A DNA stretch of 64,000 nt from a virus (taxonomy: Duplodnaviria; Caudoviricetes), in IMG/VR virus record IMGVR_UViG_3300021255_000140, positions 39,513-103,512 of that record; one strand, 5' to 3'. Positions 1-64,000 of the stretch are shown here, piece after piece. The translations under genes and the position numbers were made by a program. Position 1 is the first letter of the stretch; each line of letters begins with the position of its first letter. The notes beneath the pieces were generated by a model that saw only the letters and a list, made by a program, of their open reading frames with translations, was not told the DNA's origin and did no database searches.

Positions 1-156
1 CACTATGGTCGTCATCGCATAAACTTTGGTACGCTTTAAGCGCAGATTTGTAACAACTACAACCATAATCCCAATCCTTTTCGTTGTCAAAATCGAACTT
101 GGGATTTTCTCTCTTGCAGGCTATTCGGCATTCCTGCTCTGCCCAATCTAACATAC

Positions 157-612
157 TCATACCTTATCTCCTTTCTGTGCTTTGAATTTATCCAATAATT
201 TATCCAATGCCATATAGTATGATTCCTTAATACTTTTTGCTTCCTTTGAATCTGGATCAACTCCCATTTCTTTAAGAGTATCGTCAATGCTTGGTATGCT
301 GACATAAGAAGATTTGTATCTAAGACCAAGTTCAAAGAAATATTTAGCACATTTTTCTATATCTTCATACAAAACATTTTCAAATTCCTTAGATGCTTCG
401 TTATTATACCATTTATCAATTTCTTTATCCAAATCATATTCTTTCACTTCAAGGGTGTCGAGGGAATCTTTTATAAGATTAACGACTTCAATATGAGCAG
501 CAGCCAGACATTCGTGCATATTACCCATTGGGTTTAGATTGCAGTTCTTTTGCAAGCCCCTTACTATTTCATCTATCACCGCCACTACAGCGTCTTTGTC
601 TATTAGTTCCAT
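157..612 (-). CDS. phage hypothetical protein
   Basis: 151 aa ORF in a tightly packed minus-strand run; no recognisable motif. Confidence 0.6.
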   Translation of the reverse strand: MELIDKDAVVAVIDEIVRGLQKNCNLNPMGNMHECLAAAHIEVVNLIKDSLDTLEVKEYDLDKEIDKWYNNEASKEFENVLYEDIEKCAKYFFELGLRYKSSYVSIPSIDDTLKEMGVDPDSKEAKSIKESYYMALDKLLDKFKAQKGDKV

Positions 613-616
613 AATT

Positions 617-883
617 CTATTCCATTAACTCATGAATATAACTATAGCATTTGTCCCACATCTCTTTTTCAAATTGCGCTCTGTCGTTTTTACTCCATTC
701 AGCAACTTCGTTTCTTGAAACCTCACTCCAACGTCCATTCAATACATTGTTGATATAGAAGTTTGTCATTGCTTTCATGGCATCGACATTATGTCGATAC
801 CTTTTGCTCGTATATTCCTTCCACAACTGCTTAATGTCTTTCTTGCTTTGTGGTAATCTAAATTTAATTGTCTTCATAATCAT
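617..883 (-). CDS. phage hypothetical protein
   Basis: 88 aa ORF, 4-nt overlap with the upstream gene. Confidence 0.55.
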   Translation of the reverse strand: MIMKTIKFRLPQSKKDIKQLWKEYTSKRYRHNVDAMKAMTNFYINNVLNGRWSEVSRNEVAEWSKNDRAQFEKEMWDKCYSYIHELME

Positions 884-1089
884 TCCTCCATATACTTTTT
901 GAAATCATCAATAACCAATTTTTCACTTAAATTTGTATGTTCGTTAATCCATTTTGCAGCTTTTTCAATAAAAACATCTTTGCGACTATACTCAATGTCA
1001 TCGTCTTTACACTTCTCTGTAAAACCATAAAGTACTGAATCACTAAAGTCATCATTAGTATCTACATATAATTTCTCTGGCGCTTTCAT
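880..1089 (-). CDS. phage hypothetical protein
   Basis: 69 aa ORF (MKAPEKLY...FIEKAAKWI...DDFKKYME), tightly packed. Confidence 0.6.
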   Translation of the reverse strand: MKAPEKLYVDTNDDFSDSVLYGFTEKCKDDDIEYSRKDVFIEKAAKWINEHTNLSEKLVIDDFKKYMEE

Positions 1090-1091
1090 AA

Positions 1092-1322
1092 CTATCCCTC
1101 ATCTATTATTGTTAATTCATACGTTTTGATTTTTACACCACCGATGTCTGTGAGTACAGGAGTAAATGTACAATACATAGGTTCTATCCATTTATCTGTT
1201 GTCAATCGTTCATCTTGAAACTTTACTGGGGTTCTGACTTTCCCTATGGGTGCATCCCCATGTTCGTTTAGCATTTGTCCCAATCTACCATAAAGGTCAC
1301 TTAGCATCATATAATGTTTCAT
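1092..1322 (-). CDS. phage hypothetical protein
   Basis: 76 aa ORF, tightly packed. Confidence 0.55.
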   Translation of the reverse strand: MKHYMMLSDLYGRLGQMLNEHGDAPIGKVRTPVKFQDERLTTDKWIEPMYCTFTPVLTDIGGVKIKTYELTIIDEG

Positions 1323-1326
1323 AACT

Positions 1327-2373
1327 TTATCCTCCTATTCTATCTTTGAGGGATTTTAGATGACTTATAATATCATTGACATTAGATGGAATTTTTGCCA
1401 AAGTCAATGTTGACAAATGGTTCAACTCATCAAGAAGCATACATGCCCTATCAATCCATATTTCAACCTCCTTACTCCACTCTTTTTTGGTTGTGCATTT
1501 TGCTTCACAAGCAACTCTTTTTTTGATGGCTTTAAGCCAGTTTATTTGTAGCATATCAATCTCCGCACCTCTAATAACATCTGATATTATTGTCCTAAGT
1601 ATGTTTTCATCCTCTTCGCTCCACTCTTGTTTTGGTTTCACTCGGTCTTTGAGGAATTTAAGAAAATTCATTTGATTATCAGTTAACGCTGCATCCTCTT
1701 GTGTAACTTCAAGTTTTGCAATTATAGCATCATAATAATCTTCGTCCTCTTTACTCCAAGCAGGCTTCTGCATATCTTTTATTCTTTCTTTTAATGAAAG
1801 CATATAATCTACATTTGGATCTTCATTATGAACATTTATAAGTCTGTCATATATCCACTGAAAAAATTGTTGATTAGGAGTAATATAATTATGTGCTATA
1901 GACTCTATCTTATCAGTAGATTTCTGCTCATCTTCGCAAGTTTTTGTAGAATTAGCAAGAATTTGCGAGTTTTGCTTTTCTAAATGTTTGAAAAGTTGCT
2001 TATCCAACAAAATATCAACCCCATTATCCCTTGCACACATACCCCAAGTATGATCATTATATTTAAAAAATACACCACTATAAGGATTGGGTTCACCTTG
2101 TTCTTCAAGCCAAGTACGATATTTATCTATTCTTTTTTGGTAGGTAGGCAAAGTATTGCCTTCATTATCTACTTCATCGTCATTTGGTATAATATATGCA
2201 ATTTGTTCGAGGAGCTCTTTCCTTATTTTCTCGTCTTTTGATTCACATAGTTCAGGGAAGTAGTGTTCTGCATCTTCTTTCATTGCACCTTCCATTGTAG
2301 GATATAAATTTTGCATCCATACCAAAGCCTTTTCATATCTTTCTGCTTTTTCTTCAATAGTAAGTTCTTTCAT
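1327..2373 (-). CDS. modular phage protein with repeated (E/A)WS(E/K)E motifs
   Basis: 348 aa; three internal helical units starting PAWSKEDE, QEWSEEDE and KEWSKEVE; two end in L(K)xLKDR. Confidence 0.7.
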   Translation of the reverse strand: MKELTIEEKAERYEKALVWMQNLYPTMEGAMKEDAEHYFPELCESKDEKIRKELLEQIAYIIPNDDEVDNEGNTLPTYQKRIDKYRTWLEEQGEPNPYSGVFFKYNDHTWGMCARDNGVDILLDKQLFKHLEKQNSQILANSTKTCEDEQKSTDKIESIAHNYITPNQQFFQWIYDRLINVHNEDPNVDYMLSLKERIKDMQKPAWSKEDEDYYDAIIAKLEVTQEDAALTDNQMNFLKFLKDRVKPKQEWSEEDENILRTIISDVIRGAEIDMLQINWLKAIKKRVACEAKCTTKKEWSKEVEIWIDRACMLLDELNHLSTLTLAKIPSNVNDIISHLKSLKDRIGG

Positions 2374-2419
2374 AATTGTTTATTTTTTATATTATTTTTA
2401 GCAACAAACATATTATATC

Positions 2420-2671
2420 TTATTTGTTTTTTATTATATGTTCACAAAATAACATTGCTAAATAGCATCCAAGAAAGTTTGTAGATGCCTGTACTGAAAT
2501 GGCTATCCATAAATCTACCTCTGATATGAACTTAATTACCACAGCAGAAAATGTATAGCAAATACAGTTGGAAAGAGAAGCAATAAATTTTCCGGACTTA
2601 ATAACCAATATACTTCGTACTATATGAAGAAATACATTGATTAGAGAAATTAAGATATATGTTATAATCAC
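2420..2671 (-). CDS. small membrane protein
   Basis: 83 aa with about three hydrophobic segments. Confidence 0.55.
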   Translation of the reverse strand: MIITYILISLINVFLHIVRSILVIKSGKFIASLSNCICYTFSAVVIKFISEVDLWIAISVQASTNFLGCYLAMLFCEHIIKNK

Positions 2672-3060
2672 AGCAAATTAAGTTCATTCAACTTTAATAT
2701 GAGTTCTACACAAGCATCAACAAAATGCTCATATCTATCAGTTTCTATACTTTCAAAATCCCCATATAAAGAATGGTCTTTATATTCAAGTTGATACAAG
2801 TCGTCATCTTTGTAAATTTGTAAATAATATGAATTACCATCATCATCGCACAACTCATAGGGGATTTGTTCAAGTAATGCTGATAAACTCCAAGATGGGA
2901 TGTCATCTTCTTGTAGATGGAAGAAATCTGTTTCATAATTGGGAATAACTAATACGTGTTTAGTACCATTCATATAGTACATGTCAGCACTTTCAAGTGG
3001 CAATATTTCAGCCAACCTCTTTGACTGATTTATGTCTGTATAACTCTTAATTGTTGTCAT
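2668..3060 (-). CDS. phage hypothetical protein
   Basis: 130 aa, YTDINQSKRLAEILPLESADM...PSWSLSALL; 4-nt overlap with the downstream gene. Confidence 0.65.
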   Translation of the reverse strand: MTTIKSYTDINQSKRLAEILPLESADMYYMNGTKHVLVIPNYETDFFHLQEDDIPSWSLSALLEQIPYELCDDDGNSYYLQIYKDDDLYQLEYKDHSLYGDFESIETDRYEHFVDACVELILKLNELNLL

Positions 3061-3232
3061 AATTTTTTGTTATATTTTTATTTTTTATATTCAAAATGGT
3101 CTATAGTGCTGTTACAAGCAGAACCAATTATATTTGGGCAAAACTTTTCCAACGAACAATCTTTGCATCCACCTCCATGGTTTACTGGTACATGGCTTGC
3201 CCCATTAATTAATATTTCTATTTCCATAGTTT

Positions 3233-3442
3233 TTATTCATTTTTATATATTATAAAACAATCACTTTTTCTGTAAGGTCTTGCGGCTACCAAAACTTCTC
3301 CTTCGTTAGTATCGAATAATGTAGTTGCATAGCAATAAGATTTACCATTGGCAGATATTTTGCCTCTTCCTATTGCTTGCTTGACACATTCCAATGCCAA
3401 TGTAGGAGAAATATTGTCCCTAATATCCAGATGTATTTTCAT
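3233..3442 (-). CDS. phage hypothetical protein
   Basis: 69 aa ORF in the operon. Confidence 0.55.
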   Translation of the reverse strand: MKIHLDIRDNISPTLALECVKQAIGRGKISANGKSYCYATTLFDTNEGEVLVAARPYRKSDCFIIYKNE

Positions 3443-3443
3443 T

Positions 3444-3635
3444 TCACTTTACTTTGTGGCAATTATTCCATGTATCTTCAATTGCTTGATGATAACCAGC
3501 AAGATAATGTTGTTCTATTTCTGAAATTGCCCTATTTGTAGGTTCATATTTATTTCCTGTTGTTTCTTCCAATTCTTTTACGATGCCCTCTATTGCTTTG
3601 GAAGCATATTCTTTTGCTCTTTCCTCTGGTGTCAT
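3444..3635 (-). CDS. phage hypothetical protein
   Basis: 63 aa, EERAKEYA...YLAGYHQA. Confidence 0.55.
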   Translation of the reverse strand: MTPEERAKEYASKAIEGIVKELEETTGNKYEPTNRAISEIEQHYLAGYHQAIEDTWNNCHKVK

Positions 3636-3646
3636 AATTTCTCTTT

Positions 3647-4060
3647 TTAATCATACATTCCTTTAGGTGCTTCTAATGCAAGACCTTTCTCAATCATGTG
3701 ATAAATATCAAACATACGTTTATTTAATTCTTCGATATACTTTTTACAAACTTTTAAATTGATTATATTACATTCAACACCTAATAAAAGATTACCTTCA
3801 TTATCAATATCTCCATGAATATTAAGTAATTGAAGTATATCCCTTTTTTCTTCTTCAGTCATACTTGACATTGAACGGAGGTAAGGCTTAAATTTTTCGT
3901 CATTTGAATATTCTAAAAAATGACTAAAATCATCAATAGTATTAATCTTAATATCTACATTATCACTATATCTATGGACAATAAATCCATAAGACAATCT
4001 TATATAAAGATTTTTAAGTAGCAATTGTTTTTGTTCTTCTTCCATTTTATTTTTCTTCAA
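3647..4060 (-). CDS. phage hypothetical protein (start probably MEEEQK, near 4045)
   Basis: KPYLRSMSSMTEEEK...LIEKGLALEAPKGMY-type motifs typical of Bacteroidales phage proteins. Confidence 0.65.
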   Translation of the reverse strand: MKKNKMEEEQKQLLLKNLYIRLSYGFIVHRYSDNVDIKINTIDDFSHFLEYSNDEKFKPYLRSMSSMTEEEKRDILQLLNIHGDIDNEGNLLLGVECNIINLKVCKKYIEELNKRMFDIYHMIEKGLALEAPKGMYD

Positions 4061-4703
4061 TTAATTCTTTATTCTTAGAATCCCATTTATATCCTTTTTC
4101 TTTTAATTTAGAAAAGAAAATATTTTTCTCATTTTTAGTAGCTAAACGAGAATTATTATTAATAAGCCAACATTTATCAGTTATTTGTAAATTTCCACTT
4201 ATATCTATTCCTGCAAATGCAATAAGAAAATTATAAGATGTATCTACCCACTCTTTAAATAAAATTGTTATTTGTCCGGATACTATAATATCACCTATTT
4301 TCGCATCTTTTAAATCCCAATTTTTAATCCAACCCTTTTTCCTATCAAATTTTATATTTTCTTTATAAAAATCTTCTACTCCTTTTCTATGTATAAATGA
4401 AGGCTGTAAATAGTCATTATCTTTCCAATGTTTATTTGGATAATGAACACATTCAGCTATTTTGTCCCATATAGCAATAGTCCAAACATTATACTGAAGT
4501 ATTAATTGAGCCATACATTCATCACATTCTTTATCTGAAAAGAAATTCTTCGCTTCTTCCTTATTGTATGTGAATTCTACTTTATTATTTATAAAAGATT
4601 TTACAAATAATCTATTTTTATTTTCCCAGGCTCCCATATAAGTATGAGCTAAATTACCCTCATACCCATCTTCCTGCTTTAGACATACTACTATTTTAGC
4701 CAT
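4047..4703 (-). CDS. phage hypothetical protein (AT-rich)
   Basis: 218 aa; C-terminal WDLKDAKIGDII...LKEKGYKWD module. Confidence 0.6.
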   Translation of the reverse strand: MAKIVVCLKQEDGYEGNLAHTYMGAWENKNRLFVKSFINNKVEFTYNKEEAKNFFSDKECDECMAQLILQYNVWTIAIWDKIAECVHYPNKHWKDNDYLQPSFIHRKGVEDFYKENIKFDRKKGWIKNWDLKDAKIGDIIVSGQITILFKEWVDTSYNFLIAFAGIDISGNLQITDKCWLINNNSRLATKNEKNIFFSKLKEKGYKWDSKNKELIEEK

Positions 4704-4758
4704 AAATTCTTTATTTATCTAAATTTTATTTTTCGTTTACAACAAGGACATATTATAA

Positions 4759-5019
4759 TTATATTTCTTTTAAAACCTGCAGTATCTCCTTGCTTAGAAG
4801 TTGAAAGATAAGCTTGTGCTCTATCTTCCATCTATCCCAATCCGCAGTTTTAAGAAGTTCGGGATTAGCCAACATTCCTTGCATGGCTGCTATTGCTGCC
4901 TGTATTCTTACTCCTTGCCATTCATCTGGAAGTTGTATTATGTGGTTTTGAAACTCACATTCTTTTTCTCCGTCAGATGTCCTGTAGTGGCAATCCATTG
5001 TGCAATCCTTGCATTTCAT
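4759..5019 (-). CDS. phage hypothetical protein
   Basis: CxxC N-terminus and RIQAAIAAMQGML motif. Confidence 0.55.
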   Translation of the reverse strand: MKCKDCTMDCHYRTSDGEKECEFQNHIIQLPDEWQGVRIQAAIAAMQGMLANPELLKTADWDRWKIEHKLIFQLLSKEILQVLKEI

Positions 5020-5022
5020 AAC

Positions 5023-5295
5023 CTATTGTTCTTTTCGTTCAAATAATTCACAAGCCTTTGTCGATGGCTGTACACTATAATTGTAATTTTTCTTGCCATA
5101 AGTCCTGACGGCACAATGATAAAAATTAAATCCTTTTGGATGTAGAGTACAATGCTTGCAATTCCTGCACCTTAAAGCAGTTTTCATTTCTTCTTCCTTT
5201 TGCGCTTTTACAAGTTCTGCTCTTCTTTTCAATTCTTCTTTAAGTTCTTTTGTCGTAAAAGCATTAAGTACAAGTTTTCTAATTGATTTCAACAT
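5023..5295 (-). CDS. putative Zn-finger protein
   Basis: CRNCKHC...C...C cluster. Confidence 0.55.
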   Translation of the reverse strand: MLKSIRKLVLNAFTTKELKEELKRRAELVKAQKEEEMKTALRCRNCKHCTLHPKGFNFYHCAVRTYGKKNYNYSVQPSTKACELFERKEQ

Positions 5296-5326
5296 AATCT
5301 GTTTATTTTATTCTAATTACAATTTG

Positions 5327-5417
5327 TAGGAAGTGGAGGATTCGGACCTCTCCTTTGCTTGTAATTGATATTCATCTCTTACATTAGCATTGTGCTACCC
5401 ATTACACCGCATTTCCC
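5327..5417 (-). ncRNA. tRNA-like element with an extended hairpin in place of the anticodon arm
   Basis: Minus strand: GGGAAAT acceptor pairing imperfectly with ACTTCCT; D-arm GTG-TAATGGGTAG-CAC; T-arm GAGG-TCCGAAT-CCTC; long TGCT..TGTAA...TTACA.AGCA stem in the anticodon position. Confidence 0.45.
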
Positions 5418-5483
5418 TTTTAGAAAGTGGCACAAATATATAGGCAAAAGTTTCCAAAGTTTCAAAGTTCCTGACCAAAAAGT

Positions 5484-5543
5484 TGGCGGTACTTGCAGGT
5501 GTCGAACCTACTCCATTGCCTACTATACCATGCCACTTATACC
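5484..5543 (-). ncRNA. truncated tRNA-like element ending in CCA
   Basis: T-arm GTAGG-TTCGACA-CCTGC followed by AAGTACCG-CCA; 5' GGTAT pairs with GTACC. Confidence 0.35.
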
Positions 5544-6211
5544 TTTCTACCTCTGAAGGAACGTGTTTCAAAGACAATCTTTGTCATCATTTCATTAAAT
5601 CTGTCTGCAATACGGTCTTTGTATTTTTCACGGATCTCCTGCGGACGGAGATTGGTTGATACTATTGTTAATAGTTGTTCGTCATACCTATACGATAGTA
5701 ATTCAATTACAGGGTTAATAACATTGCCATAACTCAATACCTCCATAGGCTCAACTCCCAAATCGTCTATAGCAAGCATCGGCTTGGTCATATAGTTCTT
5801 AAACGTTTCGTATTTTTCTTTGCTTAGCCTTGCCAGCTCTCTTGCGTTAAGCAATGAAATGCCGCAAATACGACCATAATCATCCTTGATGTTTAGAGAG
5901 TTTATCAAGGTTTGAATAGCTTTGACAAGTGTAGTCTTCCCATTCCCAGGCATACCGCATAAAATAAGTCCAGGCGTTTTAGGCGAATGTAACCACTTTG
6001 ATGCAATGTCTATATATTTTACGGTCCCGTCGTCATTGATATAAGTAAGGTGTCTATAAGCGACTTCGGCCATGTATGAAGCCGTAAGCAAGTCTCTCAC
6101 TTGCTCTTCCGTATAAGGGATCTTAAAAAACTCCTTCGTAGTCCTCTGATGTAGTAGCCGTGACATCAGTTCCTCTACGTTTATCTTTTTGTCTTTGTCT
6201 ATCTGTAACAT
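5537..6211 (-). CDS. DnaC/IstB-like ATPase (helicase loader)
   Basis: Walker A GMPGNGKTT, Walker B LAIDDLG, IVSTNL, DRIADRFNEM; follows the initiator gene. Confidence 0.85.
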   Translation of the reverse strand: MLQIDKDKKINVEELMSRLLHQRTTKEFFKIPYTEEQVRDLLTASYMAEVAYRHLTYINDDGTVKYIDIASKWLHSPKTPGLILCGMPGNGKTTLVKAIQTLINSLNIKDDYGRICGISLLNARELARLSKEKYETFKNYMTKPMLAIDDLGVEPMEVLSYGNVINPVIELLSYRYDEQLLTIVSTNLRPQEIREKYKDRIADRFNEMMTKIVFETRSFRGRKV

Positions 6212-6848
6212 CTTTTTCTATGTTTAGTTGTATTCTCAGCCAATTGCAGAAATGTCTCTTTATCTCTCTTAAATACTTATGTTCTGTACCCTCGCAATCA
6301 AGGTCAAGTGCGAATGCATCGATTTTTTTGATGATATATTCAGATGATACTGAAAATTTCATTGCCATCTGTTCAATCCATATTTGCGAATGTTTCATTT
6401 CGTCAATAAAATCTATATCGTCAGGCTCATCCATGATAGGTCTCGCTAATGTAACTTTTTCCCCGCGAATTAAATCCGCACTCGTATTGTCGTTATATGC
6501 TGGTTTGGCTACATTGTTTTCAACATTGTCATCGCAGACATATTTCCCGTAATTGCAAATAGTCAGGATAGAACTATGCCTGTATACAACATGTCTTGTA
6601 ATCATGCCTTCGCTTTCAAGCCATTTCAGGAATTTTATTGTGGTTGGACGGCTTATTTTCCATCTTGCAGATAAGAAGGAAGCTGATGCAATCATCTGCC
6701 CACGTCGCACTGCTATCAGATGCGTGTCTTGTATAACATGCTTATATTCGGTGGCTGCAAGAAACAGCAAGTCGGACCATCGTTTAAGATACTCCGGATT
6801 ACTCCATATTAGACCTCCTGCGATTTCATCACTAAGTTTAATAAACAT
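6123..6848 (-). CDS. phage replication initiator protein
   Basis: N-terminal wHTH signature (WSNPEYLKRWSDLL, VRRGQMIAS, LSARW, ILTICNYGKY); C-terminal KRHFCNWL; adjacent to the DnaC-like gene. Confidence 0.75.
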   Translation of the reverse strand: MFIKLSDEIAGGLIWSNPEYLKRWSDLLFLAATEYKHVIQDTHLIAVRRGQMIASASFLSARWKISRPTTIKFLKWLESEGMITRHVVYRHSSILTICNYGKYVCDDNVENNVAKPAYNDNTSADLIRGEKVTLARPIMDEPDDIDFIDEMKHSQIWIEQMAMKFSVSSEYIIKKIDAFALDLDCEGTEHKYLREIKRHFCNWLRIQLNIEKDVTDRQRQKDKRRGTDVTATTSEDYEGVF

Positions 6849-6866
6849 GCTTGTAAAATAATTCCT

Positions 6867-7139
6867 TTATCTTTTGTTTCTGTCGATATAAGATTTTCTT
6901 ACTTCGTACAAAGAAGAAATAGGGTCATCTTTGAACAGATTGAACGGGCAAATCGGTATGCTCATAAATGTAAGCCATAACTCTTTATTAAGTTCCTTTA
7001 TCTGAAACTTTTCGTTGGCATCCCCTGTAATTCTCCTGTACTCTTTCTCTATTCTCTTCTTTCTCTGATGCTCTCTCCATACTTTCATACGGAGAAATAG
7101 ATTTGCATTGCTCATATTGTTAAATATTTTTATTAACAT
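6867..7139 (-). CDS. phage hypothetical protein
   Basis: 90 aa ORF in the operon. Confidence 0.55.
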   Translation of the reverse strand: MLIKIFNNMSNANLFLRMKVWREHQRKKRIEKEYRRITGDANEKFQIKELNKELWLTFMSIPICPFNLFKDDPISSLYEVRKSYIDRNKR

Positions 7140-7881
7140 CTCTCATTCTGAACGCTACGGAAATAACACGCGATACCTTCTCCCGTTTCACGTATTCTTC
7201 TATTTCTGTGTATTTTATATTATGCCTAAATTTTGGCAATATGGAATACTTGTATTCTTTGTGTTTTTGCCGCAATGTGTCGAAACATGCGTTAGCCTCG
7301 TCATAAGACATCAATATGGCTTCATCTGAATAATTTTTAAGGCTTATTTCCCCATTTTCTGTGTTAAAAAATTTCGTTTCCCCAGTGCTACATGATGTGC
7401 ATAAAATCATGAACATCTGCGACAAGAGTAAATTCTTCCATGTAATGTATATGGTTTCAATGTACGCTTTCACATTTTTTGTTGCCCGAATTGTTTTTAA
7501 CGTATCTTCAGCGACGGACTTGACGGCCATAATCAAAGCTTCATCTATATCTATGGAGAACTCTGCCGTTCCTTTTCCTCGCCTTGATGTGTAGAATCTC
7601 CCTTTGTTATCTACAATTACAAAGAATTGGTTGAAGCTTTTCTCTTCATAAAATTGGCGCAAGTCGCAAAAAAGTGTAGTAACCTTTTTATTACGTACAG
7701 TTTGCATTATGCATTCTGGAATTTCTTTAGATAGATACAAGGCATCAAAAACATTGAACGTTAATTTTGTCCTATTCCTCAATATTCCTTTTCCAACATC
7801 TTTTACGAATCGGATAGCATCAACCTTTTTTCCGTTCGTTATTTGGCATATAATCTTTCCCATTTGTTTCGTCTTTGACAA
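7120..7881 (-). CDS. phage hypothetical protein
   Basis: 253 aa ORF. Confidence 0.6.
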   Translation of the reverse strand: MSKTKQMGKIICQITNGKKVDAIRFVKDVGKGILRNRTKLTFNVFDALYLSKEIPECIMQTVRNKKVTTLFCDLRQFYEEKSFNQFFVIVDNKGRFYTSRRGKGTAEFSIDIDEALIMAVKSVAEDTLKTIRATKNVKAYIETIYITWKNLLLSQMFMILCTSCSTGETKFFNTENGEISLKNYSDEAILMSYDEANACFDTLRQKHKEYKYSILPKFRHNIKYTEIEEYVKREKVSRVISVAFRMRDVNKNI

Positions 7882-8557
7882 TTATCGTATTTTCCATGAA
7901 GTCTGGGTTGTTCCGTCGCGCCTCATCCATACACGATTGTATGTAAGACCCGTCTGCGAATTTCTTCTGCATATTCAGGAACGCTTCATCTGTTTCTTCG
8001 GTATTAGTCTTTATATTGATGCCTTCATAGAGCACATCGCACATTCTATTCCATTTCAAGAATATATCACCTACGCGATACTCTTTGAAATCAGAGGAAA
8101 AGTCTCGTCCAAATTTCTTTTTACACTCTTCCATTACTCCGTCATATTGTTTCACACTCATTTCAAGAAGGACTCTGGCACATTCTACGTATGAGTACAA
8201 TTCTGACGAACACAATGCGGTTTTGTCTAATTCATTCTTTATCGCAGATCTAAACTTTGCAATGTCTGGGGCGGCTTCATCTATAATATGGTCAGAATAG
8301 TCAAGCCAGAATGACTTGTTAATCATATTGCTTTTTAGCTCTTGCTCCCGTATTAGCGCAGCTTCTATAGCCTGATTACAGTGTTTCTTGACGGTAAAGC
8401 GGAAAATCTTCTTATTTGTCCTCAAGTGGTATAATGCAGAGTACATCTCATTGAAGGCTGAAATGACTGCAAGGCTTACCCCGAAATCAACTACGCGCGA
8501 CACCCATTTGAGACATTCAAGTTCTTTCTCGCTATAATAGAATACTTTTTTTGCCAT
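7820..8557 (-). CDS. phage hypothetical protein
   Basis: 245 aa helical ORF. Confidence 0.65.
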   Translation of the reverse strand: MAKKVFYYSEKELECLKWVSRVVDFGVSLAVISAFNEMYSALYHLRTNKKIFRFTVKKHCNQAIEAALIREQELKSNMINKSFWLDYSDHIIDEAAPDIAKFRSAIKNELDKTALCSSELYSYVECARVLLEMSVKQYDGVMEECKKKFGRDFSSDFKEYRVGDIFLKWNRMCDVLYEGINIKTNTEETDEAFLNMQKKFADGSYIQSCMDEARRNNPDFMENTIIVKDETNGKDYMPNNERKKG

Positions 8558-8561
8558 TTTT

Positions 8562-9362
8562 TCAGAATAATGTAGGTTGCTGTTTCTCGTTTTCTAATCT
8601 TTTCTTGCCAAGGTTGAAATAATTCTCGTCTTTTTCAATGAGGATGTATCTTCTTTTCTCCCGTATGCAAGCCACTCCTGTTGACATACTTCCGGCACAG
8701 TTGTCAAGTACGACATCGCCATCGTTTGAATATGTCCGTATCAGCCAATGCAGGAGTTCCACAGGTTTCTGTGTCGGATGGATGCAGCATTTTTCCTTTG
8801 GGAAGTGCAGAACACTCATCGGGAAACCTTTTCCTGTAGGTCTTACGACCTTGATGTGGGCATAGTCATAAGTCGCTCCGACTTTTTGTTTTATTTCTTT
8901 ATATTCTCCGTAGAGTCTGTTTGTTACCTTGTGTTCTCCATTTCCGCGAGGATGAGTGTCAACATTTCTCCACTGCGGATTATATACGCATTGCTTGCGA
9001 TAGAATACACATATATCTTCATGACTTCGCATAGGCATACGATTGGCATTGAGGAAACCTGTTGCACGACCTTTCTCCCAAACAAGATTGTACTTCCACA
9101 ACTTAGGATTTGACATCATAAGTTGTGCTGTAAACATTCCTTGTGCGAAAAGTACAATCGCTCCATTGTCCTTGATAATGCGCTCGTATTGCGCCCACAA
9201 TGGCTCAAACGGAATTATTCTGTCCCATTGGACGTGAGGATTGTTTTTGTGGAGAACTTCGTATGGCAAATCGCACAATATCATGTCAACGCTCTTGCTC
9301 TTAATCGTTGGCATAATATCAAGACAATCACCGCAAATAATCAGATTATCCGGCTCTTTCAT
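8562..9362 (-). CDS. orphan N6-adenine/N4-cytosine DNA methyltransferase (beta class)
   Basis: GDCLD, ILCDLPY (DPPY-like), HPTQKPVEL, VLDNCAGSMSTG (SAM-binding motif at the C-terminus). Confidence 0.9.
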   Translation of the reverse strand: MKEPDNLIICGDCLDIMPTIKSKSVDMILCDLPYEVLHKNNPHVQWDRIIPFEPLWAQYERIIKDNGAIVLFAQGMFTAQLMMSNPKLWKYNLVWEKGRATGFLNANRMPMRSHEDICVFYRKQCVYNPQWRNVDTHPRGNGEHKVTNRLYGEYKEIKQKVGATYDYAHIKVVRPTGKGFPMSVLHFPKEKCCIHPTQKPVELLHWLIRTYSNDGDVVLDNCAGSMSTGVACIREKRRYILIEKDENYFNLGKKRLENEKQQPTLF

Positions 9363-9759
9363 CGTTAACTCTATCTCCTATGCCTATGATGAATACCGGT
9401 CTGTCTTCAGGAGCTCCCCAGCAAGGCTTGCCGAAGCCTATTCTCATGCCTGTTATCTTGTATTTCATTCTCCGCGTAGTATATCCATAACCAAAATCGA
9501 CAAAATCATAATCTTTGTATTTGAACAAAGACGATTGGATCATGTGTACAAGTTTGTTGTAATTTTCTTTTCTGCAATAGAAACTCGCGACATTTTCATC
9601 AATTTTTTTTAAGTACTCTCCTTCATCGTTCAATTCAATGAGTCTCTTGAACCAATACGGAGTCAAATCCCGATACTCTTCCGGCTTGACACCTTCTTCT
9701 ATCATTATGTAGTATTTCGCAAAAAGCGGTAAGTGTAGTGTTTTATTGTTCTTTTTCAT
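9346..9759 (-). CDS. ASCH/PUA-like domain protein
   Basis: LHLPL...IEEGVKPEEYR...YW..RL; F.GY; GKPxWGA. Confidence 0.75.
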   Translation of the reverse strand: MKKNNKTLHLPLFAKYYIMIEEGVKPEEYRDLTPYWFKRLIELNDEGEYLKKIDENVASFYCRKENYNKLVHMIQSSLFKYKDYDFVDFGYGYTTRRMKYKITGMRIGFGKPCWGAPEDRPVFIIGIGDRVNDERAG

Positions 9760-9797
9760 TTTGTCTTTTTTTTATTTGATGATGCGTGTGTCATCCT

Positions 9798-9995
9798 TCA
9801 GAACTCTATATGCCATTTTCTCCGGTTGAGCGACGGCCGTTTCTCCAGGACATACCGCCTGACTGCCGCCATGCTTATCACCGGCTTGTCGTCCTCATAA
9901 TCAATGATGCTCCCAAGTCCCAACGGCATACGCATTGTGCAGATAAACATTCCGTCGTCACTCATTACATCGAATGTGAATTTCTGTATCATCAC
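9798..9995 (-). CDS. phage hypothetical protein
   Basis: 65 aa, FDVM...FICTM...VLEKRPSL. Confidence 0.55.
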   Translation of the reverse strand: MMIQKFTFDVMSDDGMFICTMRMPLGLGSIIDYEDDKPVISMAAVRRYVLEKRPSLNRRKWHIEF

Positions 9996-10270
9996 CTCAA
10001 CCCGTTTATTATCTCTTCGTCAAAACCAGGCAGGAAAGGATTGCTCTCTTTTTCCTGTCTGAGTGCCAGCCAGCCGTCAATAGACTTGATGGCCTTGTCA
10101 AGTTCTTTCTCCAGCGCGAGAGATTTTTCCAGCGCGTCACGCTTGGCAAACACGTTTTCACGCGGTATGCCGTAATATGTCTTCTGTGCATTGCGCACAC
10201 TGACCACGAGGTCATAAAATTCCTTTACTGTTACCATAAACCATTTATTGATTTGTTTCTCCTTTAACAT
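9992..10270 (-). CDS. phage hypothetical protein
   Basis: FYDLVVSVRNAQKTYY...SLALEKELD. Confidence 0.6.
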   Translation of the reverse strand: MLKEKQINKWFMVTVKEFYDLVVSVRNAQKTYYGIPRENVFAKRDALEKSLALEKELDKAIKSIDGWLALRQEKESNPFLPGFDEEIINGLR

Positions 10271-10694
10271 TTATGAAATGGTACCCGTCACGCGCATTGC
10301 CGCTGTTTATGGCATTCCATAGTGACTTATACGGAATCTTGAAATGCTTACTGCATTCCCTTACCGATGAAAAGATTTCTCCTGTTTCTACGCATTTTAT
10401 TGGCTGTTCCCAATACTTCTTAATTTTACTTTGTTTTTCAGGTATAAATTCCATTTTAATCGGCTTTGATGAAATTCCTGCCTTTAATTTTTCCAAACTG
10501 GTTGCCATTATTTTCATATTCATCTCTGATTTCGTCAAAAATTTCAATTCTTGCAAATCAAGCACTTTTATTTCGCAATCCCTGAAAGCTCTGCTATAAC
10601 TGACAACATCTTCAATCTCGTCGGTGTAGAATGAATGGATGTATTTTTTTTTACAAAAGATGTATATGAGGTAGTTTTTCTCTATTTCAAACAT
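10245..10694 (-). CDS. NUMOD1-like HTH DNA-binding protein
   Basis: C-terminal PIKCVETGEIFSSVRECSKHF...GYHF. Confidence 0.65.
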   Translation of the reverse strand: MFEIEKNYLIYIFCKKKYIHSFYTDEIEDVVSYSRAFRDCEIKVLDLQELKFLTKSEMNMKIMATSLEKLKAGISSKPIKMEFIPEKQSKIKKYWEQPIKCVETGEIFSSVRECSKHFKIPYKSLWNAINSGNARDGYHFINVKGETNQ

Positions 10695-11023
10695 GTTTTT
10701 GTGTTTTTTGTTTTCTCCAACTTTTCCAACACTGCGTCAGCGATTTGTACAGACATCAGTGCTACTTGCTCGGCCATCGTCGGCTCCGTAATAGAGCCGC
10801 CACGCAATAAGGTTTCTCTTATAGCCTCTATGCATTGCGGCATCGCCATTCCTGCAAGGAATGTACGCTTTTCCTCTCGCTTATATTTTTCGTGAGGAGG
10901 TGCGTCGCATCCTCCATAGATGTATACTCCATTGAAATTTACAAATTCAGGTTCGCATGTAAACAACATTTCTTGATATGCAGAAAAAACATCACTGCCT
11001 ATTGGAATTTTTTTCTCTTTCAT
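10682..11023 (-). CDS. phage hypothetical protein
   Basis: 113 aa, LAGMAM...SVQIADAVLEKL. Confidence 0.6.
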   Translation of the reverse strand: MKEKKIPIGSDVFSAYQEMLFTCEPEFVNFNGVYIYGGCDAPPHEKYKREEKRTFLAGMAMPQCIEAIRETLLRGGSITEPTMAEQVALMSVQIADAVLEKLEKTKNTKTCLK

Positions 11024-11127
11024 AGTATCGGTTAATAAAATATATACACGCTAACAACATACACGGCTATAATCCACAGAACTAAAAGGATCTCCTTGGC
11101 AGTCTGCCTTACGTTCTCTTTCATGAT

Positions 11128-11685
11128 TTAGAATAAATTAAGTTGTTCAGGTTTTCGCTGTTTGTTTCCAGCGTTGAGTGTTTGTTCAATAAACAGATTC
11201 TTGAAAATATGGAACATGCAACTGACTACAATCGAGTTGCCCGCAAGTTTATAACAACTGCTGTTTGATACACCACTGTTCATAATCTTGTCGATGTCTT
11301 TGTCCTCCACATCCATCAGGCGAAATGCCTCGCGTGGTGTAAGTTTACGTATTCGCATCACAACAGGAAGTATGTCTTCACATAGCTGTATAGCCTCATT
11401 TCTCTCCAAAAACTGATAATTGCATATTTTGTAAATGGAGTAGTCGACTATTTCTTTAAGATAGTCAGTATGGCACCATTCGGCAGCTAAAATTTTCAGT
11501 CTTCTCTTTGTTTCATCCGTAAATGATACCGCTTTTTCTTCGCTGTGCTTAAATGCGTAAAGTTCCGGGAAAATTACCTTAAATACTTTTAGGCATTCAT
11601 CTTGTGTATTCTCTATCCCGTACAACCTGCGGCAAGCACGATATACGATTCTTACTAACCTGTGAAAATTCTTATTTTGTTTCAT
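11128..11685 (-). CDS. C5-cytosine methyltransferase, C-terminal half (motifs IX-X) with an unknown N-terminal helical domain
   Basis: RIRKLTPREAFRLM (motif IX), YKLAGNSIVV (motif X). Confidence 0.85.
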   Translation of the reverse strand: MKQNKNFHRLVRIVYRACRRLYGIENTQDECLKVFKVIFPELYAFKHSEEKAVSFTDETKRRLKILAAEWCHTDYLKEIVDYSIYKICNYQFLERNEAIQLCEDILPVVMRIRKLTPREAFRLMDVEDKDIDKIMNSGVSNSSCYKLAGNSIVVSCMFHIFKNLFIEQTLNAGNKQRKPEQLNLF

Positions 11686-11863
11686 ATATAATTGATGTTA
11701 CGTTAAAGTTTGTTAGTGTTCGCAATGTCGGAAAGACATCGTTGGAAAATGGTTCCATTGCCATTATCTCACCAAAGCCTTGACTTCCGCCCCGTATACT
11801 TGCACTGAATACCTGATTCAGATTTACCTCTGGGTTACTTCTCCTAAGTTCAATCTGTTTCAT
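11672..11863 (-). CDS. TRD-like micro-cassette 16
   Basis: MKQIE...DVFPTLRT...SIIYETK*. Confidence 0.7.
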   Translation of the reverse strand: MKQIELRRSNPEVNLNQVFSASIRGGSQGFGEIMAMEPFSNDVFPTLRTLTNFNVTSIIYETK

Positions 11864-12128
11864 TTGCTATAATCAAAAAGAAATTATGTTGCCAACTTGA
11901 TGTGGTCACTGCAGGACTTATGCCCTTTCGGTATTCAAATCCGTAGTTGAACCCTCTTGGATAAGCCTTGATGTAGATTAAGTCTCGGCTATTACCATAA
12001 CTCCCATTTCGCGAAAGCCCTGCCTTGGTGCGATGATGTTGCCCGCATAGTGGTGGGCGGTTGTTAGTGTCACTGCACACCCGTCGACATCGGTGTTTAT
12101 AAAGACAAACTGTTTCGTTCCTATCCAT
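11850..12128 (-). CDS. TRD-like micro-cassette 15 (TRD-like part about 11850-11990; no local start codon)
   Basis: YIKAYPRGFNYG...GISPAVTTSSWQHNFFLIIANETD*; the N-terminal part overlaps cassette 14 in another frame. Confidence 0.55.
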   Translation of the reverse strand: MDRNETVCLYKHRCRRVCSDTNNRPPLCGQHHRTKAGLSRNGSYGNSRDLIYIKAYPRGFNYGFEYRKGISPAVTTSSWQHNFFLIIANETD

Positions 12129-12148
12129 TTTTTCGTACTATTTTTCAT
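11978..12148 (-). CDS. TRD-like micro-cassette 14
   Basis: Hand translation: MKNSTKKWIGTKQFVFINTDVDGCAVTLTTAHHYAGNIIAPRQGFREMGVMVIAET*. Confidence 0.7.
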   Translation of the reverse strand: MKNSTKKWIGTKQFVFINTDVDGCAVTLTTAHHYAGNIIAPRQGFREMGVMVIAET

Positions 12149-12326
12149 ATATTTCCGCGACCAAATTATCCTTATTTGTGAATGTCGTTATCGTTCCCAT
12201 TATACGATCCCCAACTGTCATATATCTGCCTTGAAATGTTGCACCATCATCACCGTAAAGATGGCGGCGCAACCGCTCTTCGGAAGTCCTTATCCTGATT
12301 ATACTTTTAGCATCAGTACACTTCAT
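12138..12326 (-). CDS. TRD-like micro-cassette 13
   Basis: MKCTDAK...RIMGTITTFTNKDNLVAEIYEK*. Confidence 0.7.
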   Translation of the reverse strand: MKCTDAKSIIRIRTSEERLRRHLYGDDGATFQGRYMTVGDRIMGTITTFTNKDNLVAEIYEK

Positions 12327-12471
12327 ATAATAAAGCAACTAAATAGTCCTTTTGTACGCTTGATATGGCATTACTGAATCTGTCTGAGTTCATTTCAAGC
12401 ATCTGCCGATGCTCGGAGGTATACCATTCCCCCTTGCTTCTGCCTCGTGACGCACAACTAATCGCTCTCAT
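12313..12471 (-). CDS. TRD-like micro-cassette 12
   Basis: Hand translation: MRAISCASRGRSKGEWYTSEHRQMLEMNSDRFSNAISSVQKDYLVALLYEVY*. Confidence 0.7.
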   Translation of the reverse strand: MRAISCASRGRSKGEWYTSEHRQMLEMNSDRFSNAISSVQKDYLVALLYEVY

Positions 12472-12682
12472 CCGCATACACTATCCAGTATCTTCCCAAC
12501 GTTTCACTTGCAGACAGTGTCGGTTGTACTCCCATAGCAGAATATATCCTATTCGGCTGGCTATGTGTTCTGCTGAGAAATAAACTGCAATTATCAAATC
12601 TCAGTTTACCATCAAAATAACCGACAAAGACCTCTCTCTCTGATCGCGTCAGAAAATCACCGAATATACTAATCGCTTTCAT
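12458..12682 (-). CDS. TRD-like micro-cassette 11
   Basis: ...SQPNRIYSAMGVQPTLSASETLGRYWIVYADESD*. Confidence 0.7.
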   Translation of the reverse strand: MKAISIFGDFLTRSEREVFVGYFDGKLRFDNCSLFLSRTHSQPNRIYSAMGVQPTLSASETLGRYWIVYADESD

Positions 12683-12830
12683 ACACCATCAAAATTTTCG
12701 TTTCAACACCGCTATGACAGCCAACGCACAAACATGGAGATATGCCTTTTTTATCATACACCAATCCATTCTGTTGGGAGTTATACACAAAGCCCGCAAC
12801 TATTGGGTGGATAGCATCAAACCGTTTCAT
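12669..12830 (-). CDS. TRD-like micro-cassette 10
   Basis: Hand translation: MKRFDAIHPIVAGFVYNSQQNGLVYDKKGISPCLCVGCHSGVETKILMVYESD*. Confidence 0.7.
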   Translation of the reverse strand: MKRFDAIHPIVAGFVYNSQQNGLVYDKKGISPCLCVGCHSGVETKILMVYESD

Positions 12831-12984
12831 AAGCTACTGTTATTTTGGGCTGCCTATGACCGCCGCCGCTACTACAGTCAAGGGTAGGAGAGATACCGTA
12901 TTTATCGTATACCCTTCCAGCTTGTGAATTGCTCGGGCTGAAGTACAGATAACCTATCTGCCGAACTCTATCAAAACGTTTCAT
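12817..12984 (-). CDS. TRD-like micro-cassette 9
   Basis: Hand translation: MKRFDRVRQIGYLYFSPSNSQAGRVYDKYGISPTLDCSSGGGHRQPKITVAYETV*. Confidence 0.75.
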   Translation of the reverse strand: MKRFDRVRQIGYLYFSPSNSQAGRVYDKYGISPTLDCSSGGGHRQPKITVAYETV

Positions 12985-13138
12985 ATATCACGGCTATTTT
13001 GGGAGATGTATTCCATCCTCCGCCACTGAACGTAGTGATTGTATTTGAAATAGTTTTTTTGTGCCAGTTGTCAATCTCACCTTCGGCATTTCTCGACCAC
13101 CCGTAGTAATCTATTTTGCACAGTTTAATTCGTTTCAT
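12971..13138 (-). CDS. TRD-like micro-cassette 8
   Basis: Hand translation: MKRIKLCKIDYYGWSRNAEGEIDNWHKKTISNTITTFSGGGWNTSPKIAVIYETF*. Confidence 0.7.
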   Translation of the reverse strand: MKRIKLCKIDYYGWSRNAEGEIDNWHKKTISNTITTFSGGGWNTSPKIAVIYETF

Positions 13139-13295
13139 GACAGCACGGAATTATAGGTTGAAGATTGCCACCTGCACTATAGTCTTTAATAGTAGGGGCT
13201 ATGCCACTGGTGTCATAAACTCTCCTTCTATTCGGATTAATTCTTTTTGCAGAGTCAGTAAGATTGCAGATTTGCTTGATGTTACTCTGTTTCAT
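13125..13295 (-). CDS. TRD-like micro-cassette 7
   Basis: Hand translation: MKQSNIKQICNLTDSAKRINPNRRRVYDTSGIAPTIKDYSAGGNLQPIIPCCHETN*. Confidence 0.75.
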   Translation of the reverse strand: MKQSNIKQICNLTDSAKRINPNRRRVYDTSGIAPTIKDYSAGGNLQPIIPCCHETN

Positions 13296-13439
13296 ATACT
13301 ACAATCACACCAGTTGCTCCAAAACCATTTTTTTCTGGAAATTAATACGCCCCGTCTTGAAATAACTTGCCTTCAAAGTCCTGCATATACCATCAGACGC
13401 ATCATTCAATGGTACAATACGTACTCTACTTAGTTTCAA
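13282..13439 (-). pseudogene. TRD-like micro-cassette 6, frameshifted at an A7 run
   Basis: TTG start, LKLSRVRIVPLNDASDGICRTLKASYFKTGRINFQKK; one more A gives NGFGATGVIVVYETE*. Confidence 0.6.
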
Positions 13440-13597
13440 CTGCTTGCGTAATGAGTTTATTCCCATCATCGTATCTTGCTGTAATAGTTATATGAATACC
13501 TATATGGTATGCTTGGTTGTAACTATCCAGACATACCCCCACCCATAAATGGAACATTGCCGCTCTCAATAAGTCTTAATGCTCTTTCGCTTTTCAT
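13426..13597 (-). pseudogene. TRD-like micro-cassette 5, frameshifted at a G5 run
   Basis: MKSERALRLIESGNVPFMGG; one fewer G gives VCLDSYNQAYHIGIHITITARYDDGNKLITQAVETK*, matching cassette 4. Confidence 0.65.
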
Positions 13598-13601
13598 CTT
13601 A

Positions 13602-13787
13602 TTAAGTCTCGATAACTTGCGTTACGTAATAATGGTTATAATGGTCAATTCTCGTCGTTACTGTAACGAACACATCATCGCGAACTTGTTGATTATATAA
13701 GTCAATGCATTGTCCCCCATGTAGCGCAATCTTGCCACTTTCAATCAGTTGCGACATTCTTATTCCGCCACTCTTACCTTTTTTCAT
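13602..13787 (-). CDS. TRD-like micro-cassette 4
   Basis: MKKGKSGG...LIESGKIALHGGQCIDLYNQQVRDDVFVTVTTRIDHYNHYYVTQVIET*. Confidence 0.7.
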   Translation of the reverse strand: MKKGKSGGIRMSQLIESGKIALHGGQCIDLYNQQVRDDVFVTVTTRIDHYNHYYVTQVIET

Positions 13788-13914
13788 AGATTTCAATCAC
13801 TTTCTGCACTCTATCAGACATGGGGTTAGAAGGAATGGTAAACGCAACGTCCTTAATGCTGATGGAAGGTTTGTTTCTGTCGCCAACCAGTTCAAAAATC
13901 TTAAAACGTTTCAT
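13774..13914 (-). CDS. TRD-like micro-cassette 3
   Basis: Hand translation: MKRFKIFELVGDRNKPSISIKDVAFTIPSNPMSDRVQKVIEIYEKR*. Confidence 0.7.
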   Translation of the reverse strand: MKRFKIFELVGDRNKPSISIKDVAFTIPSNPMSDRVQKVIEIYEKR

Positions 13915-14069
13915 ATACTACTCCAATAGACATTTTAGGGAAATGTGCGGTGCTTATCCAGTTCGCCGGCCATTGTGTTTCATACACTGCCGTAATCGTC
14001 GGAGATAAACCATCTGAGGTCGTCGGTAGTCCGATACGTCGGATGGGGGGTAAATCTATTCTGCCTCAT
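13901..14069 (-). pseudogene. TRD-like micro-cassette 2, frameshifted at a C6 run
   Basis: MRQNRFTP; one fewer C gives IRRIGLPTTSDGLSPTITAVYETQWPANWISTAHFPKMSIGVVYETF*. Confidence 0.6.
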
Positions 14070-14220
14070 ATATATACATCCAACAGCCTTTCGGATAGTG
14101 CTTAAGAGTTATATAATCCTTTATTGCTGCGAACTCATACCTTGTATTCAATGTTGGAAAAACAGTGTCCTTGCAGACATTCTGAGGCTTAATTCTACTG
14201 AGCAATAAAGAAGTTTTCAA
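14056..14220 (-). CDS. TRD-like micro-cassette 1
   Basis: TTG start overlapping the MTase-N stop; ...KDTVFPTLNTRYEFAAIKDYITLKHYPKGCWMYIYEAE*. Confidence 0.65.
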   Translation of the reverse strand: MKTSLLLSRIKPQNVCKDTVFPTLNTRYEFAAIKDYITLKHYPKGCWMYIYEAE

Positions 14221-14986
14221 AATCCTCGTTTTTTTCTTCCGGAAGTTTATTCTTTTTGTCATCCTCTTCGAGACTTTTCCTGCAAAATCTTGCAAGCATT
14301 TCGTCAGAAAGAAAATACCTCTCGTCAACGTCTTCTTCTAAACAATCGGCAAGGCAAAGTTCAAGTGGAAAAGGCTTTGGAAAATCATAAGATGGATCTG
14401 GTTCGTCCAGTGTCCTCAATACAGACACGCAAAATACTCTTTCTCTGTTTTGCGGAACACCATAGTGTTTTGCATTGAGTATCTGCCAGAAATTTGCATA
14501 TCCATACTTTTCAAGCAATTTCAGCCACTCGTTGAAATACGGCATGAATTTCTTTTGTGTCAGAGCCTTTACATTCTCCATGAGCAGATATTTCGGGCGC
14601 TTGATGTCGATGGCTTTTTCACACTCCCAGAGTAGGCTCGACCTTGTCCCGCTACCTTTTGCCAGTCCTGCCTGACGTCCAGCATTGGAAACGCTTTGGC
14701 AGGGGAAAGAAAAAGTAAACAAATCGAAATCAGGCACATCCTGCCACATTATCTTAGTAATGTCTCCGTAATTCTTACTCCCGTCAGGGAACAATGCTCT
14801 ATTTGCGATGACGGCAGGCTGATTGTCTATCTGCTGTTTGCTTTCAGGGTCAAATTCAGCCCATCCTACTCTCACAAAGTCAAAATTGGGATATGTTTCT
14901 TTGAGCCTTTTTAACGCTAATGCCTGGCTTGAATAGCCCGCAAAAGCTTCAAATACCCGTAATGGGTTCTTTTTATTGTATACCAT
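14195..14986 (-). CDS. C5-cytosine methyltransferase, N-terminal catalytic half (motifs I-VIII)
   Basis: FEAFAGYSS (I), GDITKI, FSFPCQ (IV, catalytic PC), MENV (VI), QNRERVF (VIII); stops where the TRD region begins; start taken at MVYNKK. Confidence 0.9.
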   Translation of the reverse strand: MVYNKKNPLRVFEAFAGYSSQALALKRLKETYPNFDFVRVGWAEFDPESKQQIDNQPAVIANRALFPDGSKNYGDITKIMWQDVPDFDLFTFSFPCQSVSNAGRQAGLAKGSGTRSSLLWECEKAIDIKRPKYLLMENVKALTQKKFMPYFNEWLKLLEKYGYANFWQILNAKHYGVPQNRERVFCVSVLRTLDEPDPSYDFPKPFPLELCLADCLEEDVDERYFLSDEMLARFCRKSLEEDDKKNKLPEEKNEDFENFFIAQ

Positions 14987-15027
14987 TGTTTTATGTGTTA
15001 CATTACTAAGATAATGATTCATTCTTG

Positions 15028-15196
15028 TGGTCCGGGGAAGCATCGAACTTCCCAATACCCTTTGACGGCGTAATCTTAAAGCTTGGATGTGAGGGTACTA
15101 TTTACGGGAGTCGAACCTAACGACCTCACTTGCTACCGAGACTATATCCGCACTTCAAGTTAATAGTACGATGCGCAATCCGTCCGTTTCGGACCA
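15028..15196 (-). ncRNA. tRNA-like structured RNA with a nested 75-nt insert
   Basis: Terminal TGGTCCG/CGGACCA stem with T-arm GGAAG-TTCGATG-CTTCC; inner GTACTATT/AATAGTAC stem (15095-15169) encloses a second GGTTCGACTCC. Confidence 0.4.
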
Positions 15197-15338
15197 TAAG
15201 AGCCGCACGCTGACTATGTCCTGCTTTCACTCCTCCCGTACATCAATTCCGGGACTTGGCTATGCGGCTCTCGCCGTCTTTCCGGCTGTCATGTTATGAT
15301 GATAGAAAAAACGAAGGTTTTTTGCGATGTGCAAAGTG

Positions 15339-15686
15339 TTAAAATGGGGCATCTTCAGATTCTTCTCCTTTTGCACCAATAGGAGCCGCCGTTCTTTCGG
15401 GAATGTCCTGCTTGCTTTCTGCATGGATTACTCTATAGCAGGAAATTCTCGGGTACCATCTGTTATTGTATTCGTTTCCGTCAATATCAATGAATACTGT
15501 GAGTTTATCTCCAACACTGATGTTAAAGTTTTTAATTCTTTCCTCACCGAATACCTCAAACGGGACTTTCTTTGGATATTGTCCCTCCGTTTCCAAAACG
15601 AAAGTTTGTTTCACCCATGAGCTTCCTCTTTGTGACACACCGCTTTCAGCAGGCATCACGGAAATAATCTTACCTTTAATTTCCAT
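15339..15686 (-). CDS. DUF3127-like single-stranded DNA-binding protein
   Basis: MEIKGKII...SGVS..GSSWVKQ.FV.ET.GQYPKKV.FE.FGE; acidic tail EDAPF. Confidence 0.8.
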   Translation of the reverse strand: MEIKGKIISVMPAESGVSQRGSSWVKQTFVLETEGQYPKKVPFEVFGEERIKNFNISVGDKLTVFIDIDGNEYNNRWYPRISCYRVIHAESKQDIPERTAAPIGAKGEESEDAPF

Positions 15687-15707
15687 ATTTGTTATACTTT
15701 TTGTTTA

Positions 15708-17090
15708 TTATTTTCTATCCGACAGAATCGCGTCTACGAGTTCGTCAAAATATTTATCATCGCGGATTGCCTCATCGCGTTCTCCTGTAATACGCGATGC
15801 TACAGATTTCTTGTCCATAATCAATTTGAACAAGTATTCGTCGATTGTGTTGTTTCCAATCAATATCCATGAGTTAACGGCGTTTTTCTGGCCGTTCCTC
15901 CAACATCTCGCCTCGCACTGCGTTAGGTCGCTGTATGTCCAAGGCTGCTCTACGAACAATTCGTTTGATGATGCCGTAAGGGTTATTCCTACCCCCGCAG
16001 ACCTTATGGAGCAGATTATAATTCTCCGTTTCCCGCTCTGGAAAGAGTCTATCGCCGCTTGCTTGGCCTGTGCGTTTTGACGTCCTGTTACGCAAACGGC
16101 ATCCGGGAAAGCTTCTTTTATGGCGTCAACGATTTCGTGGTGTTCGCAGAACACCACAATAGGGTCTGGATTGTCATTCAGAAATTGTATAGTTGCCTGT
16201 AGTTTTCCCTTTCCGGCAAGCGTTCTGAGATTCATGAATTTTACCAAAGCCTGAACACGCATTTTCTTCCTGACTTCTGGTTCAGAAAGTTTTTTGTATT
16301 CGGAAAGCCATGAACGCAGGTCATTCATGCATAAATCGTACTCACTTTGCACATCATCTGACAAATCCGTCACAATCTTTGAGCGTGTGAGGTCTGGCAA
16401 ATCCTTTAAGACATCGCTTTTCTCACGTCTGAAATAACATGACTTGTGTATTGCCTCGTTTAACTCCTGAAGATTGCTCCCATCACCGTATGTGTTTATA
16501 AACTCAGAATATCCGCCGAACTCATGCATCCTTCCCAAAATTGCTATCTGTGCCGCAATATCTTTAGGGTCATTGACTATCGGAGTTCCCGTCAGTTCAA
16601 ATATGTGTTCTTTTCCCTGACAGATACCCATAACATATCTCGCAGTAGCCGTAGATGGATTTTTACATCTGTGTGCCTCGTCAAGTATAACGGACTTGAA
16701 TTGCTTTATGACATCCTGAAAAACTATATCCCTTAGTTTCGCGCCTCTTTCAGCCTTGACAACGAAATATTTTTTTAACGATTCGTAATTTGTGATGATT
16801 ACATCGTACAAATTCATCTGTCCTATAAAATAAGGGAATGTTGACTTAACCGATTCAGTGAGTACAAGTGGGCGAAGATCCGTCCACATTCTTGTTTCAC
16901 GCTCCCAGTTTATTTTCAGCGCCGATGGGCATACTATCAGACAAGGTGTAGCCTTTGCTCTTTCAACGGCAATGATTGACTGCATAGTCTTTCCGAGACC
17001 GCATGCATCCCCGTTGATTACCCTCTTCATTGATAGCATCTGCTTTATGCCATCTTCTTGAAAACTATACGGTTTTTTATTCGTTGTCAT
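15708..17090 (-). CDS. SNF2-family (SF2) helicase
   Basis: GDACGLGKT, ILDEAH, LTGTP, GVGITLT, QCEARCWRNGQ. Confidence 0.9.
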   Translation of the reverse strand: MTTNKKPYSFQEDGIKQMLSMKRVINGDACGLGKTMQSIIAVERAKATPCLIVCPSALKINWERETRMWTDLRPLVLTESVKSTFPYFIGQMNLYDVIITNYESLKKYFVVKAERGAKLRDIVFQDVIKQFKSVILDEAHRCKNPSTATARYVMGICQGKEHIFELTGTPIVNDPKDIAAQIAILGRMHEFGGYSEFINTYGDGSNLQELNEAIHKSCYFRREKSDVLKDLPDLTRSKIVTDLSDDVQSEYDLCMNDLRSWLSEYKKLSEPEVRKKMRVQALVKFMNLRTLAGKGKLQATIQFLNDNPDPIVVFCEHHEIVDAIKEAFPDAVCVTGRQNAQAKQAAIDSFQSGKRRIIICSIRSAGVGITLTASSNELFVEQPWTYSDLTQCEARCWRNGQKNAVNSWILIGNNTIDEYLFKLIMDKKSVASRITGERDEAIRDDKYFDELVDAILSDRK

Positions 17091-17734
17091 ATAAACAAAT
17101 ACATCTTGAATGCAAGTTCTTCGTACTTTTCGCGCCCTCTGGTGTAAATATCGTCCCCGCGGATTATCTTTTTGAAAAAGACGTTTTTCGTCGTCTTAGA
17201 TACTGCATATATGAAATCTTGATCCGCGCCTGTTATGTCCATATACCATGCTCTTGAGCGGTCCCAATCGACCCAATCTATTTGAGCGACAAACTGCTCG
17301 TATGTCGTAGCCGATGTGGTTTTCAAGTCTCCGCCGAAAGTACCAAGCCACCAGTCATACCGGCAACGCACAGGCAAGTTGAAATCATAGCAACCAACAT
17401 TAAAGTGTTGAGATGCTTTGATAAACGACTTTTGCGTTTCCGCATTTTTGAGTACATAATCAAGAAAAGGGTCACGTTCGGCAGCTTTTCTCAGTTTACC
17501 GAGCTGTTTCTTTCCCCAGTCCCATTCTTCTCGCGTGTATTTTTCCTCGTCGACGATGCGCCTGAAATGATTGCATTTCTTCGGTTCAGTGACAAGAGCA
17601 TCAACGAGCGTCCCAAGATGGAACGCCCGTTTCAGATCTTTTTCGCAGACAAGATTCAACTGTGGATGTAATTTGTACTTAAGAGCCGTCAAATCAGAGT
17701 TAGACACCTCTTTCCTGGAATAATAATCATCCAT
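17087..17734 (-). CDS. RecE/DUF3799-like PD-(D/E)XK exonuclease
   Basis: YYSRKEVSNSDL, GTLVDAL, RCRYDW...DLKTT; near recT. Confidence 0.8.
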   Translation of the reverse strand: MDDYYSRKEVSNSDLTALKYKLHPQLNLVCEKDLKRAFHLGTLVDALVTEPKKCNHFRRIVDEEKYTREEWDWGKKQLGKLRKAAERDPFLDYVLKNAETQKSFIKASQHFNVGCYDFNLPVRCRYDWWLGTFGGDLKTTSATTYEQFVAQIDWVDWDRSRAWYMDITGADQDFIYAVSKTTKNVFFKKIIRGDDIYTRGREKYEELAFKMYLFI

Positions 17735-19143
17735 TATTTTGCAACAACATCTTCGACATACCGTATATTTTCATCGATTATCGAAATATCTTCCTTGTTC
17801 TTTAGTTTCTCGCAAGTTTTCACCATGAACCCCAACTTCTTTTCAAGACTTTCCAGTGTCATTGTGGCTCCTTCATGCGTCCACCACATCTGTATAATAG
17901 CGAGATAACCATTCGGGCTGTCTATCTCAATATGTTGCGTTACTTTTACCTTGTTGGGAGTTGAATTTGCAGGTGTTACGTCAAACAAAGTTCTTGCTTC
18001 TCTTTGAGCTTTCCTTATACGCTCTTCATCGGCACGGCGCTGCTGTTCGTCTAACGCTTTTCTTTCGCGCTCTCTTTGAGCTTCTTCCTCGGCGGCCTTC
18101 AGTTCAGCTTCACGCAGAAGACGCTCCTCTTCTGCTTTCTTCATTTCAATCTCTTTGCGTTTCCGTTCTTCCTCGGCGGCCTTCAGTTCAGCTTCACGCA
18201 GAAGACGCTCCTCTTCGTCCTTTGCCTTTCGCAGTTCTTCTTCTTTGCGTTTCCGTTCTTCCTCGGCACGTTTGGCTTCTTCCTCTTTTCTCTTTCTTTC
18301 CTCTTCAAGTTTTTTCTGCTCTTCAAGTTCTGATATTTTTGAGTCAAAGAGGTCCATTATGTCCCGCTTCACGTTAGAAACACAATTCGAATAGGATTCC
18401 AGAAGTTCCGCAGATACTTCCTTATATGCATCATTCATTATCTTGCGGGCTTCGCTTTCTTCTATCTCATGTGAGAATGACGGTTTCCTATCTGCAAGAT
18501 AGTCTGAAAGTTTTATTTTGTCCGGATATTCCGAGATGGCAGTCTTGACTTTTTGTACGTTGTCAAGAGTCAGAAGGCTAAATGTTCTGTTCAGTTCACT
18601 AACAGCTCCATTTATTTTTTCTGTAACGATTTGATTGCAGATTGATATAACTTCATCGTGCAATTGGTTTTTTGCTGCTTCTATTCTCGCTATCCTAATT
18701 CGCTCTTCTTCGGCTTTCCTCTGCTGTTCAAGTTTATACGCTGCGTATTCATCGCGCCTTTTCTGAAGTTTGTACACAATGCTCTCCTCTGACTTCGGGT
18801 CTATAAGAGTCTCCATTGTGGTAAAACCTTTTTTTACCAAGTCAAACACCTGTGTTACAGCACTGCGCCTTTCCTTCATAGCCTTCTGCGTTGCTTTTGC
18901 TTTTATGATGAAACTGGCTATTTGTGCATCCAGTTCGTCATTCATGTCATCAGCAAGCGACAAAAGGGTTTCTCCCGCGTTAATGCAATTCTGCAGGGAC
19001 TTATTGTTTTCGGATATGGCGTTAGTAATGTCCGTCTTGATAGAAGCGACGTTCTTAGTCACCTCTGCGGACTGTTTCATGATAATCTGTATTTTGTCTT
19101 CCATAAATTCACGAATTAAAAGGGTCATCTTCCGTATCAACAT
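17734..19143 (-). CDS. long coiled-coil protein of the recombination module
   Basis: E/K/R-rich; repeated EEERLLREAELKAAEEE. Confidence 0.7.
   Translation of the reverse strand: MLIRKMTLLIREFMEDKIQIIMKQSAEVTKNVASIKTDITNAISENNKSLQNCINAGETLLSLADDMNDELDAQIASFIIKAKATQKAMKERRSAVTQVFDLVKKGFTTMETLIDPKSEESIVYKLQKRRDEYAAYKLEQQRKAEEERIRIARIEAAKNQLHDEVISICNQIVTEKINGAVSELNRTFSLLTLDNVQKVKTAISEYPDKIKLSDYLADRKPSFSHEIEESEARKIMNDAYKEVSAELLESYSNCVSNVKRDIMDLFDSKISELEEQKKLEEERKRKEEEAKRAEEERKRKEEELRKAKDEEERLLREAELKAAEEERKRKEIEMKKAEEERLLREAELKAAEEEAQRERERKALDEQQRRADEERIRKAQREARTLFDVTPANSTPNKVKVTQHIEIDSPNGYLAIIQMWWTHEGATMTLESLEKKLGFMVKTCEKLKNKEDISIIDENIRYVEDVVAK
18082..18216. repeat. 51-bp direct repeat (84-bp period) within the coiled-coil gene
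   Basis: ttcttcctcggcggccttcagttcagcttcacgcagaagacgctcctcttc at 18082 and 18166. Confidence 0.85.
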
Positions 19144-19990
19144 GCTCTTGATCCGTTGTCTGACTGATTACTTCTTGTTCAAAGTTCTGCTCTGTATCTT
19201 TCTCTGATTCAAATGCACCTCCTGCTCCTATGCGTAGTTTCGGATAGCCCTTGAACGCATGTTTCACGGTTTTTGATTTCAGAAATCCTGTATCGATGTC
19301 AGAGCCATCTTCTAATTTTCCATACAAAGCGTTGGATTTTCCGTAATTAAATTTCTCTGAATACTGCTTTAGGCGGAGTATTTCGTCTGTGTCAAGTACA
19401 AAATAATCTACAGAGCCATCATTTTTTATAATTCTTACATAGCACGCTATGACCTTTGAACCATTAGGACGTGGCAAACATTTTTCCCACACGAGAGTAG
19501 GGCGACCGCCGCTTTCTCCGTATCTAAACGTGTCACAATCATATACAATCTTTGGGGAGTCAACGGACTTGATTTGTCCCGCACGTTGACGGAGAATTAT
19601 TTCTCCGTACCCGGTGATTGTTATTACTGCGCTATTCTGGTATATCGCCTCATTATATCCTCTGGCATTTTTCCTGTTTGGATCTTCACCAATCTTGACA
19701 CGCCGACATTCAAGGTAGCATGTAGTCGTGCTTCCTTTCTCAAGGGAAAGCCCGTTAATCGCCAGGAACATGAATGCAAAATACAAAGACATACTGTCGG
19801 CTTTTTCAAGAAGAGCCTTGTATGAGCCATACATCAGTTCATTTATAAATAGATTCTTCTGCTCCTCAAAAAACGTTTCAGCTTCCTCGCCTCCAAACTT
19901 TTGCGAATAAATCTCTATAAATTTGTCATGCGCGATATTAGGTATCTCCTCATGACTTGAATTTTTAATTTTTTCGAATAAATCAGACAT
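19109..19990 (-). CDS. recT: RecT-family single-strand annealing protein
   Basis: GLSL..., ITGYGEIILRQRAGQIKSVD.P.IVY..D.F, KTVKHAFK; acidic tail DDPF. Confidence 0.8.
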   Translation of the reverse strand: MSDLFEKIKNSSHEEIPNIAHDKFIEIYSQKFGGEEAETFFEEQKNLFINELMYGSYKALLEKADSMSLYFAFMFLAINGLSLEKGSTTTCYLECRRVKIGEDPNRKNARGYNEAIYQNSAVITITGYGEIILRQRAGQIKSVDSPKIVYDCDTFRYGESGGRPTLVWEKCLPRPNGSKVIACYVRIIKNDGSVDYFVLDTDEILRLKQYSEKFNYGKSNALYGKLEDGSDIDTGFLKSKTVKHAFKGYPKLRIGAGGAFESEKDTEQNFEQEVISQTTDQEHVDTEDDPFNS

Positions 19991-20250
19991 ATATTAGTTG
20001 TTTATTTTTTTCATTAAAAAGTGTATGCGTGTTTCACAACAGGCATACACGCATAAATCAATGCATTACCAAACTGATGATGAAAAATATTGATTAAAAA
20101 ATGTTTCTCCGAGTTTCAATCACATAGCCTTGTTTGTGACACTGAGGACATTCAAGGTCTTTTACTTTGCATGAACAAGGTCTTACCGCTATCCATTTAT
20201 TGAAACACCATGAACAAAAAACCTCAGATACTTTGTGTGGCCGATTTTCT

Positions 20251-20511
20251 TCAATGTGTATTGTTCTGCCCATTTGTCTTGAATAAATCTTCCTTGTCAA
20301 CTGTGAGTAGTGTAGGCTGCAACGGGTTGTTGAAAGTAAGCATAGAGTGCCATATTTTTCTTGTGAATAACACTTTTAGCACTTCTTTCCAAGAAAGTTC
20401 CCAACATGTTACTACTGTGCCATCTTCAAAACTTAACGCTGGTAATGGCTTATATTGTGGTTGGTTTTCTCCATAGACCACGTTTTGTTCCTTAAACTCT
20501 ATCGGTTTCAT
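20251..20511 (-). CDS. phage hypothetical protein
   Basis: MKPIEFKEQNVVYGENQPQYKPLPA...CWELSWKE. Confidence 0.65.
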   Translation of the reverse strand: MKPIEFKEQNVVYGENQPQYKPLPALSFEDGTVVTCWELSWKEVLKVLFTRKIWHSMLTFNNPLQPTLLTVDKEDLFKTNGQNNTH

Positions 20512-20514
20512 ATC

Positions 20515-21006
20515 TTACAGATTTTTACGTCGTGCATACTCTGCGATGAGGAGCCCGTCAAAATCGGGATGCTTGAAGTCGGATAGTGCAGGGAATAGTC
20601 GCTTTCCAATATCCTTGCTTGCTTTCTTTTGCTCATCTGCCCCTTTGATGCCTTTTGGTAGCAACATCTTCTGCCAGTCTTTGCTGTCAACATAGCAGTA
20701 TGAACATCCAAAATGTTCTATCAATGTCAATTCGGCCTCAAAACATCGGAGAGCAGACGTTGTTGCTTTGAATCTTGTAGGATTAACCATCGGGCGCTCC
20801 ATAACAACCATGACATCTGCGGGATGAAATCGATTTAATATACTTGCGAATGCTTTAGCGTCAACGCGAGTGATATTGTCTTTTTTCTTTGTATAGTTTT
20901 GCTCTTTCTTGACGGGCGTATGATGTATTTCAGGAAAGACATCATCGCCAACAATGCCTACCGTTCCAGTAACGCCATTGTCAATACCTATGTATATTTT
21001 TGACAT
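20515..21006 (-). CDS. RuvC-like Holliday junction resolvase
   Basis: IYIGIDNG..G, VVMERP, WQK, DGLLIAEY. Confidence 0.8.
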   Translation of the reverse strand: MSKIYIGIDNGVTGTVGIVGDDVFPEIHHTPVKKEQNYTKKKDNITRVDAKAFASILNRFHPADVMVVMERPMVNPTRFKATTSALRCFEAELTLIEHFGCSYCYVDSKDWQKMLLPKGIKGADEQKKASKDIGKRLFPALSDFKHPDFDGLLIAEYARRKNL

Positions 21007-21013
21007 TATGATC

Positions 21014-21433
21014 CTATTTTATAACATCGATAAAATCTGTTTCCTTGATTTGTTTTAGCTCCATATCTTCAAGCCCTTGCGCTATATATTGCTCGGCAAA
21101 CTTGTGCGCCGTTTGAATATCTTTTGCAAAGCACGCAACATGATATTTCTTTTCTTTTTTCTTCCCGTCTTCAGTTAGGAAAGTTGAAACGATTGTAATA
21201 ACAAATACTTTCGCATCATCTGTGCCGGAAGGTTTGCTGTTCGCGATTTCCATCAATCCGCTTCTCTTTATCTTTGTGACTTCAATGTCTTCAAGATGTT
21301 TGAAGGTGTCGTAAAGTTTTTCTTCTACCTCGCGGAACATAAGCAAATCATCAACAAGATAATTTTCTTTCAATTCTTTCCTCTCACCTTTGGCGTTAAT
21401 GCCAGTATAAGCTATTTGTGTTTCAAAAATCAT
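21014..21433 (-). CDS. DUF4494-like Bacteroidetes protein
   Basis: FET.I.Y...KE.YLVD...F.EVE; ends IKET.FIDV. Confidence 0.7.
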   Translation of the reverse strand: MIFETQIAYTGINAKGERKELKENYLVDDLLMFREVEEKLYDTFKHLEDIEVTKIKRSGLMEIANSKPSGTDDAKVFVITIVSTFLTEDGKKKEKKYHVACFAKDIQTAHKFAEQYIAQGLEDMELKQIKETDFIDVIK

Positions 21434-21444
21434 AGTATTTTAGA

Positions 21445-21609
21445 TTATTTTCTTTGCAGTATAAAATTCTCACATTCATATTCCATGCCCATGATTGCCG
21501 CTTTTTCCAAAGCTTTTCTGATGGTAGGCATGTCTGTCGCATCTAAAGAAATTTTTAACTCTTTGATGATGCTATTTGCAATTTCCGAAGATTTGTCAGA
21601 CCAGTTCAT
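21445..21609 (-). CDS. small hypothetical protein (54 aa)
   Basis: Hand translation: MNWSDKSSEIANSIIKELK...AAIMGMEYECENFILQRK*. Confidence 0.5.
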   Translation of the reverse strand: MNWSDKSSEIANSIIKELKISLDATDMPTIRKALEKAAIMGMEYECENFILQRK

Positions 21610-21666
21610 TTTGTTGTAAATAAAAAACCGCGCAATTTCACAACTGGGCGGTTTCTAATCCGTATT

Positions 21667-22539
21667 CTAATCTTTCCTTATTGTTTCATTAATATTTTTC
21701 AGACGTGTCAAAAATATATTGATAAAATATTTCTGTCCTTTTCCTGTAACCTTTGGAGTTATCGTAGTACGCATTACGCCATTTTCGGAATGTGTGCTTT
21801 TCTTGAGTTCGAACAATCCTTGCTCAATATATCTTTGATTTGGTATATTGTAGAACTCGCCGCTTAAACCGAGATAATGTTTACTGCGCATCCACTCGAA
21901 CAATCTGTTTTGTCCTATCTTATAACCATTTTGAGTAATTATCTTTGCCAGTTCACCAATAAGGCAACTTGACTGACTGCCAATTACCGCATCTGCGAAT
22001 ATGACTTTTGGTCTTTGTTCTTCAAGTTCATCAGATTTTCTTTTATTCTCCAGCATCAGGCGTTCGTTCTCCTCAACTTTGCTCGCCAGTTCCCTTAATG
22101 CCGATGCATAATCTTTTGGCAGCACGGCGATGTCACCAGAGGCGACTTTCTTGAACACGGCACGATAAACGTTGAACACTTCCCTTACCTTTCTGGCAAT
22201 AAAATACTCCAGGCATTCAATAGTAAGAAAGTATTCGTTGGTCGGACGTCCACCATAGGGGTTTTGCGGATTTTGCCGTAAAACTTGATAGTCAATATCT
22301 TGTATAAAATTCTTCTGTAACGCTTCAACAGCATCAGACTTTTTCCCGTAGACAAGCATCCAAACTTCATCTAAGTTGATAGGATATTTCTCGTTTACGC
22401 GATAAAGCTCAAGAATGTGCTCAAAATAATGTCTTATCTGCTCTTTTGAACTTTCTTTTGTGATGTGATATGTTTTCTCCATATTACTCATATTTGTGTC
22501 CTGGCAATATCCAACTATTATTACGTGGAATTGTACCAC
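21667..22539 (-). CDS. phage antirepressor (C-terminal KilAC/ANT domain)
   Basis: LPKDYASALRELA, PKVIFADAV, IGELAKII.QNG..IGQNRLFEW, PKVTGKGQ.YF; real start probably MSNME near 22491. Confidence 0.9.
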   Translation of the reverse strand: MVQFHVIIVGYCQDTNMSNMEKTYHITKESSKEQIRHYFEHILELYRVNEKYPINLDEVWMLVYGKKSDAVEALQKNFIQDIDYQVLRQNPQNPYGGRPTNEYFLTIECLEYFIARKVREVFNVYRAVFKKVASGDIAVLPKDYASALRELASKVEENERLMLENKRKSDELEEQRPKVIFADAVIGSQSSCLIGELAKIITQNGYKIGQNRLFEWMRSKHYLGLSGEFYNIPNQRYIEQGLFELKKSTHSENGVMRTTITPKVTGKGQKYFINIFLTRLKNINETIRKD

Positions 22540-22850
22540 CCAGGACTATATTAATGTAGCGGACAGCGCGACCTGTCTCTTTTATAGATGACATACATCA
22601 CTACTAAGTCTCATTATAGATCCTTCAACTTTTCTTCACGGGGATTTCTCCCTTTCAGTATAGGTGGCTTTCTCCCACCAACCATTTTTTCCTACTCTTC
22701 ACCGTATCAGGTTTTCGGCTGACGCAATGGCTACGTCCAGGCTTACGGGTAATACAAACAAGTCCTTCTTGTCAGTTCCCATATCTCGTATGGGAGATAG
22801 TATAAACCAGAATAATGTCCGGTTTCCCTGCTCTATGTCAAAGAACGAAA

Positions 22851-23075
22851 TTAGTGTCTGTTATTATTCAGAAAATCATCAAGGTCGCGCTTTTTGAAAA
22901 TCCAGCGCCCTGCGGGTTTTGTGCATGGTATTATACCATCCGCAATATACGCCTGGAGTGTTCTGAAACATACTCCGATGTATGCCGCCGCCTCTCTGCT
23001 TCTCATATAAATATCTCTATTCATGTTAATGATTTTTGAACAATCTGCGCTTTTTTGCGTATTTATTGTTGTCAA
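22851..23075 (-). CDS. excisionase-like HTH (HTH_17) protein
   Basis: MRSREAAAYIGV...TL...G.IP..K..GRWIFKKRDLD. Confidence 0.75.
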   Translation of the reverse strand: MTTINTQKSADCSKIINMNRDIYMRSREAAAYIGVCFRTLQAYIADGIIPCTKPAGRWIFKKRDLDDFLNNNRH

Positions 23076-23161
23076 TTCTCAAATAATTAGTAATTTTGTT
23101 TCGATATTTCTGTTACACTTCAACTATTTATTCGGATATTAATTGTTTCAATCCGTCAATG

Positions 23162-23169
23162 CAAAATTA
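23162..23169 (-). promoter_or_regulatory. Bacteroidetes -7 promoter for the leftward early operon
   Basis: TAATTTTG(CA) on the minus strand matches TAnnTTTG in the repressor/Xis intergenic region. Confidence 0.55.
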
Positions 23170-23298
23170 TGAATGTTTTTCAAAATAGCAAACAAAAACC
23201 AAAGAAAAAATCTAAAAAGATGATATTTTTAACAAATGTTAACTATTTTAGTGTAGCTGTATATTATTGATGATTATGTATAAATTATTTAAGATTAA

Positions 23299-23988
23299 TT
23301 GATTATGGTAAAAAATGAAACACCTGTGGACAGGATGATGATTTTGAGAAAATGGATGATGAAAAATGTAAAAGGATGCAAGAATAACGATTCGGCCATA
23401 CAACGGATGCTTGGATTGGGAGGAGGATTCTTCGCCACATTAAAAAGACAAAGCAGCACAGACCTACGTGACAGCACTTATGAGAAAATCAAAGAAGCTT
23501 ATCCTGCAGTGAACACGGAATGGATTCGCACCGGAGATGGCAATATGCTCAAAGAACCGATTGTCAGCACGACAAACATAACAGGTGCGCTCCCTTATTT
23601 TGATGTAGACTTCCTCGGCGGCTTTGATGTAATGGCCAATGACCAGACAATGTTCCCTGACTTCTACATTGATTATCCACCGTGCAACAAGAAAGGCGGA
23701 GTATGGTGTAATATTGTCGGAGACAGTATGTCGCCGCGCATTAATAGCGGAGATAAAATCTGTCTGAAAAAACTTGACAGTATTGATGAAATCATATTTG
23801 GAGAAATATATGCCATTATAACCAAAAACGATTTAAGAACAATCAAATGGATCGTGAGGTCCCCGGATGAGAAAAAGATAAGACTCGTCCCAGAAAATAA
23901 AGACCCTCGATATGGAGACTTTCAGGACATCAGGAAAAACGAAATCATTCACGTCTTCAAAGTTGTCGGTTCAATCAGGGCTTTTTGA
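23299..23988 (+). CDS. CI-like repressor (HTH plus S24 peptidase)
   Basis: EWIRTGDGNM, GDSMSPRINSGD, TIK, RLVPEN; divergent from the early operon. Confidence 0.9.
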   Translation: MIMVKNETPVDRMMILRKWMMKNVKGCKNNDSAIQRMLGLGGGFFATLKRQSSTDLRDSTYEKIKEAYPAVNTEWIRTGDGNMLKEPIVSTTNITGALPYFDVDFLGGFDVMANDQTMFPDFYIDYPPCNKKGGVWCNIVGDSMSPRINSGDKICLKKLDSIDEIIFGEIYAIITKNDLRTIKWIVRSPDEKKIRLVPENKDPRYGDFQDIRKNEIIHVFKVVGSIRAF

Positions 23989-24005
23989 TAAAAAGTGTAG
24001 TATAT

Positions 24006-24249
24006 TGTACCAACAGATATGATAACTATTTGAAAACTAATTCCTTTTTTATCCCAACCGGATCACGTTTTTAGGAGTTTTACTATGAATCCGTAAAAAA
24101 CTAAGGCGTTAGTTTTCATTAAGTTACTATATCTTTCCTATTGATTCAGAGTGTTAATTTTGTGTACCACTTTTATACGCAGATGTACGCATTTCTATGC
24201 AATGTAGCGCAAATTTGTTGTACCAAATGTGTACCAAAGGTGTGTACCA
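24006..24249. other. putative attP (core plus arm sites)
   Basis: TGTACCA at 24006, 24163, 24219, 24230 and 24243 flanks ATCCCAACCGGATCAC (24051-24066), which resembles a tRNA 3' end; lies directly upstream of the integrase. Confidence 0.6.
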
Positions 24250-24275
24250 TTTTAGGAATTTAATAGTTTAGCGAA

Positions 24276-25415
24276 ATGAAAATAGCAAAAACAAGAATTG
24301 TCTTTGATAGACACAAGAAGGCGACAAAGAAAACGGCGTCTTTAATTTACATTGAGGTTTCGTATAACCGAATGCGAAATTTTTATAATACAGGTATAAA
24401 GGTCTGCTCAAATCAGTTCAAGGATGGGCATGTTGTAAATCACGGTCAGATGGCCGAATACCAGGAACGTATCAATGGCATAAGAAGCACCATTGAGCAA
24501 TATATCAATGAGAAAATAAAGGACGACGAGGAGTTTTCCCTTGACGGTCTTAAAAATTATATGAATGGGAAAGTACATGGGCAAAAGGACTCTTTTCTGC
24601 GATTCATGTATGGTAGAATATACGAACGTCCGGTGTCCGAAGGAACGAGAAGAACGCATTTATCCATATACAACGTCCTCAAACGATGGGGAAGAATACG
24701 GCAATTCGGTGACATCACCGAGGCAAACATAAAATTATGGGATGACCTTTCTCATAAGAACGCTATAAAAGCAAAGTCTGTATGGGGCTATCATAAAGTG
24801 TTGAAAATATATTGCAAGGAAGCTGTGAGATTCGGCTACATCAAAAGAAACCCTTATGACTATATGAAATTCAAGCGCGACAAATCTCCGGGACATCGGT
24901 TCCTCACAAGTGACGAGATAGAGCTTATAAAAAAGATAAATCTACCAGAAAAAGTCCTGAACGATGCGCGATTGTGTTTCCTCTTTCAGTGTTACACAAG
25001 CCTATCTTATTCGGACTTAAAGAAATTCAATTTCAGCGATGTTAAGATGATAGATGGAAAAATGCGGATGAGAGGACTGAGGACCAAGACAAACGGGATG
25101 TACAACATCACGTTAATAAGACCAGCTGTTGAAATCCTTGAACAATGCGGTTTCAAACTGCCAGTTCAGGATATGCACGTTTATAATCGGAATCTCCAGA
25201 CGATACAATTTAGGGCAGGGATAACGACGCATCTTACCTCTCACATAGGCAGGCATACATTCGCCACGACAATAGCACTGAAGAACAGAATGCCGATTGA
25301 GGTACTCCAAAAGGTACTTGGTCACGAGAGCATCAGGACTACACAGATATATGCGAAAGTTTTGCAAGAAAATGTTGATGCGGAATTTGATAAACTTGAT
25401 GCAATAGACCTATGA
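24276..25415 (+). CDS. int: tyrosine integrase (Bacteroidetes arm/SAM/catalytic type)
   Basis: FLFQCYTSLSYSD, RTKT, SHIGRHTFAT, VLGHESIRTTQIYAK. Confidence 0.95.
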   Translation: MKIAKTRIVFDRHKKATKKTASLIYIEVSYNRMRNFYNTGIKVCSNQFKDGHVVNHGQMAEYQERINGIRSTIEQYINEKIKDDEEFSLDGLKNYMNGKVHGQKDSFLRFMYGRIYERPVSEGTRRTHLSIYNVLKRWGRIRQFGDITEANIKLWDDLSHKNAIKAKSVWGYHKVLKIYCKEAVRFGYIKRNPYDYMKFKRDKSPGHRFLTSDEIELIKKINLPEKVLNDARLCFLFQCYTSLSYSDLKKFNFSDVKMIDGKMRMRGLRTKTNGMYNITLIRPAVEILEQCGFKLPVQDMHVYNRNLQTIQFRAGITTHLTSHIGRHTFATTIALKNRMPIEVLQKVLGHESIRTTQIYAKVLQENVDAEFDKLDAIDL

Positions 25416-25427
25416 TCAACAAACCAG

Positions 25428-25457
25428 AAAGGCAACTCTTAATCGGGTTGCTTTTTT
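25428..25457 (+). terminator. intrinsic terminator after int
   Basis: aaaggcaactc-ttaatc-gggttgctttttt. Confidence 0.7.
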
Positions 25458-25644
25458 AATGTTTACCAAAAGACTAAATTCATAAAATCCTTCGCGCACA
25501 CGCGCGATAACAATAGAGCGAAAGCGATTTCTTTTTCTTTTCTTTATTCTTTTCTTTTTATTTTTCTTTTAATAGGGGTTTGGGGGATTTTTTCTTTTTC
25601 TTTTTCTGTTCTTGTTTCTTTTCGTTTTCTTTTGAGGGGTAAAA

Positions 25645-25903
25645 TAAGGTGTAAAGCTATAATGTTTTATTGACTGATATTCAGTGTAATAAGGTGTAAA
25701 ATAAGGTGTAAAGTGTCTTCTGAAAAAGAGCAAAGTATCAGCGCAATATGACGCACTTATATGTATTAATACGAATTAAGGTGTAAAGTAAGGTGTAAAC
25801 GTCATTTTACATCTAAAAACAACAATGTACTAATTATGAATAGACTACGCTTAATTTAAGGTGTAAAATAAGGTGTAAAATAAGGTGTAAAGTAAGGTGT
25901 AAA
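25645..25903. repeat. iteron-like array, 9 copies of TAAGGTGTAAA (putative replication origin)
   Basis: Copies at 25645, 25690, 25702, 25777, 25789, 25857, 25869, 25881 and 25893; 12-bp period within clusters; T-rich tract at 25530-25633. Confidence 0.8.
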
Positions 25904-25988
25904 CATTACATAGAACATAGCATTAAATAAACGACAAAAAAATGGCAAACTATAAAGTCTGCCATTTAATGTTTTCATGAGTATTATC

Positions 25989-26435
25989 CTAACCAATTTC
26001 CCTGTTTCCCTGTTGTATACTTTTTGAAAATTCTTTATACATTTCCATTGCCATTTCCGTTTCTGAATCTTTTATAACAAGCACGTGGTATTTTTTTTCA
26101 AAGAATGGTGCCCTGCGCAAAGAACGCTCGTATGCTCCTTCGTATGTAGAATTGTCGTTGACATATAACACGACTGCATTTATGTCTGGGATATAAATGT
26201 CAGCAAACTTCCATCTATTGTTTATTTCTATGGGGTATCTCAATTTGTAGCGAACACCGGCATCATGTAGATCCTGGCATATCTTTACAAAGTTTTTAGA
26301 CGCCAGCCTTGCAAGTTTTTCTCTTATATACGGTATTCTGCCGGGAAGGATGCGGTCTTCTCCGGAAATATCAAGTTCTTCTTCAAACTTTGATAAAAAA
26401 GAACGAGCCGTTCTTACTTTTTTTTCTGATTCCAT
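25989..26435 (-). CDS. putative Vsr/DUF559-like endonuclease-fold protein
   Basis: L..AGVRYKLRYPI...KFADIYIPD...V; weak similarity. Confidence 0.5.
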   Translation of the reverse strand: MESEKKVRTARSFLSKFEEELDISGEDRILPGRIPYIREKLARLASKNFVKICQDLHDAGVRYKLRYPIEINNRWKFADIYIPDINAVVLYVNDNSTYEGAYERSLRRAPFFEKKYHVLVIKDSETEMAMEMYKEFSKSIQQGNREIG

Positions 26436-26485
26436 AAAAGATATTAAGTTTATACAAGTTACGGACTTTCAGTTTATTGTACGTG

Positions 26486-26574
26486 CAAAGGTAGCATATA
26501 TCGGTGACATATCAAAAAATAAATTAGAAAAATTGGAAAATAATTTGGTATTTAGATGATATTTTGTAAATTTG
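26486..26574. promoter_or_regulatory. divergent Bacteroidetes promoters
   Basis: TACCTTTG on the minus strand (26486-26493) and TAAATTTG on the plus strand (26567-26574). Confidence 0.55.
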
Positions 26575-26693
26575 CAGCAGAAAATATTGCCGTTCGTGGT
26601 ATTTCGGCATAACGATATTAAAATGGGGCACAAGATGATTTCTCTAAATACCACACTAAAGAGAAGGATTCTTCTGCCCCAATTTTATAAGCG

Positions 26694-26987
26694 ATGGAAA
26701 TTAAGAAAAACGATGTTACGTACATTGTTTCGTTCAAACAGAAAGGAAACACTCAGAGAACACCCGTTGTAGGAGTGTCATGTGACGATGAAATTACAGG
26801 TCTTATCAGAAACATTTTTAAGGGTAGGTTTAGAAAACCCGATGCGCTTTCTTTCAGGGACGGCGTTGCCATACTCATCCGCAAAATAGATTCTGGGGCG
26901 AATAAGAGCAGAATCATAATGAACACACGGGTGTATAATAAATCAGTAAGACAGGCAAGAATTGCTTTCGAAATGGCGATAAGATAA
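26694..26987 (+). CDS. hypothetical protein
   Basis: 97 aa basic ORF downstream of the plus-strand promoter. Confidence 0.5.
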   Translation: MEIKKNDVTYIVSFKQKGNTQRTPVVGVSCDDEITGLIRNIFKGRFRKPDALSFRDGVAILIRKIDSGANKSRIIMNTRVYNKSVRQARIAFEMAIR

Positions 26988-27167
26988 CAATTGTTCATGG
27001 GAGAGAAATACCAGACACCAATTTTCTACTGGTCTCCAACGGAGGGAACAAACCTGCAAGAATTAAAAGTTATAAGTAATCATCAAACATTAGTTGCAGA
27101 TGATTCTATTTTTCCTTTGTGAACAGAAGAAAAAAGATTTTACCCGCAACCTTAAAACTTTAACGCT

Positions 27168-28031
27168 ATGACAGAGAAATTGCAGAAGAAAGTGGACATG
27201 GCTATCAAACTCATTCAAAGTGCGAGTAAGATAGCGAAGGAAAATGGTTGTCCTGAGATAGAGGTGTGCTATTCATCGGGCAAAGACTCAGACGTTATCC
27301 TTGAACTCACGAAGATGTCTGGTGTGCCGTATAGGGCAATTTACAAGAATACAGGAATTGACCCCAATGGCACTATTAGACACGCACGAGAGAATTGTGT
27401 TGAGGTAATGCCACCGAAGGAGAAGTTTATAAGATTAATGGAGAAAAAAGGCTATCCAAGTCGGCGAAACCGCTATTGTTGCCAATACTTGAAGGAATAC
27501 AAGATACTTGACTACGCGATTCTTGGCATAAGACAAGACGAAAGCGTAAATAGGCGCAAAAGGTATAATGAGCCAGAGCAATGCCGTGAATATAGCAAAA
27601 AAGAAAAGTGCCGTCAATACTTTCCAATTCTTTATTGGACGAAAATGGATGTATTGGAATTTATCAAGGAACGTGGCATAAAGCTTCACCCTCTTTACTA
27701 TGATGAGCAAGGGAGTATAGACATCAATGCACGACTCGGTTGTCAATGTTGCCCGATGGCAAGTTACAAGCGTAGACTTGAAGAGTTCAAGAAGTACCCT
27801 AATATGGTCAAACTTTACGTTCGTGGGGGGGGGTATTATTTATGTAAGCACCCCAATTCTAAGATTACACAACTTGTCAAGGATGAATATGAGTTCTTTT
27901 GCTTCGATGTATTTAGTTTGAGAAACAATATGCAATTCCAAGACATGTTCGGTGGCAACAACTTGTTTGGCGAAAAGATAGACTGCAAGAAGTTCCTTGA
28001 GGACTACTTCAATATTAAGTTCAAAGAGTAA
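27168..28031 (+). CDS. PAPS reductase-family protein
   Basis: PP-loop SSGKDS, RYCCQYLKE, GIRQDES..R, PIL.WT..DV, RLGCQCCP. Confidence 0.9.
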   Translation: MTEKLQKKVDMAIKLIQSASKIAKENGCPEIEVCYSSGKDSDVILELTKMSGVPYRAIYKNTGIDPNGTIRHARENCVEVMPPKEKFIRLMEKKGYPSRRNRYCCQYLKEYKILDYAILGIRQDESVNRRKRYNEPEQCREYSKKEKCRQYFPILYWTKMDVLEFIKERGIKLHPLYYDEQGSIDINARLGCQCCPMASYKRRLEEFKKYPNMVKLYVRGGGYYLCKHPNSKITQLVKDEYEFFCFDVFSLRNNMQFQDMFGGNNLFGEKIDCKKFLEDYFNIKFKE

Positions 28032-28040
28032 AATAGAAGA

Positions 28041-28280
28041 TTGACGATTATGGAAACTATTTGGCATGACCTACGAAAGAAACCAAAACCATACGAATAT
28101 GTGCTTGTAGAAACGTATACCGATCATTATCCGTATAGAATTTGCTTGGTTGATGAAGATGGTATCTGGAGAGACGCTTATAAGACATCTTACTTCTTTC
28201 CGAATTCTTGTGGAAAAATGTTGTATCGTGGCAATGATTTTAGAGTTAAAAAATGGGCTTATATAGAAGATATTAAATAG
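28041..28280 (+). CDS. DUF551-like phage protein
   Basis: WHD...P...VLV...KKWAYIED. Confidence 0.55.
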   Translation: MTIMETIWHDLRKKPKPYEYVLVETYTDHYPYRICLVDEDGIWRDAYKTSYFFPNSCGKMLYRGNDFRVKKWAYIEDIK

Positions 28281-28288
28281 TAACGCTT

Positions 28289-28642
28289 ATGGAACTGAAA
28301 TACAACGATGTGTTTTTCCACATCAACCGATGGTATTGGGGTGAAAGTGTTGACATAGTTAAGGATGACGGCACTGCAATAGTGTGCGTCAAGTTTGACG
28401 AAAAGACGTTCCCGAAGACAGGATATATATGCGACTTGTCTGTTATTGTGACTGAAAGAAGAAAAGGTCTTGGGCAGAAAATGATTAGGTATGCGCTAAT
28501 ATGCTGCGAAGACCACGGAATGACTTTTGCCCGTTTGCATGTTGAAGCAAAGAAAATTTGGCTTAGAGAATGGTATGAGCGACTTGGGTTCAAGGAACTT
28601 TCGAGAGATGAAAATGAGCTGGAAATGATAAAAGAACTGTAA
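28289..28642 (+). CDS. GNAT acetyltransferase
   Basis: LSV...RRKGLGQKM (acetyl-CoA motif A), WYERLGF. Confidence 0.85.
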   Translation: MELKYNDVFFHINRWYWGESVDIVKDDGTAIVCVKFDEKTFPKTGYICDLSVIVTERRKGLGQKMIRYALICCEDHGMTFARLHVEAKKIWLREWYERLGFKELSRDENELEMIKEL

Positions 28643-29032
28643 ATGGTAAAAATAGATTTTAAGACACCCTATTATGATTACAAAGTCACGCTTATCCAAG
28701 TAGAAAGCGAAAAAGACACAGATGCTGTGTGCAACCTATTGGCGAAACATAAAATAGGGAAAGAATACATTGACAATGCACGGGAATATATAACAGAAGG
28801 TTATCGCAATGGCGGCGAAACTTATTGGAATCGTCGCACAAAAAGGATTATTTGCTTATTTTATGAGTTTTTAAGCGAAACGTATAGGGCTAATGTATAT
28901 TCTCATGAGAAGCGTCATGTAGAAGATAGAATATTGCAACATTGCAAGGTGGAAGATATTGAATCAAGTGCGTACCTTGCTGGCTTTCTTGGTGAGAAGT
29001 TTAATGAATTATGGAAAAAGACAACGAAATGA
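28643..29032 (+). CDS. HExxH metallopeptidase-like protein
   Basis: SHEKRH...ESSAYLAGFL. Confidence 0.6.
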   Translation: MVKIDFKTPYYDYKVTLIQVESEKDTDAVCNLLAKHKIGKEYIDNAREYITEGYRNGGETYWNRRTKRIICLFYEFLSETYRANVYSHEKRHVEDRILQHCKVEDIESSAYLAGFLGEKFNELWKKTTK

Positions 29033-29173
29033 TTATGGAACAAAAAGAATTAAAAACCATCAAAGACTATAAGAAATCCTTTCTTCAACTTGCGAATGAT
29101 TGCAAAAAGCATTTCGGTGCAGATAAAATAGAAATATATATTGATGATAATGTTAGAATAGAATTTAGATAAT

Positions 29174-29419
29174 ATGGAAACAAAACTAAATGACAACGAA
29201 GTAAGAGAAATTGCTGAAATGCAGAAAAAGATAGATTCTTACGAAGGATTTATCTATGCTGTGTATGCGATGATGTTAAGCGAAAGAGAAATTAAATTTC
29301 CGCTATTTACCGGCACCAATTTAGATAAGGAAATGATTGGAATTTTGCAATGGATTAAAACACATAAAGAATACAAAAACGAAAATGCCAAACAACAATT
29401 ATCTGTTAGAAATGCTTGA
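29174..29419 (+). CDS. hypothetical protein
   Basis: 81 aa ORF in the operon. Confidence 0.5.
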   Translation: METKLNDNEVREIAEMQKKIDSYEGFIYAVYAMMLSEREIKFPLFTGTNLDKEMIGILQWIKTHKEYKNENAKQQLSVRNA

Positions 29420-29783
29420 AAACTCAATTACTGATGAACAGCGAAACCTTTTAGAGGATAGTTTCATTAGAATGATTGAGGATGGCAGTAAAAGAAAACG
29501 CCATATAATAGCATACCTATACTTGTGGGAATCTGTAATGGAAAACATAACTCTTCGTGAGGCTTTTGAGAGATACGCATGGATAGAGAAACCTTGCAAA
29601 CGAGATACAAGATACAACAACACAAATATGATGTACACAATGCTTGAAAAGTTTGAAGCACCATATTGCGAATCGATAATAACTCTAATACCGAGAGACC
29701 ACCCATCAGAATGTAAGATGCCTTACCAAGAAGCATCCCTTGAAATGGTTGAGTTGTTTAAGGAAATCTTGCATATACCATAA
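29337..29783 (+). CDS. hypothetical protein (start probably MPNNN)
   Basis: 148 aa ORF, last gene of the plus-strand operon. Confidence 0.55.
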   Translation: MEFCNGLKHIKNTKTKMPNNNYLLEMLENSITDEQRNLLEDSFIRMIEDGSKRKRHIIAYLYLWESVMENITLREAFERYAWIEKPCKRDTRYNNTNMMYTMLEKFEAPYCESIITLIPRDHPSECKMPYQEASLEMVELFKEILHIP

Positions 29784-29830
29784 AGAAAGCCGTGATTTTG
29801 GCATTTTAAGCCTTGTCACGGCACTTTCTT
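29783..29830. terminator. convergent bidirectional terminator
   Basis: aagaaagccgtga...tcacggcactttcttt hairpin between convergent genes. Confidence 0.55.
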
Positions 29831-29871
29831 TACAACAACATATAAATACACCTTTTTCAAATAAAAACGCC

Positions 29872-30207
29872 TTATTCGGTTTTATTTTTATTTTCTTCTA
29901 TTTCAAAATCCTTTTCTTCCAATTTTGGCATTGGCGTTGTCCCGAAACCACCTCCATTGAACATAGAGCCGATAATGCCCAAACCGAACAAGTCAAACAA
30001 ACCGTTATTCCCAAATTGGAACTTTTCACCCCAAAGCAAATTACACAAAGTGCCAAGGTGTGCTTCTGTTGTCATCTTGTCGTTTTGATACTTTTTCTTG
30101 TCGAATTCGTCGAGTTTGTAAAACTCATCTGAGTAACAGAATTTTGTTTTTTCTACAAGACTATCAAGTGTTATCTTGTATTCTTCTAAAAGTTTTTCTC
30201 TTTCCAT
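29872..30207 (-). CDS. hypothetical protein (crAss001_48-like)
   Basis: EYKITLDSLVEK.KF..SDEF.KLD. Confidence 0.5.
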   Translation of the reverse strand: MEREKLLEEYKITLDSLVEKTKFCYSDEFYKLDEFDKKKYQNDKMTTEAHLGTLCNLLWGEKFQFGNNGLFDLFGLGIIGSMFNGGGFGTTPMPKLEEKDFEIEENKNKTE

Positions 30208-30230
30208 AAATAAAAAATTGTTTTATTAGT

Positions 30231-30620
30231 TTATTTGCAAGGTTCTCCTACGGCTTCTACGAACTGGCGCATCAGGAAACCTGCAAGATACGCCGCATCT
30301 TCAGACCAATATGGTACATCGTATGTGTCTATGATGTGAACTGCCGTGTGTGCAAGTTCATGGGCAACACTATCCCAGAATTGGCTCGGACGAGTAGCCG
30401 CACTTATGTATATGGCAGACATCCTAATCGTTTCTTTACTAATTGTCATGGCAGTATTGTAGTTAGACAATATGTTTAATGCTTTTTCAGCATTGCGTAT
30501 CGTCATGCCGAAACTACGCATCTGCTCAACAAGTTCTTCGTGCTCGTAATCGGTGTCAAAATTCCAAATCACTACAACGCCCCATTCATTGTTGGGAAAC
30601 TTCAAATATGCCTGTTTCAT
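30231..30620 (-). CDS. HExxH metallopeptidase-like protein
   Basis: AHELAH...EDAAYLAGFL; related to 28643-29032. Confidence 0.65.
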   Translation of the reverse strand: MKQAYLKFPNNEWGVVVIWNFDTDYEHEELVEQMRSFGMTIRNAEKALNILSNYNTAMTISKETIRMSAIYISAATRPSQFWDSVAHELAHTAVHIIDTYDVPYWSEDAAYLAGFLMRQFVEAVGEPCK

Positions 30621-30629
30621 GTTTTTATG

Positions 30630-31028
30630 CTATATAAAATCTTCCCAATAGATTGGTATGCCCGCATTGCGCATCTTGGTGACAAAACAATCAAGCACAT
30701 TTTCCGGCTGCCCATCTGGATCGCATAGTGTTTCTTCCACAAAAGAAGCGCGCAATTCATCTGTCTTGCAAGTCTTTTGGTAGTCTGCAACAGCCATATT
30801 GAACAAGTACCATGCCGTGTAAATAAATTCACTCGGCAATTCAATTTCATTTTCTTCCAACACTTGCTTGACATCTTCGACTTTGCGCACTACAATAGAT
30901 TTCATCGTCTTTGTAGCTGGGTCTTTGGCTTTCATCTTTGAGATTGCCCACTCTGCCAATTTCTTGCTAAAAAGACCATGATACATATCTTCATATATCG
31001 CTCTTTCTTCTGAAATATAATGTTTCAT
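30630..31028 (-). CDS. conserved phage hypothetical protein
   Basis: FSKKLAEWAISKM...DPDG...GIPIYWEDFI. Confidence 0.7.
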   Translation of the reverse strand: MKHYISEERAIYEDMYHGLFSKKLAEWAISKMKAKDPATKTMKSIVVRKVEDVKQVLEENEIELPSEFIYTAWYLFNMAVADYQKTCKTDELRASFVEETLCDPDGQPENVLDCFVTKMRNAGIPIYWEDFI

Positions 31029-31102
31029 TCTTTTATAATTCTTTACAATATTTGCAAGGATTGGATAGAATTATAAAAACTACCCAATCCTTTTGCTATT
31101 TA

Positions 31103-31336
31103 TTACATATACCTCCCACGGGAATCTCTTTGGCGACGATAATCCATTTCATCCATATCATCCTCGGAATCTTCCCATCCGTGGCGATAGCCTTCACGAT
31201 AGCCATCACGATAATTCGTTCCACTACCATAATTACGATAGTTGCCGCTACCGCTACGCATATTGCGCCTCATTTGTTGACGCATCTGCTGCTTGCTTTG
31301 TTCTTCATCTTTATCGATAAATATCCAACCAGACAT
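31103..31336 (-). CDS. small Arg/Gly/Met-rich disordered protein
   Basis: MSGWIFI...YRDGYREGYRHG...RRQRDSRGRYM. Confidence 0.6.
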   Translation of the reverse strand: MSGWIFIDKDEEQSKQQMRQQMRRNMRSGSGNYRNYGSGTNYRDGYREGYRHGWEDSEDDMDEMDYRRQRDSRGRYM

Positions 31337-31376
31337 AATGTTGTTTCCTTTCTTTGTTATTTGGATAAAAACAGGT

Positions 31377-31913
31377 TCAGGAAGCAGAACTTCCATTTAA
31401 TTGTCTTAGGATAGAAAGCATTTCGGTGTTTTGAGCCTTTAACTCTGCAAGTTGTTGCTCTTGTTGAGCCTGCTTGTCCTTCAATGTCTGTATTACCCTT
31501 GCATTTTGTTTGTTCTCTGCATATTGAGGGTTAAGCACTTCAAGCATTTTTTCGCTTTCAGAAATAACTCCCTTGTGATAAGGGACCTGCTCGATGGCTT
31601 TCTTTGAAGTCTGCAACATGGCATCCACAGCTTGTAACATTGCTTCACGACTGCCACTAAATGTTTCATTCCCCCTTGCGGCTATTTCTACGTTAATAGG
31701 AATATCCGTAAATGTCTCGTCTTTGCCGTTAAGCGTAACCGTGACATCAATTACTTGCTGCATTTGAACACCAGCCATAATGTTTGGTGTCTGTGTCGGA
31801 AACTTTGCCCTCGGTTGTGTCTTTGATTTTACAACACCAACTTCCAATATAGGTTTTTCACCTTTCCTTAAAACATAAAATGGAGTACCACTTCCTAAAC
31901 TGTTAAAATCCAT
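31377..31913 (-). CDS. conserved phage hypothetical protein with C-terminal coiled coil
   Basis: 178 aa ORF in the operon. Confidence 0.7.
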   Translation of the reverse strand: MDFNSLGSGTPFYVLRKGEKPILEVGVVKSKTQPRAKFPTQTPNIMAGVQMQQVIDVTVTLNGKDETFTDIPINVEIAARGNETFSGSREAMLQAVDAMLQTSKKAIEQVPYHKGVISESEKMLEVLNPQYAENKQNARVIQTLKDKQAQQEQQLAELKAQNTEMLSILRQLNGSSAS

Positions 31914-31950
31914 TGTTGTTAATACTTTTGATTGTTAAATAAGTTTGTTA

Positions 31951-32292
31951 CTATACTATCGTTCTTGACATAAGCGCCAATATCCCATTGAATCGGTCAT
32001 TGAGCACTTCCATAACACTCACGTTAAGAATGTCCGCAACAGTCACCGCCGTGCCATTTGGCAATGTCAATGGTCTTGTCACACCATTCAAAGTAAGTGT
32101 CACTGGCAACGTGGTAGTTGCATCCGATGGAATAGGATTTTCCATACGAATGGTAAAATACCCTATCGGCTTAATATTACGCCAGCCAAGTGCGATATTA
32201 ACCGATTCCGTACCAACGGTAACTTGTGTGTTAGAAATGTAAGGCTGACCACCTGCATTTATTGTTATATTGCAATTACAATTACAACTCAT
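31951..32292 (-). CDS. small beta-rich protein
   Basis: MSCNCNCN...TLPVTLTLNG. Confidence 0.65.
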   Translation of the reverse strand: MSCNCNCNITINAGGQPYISNTQVTVGTESVNIALGWRNIKPIGYFTIRMENPIPSDATTTLPVTLTLNGVTRPLTLPNGTAVTVADILNVSVMEVLNDRFNGILALMSRTIV

Positions 32293-32316
32293 ACTTTAAC
32301 CTCCTTTAGCCTTAAA

Positions 32317-33255
32317 TCAAAATACTATATTTCCATTACCAAAGCCATTGCCATAGTAACCGCCATAGAAACCGCCAATGTAAGGTGTGGTATTCACAGC
32401 CTGAATCTGCGGCCATTGAACGGGTACAGTCGGAAGTTGCTTATCGGCAATCTCCGTAACCTTTGCCTGCAATGGAGCAATCAGTGAATTAACATAGCCC
32501 GTAATCTGGGCAGTCTGATTTGCGTTGTCTATCTGACCGCGAAGCTGGGTTATGATGTCAGCCTGTGTATCAATCTTTGCCTGCATATCACGCTCACGGG
32601 CTGCGCAGAACTGGTCGTTCATTGCAACGGTCTGTGCGTTGATTGCATTAAGCAACGAATTGGTATTGCGGTCTGCCTGTGAACCGAGCTGATTAGTCTG
32701 GTTGAGGGTTGCTATCTGAGATTGGTAGCCCTGCTCCATAATCTGCTTCTGTGTTTGGCAACAACAGTTTTGCAAGGTGCTTGCAAGATTTGCATCACCA
32801 GCCTGCACTGCATTAATCAGTTGCAATGTTGACATACCTTGTGCATTTGCAATCTGGTTTAGGGTGTTCTGGGCAGACTGAATACCACCGTTCAAGAGGT
32901 TAAAGTCTTGACCTACCATTGTACTCATGGTTTGAATGGCTGTGCGTGCCGCCTCGCCCTGTGCGGTAATAGCGTTCATAATCAACTCACGACCGCTATC
33001 ATTGTTCAACTGATTGCTAATGAAGCCTGCGCCTCCTGCGCCTCCGAATCCGTTACCGCCAAAGCCAAAGCCGCCTCCGTTCCATCCAAAGAGTGAAGCG
33101 ATAATGGCTACACCAAGGAGGTCATAGATTCCATTCATTCCGTTACCGAAACCAAAACCATTGTTTCCCATGCCGCCGAAACCGATGGGAATAGAAAACG
33201 GGATAGATGTATTGCCGCCATTCCCGTTCTCGGGTAATTGATAAATTTCTGCCAT
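32317..33255 (-). CDS. Gly-rich, hydrophobic-segment, CCC-motif coiled-coil protein
   Basis: GFG repeats around a hydrophobic helix, LQNCCCQT, Q/N-rich coiled coil. Confidence 0.75.
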   Translation of the reverse strand: MAEIYQLPENGNGGNTSIPFSIPIGFGGMGNNGFGFGNGMNGIYDLLGVAIIASLFGWNGGGFGFGGNGFGGAGGAGFISNQLNNDSGRELIMNAITAQGEAARTAIQTMSTMVGQDFNLLNGGIQSAQNTLNQIANAQGMSTLQLINAVQAGDANLASTLQNCCCQTQKQIMEQGYQSQIATLNQTNQLGSQADRNTNSLLNAINAQTVAMNDQFCAARERDMQAKIDTQADIITQLRGQIDNANQTAQITGYVNSLIAPLQAKVTEIADKQLPTVPVQWPQIQAVNTTPYIGGFYGGYYGNGFGNGNIVF

Positions 33256-33387
33256 GATTTTTCTGTTATAGTTTTTTTGAGAATTATGTTTACATTGCCA
33301 ATGCGCATTGACAATGTAAAATTAGGCAGAACAAATACCTTTAGTTTTTTATTTTCAGTGTTTTAGGTTTCAAAATATGACACCATT

Positions 33388-33624
33388 TCAGATGTCTTTT
33401 GAAAGTCTTCGCAACACTCTTTCTATGGTTGCTTCGCTTACATTGTATTTATCAGACAAGAACATTATAGCAACATTGTATTTCGTGCCATTTTTCCTCA
33501 TACAATTGAACTCATCATACATGTTAGCATATTTCCAATCGTCTATTTTTATATCATTTTCTGACATCTTTTTTAATAATTCACGACATAATTTTAATAG
33601 TTCTGCGTTTTTCATTTTGTGCAA
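33388..33624 (-). CDS. small HTH transcription regulator (Mor-like)
   Basis: LSDKYNVSEATIERVLRRL. Confidence 0.65.
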   Translation of the reverse strand: MHKMKNAELLKLCRELLKKMSENDIKIDDWKYANMYDEFNCMRKNGTKYNVAIMFLSDKYNVSEATIERVLRRLSKDI

Positions 33625-33653
33625 TTAAATTTAATTATTAACTTTGCACCCGT

Positions 33654-33752
33654 CACCACCAACTATAATAAGCAATAATGCCTACAGTCTCATGAGGGGT
33701 TATCATCCCCCGACGATGATGCTGTAGGCATTTATATAATAAGTTGGTGGTG
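33654..33752 (+). ncRNA. putative long-hairpin small RNA
   Basis: Nested stems caccaccaact/agttggtggtg, aatgcctacag/ctgtaggcatt and gggg/cccc, directly after the TAACTTTG promoter (33639-33646). Confidence 0.5.
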
Positions 33753-33807
33753 CTTCTTGTTATATGTAGTCGGGGAATTTTTATTTACCCCCGTACATAT
33801 ACGACTA

Positions 33808-34338
33808 TTATGGCGGATAAAGTCTGTAGCTTATACCTATGCCGATAAACGGCTCAAATCTCCGGCTGATTATGCCGAAGCCGTAGCCGCCGACAACGCC
33901 GACGGACATTCTCGGCTGTTTCATGCGTATAGTGTTGGTAATTGTCCTCTGATATACCCTGATGCTGTCAAGCTGTGGCATATAACCGCTCACCCATGCG
34001 TCGTATGCGCTGTCCATGTAGTGCTTCTGCGTGACGGGAAGAACCACGCTCACACTGTCGCTGTCAACTGCCAGTGCATGGCATGGCTCCCCGTGCATAA
34101 TTTCCGCTGAATTTTGCGCATAATTTTTGCTTGTTTCTGTGTCTTTTTTTACAGGCACAACGACTTTTATGTATCTTACCACTGCGCTGTCCCTTGCCAC
34201 CGGCATGTCATACCTTACTGTATCGATGACGGTGTCCCTGACGCTCTCGCCGTCAGTACGCTCTTCTTTCTCCCGAAGACAGGCTCCGACGGCACATCCT
34301 AAGAGGAAAGACGCTATCCAGTATATTATCTTTTGCAT
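33808..34338 (-). CDS. lysis-associated membrane protein (spanin-like)
   Basis: N-terminal TM segment, DTV repeats, C-terminal beta-hairpin GYG...PFIGIGISY; follows the endolysin. Confidence 0.6.
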   Translation of the reverse strand: MQKIIYWIASFLLGCAVGACLREKEERTDGESVRDTVIDTVRYDMPVARDSAVVRYIKVVVPVKKDTETSKNYAQNSAEIMHGEPCHALAVDSDSVSVVLPVTQKHYMDSAYDAWVSGYMPQLDSIRVYQRTITNTIRMKQPRMSVGVVGGYGFGIISRRFEPFIGIGISYRLYPP

Positions 34339-34805
34339 ATCTGTCCTTTTGCGTCAACGTAGTAAACCTCTCTTCCCAGCCACATGTTCGCCTCCGCGCA
34401 TCTGCGCCGTTTCAGTCCGAGCAGTGGCTTGCCTCCGGCGTTATGCCACCTTACCATCTGGTCAGTGATGTCTATGTCAGCATTTTTTGCGACGATGTAT
34501 CTCTTCATCGTGGAAGAGTTGAATTTTCCTATTCCAAGATTGAACATCCAGGAGCAGAGCGCATCAAACTGTCCCTGACGGAAGTTGATACCCATGCCGT
34601 TTAGCATCTTCTCTATAGGTATGATGTCCTCTTTGAACAGGTCTTCGGCTTGTTTCTGTGTGATGGCCATGCCCATGTACACGCCCTTTGTATGCCCATA
34701 CCCTATTGTCGGGACACCTACACTATCTCTATATGCGTACAATTTGAGTTCTTCAAACTTCTTTATAAAATCGATACCTGTCTGTGAGAGTGTCATGAGC
34801 ATCAT
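34326..34805 (-). CDS. endolysin, GH24 lysozyme
   Basis: IKKFEEL.L.AY.DSVGVPTIGYGHT, QFDAL.S..FNLG, GLKRRR.AE. Confidence 0.95.
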   Translation of the reverse strand: MMLMTLSQTGIDFIKKFEELKLYAYRDSVGVPTIGYGHTKGVYMGMAITQKQAEDLFKEDIIPIEKMLNGMGINFRQGQFDALCSWMFNLGIGKFNSSTMKRYIVAKNADIDITDQMVRWHNAGGKPLLGLKRRRCAEANMWLGREVYYVDAKGQICKR

Positions 34806-35269
34806 TTCTTCTTAATGTTGTGAATGTTCTGTATTGACTCTATCAGAGCTTCCGCATCTTTTTCCCTCGCACACTTGACTATATCTTTGGCGAGCTCAGG
34901 AATGAGGCCTGCACCGCTCTTTTTTCTCTTATTGTTTTCAAAAACAGACCATCCTTCGATGAAAATACTCCCGATACCTATTACTATTTCAATAAAAGGC
35001 AAATAGTAGAAAGAGAAAAGGCTACCTATCATATCAACGAACAAGAAAGGCAACATGACACCGGCATAGTCTTTTATCTTTTGCATCGTGTCGCGCAAAC
35101 CATGAGAGTGTATCTTCTGGCCTAAAGCCTTCGCTGTACTGACTCCGCTATACAAGTCAACAATGCAGGCTATCGCCATACTCGTCCATACAAAGAAGAT
35201 GATACCTGCCCAGAGGACAAGTCTCAGTTCTATGCTATCCCAGTCCTTCGCAATTATCAATTCAAACAT
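34802..35269 (-). CDS. holin
   Basis: Three TM segments, VDLYSGV..AK, S.GLR.T..K, IEGWSVFEN; adjacent to the lysozyme. Confidence 0.8.
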   Translation of the reverse strand: MFELIIAKDWDSIELRLVLWAGIIFFVWTSMAIACIVDLYSGVSTAKALGQKIHSHGLRDTMQKIKDYAGVMLPFLFVDMIGSLFSFYYLPFIEIVIGIGSIFIEGWSVFENNKRKKSGAGLIPELAKDIVKCAREKDAEALIESIQNIHNIKKK

Positions 35270-35272
35270 ACG

Positions 35273-35641
35273 CTATGCCTTTTTATGTCCGAAAATCTCA
35301 TAGAACTTGTCGATGATGGCTGATATTGCTGGCCAATCATATACACCGTTGCTCGCTCCTCCAGCCAAAAGACCAGTGGCGGCGGCAAGAGCATAGTCCC
35401 AACCACCGAGACCAAATGTCAGACCGCCACATGCGCATGTAACGACAGCGCCTATTACCGCGACTACCCAAGAAATGATGTGCTTGACATTGTTGTTCTC
35501 AATGTTGAAAGCACCGTTAATCATTCCTGTCAATACCATCGTGCCTGCGATGATTGAAGGCACGCTCACTGAAACCTGCTTGATTAAATCAAGAATTGTA
35601 ATTACATCATTCATAATAAATTTGTTAAGGGGGTTAAACAA
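35273..35641 (-). CDS. holin-like membrane protein
   Basis: Multiple TM segments, GL.AGGASNGVYD. Confidence 0.6.
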   Translation of the reverse strand: MFNPLNKFIMNDVITILDLIKQVSVSVPSIIAGTMVLTGMINGAFNIENNNVKHIISWVVAVIGAVVTCACGGLTFGLGGWDYALAAATGLLAGGASNGVYDWPAISAIIDKFYEIFGHKKA

Positions 35642-38183
35642 AATATTCTATTTTCACTATGACTTTGCCGTCATTTAGGGAAGCGTCGTCAGAAATGGAA
35701 AAGCTCATCTTTTCGTTTGTTATGCCGTCAAGAGTGCCTTTCATTTTCTCTTGATAACCAGTAATTGTAACAAAAGTGTTTTCTTCGAACAATCCGAGTT
35801 TCAACCATCCGCTGGGGAATTTGACTGTAACCTTTCCCGTGTCATCTCTTACGATTATGCCATTTTTATCCGAAACGGAACTGGAGGAACCTTCGTTGAA
35901 TGTAGAACCATCAAACGTGCTGATTCCTCTTATGGTAATTTTATCGTCATCTGTTCCTATGATGCCACGCATGATGACAATGGGTATATTCGTGAAATTC
36001 CCTCCGCTGATTTTCGTTTTTACACCGCTACTGTCAATGCTAAATCCATATCCATTTGTTTCGCACGAGAGAGCCATCCGGCCATCTGCATCCTGTCTTA
36101 AGAAAATATAGTTTTCGTTACTTGTTCCGAAGCACAATCCGTTGGCAAAATATCTGCTGACATAGAAATCGCTGTTATACGATGCGCTTATAGCCACACC
36201 TTGATTGACGTTTGTTCCCCAAGATGCCACAGCAGAACTAACACCATCGCCAGAATAATGATAAGCTTGCGTTTCATACTCCATGACAAGCATGTGATAA
36301 CCTGCAGGAACTTTGACTTTTGCTTCACTCAAATTTTTCCTTTTGGCCTCCGTCTTTCCAGTAGGTTGGGCTTCTCTTATAGAAACTCCAAGATCGGCGA
36401 CTTTTGTTATGGCTATCAATTCATTCATTTCTGAATCGGAAAAAGTCTTTACCTTTAGGTTTAACCTTGAATAGGTAAGACAAATACCTTCACAAGCGGG
36501 AACAGATGCAGATACCATCATAGACCCGCTTACCTTCAGTTCGGTTGGGGTTGTAGTATGTAGGCAACTGTTCATGAGATTTAATTCGCCATTATTGTGC
36601 TCTGCTTGGTCGGCATTAGCTTCTGACCTTTGCGTATTGTTAGCATTGGTGTTAAGTGTTATTGCTCCAGAAGCGTTATTGAACAACTCAGACAGTGCAT
36701 GGTATGTATTTCCTTCAAAAATCGATACAACCTCGCCGTTTTCGCCAAAGATGTTAATGCTCTTTGTGTCAGGGTCTATTTCGACTCTCTTCCCTTCGGT
36801 TGCGCCTGCTATTATCTTCCCGAGAATTTCAGCTCCTATTGCCTGCAATATACCTTCCATCGTCACACGGAAAGACGCATCTTCCGGGTTTGAAGCACCT
36901 GCCCATATAGGGTAGTCCCCACCTCCCATACCAGCGACTATCGTTCCATCATCTTTCTGGACGAGGAGTTGGTTTGTCTGCGAAAAACGTATTCTGCTGT
37001 ATGTAGCGAGTATTATAGGTGTGAAAATCGGAGCGAGATCGTTGAATTTTACCCAAAATTCTCCTTCTCTAAGAGGTTGCTCGGATGAATTGTGAGATTT
37101 CCTACACTTGTATGCCTCGTAGTTATTCGCAGTAGCGCCTGGTTTTATTGCGATGTCAATGTATCGTGTGCCTGACGTAAGTTTCTCGTCATTGTGGTAC
37201 TCGACGTTTTCTTGCCACTCCGTGATGCGTAAGATACATCCGTCTATGCCTTTTGCGCCCTGTTCGCCCATTATGGCACAGATATGGTATCTGACGACAT
37301 CGCTCCCGTCGTCGTAATATGTGATTGTCTTGTTCCACAAGTAAGGCTTTTCCGGTGTCGGTGCAGCAGAACTTGTTAAAGGTTTCCAATCCGAAGGGCT
37401 GATGTCTGACGGGTATGAACTTGCTGTGTCTGATGGTCGAGAATATGCCGAGGTTGCGTATGTCTCATCTGTACCCAGCATGGATTTCGCCATGTGGCCT
37501 ATGCAAATAGGCGGAGTGACATATTTGTTTCCACGGCTGTCATAACTTATCTCGAAGTTCCACAGATATTTGCTATCCTCCGTAGGCTCAGGCATTTTTT
37601 CATTTGACCAGTTTCCGGCGATTGTCACTTTCTCTTCGCTTGTATAACGGGCAATGCCCTCGACAAATTCTTTTTCATCAGGCCAACCGCTCGGAGCTTC
37701 AGAATCACTATCATAATAAGCGTAGTACTCCTGCGTCCCTGCATAGAAAGCTCCGGTACCTATCTGTGACACTGAATAGGAGTCGGTTGAACTTCCTCCA
37801 GTGTATTCGATATGCGTTTTAGTATATAGCCAATAACCGTCAGTAAGTGACGATGGGAATGTACCCCAGTCCGTTATGGTGGACGGATCTACACTCGTGG
37901 CTTGCTGACTATATGTGACTGTGGAACGCTGAATACCTCGTCCGTCAATGCCCATTCGCGACACGGAGTAGGAGTCTGTCGCAGTACCGTCGGAGTACTC
38001 TATGTGCGTCCACGTCCACAGATAACTGCCGTTTGAGACGGATGGGACTGATGTGCTCCATCCGCTCGTCGGCTTTGTCGTTCCGCTTGTGCCTGTGGCA
38101 TATTGAATGACATTCATCGTGACGGAAACTCCCTTACCGTCCTGTGCCGCCCATCTGACAGGGAAAGCTCCTTTTATTAGCAT
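35634..38183 (-). CDS. tail fibre / host-specificity protein
   Basis: Repeated Y...S...P..W....YLW units in the N-terminal part, short GxxGxxG stretch; tail module location. Confidence 0.75.
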   Translation of the reverse strand: MLIKGAFPVRWAAQDGKGVSVTMNVIQYATGTSGTTKPTSGWSTSVPSVSNGSYLWTWTHIEYSDGTATDSYSVSRMGIDGRGIQRSTVTYSQQATSVDPSTITDWGTFPSSLTDGYWLYTKTHIEYTGGSSTDSYSVSQIGTGAFYAGTQEYYAYYDSDSEAPSGWPDEKEFVEGIARYTSEEKVTIAGNWSNEKMPEPTEDSKYLWNFEISYDSRGNKYVTPPICIGHMAKSMLGTDETYATSAYSRPSDTASSYPSDISPSDWKPLTSSAAPTPEKPYLWNKTITYYDDGSDVVRYHICAIMGEQGAKGIDGCILRITEWQENVEYHNDEKLTSGTRYIDIAIKPGATANNYEAYKCRKSHNSSEQPLREGEFWVKFNDLAPIFTPIILATYSRIRFSQTNQLLVQKDDGTIVAGMGGGDYPIWAGASNPEDASFRVTMEGILQAIGAEILGKIIAGATEGKRVEIDPDTKSINIFGENGEVVSIFEGNTYHALSELFNNASGAITLNTNANNTQRSEANADQAEHNNGELNLMNSCLHTTTPTELKVSGSMMVSASVPACEGICLTYSRLNLKVKTFSDSEMNELIAITKVADLGVSIREAQPTGKTEAKRKNLSEAKVKVPAGYHMLVMEYETQAYHYSGDGVSSAVASWGTNVNQGVAISASYNSDFYVSRYFANGLCFGTSNENYIFLRQDADGRMALSCETNGYGFSIDSSGVKTKISGGNFTNIPIVIMRGIIGTDDDKITIRGISTFDGSTFNEGSSSSVSDKNGIIVRDDTGKVTVKFPSGWLKLGLFEENTFVTITGYQEKMKGTLDGITNEKMSFSISDDASLNDGKVIVKIEYFV

Positions 38184-38185
38184 AG

Positions 38186-38587
38186 TTATTCGTATTCTTT
38201 CATTACTTCTTTAGCGGCATCCGCACATAATTCCCTGAATGTACAGAAGTCAGTGAACTTTGTGACATCAGAAGACTGCATTCCTTGCTTGAAATCATCC
38301 CAAGTTTCAGCATTTCTGACGGATTCCAATATTCCTTCCACTGCGTTCATGAGCAGTCCGAACTCGTCTTTTTGGGCAAAACCAGCCTCAATAAGCTGGC
38401 TTTTGATGTGGCCATAGTCTATCTGAGAGTCTATCTCCACGGGGATGAAGGAAAAGCCGTCAACCTTGGTGCCGCTCTCGTCCATCTGCTTCTCTGCCTT
38501 TATGTCAAGGCACACGATGTGAGTCTCTTTGTCGTAAACTGCTGGCTCGTTCTTCTGCCAGCGTCTTTGAAGATTTCCTGTAATCAT
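38186..38587 (-). CDS. hypothetical protein downstream of the DGR RT
   Basis: 133 aa ORF. Confidence 0.65.
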   Translation of the reverse strand: MITGNLQRRWQKNEPAVYDKETHIVCLDIKAEKQMDESGTKVDGFSFIPVEIDSQIDYGHIKSQLIEAGFAQKDEFGLLMNAVEGILESVRNAETWDDFKQGMQSSDVTKFTDFCTFRELCADAAKEVMKEYE

Positions 38588-38605
38588 GATTCTTCTTTTT
38601 TATGG

Positions 38606-40030
38606 TTATACAAAACTTACTATCTCCTTGGTGTCCTCGAAGACGACGTTGCCGTTCTCCTCGATCACCTTGCGCCCGTCGATTTCGAGAATGTCCGTCT
38701 GCTCCTCGTCAATGCCGTAGCGCATAGAGCCGCGGTCTATGAACACGGTCTTGAACCGAGTGACCTTGTTCCTGGTCATGTCTGCCAAGAACGTCTTTAT
38801 CTCCACAGCGTTCACTATGAGTTTATATGTGTCGCCCATGAAGCGCACACGCAAAGCGTACCTGCCCTCACCCTGCGAGGTCTTGATGTTGGCTATCCAC
38901 TTTTCAACCTCCACGGGCTTGGTAAGCAACATCTGCATGCCAATCTTCGGAGCATCGATGAATGGAGTGCCGTTGGCATCCACACGTTCCGTCCGCTTGA
39001 TGCCGCAGTTAGCAATCTTTACCATGTCTTTCTTCTTGATAGTACGTCCGGTCTTCTTGGTCCACAGGCGCTTGCAATGGGAGTTGCCCCATTTCAGCAT
39101 TCCCCACGCTGCATCGTCCAGCTCTCTCAGACGCTTTGGGTTGCTGACATCGGCACGATGCTTCAGCCAACTAACCTTGTCCGACTTCCTCCACCACATA
39201 TCCTTCCTGTTGCCGTAGAAGACGAAACCCATCATGTCTATGCCTTCATAGACTCTGTGTATCTTCGGCTCATGCAGCTGAAAGCCTTTGTCTGCAAGGA
39301 ACTTCCTGGCTCTCTTCATTTTCCATTTCACCTCGCCCTTGGTGGCTCCAGTGAACATGAAATCGTCAAGATAGCGGACGTAGCCCGCTGCATGCACATC
39401 CTCTAACATGAAATGGTCGAAAGGACACAATACGAGGTTGCCTGTAATCTGACTCGGACGGATGCCGAGGGGTATGCCTATGCCGTCGGGCGAGAAACGC
39501 TCGAACGGCTCCATGAATGCCTCGATGAACTTCTTGTCTTTGAACAGGTGGACGAGGGCCGAATGTATCTGCCCGTGGTCGATGCTGTCATAGTACTTGC
39601 GAATATCGCCCTGCGCATACCATCGTTCCTGCCCTCTGTACTTTCTGAGGTTCTTCTTGATGGATAGTGCACAGGCAATCTGCCCGTACCCTTTACGGCT
39701 TGCGTATGTATGTCGTATCAGCGACCTGTCAACTCTCCTGTCGGCTGCCATCGTCAGCAGCTGGTGCTCGATGTGGGATGGGTGGAAATAGACCTTCGAT
39801 ATGTCACGGAGCTTGTTCTGACCGCTGATCCTCTGTTCGTGCATGTACTCATCGGTACGCATCCTGCCCTCCAAGACCATCTGCTGTATCTCGCACAGAT
39901 TCTTGAAGCGGCTCTTGATGTGTCGCTGCACTCCAGGGTTGCGGTTCTTCCGCTTCGTGGCGACATTCTCAGCCTCCACGATGTTCTCCCACTGAGCCAT
40001 CTGCTCATATATGTAACCGGCTCTCTTCAT
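38606..40030 (-). CDS. DGR reverse transcriptase with a C-terminal extension of about 140 aa
   Basis: QGDIRKYYDSI, GIPLGIRPSQ (DGR SQ signature), YVRYLDDF, GIDMMGF; adjacent TR/VR pair. Confidence 0.95.
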   Translation of the reverse strand: MKRAGYIYEQMAQWENIVEAENVATKRKNRNPGVQRHIKSRFKNLCEIQQMVLEGRMRTDEYMHEQRISGQNKLRDISKVYFHPSHIEHQLLTMAADRRVDRSLIRHTYASRKGYGQIACALSIKKNLRKYRGQERWYAQGDIRKYYDSIDHGQIHSALVHLFKDKKFIEAFMEPFERFSPDGIGIPLGIRPSQITGNLVLCPFDHFMLEDVHAAGYVRYLDDFMFTGATKGEVKWKMKRARKFLADKGFQLHEPKIHRVYEGIDMMGFVFYGNRKDMWWRKSDKVSWLKHRADVSNPKRLRELDDAAWGMLKWGNSHCKRLWTKKTGRTIKKKDMVKIANCGIKRTERVDANGTPFIDAPKIGMQMLLTKPVEVEKWIANIKTSQGEGRYALRVRFMGDTYKLIVNAVEIKTFLADMTRNKVTRFKTVFIDRGSMRYGIDEEQTDILEIDGRKVIEENGNVVFEDTKEIVSFV

Positions 40031-40264
40031 TCTGTTCTCTTGCTATCGTTTCTATGTGAAGCGTTCAAATCCTAACAAGGCTTACTAACATCACGGGCTG
40101 GGTGGCTGACCACAACCAGCGCAAGGTGAATGTTGTTCCGACCAACACGTGCTTTACATACGCGCACGCTGCCGAGGCTCGTGGTATTCGGGTGCGTCCC
40201 CATGACGCAGTACTGACACCCTAAGATTTTCACAGGAGTCCTGAGACTTCCGTTTAACGTAGTT

Positions 40265-40373
40265 AGGCGAGCCGAGTAGTTCGCGTTCGAGTTCGTCCAA
40301 GCGTTGTTCGAGTTCGCATACGCGAGGCCGCAATTCGACCCGTTGTTCGAGTTACCGCCAAACAGCCACAGCT
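40265..40373 (-). repeat. DGR template repeat (TR)
   Basis: 109 bp matching 40579-40687; 11 mismatches, all at TR adenines (minus strand); AAC-rich. Confidence 0.95.
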
Positions 40374-40494
40374 CACATACCATTTTGCCTACCATCGGAG
40401 AATGGGTTTTTGAAGTTCTTCTGAGTCAAAAAGACCCGACTTTGATTTTTACATTATTTTACTTTTCTTTATTTCTTGATTCAGCGTTCAACCG

Positions 40495-40509
40495 CGCCTT
40501 TTCAAGGCG
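40495..40509 (-). promoter_or_regulatory. DGR target-recognition hairpin (GAA loop)
   Basis: Minus strand CGCCTT-GAA-AAGGCG just past the target stop codon. Confidence 0.55.
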
Positions 40510-40517
40510 TGAAGGTG

Positions 40518-41855
40518 CTACGCTGCCAATGCTTTGAACTGGGTTGCACTTACCTTGTTAAGGCTACCATAGTAAGCAAGGCGAGCCGAGCAGTTCGCGT
40601 ACGAGGACGTCCAAGCGCTGTTCGAGTGCGCAGACGCGAGGCCGCAATTCGACCCGGCGTACGAGTCACCGCCAAACAGCCACAGCTGTCCTGATGCTGA
40701 ATACCAGAAGTTATCGCCATAGCTTACACCCGAAAGGGATTGCTTAGGTATCATATAGACACCCTGTCCCTGCTGGCTCTCGATGATATTCATGCCTGTG
40801 ACGGCACTTGTGGCACGTGTCAGCTTGACATGCTCCACATTGGCAAACGACTCAGCCGTAGGAGTGTCAGTAGGTAGCCAGTTGTGCCTCCAGCAATAGA
40901 CATCGGTGCCTACAGAGCAGAGACCCTGTACCATTTCCCACTTCTGACCCCAAGGGTTCTCGAAGCCTGCCACGTTGACACAATGGCAAGTGTTGCTGTT
41001 GGCATCCGTGGTGGCCACGTTTCCGTCATAGTCACCTAAACTGAGGACGATACCTGTCTTGATGTTCTTCTGACCGTCGAAGCCACCGCTGTTCTCCGTT
41101 CCGTCGAGGCCAACACCCCAAATTAGAGTATTGTCAGAGCCTTTGCAGTTCTGAGAGTCACGATAGGCATACTTCGCCATCATGTGGAACAGCAGGTGGT
41201 TACGGAAGTCGAGGTTCGCCAAGCCGTGGTTCTTGCTCCTTGCCTGTGCCTTCGTCCAGAACTCATTGATGGTGTAGCTATCAGCAGTCACCAGTCCGGG
41301 GAGGCTTCGCAGGGCGCTCGACACGACGCTTGCCTTGAACTTGCCGACAACCATCTGAGGGATGATGTAACCGCCGGGCAACGGAACGAGAGAAAGCCAA
41401 AGACGCGGAAATGTAGTATCTCCAGCAGTGATAGTCTGCACACGTCCGTAAGTAACGGGGATGATTTTCATAAAGTCGCCATGTGCAAACTCCGAGACTA
41501 TCGTGCCGTCTGCGTTAAGCAGGTAGTCGCCTTCCGCTGTGTAGCGGTTGTCGTTCCTGTTCAGCTCGCAGTAGTTGCCGTGCTCGTCCATCAGCACAGA
41601 TATGGCGGCATTCTCCCATAACTGACGCATATTCATGTTCCCTCCGACATCTACTCTCGTTGAGCCTAAACTTGATGCTTTGTTTACATCAATGTAGAAA
41701 GCGAGAGAGTTCAGTGCGAGTTCATCATCATTGTTAAGGGCGTTGCGTAAATTCTTTAGCGTGATTTGTCCTACTTTTCCTCCGAAATTTCCGAAGATGC
41801 TATTGCCGTCGCTCATAGAAGCGACATAGTCTTTTTCTGTAAGTGATTTTGACAT
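40518..41855 (-). CDS. DGR target protein, C-type-lectin-fold tail receptor-binding protein
   Basis: GFENPWGQKWEMVQG, LFGG.S..GS.CG...SARL; VR at the C-terminus. Confidence 0.9.
   Translation of the reverse strand: MSKSLTEKDYVASMSDGNSIFGNFGGKVGQITLKNLRNALNNDDELALNSLAFYIDVNKASSLGSTRVDVGGNMNMRQLWENAAISVLMDEHGNYCELNRNDNRYTAEGDYLLNADGTIVSEFAHGDFMKIIPVTYGRVQTITAGDTTFPRLWLSLVPLPGGYIIPQMVVGKFKASVVSSALRSLPGLVTADSYTINEFWTKAQARSKNHGLANLDFRNHLLFHMMAKYAYRDSQNCKGSDNTLIWGVGLDGTENSGGFDGQKNIKTGIVLSLGDYDGNVATTDANSNTCHCVNVAGFENPWGQKWEMVQGLCSVGTDVYCWRHNWLPTDTPTAESFANVEHVKLTRATSAVTGMNIIESQQGQGVYMIPKQSLSGVSYGDNFWYSASGQLWLFGGDSYAGSNCGLASAHSNSAWTSSYANCSARLAYYGSLNKVSATQFKALAA
40579..40687 (-). repeat. DGR variable repeat (VR)
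   Basis: 3' end of the target gene; adenine-specific divergence from TR. Confidence 0.95.
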
Positions 41856-41874
41856 ATCTTTGTATTTTATTTTA

Positions 41875-42945
41875 TTAACTTATCTCAGCAGTGACCTGCA
41901 CATCGCAGTCTGCGTATTCGTCTTTCCCATCATGTTGGATGATGCAATACTCTGGAAGTATCGTGACTGTAGAGCCTGTACCTTCTGCCGTCTGCTCTCC
42001 AAGGGCATTGAAGACAACCCATGAGTATGTAATGTTGCCGTCCGTCTGTAGTACGCCATTTTTATACAAAGACAGCGTATATACGGCATTGTGATTGACA
42101 CCGACATAGTTACTGCCAGCGTTTGTTGGCTGTGCAACAATCTGGTATTCATCTGCGATGTCGTTAATTCTCTGGCTGTCCTGCGCCACGAGATTACCAT
42201 TGAGGAGGAGTTTGGCAACAAAGATGCTCCCGCCGTTGACCATATCCCTTGTGACTGTTATTTGCCGAGATGTCTGCGACATCTTCTCGCCGTTGTTGTA
42301 CCATTCAACCGTGTACCCGTTTGAACCGATGGTAACGGATGATGCTCCGTAGTAAGCCACAGCAGTAAGCGTTGCCGTTGTGTTTTCACCGTCAAGTTCC
42401 ACTCTGTTGGTAGTCACCTGTACTATATGGCTGTCGGAACCGGCAGTCTGAATAATGACATCAACTGAACCCTGCACTCTGTCCGTCAGAGTATTGCTGA
42501 CATAGCCGACATCGTAGGTAATCTGCCTGTTAGCTACGGCGGAAACGGATGCGAGGTCGCCGATGATTTTCAGTTCTCTAAAATTGCCGTTGATGCGTGC
42601 CTGAAACCTGCTGTCATTAGTCGCAGTTACCCAGTTGCTCCCGTCATAGACGAAATTCAGCGTAGAACCGTTATACGCCCATGTTACATCGCGGATGCTT
42701 GCATTATATCCCGCTGCGCTCTTGACCGCAAGTTGGATGATTGGCTGTGCATCAAGAACTCTCTCCAAATCATCACCGCTCTTGCCTTCGGCGTTCCACG
42801 TCGGGACTACATCGCCGCTTGTCGTATCTACCGACTGGAGCAAAGCCACACCGTCGTCATTACGATTGATGATATTCCTCACTATAATTATCTGGTCTCC
42901 GTTTCTAAGAAAGCGGACGGAGAAAGCCGCACCTGCTGTACTCAT
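41875..42945 (-). CDS. minor tail protein (Ig-like repeats)
   Basis: Beta-rich; EWY.NG...ITVTRDMVNG..F. Confidence 0.7.
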   Translation of the reverse strand: MSTAGAAFSVRFLRNGDQIIIVRNIINRNDDGVALLQSVDTTSGDVVPTWNAEGKSGDDLERVLDAQPIIQLAVKSAAGYNASIRDVTWAYNGSTLNFVYDGSNWVTATNDSRFQARINGNFRELKIIGDLASVSAVANRQITYDVGYVSNTLTDRVQGSVDVIIQTAGSDSHIVQVTTNRVELDGENTTATLTAVAYYGASSVTIGSNGYTVEWYNNGEKMSQTSRQITVTRDMVNGGSIFVAKLLLNGNLVAQDSQRINDIADEYQIVAQPTNAGSNYVGVNHNAVYTLSLYKNGVLQTDGNITYSWVVFNALGEQTAEGTGSTVTILPEYCIIQHDGKDEYADCDVQVTAEIS

Positions 42946-43163
42946 TCTTCTTCTCTTTTTAACTCGTTAATGACTTCCCCGTGTGTCATCAGAACTCCTC
43001 CGAGTGAACGCGCGGCAAAGTCCGTGTTTTCATTCACTTTCTTCAACTCGTTTTCGTTAACGACCATCTTCGTTCCTTTCCCGGCAAGCCTATGACACTT
43101 GGGGTCAAATCCGCATTTCTCGCCTCTTTGGGCATCTATGATACTATATTTCATGTCAGTCAA
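42942..43163 (-). CDS. small tail-region protein
   Basis: 73 aa, overlaps both neighbours. Confidence 0.6.
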   Translation of the reverse strand: MTDMKYSIIDAQRGEKCGFDPKCHRLAGKGTKMVVNENELKKVNENTDFAARSLGGVLMTHGEVINELKREEE

Positions 43164-46100
43164 TCAAGTATTCTCCATTTTCGTCAACTAATACTACTCC
43201 ATTCTCATCGGTAACTAACTCACTGACTTTGTGCGCATCGCACTCAAACCAGTAGTCAAACCAACTGTCGTTTTTAGTTACGCCCATACCGATGTCAGAA
43301 ACCTTTACGGCAAGATTCTCACCATGCTGCCAAGGTAGAGCATCCTTGTATCTCCACGTTCCGTTGTCATTATATTGTGTCTGCGTAAACCAGCGTAACA
43401 AATAGTACAACTCGGGAAATTCCACAACCCTGTCCCTAAGTTGAAGCAATGCGGTGTTTCTGTATATGTTCTGGTTTGGAACAATGTCTGCGCTGAACAT
43501 TCCTTGGCCACTTGCAGGCATCGTCGTTTCTCTGTTAAGCCCGATAGTGGCTCGTGCGACAATTTCGCCGTCCTTGACGAATTGCACCTCGTACTCACCA
43601 GAGTCAATCATCCTCATGTCAAACTTAATAGTAGGGTAGAGGGCTTCTGTAAGCTCAGGTGATGTTTCTGAATTTGGCTCAAGCGCCGTTGATGTCCCGA
43701 GTTTAACAATCCTCATCTTTATCCCGTCGTTGAGCGTGCTATATTCAATATCCATTTCGCCGACTGTGGATGTTGGTGCTGTTCCTTCAGGTTGTATAAC
43801 TTCTTCTGTTCCGAGATAGTCGACTTTTATTGGAAGACCGATGTTTCTGTCAAGGACATAATCTTCGTGTTCATCAAGTTCGTAGTCAAACATCACTCCG
43901 GAGAGATAGTCCTTAATCTCCTGTCTCATTTGTTCGAACAGATCTTCATCAGCCATTCTGTCATCAAATGCGTAACGGCTGTCAATAATATTTAGCTCAG
44001 AACTAATAGAGAATGTGTTGCTTTGGTCATAGGACAATGTCGTTACTCCAGTGTATTTTTCACATCTTCCTTGTGAGTACTTCCCTCTTGCTGCTTTTTT
44101 AGGCAGTCTTACCTCAAAGTAATATTTTGAATTATCATTGTTGCCATCATAAACGCGATACTCGTCACCAAACATAATGTCACATTGACCGAGGTCAACC
44201 GTCATGATTTTCTTTGTCGCTGCCGACACTGTAAGTTCATCTTTTACTGTGCCGAGATTTTTCGTACCATAAGGGAACACGACTACACTTGGGCCAATGC
44301 CGTTCAGCTTTCCTTTTATGGTCGTGATTTCAATGAAATTATCAATAATATAATTTTCATAATCATTTAGTTCATACAATAGCATCTTATCTACCAATGA
44401 TGCCCTTATGTCAGCAATCAAAGCATCCCATTGTTCTTCATCATCAAACCTTGCATCCTCGGAGAAATCATCATCCATTATCTCCACATAACTTTTGCCT
44501 TGTAAGGTGTAGATATAGAAGTTGTTGGAAGATGCAGCACTTATTCCATAAGAAGCCGAATATTTCTTGTTAAACAAGCCATTCATTACGGCAGATGTGA
44601 AAGCCTTTGCATTCTTAGGTAATTCAAGGATAAAGGAATACACCGTATCTCCACCTTCTTCTTCAGGAGCATAACCCTCGTAATTCAATGTAATGGGCAA
44701 TGTGGTCAAGTCATTCACTTGTAAGAATTTCTTGGTGGCAACATTGCCAATGATTGTATCTTGCACACCATTCATTCCTGCCATGCCATTCTGGAACACC
44801 ACAATACTTTCACCACTACCGTTCAATTTGCCTGTCTGTGTTTTGATGTTCAATGGCAAATTACTCTCCCAATAAGGCTCATAAGTGTCGTTCTTGGCAG
44901 GGTCGGAGATGTTGATGCATAACCCAGATGCTCTAACCATTTCGATGGTGATTGCGCCAGAGACAGCTCGAAGGACAACAAGCCCAAAAGCTGCGGATGA
45001 CGGAGCTTCAACAAGAGCAGACCAATCCGCATTACCCAAATAGTTATGCTCTGCGTCATACCATCCGATACCATTGCTATCCTGTCGAATATTAGTACCA
45101 ATCTTTATATAATATAACGAACCTCCGACAACAGGCATCCAGCACCTAACCACAGAAGTATTATCCACCAACACACCAGTTGTCCGATTATAAGTTCCAA
45201 ACTCACACCCCGATAGGTCTATCTGATTGAACCCTACTGTCTTTAGGCTTTCTGCGTTGAAATTCAACACTTCTCCAGTATTGTAAGGGTAGTATTCATT
45301 AGGAAACATTGCCTCAAATTCCTCGACAGTAGCAGGCTCATTGCCAGCACCGAACATTAGGGTGAGGTCAAATATCTTGACATATACAACTTTGTTGTTA
45401 AGCACTGTGCCAATGGAAGGCCCTGTAAAGTCCATTGCAAGATTTGTAAAACCAGTGTAAGAACAAGTTCTAATATCTGCGAGTTTTCTTTTGCTTGTAA
45501 CACCCCCTAATGCAGTTCGAATAGTTACATATTCAATACCACTACCTCCCGTGTAATATTTATGACCAGAAATAAGTTTTACTGCATCTCCTGTTTGTAC
45601 ATTAAAAGAATTTGTGGCAGAAATTGTGCCGTTCAAATTGATACTATATTCACCTCTTGTTAATTTGACTTCAACGCCAGATACCGTATCAGTTCTTGTG
45701 GGAACATTAACGGGATTGAATGACTGATTCCACACCACACTCTTTCCTCGCATTGCCGTGAGTTGGGCAACGTCTGGGTTAGCGGTAAGCTGACCGTTTG
45801 CGGTCTTTCTGAAAAGAAAACCATCGCTTGTTTTGACTTGGTTTTCGTAGTTAAGCTCTTTCAACCCTTTTGTAAGTAGGACATTTATTTCCTGCTCGTA
45901 ACTCTTTCCATCGTTTGCTTCTGCGCGTGTGCCTGATACCATCATGCCGAGAGCCTTCTTGTGCTCCCAAAGTAAAAGATTGTCGTAAAGCGGATCGTAA
46001 GTCACGAGGGGCTTATCTACTGAACATTGTATTACATCGGTACCTTTTTCCGTGCATGTCAAAGCTATCTCGTTGCTTTCGACGTCATAAGTAATTCCTG

Positions 46101-46533
46101 TTCTCCAGTCAAGGAACTGACCTCTGAAAGTCAGGACGACATTGCTGTTGGCTGGCAGATTCTTCTTTATGGTCAAAGCTCCCCTTGTATCACTTGAAGA
46201 AATATCTATAGAATAGTCCTCTCCTGCAGTCCACACATCTGCTATCGGCTCTCCATCCACCAGCCATATCATCTTGTCGCTGTCGGTGGAAAGGAACTCG
46301 TTGGCGTTTCCCCTGCGGAAAATCCCATCAGGGTCTATGGCACGCACCTCTGGCAGAATGACCGTAGGCGTGAGGTTTCTGTCAGGCTCGTACTCCGCCG
46401 CTCCTGAAAGTGTACTCACGCTTTGAGCGCATGGAGACATTTCCGTAAGGCAGACCATCTGGCAACTCACCGTGAGCGGTCTGAACTTGACTCTTGTATG
46501 TGTCCTCTGTGAAATAAAACTGTTCTCGTTCAT
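43156..46533 (-). CDS. minor tail protein with a large internal insert
   Basis: N-terminal EYEPDR.LTP.VILP; internal duplicated GKLNG.G.S.VVF unit; tail module location. Confidence 0.75.
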   Translation of the reverse strand: MNENSFISQRTHTRVKFRPLTVSCQMVCLTEMSPCAQSVSTLSGAAEYEPDRNLTPTVILPEVRAIDPDGIFRRGNANEFLSTDSDKMIWLVDGEPIADVWTAGEDYSIDISSSDTRGALTIKKNLPANSNVVLTFRGQFLDWRTGITYDVESNEIALTCTEKGTDVIQCSVDKPLVTYDPLYDNLLLWEHKKALGMMVSGTRAEANDGKSYEQEINVLLTKGLKELNYENQVKTSDGFLFRKTANGQLTANPDVAQLTAMRGKSVVWNQSFNPVNVPTRTDTVSGVEVKLTRGEYSINLNGTISATNSFNVQTGDAVKLISGHKYYTGGSGIEYVTIRTALGGVTSKRKLADIRTCSYTGFTNLAMDFTGPSIGTVLNNKVVYVKIFDLTLMFGAGNEPATVEEFEAMFPNEYYPYNTGEVLNFNAESLKTVGFNQIDLSGCEFGTYNRTTGVLVDNTSVVRCWMPVVGGSLYYIKIGTNIRQDSNGIGWYDAEHNYLGNADWSALVEAPSSAAFGLVVLRAVSGAITIEMVRASGLCINISDPAKNDTYEPYWESNLPLNIKTQTGKLNGSGESIVVFQNGMAGMNGVQDTIIGNVATKKFLQVNDLTTLPITLNYEGYAPEEEGGDTVYSFILELPKNAKAFTSAVMNGLFNKKYSASYGISAASSNNFYIYTLQGKSYVEIMDDDFSEDARFDDEEQWDALIADIRASLVDKMLLYELNDYENYIIDNFIEITTIKGKLNGIGPSVVVFPYGTKNLGTVKDELTVSAATKKIMTVDLGQCDIMFGDEYRVYDGNNDNSKYYFEVRLPKKAARGKYSQGRCEKYTGVTTLSYDQSNTFSISSELNIIDSRYAFDDRMADEDLFEQMRQEIKDYLSGVMFDYELDEHEDYVLDRNIGLPIKVDYLGTEEVIQPEGTAPTSTVGEMDIEYSTLNDGIKMRIVKLGTSTALEPNSETSPELTEALYPTIKFDMRMIDSGEYEVQFVKDGEIVARATIGLNRETTMPASGQGMFSADIVPNQNIYRNTALLQLRDRVVEFPELYYLLRWFTQTQYNDNGTWRYKDALPWQHGENLAVKVSDIGMGVTKNDSWFDYWFECDAHKVSELVTDENGVVLVDENGEYLID

Positions 46534-46535
46534 AT

Positions 46536-49500
46536 TTAACTGAAATATTTTGCTGTTGCTGATTTTGCCGCGAGACCGCTGACATCATTGCTCGCCGTGA
46601 CTGTGAATGTAGCGGCTATCTTGCTGATTCCGTCTATGCCAAGGTCGCTGAAACTAATATAGAAAGGATTTTCTACGCTTGTATGCTCATTGTTCCACAA
46701 AGCATCGCTTGCGGCATCTCCCGTGTTGCGTGTGACAGATATATGTGTAAACTGTGACGTAACATCTTCCCCGTAGCCGTTGATGACATATACCGTTACC
46801 TCTTCCGTTTCTCCTGGTGCTATTGAGCCGCCGAGGGATTGGTCAACATAACATCTGTATGCCAAACGCTCGAACTGGTCTATCTGCCCGAAGATGTAGG
46901 CATTGCCGAACACCTGACCATATCCGTGGAAGACTTTTGTATAAGGCTGACCTTGGCTGTCTATGGCTGGCATTGAGAAGCCTTCGAGGTGGCCGTGTAT
47001 CTCGTAGTAGTTTGCAGGCTGGAACTCCCATGTGCTCACGCCTGTCAACGATACGGAATACTCCGTCGTAGTATAGGTGAAAGCCTGTCTCTCCTTGTTC
47101 GAGATATTACCGCGACCTGCAAAGTGCATACCGACAAAAGGGTGATGCCCGTTGCCGCCATCTGCCTTGCTACGCAAAACATAAGTGAAGTTCTCGTTGT
47201 GGGCACCGCTGACTCCCGTAATCTGAAAGTACACCGTCTTAAATCCAGCGAAAGAGAAATTACCTTTGTTGTCGTCACTATTCGCATCGGCGTTTCCGCT
47301 CTCGTCATGCCAAATACCCATGCACAGGTCTCCGACTGCGATAGCGCCAATCTCACCCTCGTCAAGTTTCAAAGTACCGCTACCTGTTTCAGCTCCAGTT
47401 GTGTCTGGAGTAATGGTTTCGATGATACCGCCTCCAAAAGTGTCCCACCGTATGCCTGTGTATATGGAAACTTTGTTGTACCGCAGTTCCGGCACTTCAA
47501 GCCATTCCCATAGCCTAAGTGAACGCAGTTCGCCTCTGCCTTGCCCATCTATTTCTCCTCCGATACCAACTATGCCAGGGATAAAATCATGCGTGCGGAA
47601 CGCATTCCGTGCGACTATATCATTAAACTCTGCATCGCCGTTGCTATTGATGTTTCCACCTCTGCCGCCAGATTTGAAATCTCCGAAATTTGCCCCTTGC
47701 CTGAAAGTAATCAATCCCTTTGCCTCGTCATTATGCTTTTTGGAAAGAAATCTTTTTTCTCCCTCTGAATCAAGGATGCTGAGCAGTGCCGCTGAGTTCT
47801 GCCCGCCTCCTCCGCCTCCACTGCCAAACAGACTTCCATTGTATATCCTGTCAACTGAAATCGTCAATCTTTGCAAGGTTGTCTGCTGAATATCATCGTT
47901 CAGCTTTAGGGTCGTCTTAGGCGTCAGGTTTTCTCCCATCTCTATAGAAACCTGCTCTATCGTTATATCTACCAGTGGTAGGGGAGAATCGTCAGTTGAA
48001 GGTATTCCTCTGAAAGTAATCTTCAATCCTGAGTATAAACGCCAGAAAATACTATCTTCCACCTTCCCCTCTTTTCGCATGTTCTCATAATTGTATTGAA
48101 GGTAGTTGTCTGAAAGTACCGGCTGATAAGTGAACTTCGTTTCGCAGTTGTCTGCAAGATAGTCTGTAGCTGCTTTCAGCAGGCGTATTTCCGCCATTTG
48201 AATATAGGCTTCTGGCATTTCTATATTTAACAATACGAAATAATCTCCTGCCTCTATAGGGTCAACAGAACTCGGATAGTATGTGTTAAGGCTTTCATCT
48301 TTTGCCCGGTTCAATTCGAGCATATAGCCTTTCTTCCCGTTGTATTCGACTTTTTCTACGTTGGTCCCTATTTCGAACTCCCTGCCTGTACAGCGCCCGC
48401 TTTTCATTGAGACAACTGGAGTTTCCCCGTTGAAACATGCTTTTAAGTCAAAGCCCATATCTTTGATGAATACATGGAATGGTGTACTCTGCGTCGTTGA
48501 ATCACGCAGTTCTCTCCAAATGTATTCCGATTCAGGTGCTCCTTCTTTGCTTGATTTCCCAACTTCGTAGTCAAAGAGAATGGTGCCAGAGAATCCACTT
48601 GGGTATTCTTCAATCTCCATTTTCGGAGAGAATATCACAGATATATCTGAAAACTTTGTTACGGTTATGCTTTCTGTTTTTTGTTCCTCCTGCTCTTTGT
48701 AGTCGGGTAGTTCCGGCAGCGCAACCTCTTTCCACTGGTCTTCCCTTTTTGCAGAAGTGAAGTCAGAATCGTATGTCGCGATAATTGTCTGTTCTCCTGT
48801 GTTTTTGTCAGTCTGGACTATTTGCATCCTGAAACCAACATTTACGTCGAAGTCAGTGTATGCCAAAAAAGAATACACAACAGAAACATAGTCAACGCTC
48901 GTCGGAACAAGAAGATATTTTCCTGGAAGTACGTCCTTTACAGAGAGCAGTGTTTGCCCGTCCCCATACCACACTTCTTTCTCTGGTATGTCGCGCAATG
49001 TGTAGTGCTGCCCAGATATGACTGCACTCTTTGTTATGCCATAAACGGGAGCGTCTTCATCTGTCAGAATACCATTACCTATGTTGGCATCATCTGCAAG
49101 AACTCCGTCTGAATAATGCCCGATGGCAAGCAGAGAGTCAATTCGTTCTTTGTTGCCATAATTAGGAAAGGCATTAGCTCCAGTCGTTCCATCTTGGTCT
49201 TCCACAAGCGCGGCTCTGAGCTCTTCGTAAATTGCGCCCTCTATTGTTGGGAAAATCTCTTTAAGTTCACCGTTTGACCCATCCCATCTTGCACTATCTT
49301 CCCTTATGCCCTCAGCACAATTGCCCGCGTCGTCGTTTTTATCTATATACGCATCGTTGGATTCTCCCTTGACATGACGCACGTAAGGCAGGTTGGTCAG
49401 TGGGTTTATTCCGTATATGGCATCTCTTTCTGCATTGGCAGCATCTTTTACGGATGGAACGTCAAACGTGTTCGGCAACTGTAAGTTTGCAGGGAAAAGA

Positions 49501-50474
49501 GATTGCGACAGATTGTATTTTTTATTGTAATATCTGTACGGCATATTTTTCGTTGAACCGAATGCGCGCAGCCGCGTGACGATTTTCTGTTCTCCGCTCG
49601 TGGTTTTCTTTATCTGGAAAAGTGCGCTTCCAGGGTTTTCCCTTGTAGGGTAGCCTTCTCCATATCCGAAAGCGAACGTTCCGCTGTCATCATCGCTCGT
49701 CAGATTTTTCAATGTATACCCGATGTATATATTTCTGCCTTTGATGCTATAATCCAAATCAAAGGTATTATGGACTTCCGAGAGCGCACTGTATACCGAT
49801 GTGTTGTCAAATGTGAGAGTTTTGTCTTCTGTATGTGTCGCCAATTGCGTTTCCCCGGATGCGACTTCGATAGTCGTCTCGGTGTCTACATATATATTCC
49901 ACATGCCGGGGAAAAACCTATCAAGATTGGCTTGCATTTTCGCAGCCAATGCGCAGACAGCCGTAAGCGTTTTGCCGTTGACGGATGTTTCACCGCAGAA
50001 TAAGACGAACCTGCTACTGCCAGTATAGTTCGTTCCGAGAGCCGGGCTGTACCGCCCAGTCGTCGAAGTAATGTCAAGCATTGTTACCCTCGTCAGTTCT
50101 TCGTATCTGCCGTCAAATTTTATACTGTCGTATTCATACGCATTCAGTGTTTCTCTGCTTCTTGCATTCTGTGTGACCTGCGGGATGTTGTTCAATGTAT
50201 ACGTTTCTCCACGAAATACACAATAATCTCCGACTTTCCAGTCTATCGGTTTTTCCGATTTTACTGAAAGGGAAATGTATTGTTCTCCCATCATCTTATC
50301 CTGAAAACTCCATTTGTTCGCTATGGCGCGAAGGCAAAGGACATCCGCATCCGTTTTTCCAAAAATCGCCAGTGCAGGTATCTCCTCTGTCAGAGATATG
50401 GTACTCTGTATATCAACAACCTCCATAGACGAGGTTATTGCGTGTGCGTTATATAGTGTTTGCAGGATATTCAT
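46536..50474 (-). CDS. tail tip / baseplate hub (Tal-like) protein
   Basis: MMGEQYISL, IVTRLRAFGSTKNMP.RYY, EAGDYFVL..I.MP; follows the Dit-like gene. Confidence 0.8.
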   Translation of the reverse strand: MNILQTLYNAHAITSSMEVVDIQSTISLTEEIPALAIFGKTDADVLCLRAIANKWSFQDKMMGEQYISLSVKSEKPIDWKVGDYCVFRGETYTLNNIPQVTQNARSRETLNAYEYDSIKFDGRYEELTRVTMLDITSTTGRYSPALGTNYTGSSRFVLFCGETSVNGKTLTAVCALAAKMQANLDRFFPGMWNIYVDTETTIEVASGETQLATHTEDKTLTFDNTSVYSALSEVHNTFDLDYSIKGRNIYIGYTLKNLTSDDDSGTFAFGYGEGYPTRENPGSALFQIKKTTSGEQKIVTRLRAFGSTKNMPYRYYNKKYNLSQSLFPANLQLPNTFDVPSVKDAANAERDAIYGINPLTNLPYVRHVKGESNDAYIDKNDDAGNCAEGIREDSARWDGSNGELKEIFPTIEGAIYEELRAALVEDQDGTTGANAFPNYGNKERIDSLLAIGHYSDGVLADDANIGNGILTDEDAPVYGITKSAVISGQHYTLRDIPEKEVWYGDGQTLLSVKDVLPGKYLLVPTSVDYVSVVYSFLAYTDFDVNVGFRMQIVQTDKNTGEQTIIATYDSDFTSAKREDQWKEVALPELPDYKEQEEQKTESITVTKFSDISVIFSPKMEIEEYPSGFSGTILFDYEVGKSSKEGAPESEYIWRELRDSTTQSTPFHVFIKDMGFDLKACFNGETPVVSMKSGRCTGREFEIGTNVEKVEYNGKKGYMLELNRAKDESLNTYYPSSVDPIEAGDYFVLLNIEMPEAYIQMAEIRLLKAATDYLADNCETKFTYQPVLSDNYLQYNYENMRKEGKVEDSIFWRLYSGLKITFRGIPSTDDSPLPLVDITIEQVSIEMGENLTPKTTLKLNDDIQQTTLQRLTISVDRIYNGSLFGSGGGGGGQNSAALLSILDSEGEKRFLSKKHNDEAKGLITFRQGANFGDFKSGGRGGNINSNGDAEFNDIVARNAFRTHDFIPGIVGIGGEIDGQGRGELRSLRLWEWLEVPELRYNKVSIYTGIRWDTFGGGIIETITPDTTGAETGSGTLKLDEGEIGAIAVGDLCMGIWHDESGNADANSDDNKGNFSFAGFKTVYFQITGVSGAHNENFTYVLRSKADGGNGHHPFVGMHFAGRGNISNKERQAFTYTTTEYSVSLTGVSTWEFQPANYYEIHGHLEGFSMPAIDSQGQPYTKVFHGYGQVFGNAYIFGQIDQFERLAYRCYVDQSLGGSIAPGETEEVTVYVINGYGEDVTSQFTHISVTRNTGDAASDALWNNEHTSVENPFYISFSDLGIDGISKIAATFTVTASNDVSGLAAKSATAKYFS

Positions 50475-51028
50475 TCAAAGTTCAATTGAGATATTTTTTT
50501 TACTCTCCCGACTGTCTCGTAAACAGGTGTTACATCTGTAGATGGGTCATAGACATGGAATTTTACCTTGAACTTTGCTACGGCATCAGGGTCGTTTTCG
50601 GACATGAAAAATAAATCATTGTTTATCTCGGACACAACTACGTCCTTGCGACCGATTCCATTATATTCATTATAAACGGCAAGCCTGCACCCGATGGCGC
50701 CATCGTTTCTTCCTGTCAAGAATTTACAAAAATCGGAGATGTCGTTCCTTACGCTTTCTTCTGTCCCGTTGCATAGAAACTCAACGTCAATGTCGTAATC
50801 ATCCAATGGCAACTTGTCAGGTGTATAGACACTAAGTCCGTCTCTTCCCGGCCAGTCAAGCGAGGGTAATTGTTTTGACTTCGGATAAAGCATGAATGGG
50901 AAATCCTCGCATACAACATTGTATTCTTCAAGAATATCCACCGCATCGCCCTTCGTATATTCGATGCCATTGAATTTAAGCTGCTGAATATATGTTCTGT
51001 ACAACGGCATGTTAACAATTTTTAACAA
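50471..51028 (-). CDS. distal tail protein (Dit-like)
   Basis: K.LPSLDW.G.DG, FKVKFHVYDP; position after the TMP. Confidence 0.7.
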   Translation of the reverse strand: MLKIVNMPLYRTYIQQLKFNGIEYTKGDAVDILEEYNVVCEDFPFMLYPKSKQLPSLDWPGRDGLSVYTPDKLPLDDYDIDVEFLCNGTEESVRNDISDFCKFLTGRNDGAIGCRLAVYNEYNGIGRKDVVVSEINNDLFFMSENDPDAVAKFKVKFHVYDPSTDVTPVYETVGRVKKISQLNFE

Positions 51029-51156
51029 AGATACAATCCGAAAAGCGGCCGCAATGCATTCCGTATTGGAAATGTGGCGGCTTTAGCATTTCCAATTTTA
51101 ATTTCCGATAGAACGACTATGATTTTCTATTTTTGCAATAGAAATCTAATCTGCGA

Positions 51157-51669
51157 ATGGATTTATTGAACAAGGAACTACGTGAGCAAGCTATCAGCCT
51201 TGGACTATGTGAAGAGTGGACTAACTTATGGAAAGATGACTGGTCTGAGGAGAAAATGGTGGAGATGATGTACCGCGGTCTTGATTTCTGCCTTCAGCAT
51301 CATTGGCCTTCCAATGATTTTATTGTCAGTAAATTTAGGCGAGAGTTCCTTAGAAACCATAATATTTTTATTGATGACAAATATAGCACTATCAATCCAA
51401 AAGAAGGTCTCGTTCTTGGGAAGTCGGAAGTAAAAATGAGGTTTAATTCAAATTGTTACGGAAATATCCATATCCGCGACAATTCATCGGTAAAACTGAC
51501 TGCAAAAAACCGCAGTTTTGTCATCGTGCATCTTTATGAGAACTCACATATTACAGCGGAAAAGTACGATAGTGCAGAATTGGTCATAGTAAAACATTCA
51601 CGCACCGTAACTATTGATGCAGGAAATGGAATTGTTATAAAAGAAGAATATGATTTTTTGAACTCATAA
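51157..51669 (+). CDS. hypothetical protein, opposite strand to the tail operon
   Basis: AISLGLCEEW...GLDFC...P; short beta repeats; own TATTTTTG promoter at 51128. Confidence 0.7.
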   Translation: MDLLNKELREQAISLGLCEEWTNLWKDDWSEEKMVEMMYRGLDFCLQHHWPSNDFIVSKFRREFLRNHNIFIDDKYSTINPKEGLVLGKSEVKMRFNSNCYGNIHIRDNSSVKLTAKNRSFVIVHLYENSHITAEKYDSAELVIVKHSRTVTIDAGNGIVIKEEYDFLNS

Positions 51670-51720
51670 ATCATTTTACTTGTTTAGTTATTTTATTCAT
51701 AATTGTCAAAATCACAATTA

Positions 51721-51751
51721 AGCCATGCCGTCTGTGACAGATAGCATGGCT
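51721..51751. terminator. bidirectional hairpin between the convergent 51157 gene and the TMP
   Basis: agccatgc-cgtctgtgacagata-gcatggct. Confidence 0.65.
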
Positions 51752-51776
51752 TTTCCAATATGACAAAAACAAAAGA

Positions 51777-54700
51777 TTATTTCATCGATAAGGATTCAAT
51801 GCCGTTCACGACATTATCAAACCTTGACCGCAATGCGGCTATCTCATTATACATTGCCCCGCGCCCGTCACGCATCATCTCCATGACAATCCTCGTGTTG
51901 TTGTCTATATTGCCAAGAGATGTGACGCTATACCTGAACTGCTCAATATATTCAGGCCAGAACTGTGTAATGTATTGCGCAAGCATGATGCGGTTTGCTG
52001 CGATGTCCTGTCTTGCGGCATTGATGTACCCTGCCAACAAATCAGAGGTTTCCTCGCTTGTTCCTTGTACGCTACTGCTGAGTGTCTTTGCAGTCTCAGA
52101 TTTAACGTCCAGACCATACTTTTTCAACATTTCCTGATAAGCCGTCATAAATTGGGTCGATGCACCGATAGCTTTTTCTCCTTCTCCGCCTGTACCGAAA
52201 AACTCCCCGATGGCCTCTATCAGTTTAGGCATACTTCCTTCTACGTCGTTAGGGTCAAGCAGACCTGAAATTTTATCTTCAAGACTCTCAAACATAGGCT
52301 GAAGTATCTTCATTTTAAGCATCTTGTTGCCGACCTGTTGCAAGATACCCGTAACCGTGTCTCGGTATGACTTCGCCATGTTCTCTCCGTTTTCAAACGC
52401 TGATGCGAGTGCATCAGACAGTTGGTCCGCCCATCCTTTGACATCTATGTCAAACAGTTCCTTTGCCAAATCAAGCGTGAAGTAGCGTATCTGATCATCC
52501 AATTCGGCGATTTTCTTTTTGGTCGCCTCAATGTCGGAATTGGATTGCTTCTTCTTGCTCATCTGCTTGTCAAGAATCTTCATGTAGGATTCGTGTTCCT
52601 TCTGTAGATTTTTGTACTCTTGTATATATCCGCTTCCTTCATCGTTGCGCCCGTAGTATTCATACATGGCTTTCTTGGCTGCATCATCAAACTCCACGGT
52701 GACTGACTTTCCTCTCATAATGTCAATTGTCCTTGAGAATTTATTGCTGTAATCAGCGTATTGCTGTGCGAAACTTCTTCTCACGTCTCCGTTGTCAAAA
52801 CCGAGAGTGCGCTGTCTCGCTTGCACTATCAAAGCCGTATTATTTTCAATCTTCGTTACTTCCTCCCGGAGTTTGTTAATCTGCCGTTCAAGCGACTTGT
52901 CATGGACTTGTGCGATACTGGTAATTCCTCCTATCGCCGCACCTGCCGCCATTCCCAAAGGGCCAGCAAAACTGAGAGACTGGGCACCGCTGACAGCTCC
53001 ACCCATTACCGCTCCTGCATCAGAGAACGCATTGGCGGCGCCTTCCATTCCGAGAGCGTTGAACATGTCACCGAGCATGTTTGAAACCTTTGAGAGCCTG
53101 TCAAACACAGTGGCGACTTGCTCTGCTTTTTTCTGCATTTTTTCAAGCGCGGCGGCTCGTTCCTCTTCTTTCTTTGCTCCCTTTTCATCTCCTTTTATAC
53201 GAAGTAAAGAAGCCTTGTCTCTATGATAATCTATAAGCCCTTGCTGGCCTCCAGAAAGAAAGGCACCGACACCGCCTTTGATACCGAGAAAACCACTTTG
53301 ATCAAACTCCGTTGCAATCTTGTTCAGGTTAGCGACCTTCTCTGTGTATTGCTCCATCGTAATTGCGCCGGTGCTTAATTGTGAATTGAGGCTGTCAAGT
53401 TCATTCTGATAAGCTGTTCTAAATTCTGCCGCAGCCATCTGCTGTGACCTGTTATAAAGGTTAGAATACATTGACGTTGCCTGCCAGTTCTTCGTTTCCA
53501 TCTGCGCTTGCGCTGCATTTTTCCTTCGGTCAGCCTCCTCCTGAGTTATCTTGCCTGCTGCCAACAGTCTGTTAGTTTCTTCGAGTGCTGCGTTGTATTC
53601 CCGTTGGTTTCGGCTTTGTATTGATGTAATGTCTACAAGACCGCCCAACCACTTTGCATAGTTCTGAATATCGCTCTTTGTTAAATCTTCCTGCGCCTTC
53701 TTCCAGTCTTTCAAATCGTTCTGTATCGCCTTTATCTTATCCTCCGAAACACCGAGTTCAGTGACATATTTGTCAATATCCTTATCTCCCATGCCGAGGA
53801 TGCTGTTGAAGTCAATAGGCACTCCCGCATACCCGGATATTTTTGCACGCTTGAGGTCTGCGACGGTCGCTCCCGGAGCGATACCGGTAAGTCGCTCTGC
53901 GAGAGAAGCGTCACCAGTTGTTGTTAACAGAGAATTGAAAATTTCCCATTTGCGGGTTATTTCATCAAGTTGCTCTTTCGTGTCGCTTGCAAACTCGTCC
54001 ATCTTTCTCTGCGCTTCCGTGAAATCAACATCGTTGATGGCATCGCGTATGAGTTTGATGGCATCAACCATGAAATTGTTTCTGTGTGTCTTAGTTTTAT
54101 ACAACGACATTCCTTCATCAAGAAGACCTCCGAGGTTTCCTTTGTAATTCGGTATGCTGTCAAGACTAAGGTTTGTCTTCCACTCTTTGTTGAACTCGTC
54201 AAACAACGGCTGAAACTGTTTCTTCACTTTTTCGAGCGCACTGCCTTCGCCTACCTGATTGGCATATTTTTTATACCAGTCGTAGGCGTCTTTGTAGAGT
54301 TTCGCTATCTCGCGCAGCCTCTTTGCCTCCCGATCTTCGTTGTTGCTCCTTCCAGATTTTTTGTTGTCACTTAGGTCATATCCCTCCTTTTCGAGAGTCT
54401 TGTTGTTAAGTTCACTCGCATAAGCCTCAATGTAATCTCTTGCGGCCTTTTTGGTGTTTTCATTGTTAAGGGAATCTATAAAATCATCAGCAGCTCTTTG
54501 CCCAGCAGTTTTCCCCTGTTGTTTAGGCAAAGTCCCTTGTGCAAAGGGCATGTATATAAAAGATTCCGCATCGTTTGCACCTTCTGTATTCAGAGTAGTT
54601 CTACCTTCTCTATAAAGAGCGGCTGCTAATGCTTGCAATTTTTTCTCAGAGACATTTCCTTTCTTCAAAATTCCGCGTGTGTCCTTAAATGTCTGCTCGT

Positions 54701-57700
54701 TTTGTTTTCTATCTTTTTTGGCGGCCTCTGTGACATCGGATATGCTTGTGACTTGCTTTATTTCGACTTTCCATGTCTTTGAGGTGAGATTTTCAAGATA
54801 TTGCTGGAACTTAGACAACTGATTGTATGCCTCCTCAACTTCAACATCTATCTTAATTCCGAAATGTTTAAGCAATTCGTTCTCAATCTTACGACGCTCT
54901 TCTTTAGCCAAGTCAGTGAACCCTTCAATGCCTTTGAGGAAAGTCTGTATTCCTATCTGCACAGCACGTTTCTGATATTCGTTAAACTGACTCACGGATT
55001 TTCCATAACGACCTTCAAGCTTCTTCACCAAATCTTTAGTATATGTATCTGCATCGTCGGTGAATCGCTTGTAAGCACTGTCGTACTCAATGATTGCACG
55101 CTTGTAGTTGGTCCACGGAGATGCAAACGCCGAACCACCCATCTTTGCTTCAAAAGACGCATAAGCCTTCTGGTATTGATCGAGGAGTTTTATCTGTGCG
55201 GCGATGTCAGTCTCGGCAAATCCTTCCTTTCCATTGCTTTTGCTATAGGTTTCTATGTTTTTCTGCACCGCATCTCTGTAATCGCCAAAGATGTCTCTCG
55301 TCTGTTTAAGGGCAATGTCTATTTTTGACCTGTTTTTAAGGAACTCGCTTTCCGTGTTTTTGAGATTCTGTACTTCTTCAGCATAATCTTTTATATTTTT
55401 TCGCATGCTGTCATTTAACCCGAATTGATACCATCTTCCGCCGGTTTTATTGTTGGAGTTCTCAAACTCGTCAGATATTTCCTCAAGTTCGGCATAGGCT
55501 TTCTTCGTGGCATCTATTTCTTTTGCAAGAATCTCATATTGCTCTGCGAGAGAGTTCACGCTTGCCCCGTTGTCTACTTTGAAAGCGTCTTTCAAGACAT
55601 TTCCCACCTGCGGAGAATACTCCTTGAGTTCTTGCGTCATTGCATCTATCTGCGTCTTCAATTCAGATTCGCTCAAATCAGCGGAGATACCGACTTTGAA
55701 ATTCACGGCATTCTGGCTCATATTCCTATAGCCTTCAACCGCTTTGTTTTTCATTTCACTTTTACGCTCACGCTCTGCCTGAAGTTTCTGATATTGGCTT
55801 GATATAAGCGTTATGACACTTTCTATAGCAAGAAGCCATCCGATTGACGCGGTCATGGCTTTCAGTGACGCCCTAAATGCCTTTGCTCCTGCCGTGGCAC
55901 CCATCCAGCCGAGTTTCATCCTCGTCAACACACCGTTCAATGCGCCGAAGCCGGAAACTTTCGCACCTGCCATAGCCCTCAGTTGCGCGACCGTGTATTT
56001 GCTTGTGGATATGGCATTGCCGATCATGGCTTTGTCTATACGCCCGCTCATCGCTATCTGTTGAAGCTGAGCCTTGGTCAACCCCATCGTGGCACCCGCC
56101 AACTCTGCCTGTTCGACAGTGAGCCTCCGTGTCGCCACGGCGATGAGCAACTGCTGCCTGTTCAGCTGTTTGGTTACGGCGAGATTTTTGACTTCCTCGG
56201 CAGTGAGCTTGTACGTCGCACCTCTCAGCGCCTTTACAGAAACACCGTATGTCGTGATTTGGGCATTGACGCCCGCCATTGCAAGTTTTTGGATGCCGAA
56301 GTACGCAGTCGCGCTCGCAATGATGGGAAGAACAACTTTCCATTCCCTTGTAAGAGATGTCAATCCACTTGCTATTAATTTGAGTATATCACCGATACCA
56401 CCTTTGGCCATCTCCCCATACATAATGTCCATAGAGTCTTTCAAGTTCTTGAAACGAGCCTGGACACTCTCGGATATGGTTTCCTGCATGTTGTAGAACA
56501 TGCCGCCCTCATCTGTCAAATCCTTGATAACTGCGACGACGTCCTCGTAACCGATTTGTTTTTTGCTTACACGTTTGCGGATTTCAGCGGTTGACACTAT
56601 TTTACCTTCGATTTGAGTCAGACGCTCTGAAAGTTTTTGCAGCATCGGAATGTTGTTCATGGCAAATTGACGGAGCGTATAACCTGAAAGAGCTCCCTCT
56701 GAACGTACATGTCCTAAAGCAAGTGCCAGTCTGCTTACCTCAGTTCCGGCACCTGCAGCAATGTCGGCGAGGCGTTTGGTCATGTCAAACAGTTCATTTG
56801 ACTTGAAACCGTATGCGGAAAGTTGTTTGGAGAATTGGTCAAGTTCGACAACTCCGAAAGGTGATTTGATTGCCAAATTCTTGATATTATCAAACAATTC
56901 GTTAGCCTGCGCAGTATCACCGAGGATAGCACCAAGGGATAGGCGTTGTTTTTCAAGCTGACCGCCAATCTCTATAATGTTCCGGACAAATTGTTGCGCA
57001 CCCCAAACACCCAAATACTGAGTAGCCAAAGATTTAAGGTCGCCCAACACCTGGCTCTGACCTCTTGCGCTGTTTGTAGCCTGGTTTAACGCCTGCGCCA
57101 ACCTCTGCTCTTCCATCGTCAGTTGTGATACAGCGCGTGATGCAAGATTCGTTTCTTGTGCCTGCTTGTTACGCATATCAGCAACGGCTCGACCCGATGC
57201 GATAACACCACTATAATCACGCCCAACTGACAAGGAACGCAACAGACCAGTTGAGTTGCCGCCTCTCTGCGTAATAGTCTCTATCTGCTGCAACTCTCTT
57301 CTTATCTCACGTAGTGCATCTCTTACTGAATTATACTGGCTTTCACCCAATCCGATTTTGCCAACGGAAAGAAGTTTCTGTAAGTCTGCCGATTGTTCAC
57401 GTAACATCTTTATGCGGGATGCAAGAGCCGATTCTGACTGCGAACGCATGGTCTTGGACTCTTGCTGCATAGACTTATAGGATGAGGCAAGTTTCTTTAC
57501 CGCTTCTGCTTCTGCTGCAAGTTTCTCCTTGTTCGCAACCTTGTTGAAGTCAAGACGCATTTCGTTGTTCAGTTGGCGCATGGCTGAGGCTGTTTCGGTA
57601 ACAGAGTGTTTCAACGCGTCGTAGTGACCGCCGAGTAGGGTAACGGAGTTACCCATGTTATCCATTTTATACGCCTCAAGCTTCAATGAACCTAATTTGT

Positions 57701-59390
57701 TAAGATAACCGATTGTGTTTGGATTTCCATTGTTCGCTTGGTATAGAATTTCTTTGATAAGTTCAGCTCTTTCCTTAAGTTCCTTCAAATTGCTCATCTG
57801 GTCGCCACGCAATCTACCCATGCCCATCACAGGATGCCCCTCACCAAAGTCAATGCTCTTCTTTGCGAGTTCAATCAGCCGCCTGATATGGTCTTGTTCC
57901 TTGATAAGGGTTTGTATATTTCGTAGCCCTGTCTTATCGAGTCTTTCAATGAAATTTTCACCAGTACCGCCGGAAGAAGCCATCCCTTTTAGTCGCTCAA
58001 TTGCGTTGCCGACTTTAACGATGCCTTGCTCTTGCTGTTTCAGTTCTTCTGCGGGATTACTCTTCTTCGTACCACTCCCGTTTTTTATGGAGTCCATCAT
58101 TCGGATAGATGCGCTGACCTCCTTGATTGCCGCTCCCCATCCGGTCAGAAGTTCTTTCAGGTTGTTGTCCTCGCCAATGGTCACTTTGAATTTTCTGAAA
58201 GCCTCGTCCAGTTTATTCACATTCTCGGCACACACCTCTATGCGTTTTGAGAAAGCTGTGAAGTTGTCATTTTGAATTGCTTTTTTAACAGCCGACAAAT
58301 CCTCAACAAACTTCTCGAAACTCCCCTTTATCGCACTCTGGGCTAACTTCTGCAACTGCTCACTCGTCGTCTGTGCGGCATCACCCGTCTGCTTGACGCT
58401 CTGTACTTGCTGTTGAGAGGATTGCGCCTGTTTTTCTATAGATACAGAACCTTGAGAGCGAAGGTCATTGAGTTTCTGCTGGGCAGTGGAGAGTTGTTGC
58501 GTTGCTAATTCCTCCTGCTTTCTGACCGATGCTATTTCAGACTCTCTTGTTGCGATGTCCTGTGCTTTTCTTTGTTCGCTCCTTAAAAGTTCCTCATACA
58601 TACGCTGCGCATATTCCCTGCGTATCTCCCAGTCCCTTTGATTATTGTACCCAAAGTCGTCTTTCTCCTTATCTTGACGGCGTTGCATGTTGATGTGCCA
58701 TAAGCCCATTTTATCGTCAAAGGAAAATTGGAATTTTCTTTGGACTTCGACAGATTCTTGTATAGTTCTGAGATATTTAACAGCTTCTTCTCTCGCTATG
58801 CCATACGCCTTTGCCAATGCAAGGATAGGTTCTTCGGCGGGAACACTCATAAATTCCTTCCGTTGTATTGGAATGGCAACTTTCCCCAATATCTTGTATA
58901 GGGTGTTTGCCATCTCCAGAATATCGTGCATGTCATGCTTCGCATCGCCCAAATGCAATGAAGACCCCATTGCTTTTTTATCGCCAGACAACCTATCTAA
59001 TATAGACTTCCAATACTCGGAATCATAGGGATTAAGACCAACGCCACCTTTCACGAAATCAAGTGTCTTTTGCATCTTTGCACGTTGTTCCGCAAGTTGT
59101 GATATTCGTTGTGTTAATCGTTCAACCTCCTGTTCCTGAGCCTTTATAGCATCCGTATGCGTCTGCGTTGCCTCAGTAGCCTTACCCATGTCGGCGGCTA
59201 CTTTCTCACCAATCTTCGGTGCTGTCTGTTGACCGAGCATCTGCAAAAGCCTCTGCAAATCGTCAACGCCCTCAACCTTAACGTTGATGGTCTTGTCTTT
59301 GAGTTTTTCAAACTCTTGCTCTATCTTGTTTAACTGACCAGTCGCATCGTCTTGTATTGCGACTTGGAACTTTAATGGGTCGAGTGCCAT
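51777..59390 (-). CDS. tape measure protein
   Basis: 2537 aa helical; AIKSPF...KQLSAYG...TKRLADIAAG...RLALALG tape-measure domain. Confidence 0.92.
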   Translation of the reverse strand: MALDPLKFQVAIQDDATGQLNKIEQEFEKLKDKTINVKVEGVDDLQRLLQMLGQQTAPKIGEKVAADMGKATEATQTHTDAIKAQEQEVERLTQRISQLAEQRAKMQKTLDFVKGGVGLNPYDSEYWKSILDRLSGDKKAMGSSLHLGDAKHDMHDILEMANTLYKILGKVAIPIQRKEFMSVPAEEPILALAKAYGIAREEAVKYLRTIQESVEVQRKFQFSFDDKMGLWHINMQRRQDKEKDDFGYNNQRDWEIRREYAQRMYEELLRSEQRKAQDIATRESEIASVRKQEELATQQLSTAQQKLNDLRSQGSVSIEKQAQSSQQQVQSVKQTGDAAQTTSEQLQKLAQSAIKGSFEKFVEDLSAVKKAIQNDNFTAFSKRIEVCAENVNKLDEAFRKFKVTIGEDNNLKELLTGWGAAIKEVSASIRMMDSIKNGSGTKKSNPAEELKQQEQGIVKVGNAIERLKGMASSGGTGENFIERLDKTGLRNIQTLIKEQDHIRRLIELAKKSIDFGEGHPVMGMGRLRGDQMSNLKELKERAELIKEILYQANNGNPNTIGYLNKLGSLKLEAYKMDNMGNSVTLLGGHYDALKHSVTETASAMRQLNNEMRLDFNKVANKEKLAAEAEAVKKLASSYKSMQQESKTMRSQSESALASRIKMLREQSADLQKLLSVGKIGLGESQYNSVRDALREIRRELQQIETITQRGGNSTGLLRSLSVGRDYSGVIASGRAVADMRNKQAQETNLASRAVSQLTMEEQRLAQALNQATNSARGQSQVLGDLKSLATQYLGVWGAQQFVRNIIEIGGQLEKQRLSLGAILGDTAQANELFDNIKNLAIKSPFGVVELDQFSKQLSAYGFKSNELFDMTKRLADIAAGAGTEVSRLALALGHVRSEGALSGYTLRQFAMNNIPMLQKLSERLTQIEGKIVSTAEIRKRVSKKQIGYEDVVAVIKDLTDEGGMFYNMQETISESVQARFKNLKDSMDIMYGEMAKGGIGDILKLIASGLTSLTREWKVVLPIIASATAYFGIQKLAMAGVNAQITTYGVSVKALRGATYKLTAEEVKNLAVTKQLNRQQLLIAVATRRLTVEQAELAGATMGLTKAQLQQIAMSGRIDKAMIGNAISTSKYTVAQLRAMAGAKVSGFGALNGVLTRMKLGWMGATAGAKAFRASLKAMTASIGWLLAIESVITLISSQYQKLQAERERKSEMKNKAVEGYRNMSQNAVNFKVGISADLSESELKTQIDAMTQELKEYSPQVGNVLKDAFKVDNGASVNSLAEQYEILAKEIDATKKAYAELEEISDEFENSNNKTGGRWYQFGLNDSMRKNIKDYAEEVQNLKNTESEFLKNRSKIDIALKQTRDIFGDYRDAVQKNIETYSKSNGKEGFAETDIAAQIKLLDQYQKAYASFEAKMGGSAFASPWTNYKRAIIEYDSAYKRFTDDADTYTKDLVKKLEGRYGKSVSQFNEYQKRAVQIGIQTFLKGIEGFTDLAKEERRKIENELLKHFGIKIDVEVEEAYNQLSKFQQYLENLTSKTWKVEIKQVTSISDVTEAAKKDRKQNEQTFKDTRGILKKGNVSEKKLQALAAALYREGRTTLNTEGANDAESFIYMPFAQGTLPKQQGKTAGQRAADDFIDSLNNENTKKAARDYIEAYASELNNKTLEKEGYDLSDNKKSGRSNNEDREAKRLREIAKLYKDAYDWYKKYANQVGEGSALEKVKKQFQPLFDEFNKEWKTNLSLDSIPNYKGNLGGLLDEGMSLYKTKTHRNNFMVDAIKLIRDAINDVDFTEAQRKMDEFASDTKEQLDEITRKWEIFNSLLTTTGDASLAERLTGIAPGATVADLKRAKISGYAGVPIDFNSILGMGDKDIDKYVTELGVSEDKIKAIQNDLKDWKKAQEDLTKSDIQNYAKWLGGLVDITSIQSRNQREYNAALEETNRLLAAGKITQEEADRRKNAAQAQMETKNWQATSMYSNLYNRSQQMAAAEFRTAYQNELDSLNSQLSTGAITMEQYTEKVANLNKIATEFDQSGFLGIKGGVGAFLSGGQQGLIDYHRDKASLLRIKGDEKGAKKEEERAAALEKMQKKAEQVATVFDRLSKVSNMLGDMFNALGMEGAANAFSDAGAVMGGAVSGAQSLSFAGPLGMAAGAAIGGITSIAQVHDKSLERQINKLREEVTKIENNTALIVQARQRTLGFDNGDVRRSFAQQYADYSNKFSRTIDIMRGKSVTVEFDDAAKKAMYEYYGRNDEGSGYIQEYKNLQKEHESYMKILDKQMSKKKQSNSDIEATKKKIAELDDQIRYFTLDLAKELFDIDVKGWADQLSDALASAFENGENMAKSYRDTVTGILQQVGNKMLKMKILQPMFESLEDKISGLLDPNDVEGSMPKLIEAIGEFFGTGGEGEKAIGASTQFMTAYQEMLKKYGLDVKSETAKTLSSSVQGTSEETSDLLAGYINAARQDIAANRIMLAQYITQFWPEYIEQFRYSVTSLGNIDNNTRIVMEMMRDGRGAMYNEIAALRSRFDNVVNGIESLSMK

Positions 59391-59393
59391 AAC

Positions 59394-59705
59394 TTATTTT
59401 TTTTGTGTTTGTGTTGTGTTGTTGTCGATAGGAACTTTCTCACCTGTGCGCAGGAATTGGTCAAGTTTGAATCCTCGTTTTTCTCTTTCTGCCTTGCGCT
59501 TCTTCCATCGTTCTACTGCCGCTTCAAGTTTCTTCGGGTCAGGCTTATAGCCTTTGTCCCCAGGTTTCAAACCTTCGTTTTCATCGTGTTTCTTATAGAC
59601 AGTTATCGGCTGGTCTGTGTCAATCAGTTGTATTTGCGCTATGGTATGTCCCCAGTAGTACTCATACATCTGCACACGGAAAATACCGAAGAAATATCTC
59701 GGCAT
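59394..59705 (-). CDS. tail assembly chaperone, second (T-like) part
   Basis: Between the TAC and the TMP; in the -1 frame of the upstream gene. Confidence 0.65.
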   Translation of the reverse strand: MPRYFFGIFRVQMYEYYWGHTIAQIQLIDTDQPITVYKKHDENEGLKPGDKGYKPDPKKLEAAVERWKKRKAEREKRGFKLDQFLRTGEKVPIDNNTTQTQKK

Positions 59706-60250
59706 TACGAGCCACTGACGCTGTTTTCTGTCAGAGAAAGCTGATCCGTATTTAGTTCTTGAAGGGTAGCTTCTACTTCCGTCACTCTCATCCTCATCAG
59801 CGAATCCTTTGCCTCTGTCAAGAACATGATACTCTGTAAGAACTGCAACTGCGGAACTTTTTTTTTACCAGTTTCAAGTATCGGAGCCAATTGGATATTG
59901 TCATACTGCTTTACATAGTAGAACCATCGCCACAAAAACCAATAACGGAATTTCAGTTTCCAATATCCATCAAGGATGATAATCGCTGCGGCTTTACTGC
60001 ATAGCTTTACATCCGACAATATTTCACTAAATATATCCGTTTCGGATTCATCCTTTTTGTCTACGCTTTTTTTATGCAGAAGCAGACGTGTCAGTTTCTC
60101 CAACTGACCATTTTTCAGCCAGCGGATTTTGTATTTCTTCTTTGTGCGGAGTATTGAGACTTCTTCGGCATCATTGTTAATCATCGAGAGATATAGCTCC
60201 TGTGTCTCAGTTCCAGGCTGTTTCAGCGGTTGTTCTTTTGCTTTTGGCAT
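59705..60250 (-). CDS. tail assembly chaperone (G-like)
   Basis: Between the MTP and the TMP; A9G slippery run at GKKKV. Confidence 0.7.
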   Translation of the reverse strand: MPKAKEQPLKQPGTETQELYLSMINNDAEEVSILRTKKKYKIRWLKNGQLEKLTRLLLHKKSVDKKDESETDIFSEILSDVKLCSKAAAIIILDGYWKLKFRYWFLWRWFYYVKQYDNIQLAPILETGKKKVPQLQFLQSIMFLTEAKDSLMRMRVTEVEATLQELNTDQLSLTENSVSGS

Positions 60251-60334
60251 CTTTTGCTTTTTTGTGAATTAAAAAGGGCAATGGCAGCATTACACCACCA
60301 CTGCCCATCTATGAACTATATGAAGAAATAGAAA

Positions 60335-60922
60335 CTACTCTCCTGCGGGTTCGAGTACACCGAACGCATCTTTGTCAGCGCCAGCGGCGATAGCACCTGT
60401 CAGGACGACACAAAGAGGCTTGTTGCTACCATCAAAGATAGCCTGAGCCATGAATTTTGCCTTCTTGATGAATAGAACTTTGTCTTCTGTGTCGTTGAGA
60501 ATCAATAGACCGAAATAAACTGCCTTCTGTGCCGAAGCGTAGAGCTTGCCCGCAATCTTAGCCTTACCGCCGATGGTAAAACCTGTCGGCAGTGTGATTG
60601 TGGACTGCACGCCTTCATCGCCGAAACATGCCTCCATGATGCCAGTTTCATTACACGGAATCTCCAAAGTGAGTTCTCCGTCTCCTGGGGTAAAGGTGTT
60701 TACCCAGTCTGTATTCAAGCCTTTTACCTTGAAATGCTCAATACTCGGAGCACCTGTGTCAAAGTTAAAGCCGGAGTCGTCGGAAACAGGAAACTCCAAC
60801 ATATTTGCTTCTGTAATAGTCGCAGCGCCCTCGACAGTGGTTATGCCGCCCTTTACTGCAAACACTGATGATATACCCTCGAATACATCACCTTGTAAAT
60901 CGATTTTACGTTTAAGTGCCAT
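60335..60922 (-). CDS. major tail tube protein
   Basis: 195 aa beta-rich; position before the chaperones and TMP. Confidence 0.75.
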   Translation of the reverse strand: MALKRKIDLQGDVFEGISSVFAVKGGITTVEGAATITEANMLEFPVSDDSGFNFDTGAPSIEHFKVKGLNTDWVNTFTPGDGELTLEIPCNETGIMEACFGDEGVQSTITLPTGFTIGGKAKIAGKLYASAQKAVYFGLLILNDTEDKVLFIKKAKFMAQAIFDGSNKPLCVVLTGAIAAGADKDAFGVLEPAGE

Positions 60923-60926
60923 ATTT

Positions 60927-61340
60927 TTATTGTTTAATATTGAATTTTGTTCTTAATTTGAATGTTATCTGTGTGACCTGATAGCCGTACCCGTCTTCTC
61001 CCTGCATAAGGAATCTCGGCTCTGTTGCCGTGATATGCTCGCCGTTAATCGGAAATAAATCCAATACAAGATCCACAAGACTTCCCTGTGCGTTTACATT
61101 CAACGTACTGTCCGTCTTTGCCTTGCAGTATACTGAAAATGTTCCGTAACTGTTCGCCATTACAGAAATCTTCCCCTTTACTCTTCCCCTGATTTCCGTT
61201 GGTATATTAATTACCACGAAATTGGCCAAGTCCGACTGACCGTTTTTCGGTCTGTCGAGGAAAGTTTTGACACCGATTCCTTTTACCGCTTTTACGAGGT
61301 CTTCGTAAATAAGGTAGAGTAGAGATTTGCTTCCTGCCAT
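60927..61340 (-). CDS. tail terminator / completion protein
   Basis: Synteny and size. Confidence 0.6.
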   Translation of the reverse strand: MAGSKSLLYLIYEDLVKAVKGIGVKTFLDRPKNGQSDLANFVVINIPTEIRGRVKGKISVMANSYGTFSVYCKAKTDSTLNVNAQGSLVDLVLDLFPINGEHITATEPRFLMQGEDGYGYQVTQITFKLRTKFNIKQ

Positions 61341-61344
61341 AGTA

Positions 61345-61887
61345 TTAAGTTCTTGGAAGTTTCAGAAAATTCACGGCTACCTCCTGTGCATGCGCATAGG
61401 TTCTTAGCACACCTGTCGTACTCCTTAGATTTTCAACAAATTCCGCATATTCTGTTGGGTATGCGACGATAATGTCGAAAACGTTCCTTCCATTCGGACT
61501 ATACGATTGAAAGAATTGTCTCGCATCCTCTTCTCCCCATCCTTGATTGGTTTTTACCTGCGGGGAATATGTGGATTCAGACAAATCGTAGTCGGAACGG
61601 AAACGGTATTTGCGAGGAGCAGTCATTTTGACCTGTATGGCCTTTGTGACCTTATCGGCGGCATAACACGCATATACAGGGGATTTGAATTTATACAAAC
61701 AAACGACAATGGAGTTAAGTAGGTTTCCCGTAAAGTTGTGCTTGCCAGGAGCCGATTGACGGGCAGATATAGCCTCGTCGCAAAGATTCATACACAATGC
61801 ACGGCATCTGCCTTCAACCTCTCTAAATATCTTTTCACGATATTCAGAGATACCTTTCTCTACTATTTGTTTGTTAGTTGCGGACAT
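61345..61887 (-). CDS. HK97 gp10-like tail completion protein
   Basis: NFTGNLLNSI, EYAEFVE. Confidence 0.7.
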   Translation of the reverse strand: MSATNKQIVEKGISEYREKIFREVEGRCRALCMNLCDEAISARQSAPGKHNFTGNLLNSIVVCLYKFKSPVYACYAADKVTKAIQVKMTAPRKYRFRSDYDLSESTYSPQVKTNQGWGEEDARQFFQSYSPNGRNVFDIIVAYPTEYAEFVENLRSTTGVLRTYAHAQEVAVNFLKLPRT

Positions 61888-62293
61888 ATTTCCAGATGAT
61901 AGTCGTTCCTAAGTTGCCAGGGTATTTGTCAATGACAGTTCCGTATTCCTTGTAACCGAATCTTTGAAGTTCAATCCTGTCACCCTCGAGCGGTATCGTT
62001 TCCTCCGTCCACTCATCTTGTTTCATCGGTATCTGTAATTTTCTGTATGATGCTATTACATCTCCGTTATCTGCGACGGTTTCACGATTGTCACTTCTGC
62101 ATTTTCCCTCATATACTACAGTAACCTCGCCAGACTGTTCAGATGCAGAGGGTTCTCCTCCTTCATTGTTGCCTTCCGTTTCGTCAGACATCGGGTCGTA
62201 GTCCTCAACGTTAGCCTGGTCGTCCATCGGCTCGGTTTCAGCATAACGGATGATTCGGCAAGTGTGCGGGAATTGAGGGTTGGTTATTTCCAT
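61874..62293 (-). CDS. head closure / head-tail adaptor
   Basis: NPQFPHTCRI, YEGKCR, GNLGT; synteny. Confidence 0.65.
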   Translation of the reverse strand: MEITNPQFPHTCRIIRYAETEPMDDQANVEDYDPMSDETEGNNEGGEPSASEQSGEVTVVYEGKCRSDNRETVADNGDVIASYRKLQIPMKQDEWTEETIPLEGDRIELQRFGYKEYGTVIDKYPGNLGTTIIWKYVRN

Positions 62294-62709
62294 TATCGGT
62301 ATCTTCTAATTTTATGGAATCCGTTCCCCTTCATGCCCCATTTCGGCGCGAGGGTTTTTATTCTTTCATCAACAATGTCCCATTTTTTGAGTAAGTCGCG
62401 GGCGAGAATCAAGAATTGCATCAGCTGAGACGGAGCCCATTGCTCGCTTCCCTCCGAATGTTCCCAATCTCCGTTTTTCTCAGAAACACGTTGTGACGTG
62501 ACTGGGTTGAATGCCATTCGTATAAGGAGATATGCGAGCGACAGGTCTTTCTGTTTCTCTGTAAGGTCATCTGCAGGAGTCCCAGCTTCAATGCCAGCAT
62601 CAATAAGGACACCTTTTATGGTGCTCTTACTGACGTTGGCATTCGGGGAGATACTTTTTATGTAATCCTCGACAGTTACAATCTGAGATGTCTCGTTGTT
62701 GTCCATCAA
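62293..62709 (-). CDS. head-tail connector protein
   Basis: Directly after the MCP; helical. Confidence 0.6.
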   Translation of the reverse strand: MMDNNETSQIVTVEDYIKSISPNANVSKSTIKGVLIDAGIEAGTPADDLTEKQKDLSLAYLLIRMAFNPVTSQRVSEKNGDWEHSEGSEQWAPSQLMQFLILARDLLKKWDIVDERIKTLAPKWGMKGNGFHKIRRYR

Positions 62710-62721
62710 GCCTTATTTGTG

Positions 62722-63849
62722 TTAGTCTCCTATTACGGTGACAATACCATGTTCACGCAGGTTGTTGAATACGGGACCGGCGAACAACTCGCAGTCTACG
62801 GTGTTCAGCAAGTTCGGACGCTCCTGCCATGTATTCAGCACAACAATGCGATCTTCAACAAGAGAATACAAATCGCTTTGTGTCTGTCCCGGCATACCCA
62901 TCCTATCCTGAAGAATGCTACGCATGCACTTCATCTCAAACGGGCGATAAGCAGTTGTGGAAGCAACAAGGACTTTCTCGTCAAAAGCAGGTGCATCTAC
63001 AACCGGCTTGCCATCCTCTTCGTGACGGGACTTATAGTCGATAACCTCGATTGGCCAGATGCCCATGTCGTCGTGCATCCAACGCAACATGTCGCTACGT
63101 ACTGCAGGCACATAGTCAAGATGAGTATAGTTCTTTCCTGACAGGTACGCCTTAATCGTGTTAGGATGTGACATTAGCTTGGAGAATAATGCCTTTGACA
63201 TCTTCCAGTGGTCGAGACCATAGCTCAGTTCGTCGGTGTAGTACTCCTGGAACTTGATGAGGTCGTCAATAGGTTTCGCATTCTCGTTTGCCGTAGTACC
63301 GTTATACCACTTCTCTGTCGGAGCAACAAAGTTGTTCTCCGGGATTGGGAACTTGAAGTCATAACGAACGCCATCTACGGGGACGTCATGTATTTCACCA
63401 GTACTCATAGCCTGCAAAGTCATGTAGTTCAACTCTGTATGAATACCGCCGAGCATATTGCCTGAGTTTTGTACGAAAGAGTCAATCAACGCCTCCCCGA
63501 ATGTGAGGTCGCTAAGTTTCGCAAACTTGCGGATTTCAATCATGTCATCCTGATTGATAGAGAATCCGTGACCGATTTTCGGCAATGTGCCGCCATAAGC
63601 GCCCCAACCCTGAGTGTTGCGCAAGGGTTTCGGAGAATTTGTTCCGAGCACTGATGCACGGACAAGTATAGGAGTCTCTTTCTGACCCTGTTTCCATTCA
63701 CGATCATCTGTAGGAGTTCCCCAAGATGCATATTTTTTCCAAATGGCTGTGTTGTATTTCTCGTTTGTCTTGTTCAGCAAGAGACCGAAGTTCTCTGAAT
63801 CAAGATATTGAGCAAGTGAGCCTATGCTGTATAAAGATCTGTCTCTCAT
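62722..63849 (-). CDS. major capsid protein (HK97 fold)
   Basis: 375 aa; LPKIGH, MTLQAMSTG, PIDDL; synteny with connector genes. Confidence 0.85.
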   Translation of the reverse strand: MRDRSLYSIGSLAQYLDSENFGLLLNKTNEKYNTAIWKKYASWGTPTDDREWKQGQKETPILVRASVLGTNSPKPLRNTQGWGAYGGTLPKIGHGFSINQDDMIEIRKFAKLSDLTFGEALIDSFVQNSGNMLGGIHTELNYMTLQAMSTGEIHDVPVDGVRYDFKFPIPENNFVAPTEKWYNGTTANENAKPIDDLIKFQEYYTDELSYGLDHWKMSKALFSKLMSHPNTIKAYLSGKNYTHLDYVPAVRSDMLRWMHDDMGIWPIEVIDYKSRHEEDGKPVVDAPAFDEKVLVASTTAYRPFEMKCMRSILQDRMGMPGQTQSDLYSLVEDRIVVLNTWQERPNLLNTVDCELFAGPVFNNLREHGIVTVIGD

Positions 63850-63863
63850 ATCTTATCCTCCTC

Positions 63864-64000
63864 TTACTTTTTGTTGCTGAAACGGAAGAAACACCCGGCA
63901 TCAGCCAGTGCTTTCTTTATGATTGCTGGTATCGGCACAATTCTGCGCTCTATGATAGGAGATGTGGCACCGAAAATAGCGTCGCCGTCAAGTGCATAAG
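63864..64000 (-). CDS. partial gene upstream of the MCP (probable head decoration protein)
   Basis: Open frame ...ERRIVPIPAIIKKALADAGCFFRFSNKK* running off the window. Confidence 0.45.
   Translation of the reverse strand, partial: YALDGDAIFGATSPIIERRIVPIPAIIKKALADAGCFFRFSNKK

Follow-up and report, generated by a model that had tools for sequence, protein, structure and literature searches.

A putative split multispecific C5-methyltransferase of a gut phage, encoded as two catalytic halves and sixteen TRD mini-genes

Introduction

How can a DNA methylase be made from a gene that is cut into many pieces, and what could a phage gain from such a division? The question is raised by a phage of about 103 kb from an animal gut, which encodes a cytosine DNA methylase (C5-MTase) as 18 pieces, namely two catalytic halves and 16 tiny genes. 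The stretch of 64,000 nucleotides that was analysed is called the window here. Known multispecific enzymes like M.SPRI, M.phi3TI, M.rho11sI and M.H2I resemble the locus in being phage-borne orphan C5-MTases that line up several TRDs, each some 40-60 aa long, between motifs VIII and IX. The Bacillus phage enzymes contain roughly three to five TRDs, compared to the 16 cassettes of the locus. Division of the catalytic core has also been described: M.AquI (alpha/beta) and M.EcoHK31I carry it on two polypeptides, divided within the variable region or next to it, and C5-MTase fragments are known to complement each other at the proximal variable region (PMC3404938).

Results

The N-half, 16 TRD cassettes and the C-half follow one another on the minus strand, so that the cassettes are flanked by the two halves (Table 1). 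The first-pass annotation had proposed a split C5-MTase, and the comparison with PF00145 bears this out, because the N-half matched positions 2-225 (E 3.6e-45) and the C-half positions 269-322 (E 2e-6), while neither half contains the variable region (225-269). Motifs IV (FPCQ), VI (ENV) and VIII (QNRER) are intact in the N-half, motifs IX (RKLTPRE) and X (GNSIVV) in the C-half. The division is thus of the M.AquI type, with an N-part (motifs I-VIII), a C-part (motifs IX-X) and the break in the variable region. The reading frame of the N-half spans 14195-15055 and is open from a TTG at 15055, and its motif I variant FAGYSSQ is common to 9 of 25 relatives. The C-half has 1548 relatives, mostly near 181 aa; its five-helix bundle was read from a predicted fold model, and its motif IX-X part shares 54% identity with the methyltransferase of Bacillus phage SPR.

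The stretch between the halves (2.4-2.5 kb) is fully occupied by the cassettes, and the same 16 co-oriented cassettes were recovered that had been listed before. Their description as stand-alone micro-ORFs holds for 12, which are intact with their own ATG, whereas three are frameshifted (c2, c5 and c6) and c15 lacks a start. The two reading frames in the overlap of c1 and the N-half are both conserved across loci. As had been suspected, the cassettes are easily missed; nearly all are skipped by gene callers and Pfam, and therefore such loci are now annotated as truncated methylases. The 18 ORFs are set apart by stop codons and frame changes, so that core and TRD are not on one polypeptide. Several TRD modules, i.e., the 16 cassettes, do stand in tandem between motifs VIII and IX; their covalent linkage in one chain, as in a multispecific enzyme of the SPR/phi3T type, is absent at the locus. 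No description of such an architecture turned up in the papers that were searched.

Table 1. Components of the methyltransferase locus, with positions in the window.
Feature	Core motif	Position	Strand	Length (aa)	Remarks
N-half		14195..14986	-	263	C5-MTase motifs I-VIII; length from ATG at 14986 (gene-caller start)
c1	FPTLNT	14056..14265	-	69	ATG start; overlaps N-half tail by 71 nt, +1 frame
c2	SPTITA	13901..14069	-		junction ATG 14069-14067; C6 tract 14050-14045; TRD body in other frame
c3	AFTIPS	13774..13914	-	46	ATG start
c4	FVTVTT	13602..13787	-		ATG at 13787
c5	HITITA	13426..13597	-		ATG 13597; broken by extra G, G5 run 13540-13536
c6	CRTLKA	13282..13439	-		TTG-AAA start at 13439; broken at A7 run 13334-13328
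c7	APTIKD	13125..13295	-	56	
c8	SNTITT	12971..13138	-	55	
c9	SPTLDC	12817..12984	-	55	
c10	SPCLCV	12669..12830	-	53	cassette chosen for complex prediction
c11	QPTLSA	12458..12682	-	74	
c12	SNAISS	12313..12477	-	54	
c13	MGTITT	12138..12326	-	62	ATG at 12326
c14	AVTLTT	11978..12148	-	56	
c15	SPAVTT	11850..11977	-		degraded junction: no start codon, offset -1
c16	FPTLRT	11672..11863	-	63	
C-half		11128..11685	-	185	five-helix bundle (about 110 aa), then motifs IX-X

The TRD homology that had been postulated for the cassettes was confirmed by a profile of the cassettes, which matched the variable region of PF00145 enzymes with E values down to 1e-38. The matches lie between motifs VIII and IX and occur 5-8 times per protein. 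The same search revealed that TRD-only proteins occur elsewhere, and homologs of c4 are present in six continuous multi-TRD enzymes. The cassettes are protein-coding and under purifying selection, with dN/dS values of 0.05-0.33 at saturated synonymous sites, and the TRD body of c2 has values in this range although it is out of frame.

A comparison with the split arrays of relatives, which the first-pass annotation had suggested, revealed that the layout is family-wide and not peculiar to one phage. Four contexts in public assemblies and about 35 IMG/VR loci contain an N-half, 0.4-2.7 kb of cassettes and a C-half, and the closest 120 N-half clusters (232-301 aa) are, every one, N-half only. In total, over 120 protein clusters and dozens of loci, at 50-80% identity, have the split layout. 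Members of the family are common among the phages and prophages of Bacteroidales in human and animal guts, with 513 places in IMG/VR. Breaks through assembly errors were ruled out, because independent assemblies repeat the layout. A 10.8-kb contig from another study covers the whole stretch with 81 substitutions and three one-base gaps, all three in homopolymer runs. Sister clades encode one continuous ORF of up to 731 aa with 2-8 TRDs, and therefore the parent kind is a multispecific phage C5-MTase. Many relatives have their TRDs joined to the C-half, and a G/C tract marks the precise point where the ORFs break, while the five-helix bundle of the fully split clade lies between the last cassette and motif IX.

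The ending shared by the cassettes, (Y)E-x-(x)-stop, had been noted before and is real; however, it is not independent of the 'MK..' beginning, because both are TATGAAAC read in two frames. This sequence occurs six times in the array and ten times in the whole 64-kb window, compared to 3.35 copies expected by chance. Across the junctions of the family, the frame shifts by +1 in 99 cases, by -1 in 43 and by 0 in 29. Most neighboring cassettes are offset by +1 because the downstream ATG is situated 11 nt before the upstream stop. Among the 99 +1 junctions, the ATG is at -11 nt from the stop in 41, at -8 in 16, at -5 in seven and at -14 in four, and the -1 junctions are mostly ATGA overlaps. A start codon is thus found near the upstream stop at each offset type, with exceptions: it is missing at 16 of the 99 +1 junctions and at several junctions with in-frame stops, and in the clade L064-L087 the first TRD runs on in the +1 frame without a start codon. 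The tyrosine of the terminal Tyr-Glu is encoded by TAT in 55 of 56 cases and by TAC in one, compared to 305 TAT and 220 TAC codons for tyrosine before glutamate in long ORFs (58% TAT). TAT creates the ATG, and this bias points to selection for the overlapping start codon.

Simple-sequence tracts lie downstream of the junction start codon, ahead of the TRD body. Split arrays contain 45 G/C runs of at least 7 nt in 36.7 kb, compared to six in 265 kb of flanking DNA and none in 7.3 kb of continuous TRD regions, and for runs of 7-12 nt the excess is about 54-fold; the tracts of the window have only 5-7 nt, the longer G/C runs being a feature of the family elsewhere. The phases of the 45 tracts are evenly spread, as 14 are in frame, 16 need +1 and 15 need +2. 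One family locus carries a (CT)14 repeat. The first-pass annotation was silent on both the continuous multi-TRD clades and the homopolymer tracts in split arrays.

Four runs of the window differ in assembled contigs (C6/C9, G5/G4, A7/A8 and A6/A5) and change the reading frame; these are differences between strains, not within one phage population. In this assembly c2 is OFF, because its TRD body is out of frame with the junction ATG across C6; the tract is C9 in strain X4. The frame of c5 is restored by G4 in X4 and X7, and that of c6 by A8 in X4, X7 and X19, and c6 is also intact in loci L005 and L006. Conversely, c10 is broken in X7 by the change of its A6 run (12752-12747) to A5. In strain X6, c15 is missing through a 240-nt in-frame deletion. 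Another deletion, of 930 nt, removed c3-c8 (six cassettes) from one strain and lies between two junctions that have 15 nt in common. Judging from these sequences, that strain has lost c3-c8 by recombination between two junctions, and the layout appears able to lose or gain single modules.

The multimer prediction that had been proposed for both halves and one cassette, performed with c10, passed its controls: the ipSAE was 0.87 in each of three runs and 0.25 in the best of three controls, a score that may be inflated because intact C5-MTases have already been solved and the fold is known. The partners had a pLDDT of 71-74, and at least 85% of the contacts were common to the runs. The cassette was placed between motifs VIII and IX, with predicted contacts of its residues 45-48 to residues 111-113 of the C-half and of its residues 27-33 to residues 178-182 of the N-half. 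This prediction suggests that the halves and a cassette could assemble in trans.

Discussion

With some confidence, the locus is regarded as encoding a multispecific phage C5-MTase by an operon of about 18 cistrons into which its gene has been split, with separate TRD mini-genes whose products would dock on a two-piece core. Each mini-gene would be translated separately by translational coupling, its ATG overlapping the stop codon of the cistron before it. The two halves would re-form the catalytic core, as in M.AquI, and one TRD peptide of 45-75 aa would dock between them; its last hydrophobic strand would pair with the C-half strand that carries motif IX, and the T-L loop region would lie on motif VIII. 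The resulting pool of complexes would methylate many motifs and thereby shield the phage DNA from restriction by the host. With each TRD on a cistron of its own, individual specificities could be changed without loss of the enzyme. They may be switched by insertions or deletions in homopolymer or simple-sequence tracts, and may be lost, gained and shuffled by recombination between the conserved junctions. The layout thus probably lets the phage vary its methylated motifs to escape host restriction. Several points speak against this split-enzyme model: four of the 16 window cassettes cannot be produced from their own start codon as assembled, the tracts of the window are short, some junctions and the first TRD of the clade L064-L087 have no start codon, and the stoichiometry would be unfavorable, with one N-half and one C-half for at least 12 competing TRD peptides.

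The first-pass annotation had offered two readings, exchangeable micro-subunits or joining by recoding. The former is favored by the start codons, the TAT bias, the tract placement, the TRD-only proteins and the predicted complex. Joining during translation (programmed frameshift, readthrough or hopping) into one giant multispecific enzyme would agree with the continuous ORFs of the sister clades, with the same +1 shift needed at most junctions, a few of which have T-rich pre-stop codons (TTT TGA, TTT TAA, GTT TGA), and with the lack of a usable start codon in the c2 type, c15 and the clade L064-L087. However, three different shifts are needed and no common slippery site exists, it is the start codon that stays conserved, the tract phases are not set for one slip, and the phage genome contains no tRNA or suppressor gene. 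In addition, 17 serial events at 50% each would, by arithmetic, leave less than one full-length chain per 100,000, and recoding is regarded as very unlikely.

A silent archive, in which a TRD works only once a tract change or recombination fuses it in cis to the N-half or C-half, would explain the fusions to the C-half with a G/C tract at the ORF break, and recombination between junctions does occur. Such recombination restores a junction and makes no fusion, though, in the fully split clade the helical bundle stands between motif IX and the last cassette, the cassettes keep their own ATG and stop, and TRD-only proteins exist, which makes an archive unlikely. Decay of a multispecific methyltransferase gene into a non-functional remnant is also very unlikely. 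The four broken or startless cassettes, the deletions that distinguish strains and the fact that homopolymer frameshifts are the commonest inactivating mutations would fit decay, but the strong purifying selection, which includes the out-of-frame c2 type, the recurrence of the layout in clusters and loci, the intact catalytic motifs, the selected start codons and a G/C tract enrichment that is not a product of decay argue against it.

The proposed split enzyme differs from each of the closest known systems. In contrast to the Bacillus phage methyltransferases, the TRDs are encoded as individual cistrons, each with a start and stop of its own (12 of 16 with ATG), an extra helical domain precedes motif IX, and the split arrays bear hypermutable tracts. 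M.AquI and M.EcoHK31I consist of two subunits with a single specificity, and their TRD is attached to a core subunit, whereas a third subunit from a set of 16 is proposed here. Phase-variable methyltransferases (Type III mod, Type I hsd) share homopolymer or dinucleotide tracts in coding sequence that set the frame downstream; however, the known phasevarions are bacterial, involve N6-adenine, and one tract switches the whole enzyme, in contrast to a phage C5-MTase. With each tract confined to one TRD cistron, the core would remain on while specificities are switched one by one. HsdS and hsdS shufflons share the logic of a separate specificity subunit with a constant catalytic subunit and module recombination, but there is no homology, and HsdS proteins have about 400 aa with two TRDs shuffled by invertases, compared to peptides of about 50 aa in direct tandem; no recombinase gene has been noted next to the array, short of a family-library screen of the neighboring ORFs.

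A more far-reaching version of the split-enzyme model is put forward tentatively, with a little less than even confidence: a three-component methyltransferase with free TRD subunits of about 50 aa, a contingency array with on/off switching per tract, shuffling at the conserved 15-nt junction, and lineage patterns that are heritable and reversible. It would balance escape from Type II restriction against avoidance of Type IV (methylation-dependent) restriction. If the split-enzyme model is true, the recognition module of a C5-MTase works as a detached peptide of about 50 residues, a natural plug-in for programmable cytosine methylation, and a switchable multi-motif methylome would be a new counter-defence strategy of phages. 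The system could also address how a multispecific enzyme presents its TRDs singly, a question that dates from the work on Bacillus phages.

Organization of the methyltransferase locus

The source virus record is complete, comprising 103,512 bp with direct terminal repeats. The first-pass annotation had proposed a split C5-MTase with an array of 16 TRD mini-genes, and this was confirmed. The variable region is absent from both halves, the catalytic motifs are intact, and the 2.5 kb between the halves are tiled by the 16 cassettes c1-c16, with all features encoded on the minus strand. Twelve of the 16 cassettes are intact and have an ATG. Both readings of the overlap between N-half and c1 are conserved in relatives. 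Single cassettes had no match in Pfam. The locus is placed within a replication and recombination module, and a large adjoining ORF presumably encodes an SNF2-type helicase, as judged by eye.

Features of the split methyltransferase locus
Feature	Position	Strand	Description
N-half	ORF ending at 14195	minus	PF00145 positions 2-225, motifs I-VIII
Overlap of N-half and c1	14195-14265	minus	71 nt coding in two frames; acidic N-half tail (..DFENFFIAQ*), basic c1 start (MTKRINFRKKKTRILKTSLLLSRIK)
c2 (SPTITA)		minus	ATG out of frame with cassette across C6 run
c5 (HITITA)		minus	Break at G5 run
c6 (CRTLKA)		minus	Break at A7 run
c15 (SPAVTT)		minus	Start codon lost
C-half	11685-11128	minus	PF00145 positions 269-322, motifs IX-X
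C-half residues 1-110	11356-11685	minus	Predicted five-helix bundle

The common ending Y-E-T-x-stop and the common beginning M-K both arise from a single DNA word, TATGAAAC, in two different frames. Six copies of this word are present in the array, and ten in the whole window versus 3.35 expected by chance. The next ATG lies 11 nt ahead of the previous stop, and therefore successive cassettes step by +1.

Relationship to multispecific methyltransferases

More distant relatives are single continuous ORFs of 382-731 aa with up to eight tandem TRDs, each of which closes with a hydrophobic strand and then Glu. With a profile made from the cassettes, 3007 representative proteins were matched. The best long matches are PF00145 enzymes with five to eight matches each between the N-terminal and the C-terminal motifs, which bears out the postulated TRD homology of the cassettes. 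Further matches are TRDs fused to motifs IX-X, TRD-only proteins (279 aa with five TRDs, without a Pfam match) and single-TRD proteins of 51-75 aa. Against PDB sequences the profile yielded only a weak match (E 0.32), which is located in the TRD of M.MpeI. In its motif IX-X portion, the C-half shares 54% identity with the SPR enzyme, a multispecific MTase from a Bacillus phage; this identity and the continuous multi-TRD relatives point to a multispecific phage C5-MTase as the parent kind. The relatives form a continuum from one ORF via two to many, and the locus appears to be a variant of this enzyme type with an unprecedented gene architecture and the character of a contingency locus. A description of this architecture was not found in the literature covered, an incomplete selection to which most subscription journals did not belong.

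Distribution

A scan of IMG/VR revealed 513 related places, 80 of which were retrieved, and the closer loci among these all have the split form, with 0.4-2.7 kb between the halves. In four contexts from public assemblies, an N-half and a C-half likewise enclose 1.3-1.6 kb of small ORFs, and both the cassette families and the junction are the same. The relatives come from Bacteroidales (Prevotella, Muribaculaceae and Bacteroides among others), where they reside in phage contigs and in prophages, and their loci adjoin DnaB, RecT and N6/N4 MTase. The phage itself occurs in gut metagenomes of at least 13 studies, many of which are bovine. A DNA search of GenBank phages yielded an 81-nt motif as the sole match, and the helical domain of the C-half is covered by no cultured phage record.

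Homopolymeric tracts and strain variation

In 36.7 kb of split arrays there are 45 G/C runs of 7-12 nt, compared to six in 265 kb of flanking phage DNA and none in 7.3 kb of TRD regions of continuous relatives. Bacteroidales genomes and MAGs have the same tract pattern, with up to ten tracts per array. In c2-type cassettes the order is always junction start codon, tract, TRD body; the tract ranges from C6 to C10, with (CT)14 taking its place in one locus, and the TRD body is in frame in one of nine loci. By phase, the 45 tracts divide into 14 in frame, 16 that need +1 and 15 that need +2, which looks like the outcome of free-running length variation and not of one programmed slip.

Strains differ in several short runs of the window. 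The A7 run of c6 is A8 in three strains and the G5 run of c5 is G4 in two, and both changes restore the frame. The C6 run of c2 has the length C9 in one strain, and the A6 run of c10 is A5 in one strain, which breaks the frame. One strain has a 930-nt deletion between two junctions identical over 15 bases, by which exactly c3-c8 were removed, as well as a 240-nt in-frame deletion that takes out the dead c15. From these differences between strains we infer that cassettes are individually dispensable and switchable, and that they are gained or lost at the junctions. The variation pattern offers a possible reason for the split: in a continuous enzyme, motifs IX-X would be destroyed by a frameshift in any TRD; in an array of cistrons such a frameshift would silence one specificity only.

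Separate peptides, recoding or decay

The view that the locus is a decay remnant is unlikely to be correct. The split layout is shared by the best 120 N-half relatives (54-100% identity), every one of which is 232-301 aa long, and by an independent 10.8-kb contig from another study, which spans the stretch completely and differs by 81 substitutions and three gaps of one base. Orthologous cassettes have dN/dS values of 0.05-0.33, at saturated synonymous sites, and this range includes the c2-type cassettes, which are out of frame in most assemblies. Taken together, the conserved layout, the independent contig and the low dN/dS exclude assembly error and decay as the main explanation. For its expression two readings had been offered, namely, exchangeable micro-subunits or stitching of the cassettes by recoding.

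The junctions argue for the former. A homology-guided parser was applied to 171 neighbouring cassette pairs, and since it misses cassettes without relatives, the following counts include some mis-paired neighbours: the offset was +1 in 99 pairs (ATG before the stop at -11 nt in 41, -8 in 16, -5 in 7 and -14 in 4), -1 in 43, mostly as the classic ATGA overlap, and 0, that is, an in-frame stop, in 29, with a variable position of the start codon. A start codon placed at the stop is what the junctions have in common; no particular shift is. Furthermore, the Tyr codon of the terminal Tyr-Glu is TAT in 55 cases and TAC in one, compared to 305 TAT and 220 TAC where Tyr-Glu occurs in the long ORFs of these loci; its third base seems to be selected because TAT creates the ATG. 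With ARAGORN, no tRNA gene was detected in either the window or the complete 103.5-kb genome, and quadruplet or suppressor decoding was rejected on this ground. The use of TAA, TAG and TGA as junction stops, together with the differing frames, led to the rejection of an alternative genetic code. The start codon at the stop, the TAT bias and the lack of a tRNA gene favour coupled translation of separate peptides over serial frameshifting, and the tract phases also speak against recoding, which is therefore unlikely. Exchangeable micro-subunits are the best supported reading, and we regard it as a reasonably probable one.

Some junctions lack a start codon. In the clade L064-L087 the N-half ends with ..NTENC* at about 5741 and the first TRD (ADGCSPTITSSFGAGI) runs on in the +1 frame, where a start codon is lacking in the vicinity. 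This TRD is left unexplained by the coupled-cistron model.

Predicted assembly

The N-half, the C-half and c10 (SPCLCV) were co-folded, each chain with its own alignment, in three runs and with three controls. The postulated complex of both halves with one cassette was predicted with an ipSAE of 0.87 in all three runs, versus 0.25 for the best control; in the tool's calibration the mark passed here was attained by 58 of 80 solved complexes, compared to 2 of 110 mismatched pairs. The partner pLDDT was 71-74, and at least 85% of the contacts were common to the runs. In the model c10 occupies the TRD position. Its last strand (residues 45-48) pairs with residues 111-113 of the C-half, which are motif IX. 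Around its S-P-C-L core, residues 27-33 contact residues 178-182 of the N-half, which are motif VIII, and c10 also touches the helical domain of the C-half. The predicted pairing with motif IX would provide a reason for the conserved strand-Tyr-Glu ending. The model supports binding of the cassette to both halves; since solved structures of intact C5-MTases exist, the score may in part reflect memorization by the predictor. C5-MTases that naturally consist of two pieces have been described, and fragments cut within the proximal variable region are known to complement each other (PMC3404938).

The five-helix bundle of the C-half has block-mean pLDDT values of mostly 83-92. It is confined to the fully split clade, being missing from continuous and two-piece relatives, and among more than 1500 relatives of the C-half the closest ones retain it. 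A Foldseek search of the PDB with the C-half model retrieved nothing below E 0.16, and the bundle had no match among solved structures. Its contact with c10 is predicted, and the bundle may be a docking platform for TRD peptides.

Expression signals and RNA elements

Sites found in a sigma-70 scan, a promoter type unsuited to Bacteroidota, were no more numerous than in shuffled sequence, and minus-strand terminators were not found inside the array. The sequencing runs listing the phage include no RNA dataset; strain X19 is labelled metatranscriptomic and is probably DNA. Candidate tRNA-like elements at 15028-15195 and 5327-5543 were rejected, as ARAGORN found none and Rfam had no match there at E up to 1. 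Folding of 15020-15200 gave an unremarkable energy (z -1.4), and two T-arm-like hairpins are visible. In the whole window, the sole Rfam row at E up to 1 was a sub-threshold SNORD81 at 41665-41739 (27 bits versus a gathering score of 50), which was taken as chance.

Further forms in related loci

The cultured Muribaculaceae isolate Lepagella muris NM04_E33 has a two-piece form (locus L095:4737-6207), in which the stop codon of the N-half is followed 11 nt later by a C8 run and then by a 490-aa ORF with TRDs and motifs IX-X. Continuous forms are present in Prevotella sp. MGM2 and Duncaniella muris DSM 103720, and all three organisms could be experimental systems. In another locus (L001:4666-6696, L002 being identical) the related methyltransferase has an intein-like insert of about 350 aa within motif IV (FSFPC | ... 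| Q), and its TRD boundaries carry C9 and C11 runs; in two database relatives, P0262 and P0269, Pfam matches to Hint, intein and LAGLIDADG fall at the place of the insert. The cassette array of a further locus contains an ORF of about 170 aa (L014:6106-6630), which by eye looks like a homing endonuclease of the HNH/NUMOD type.
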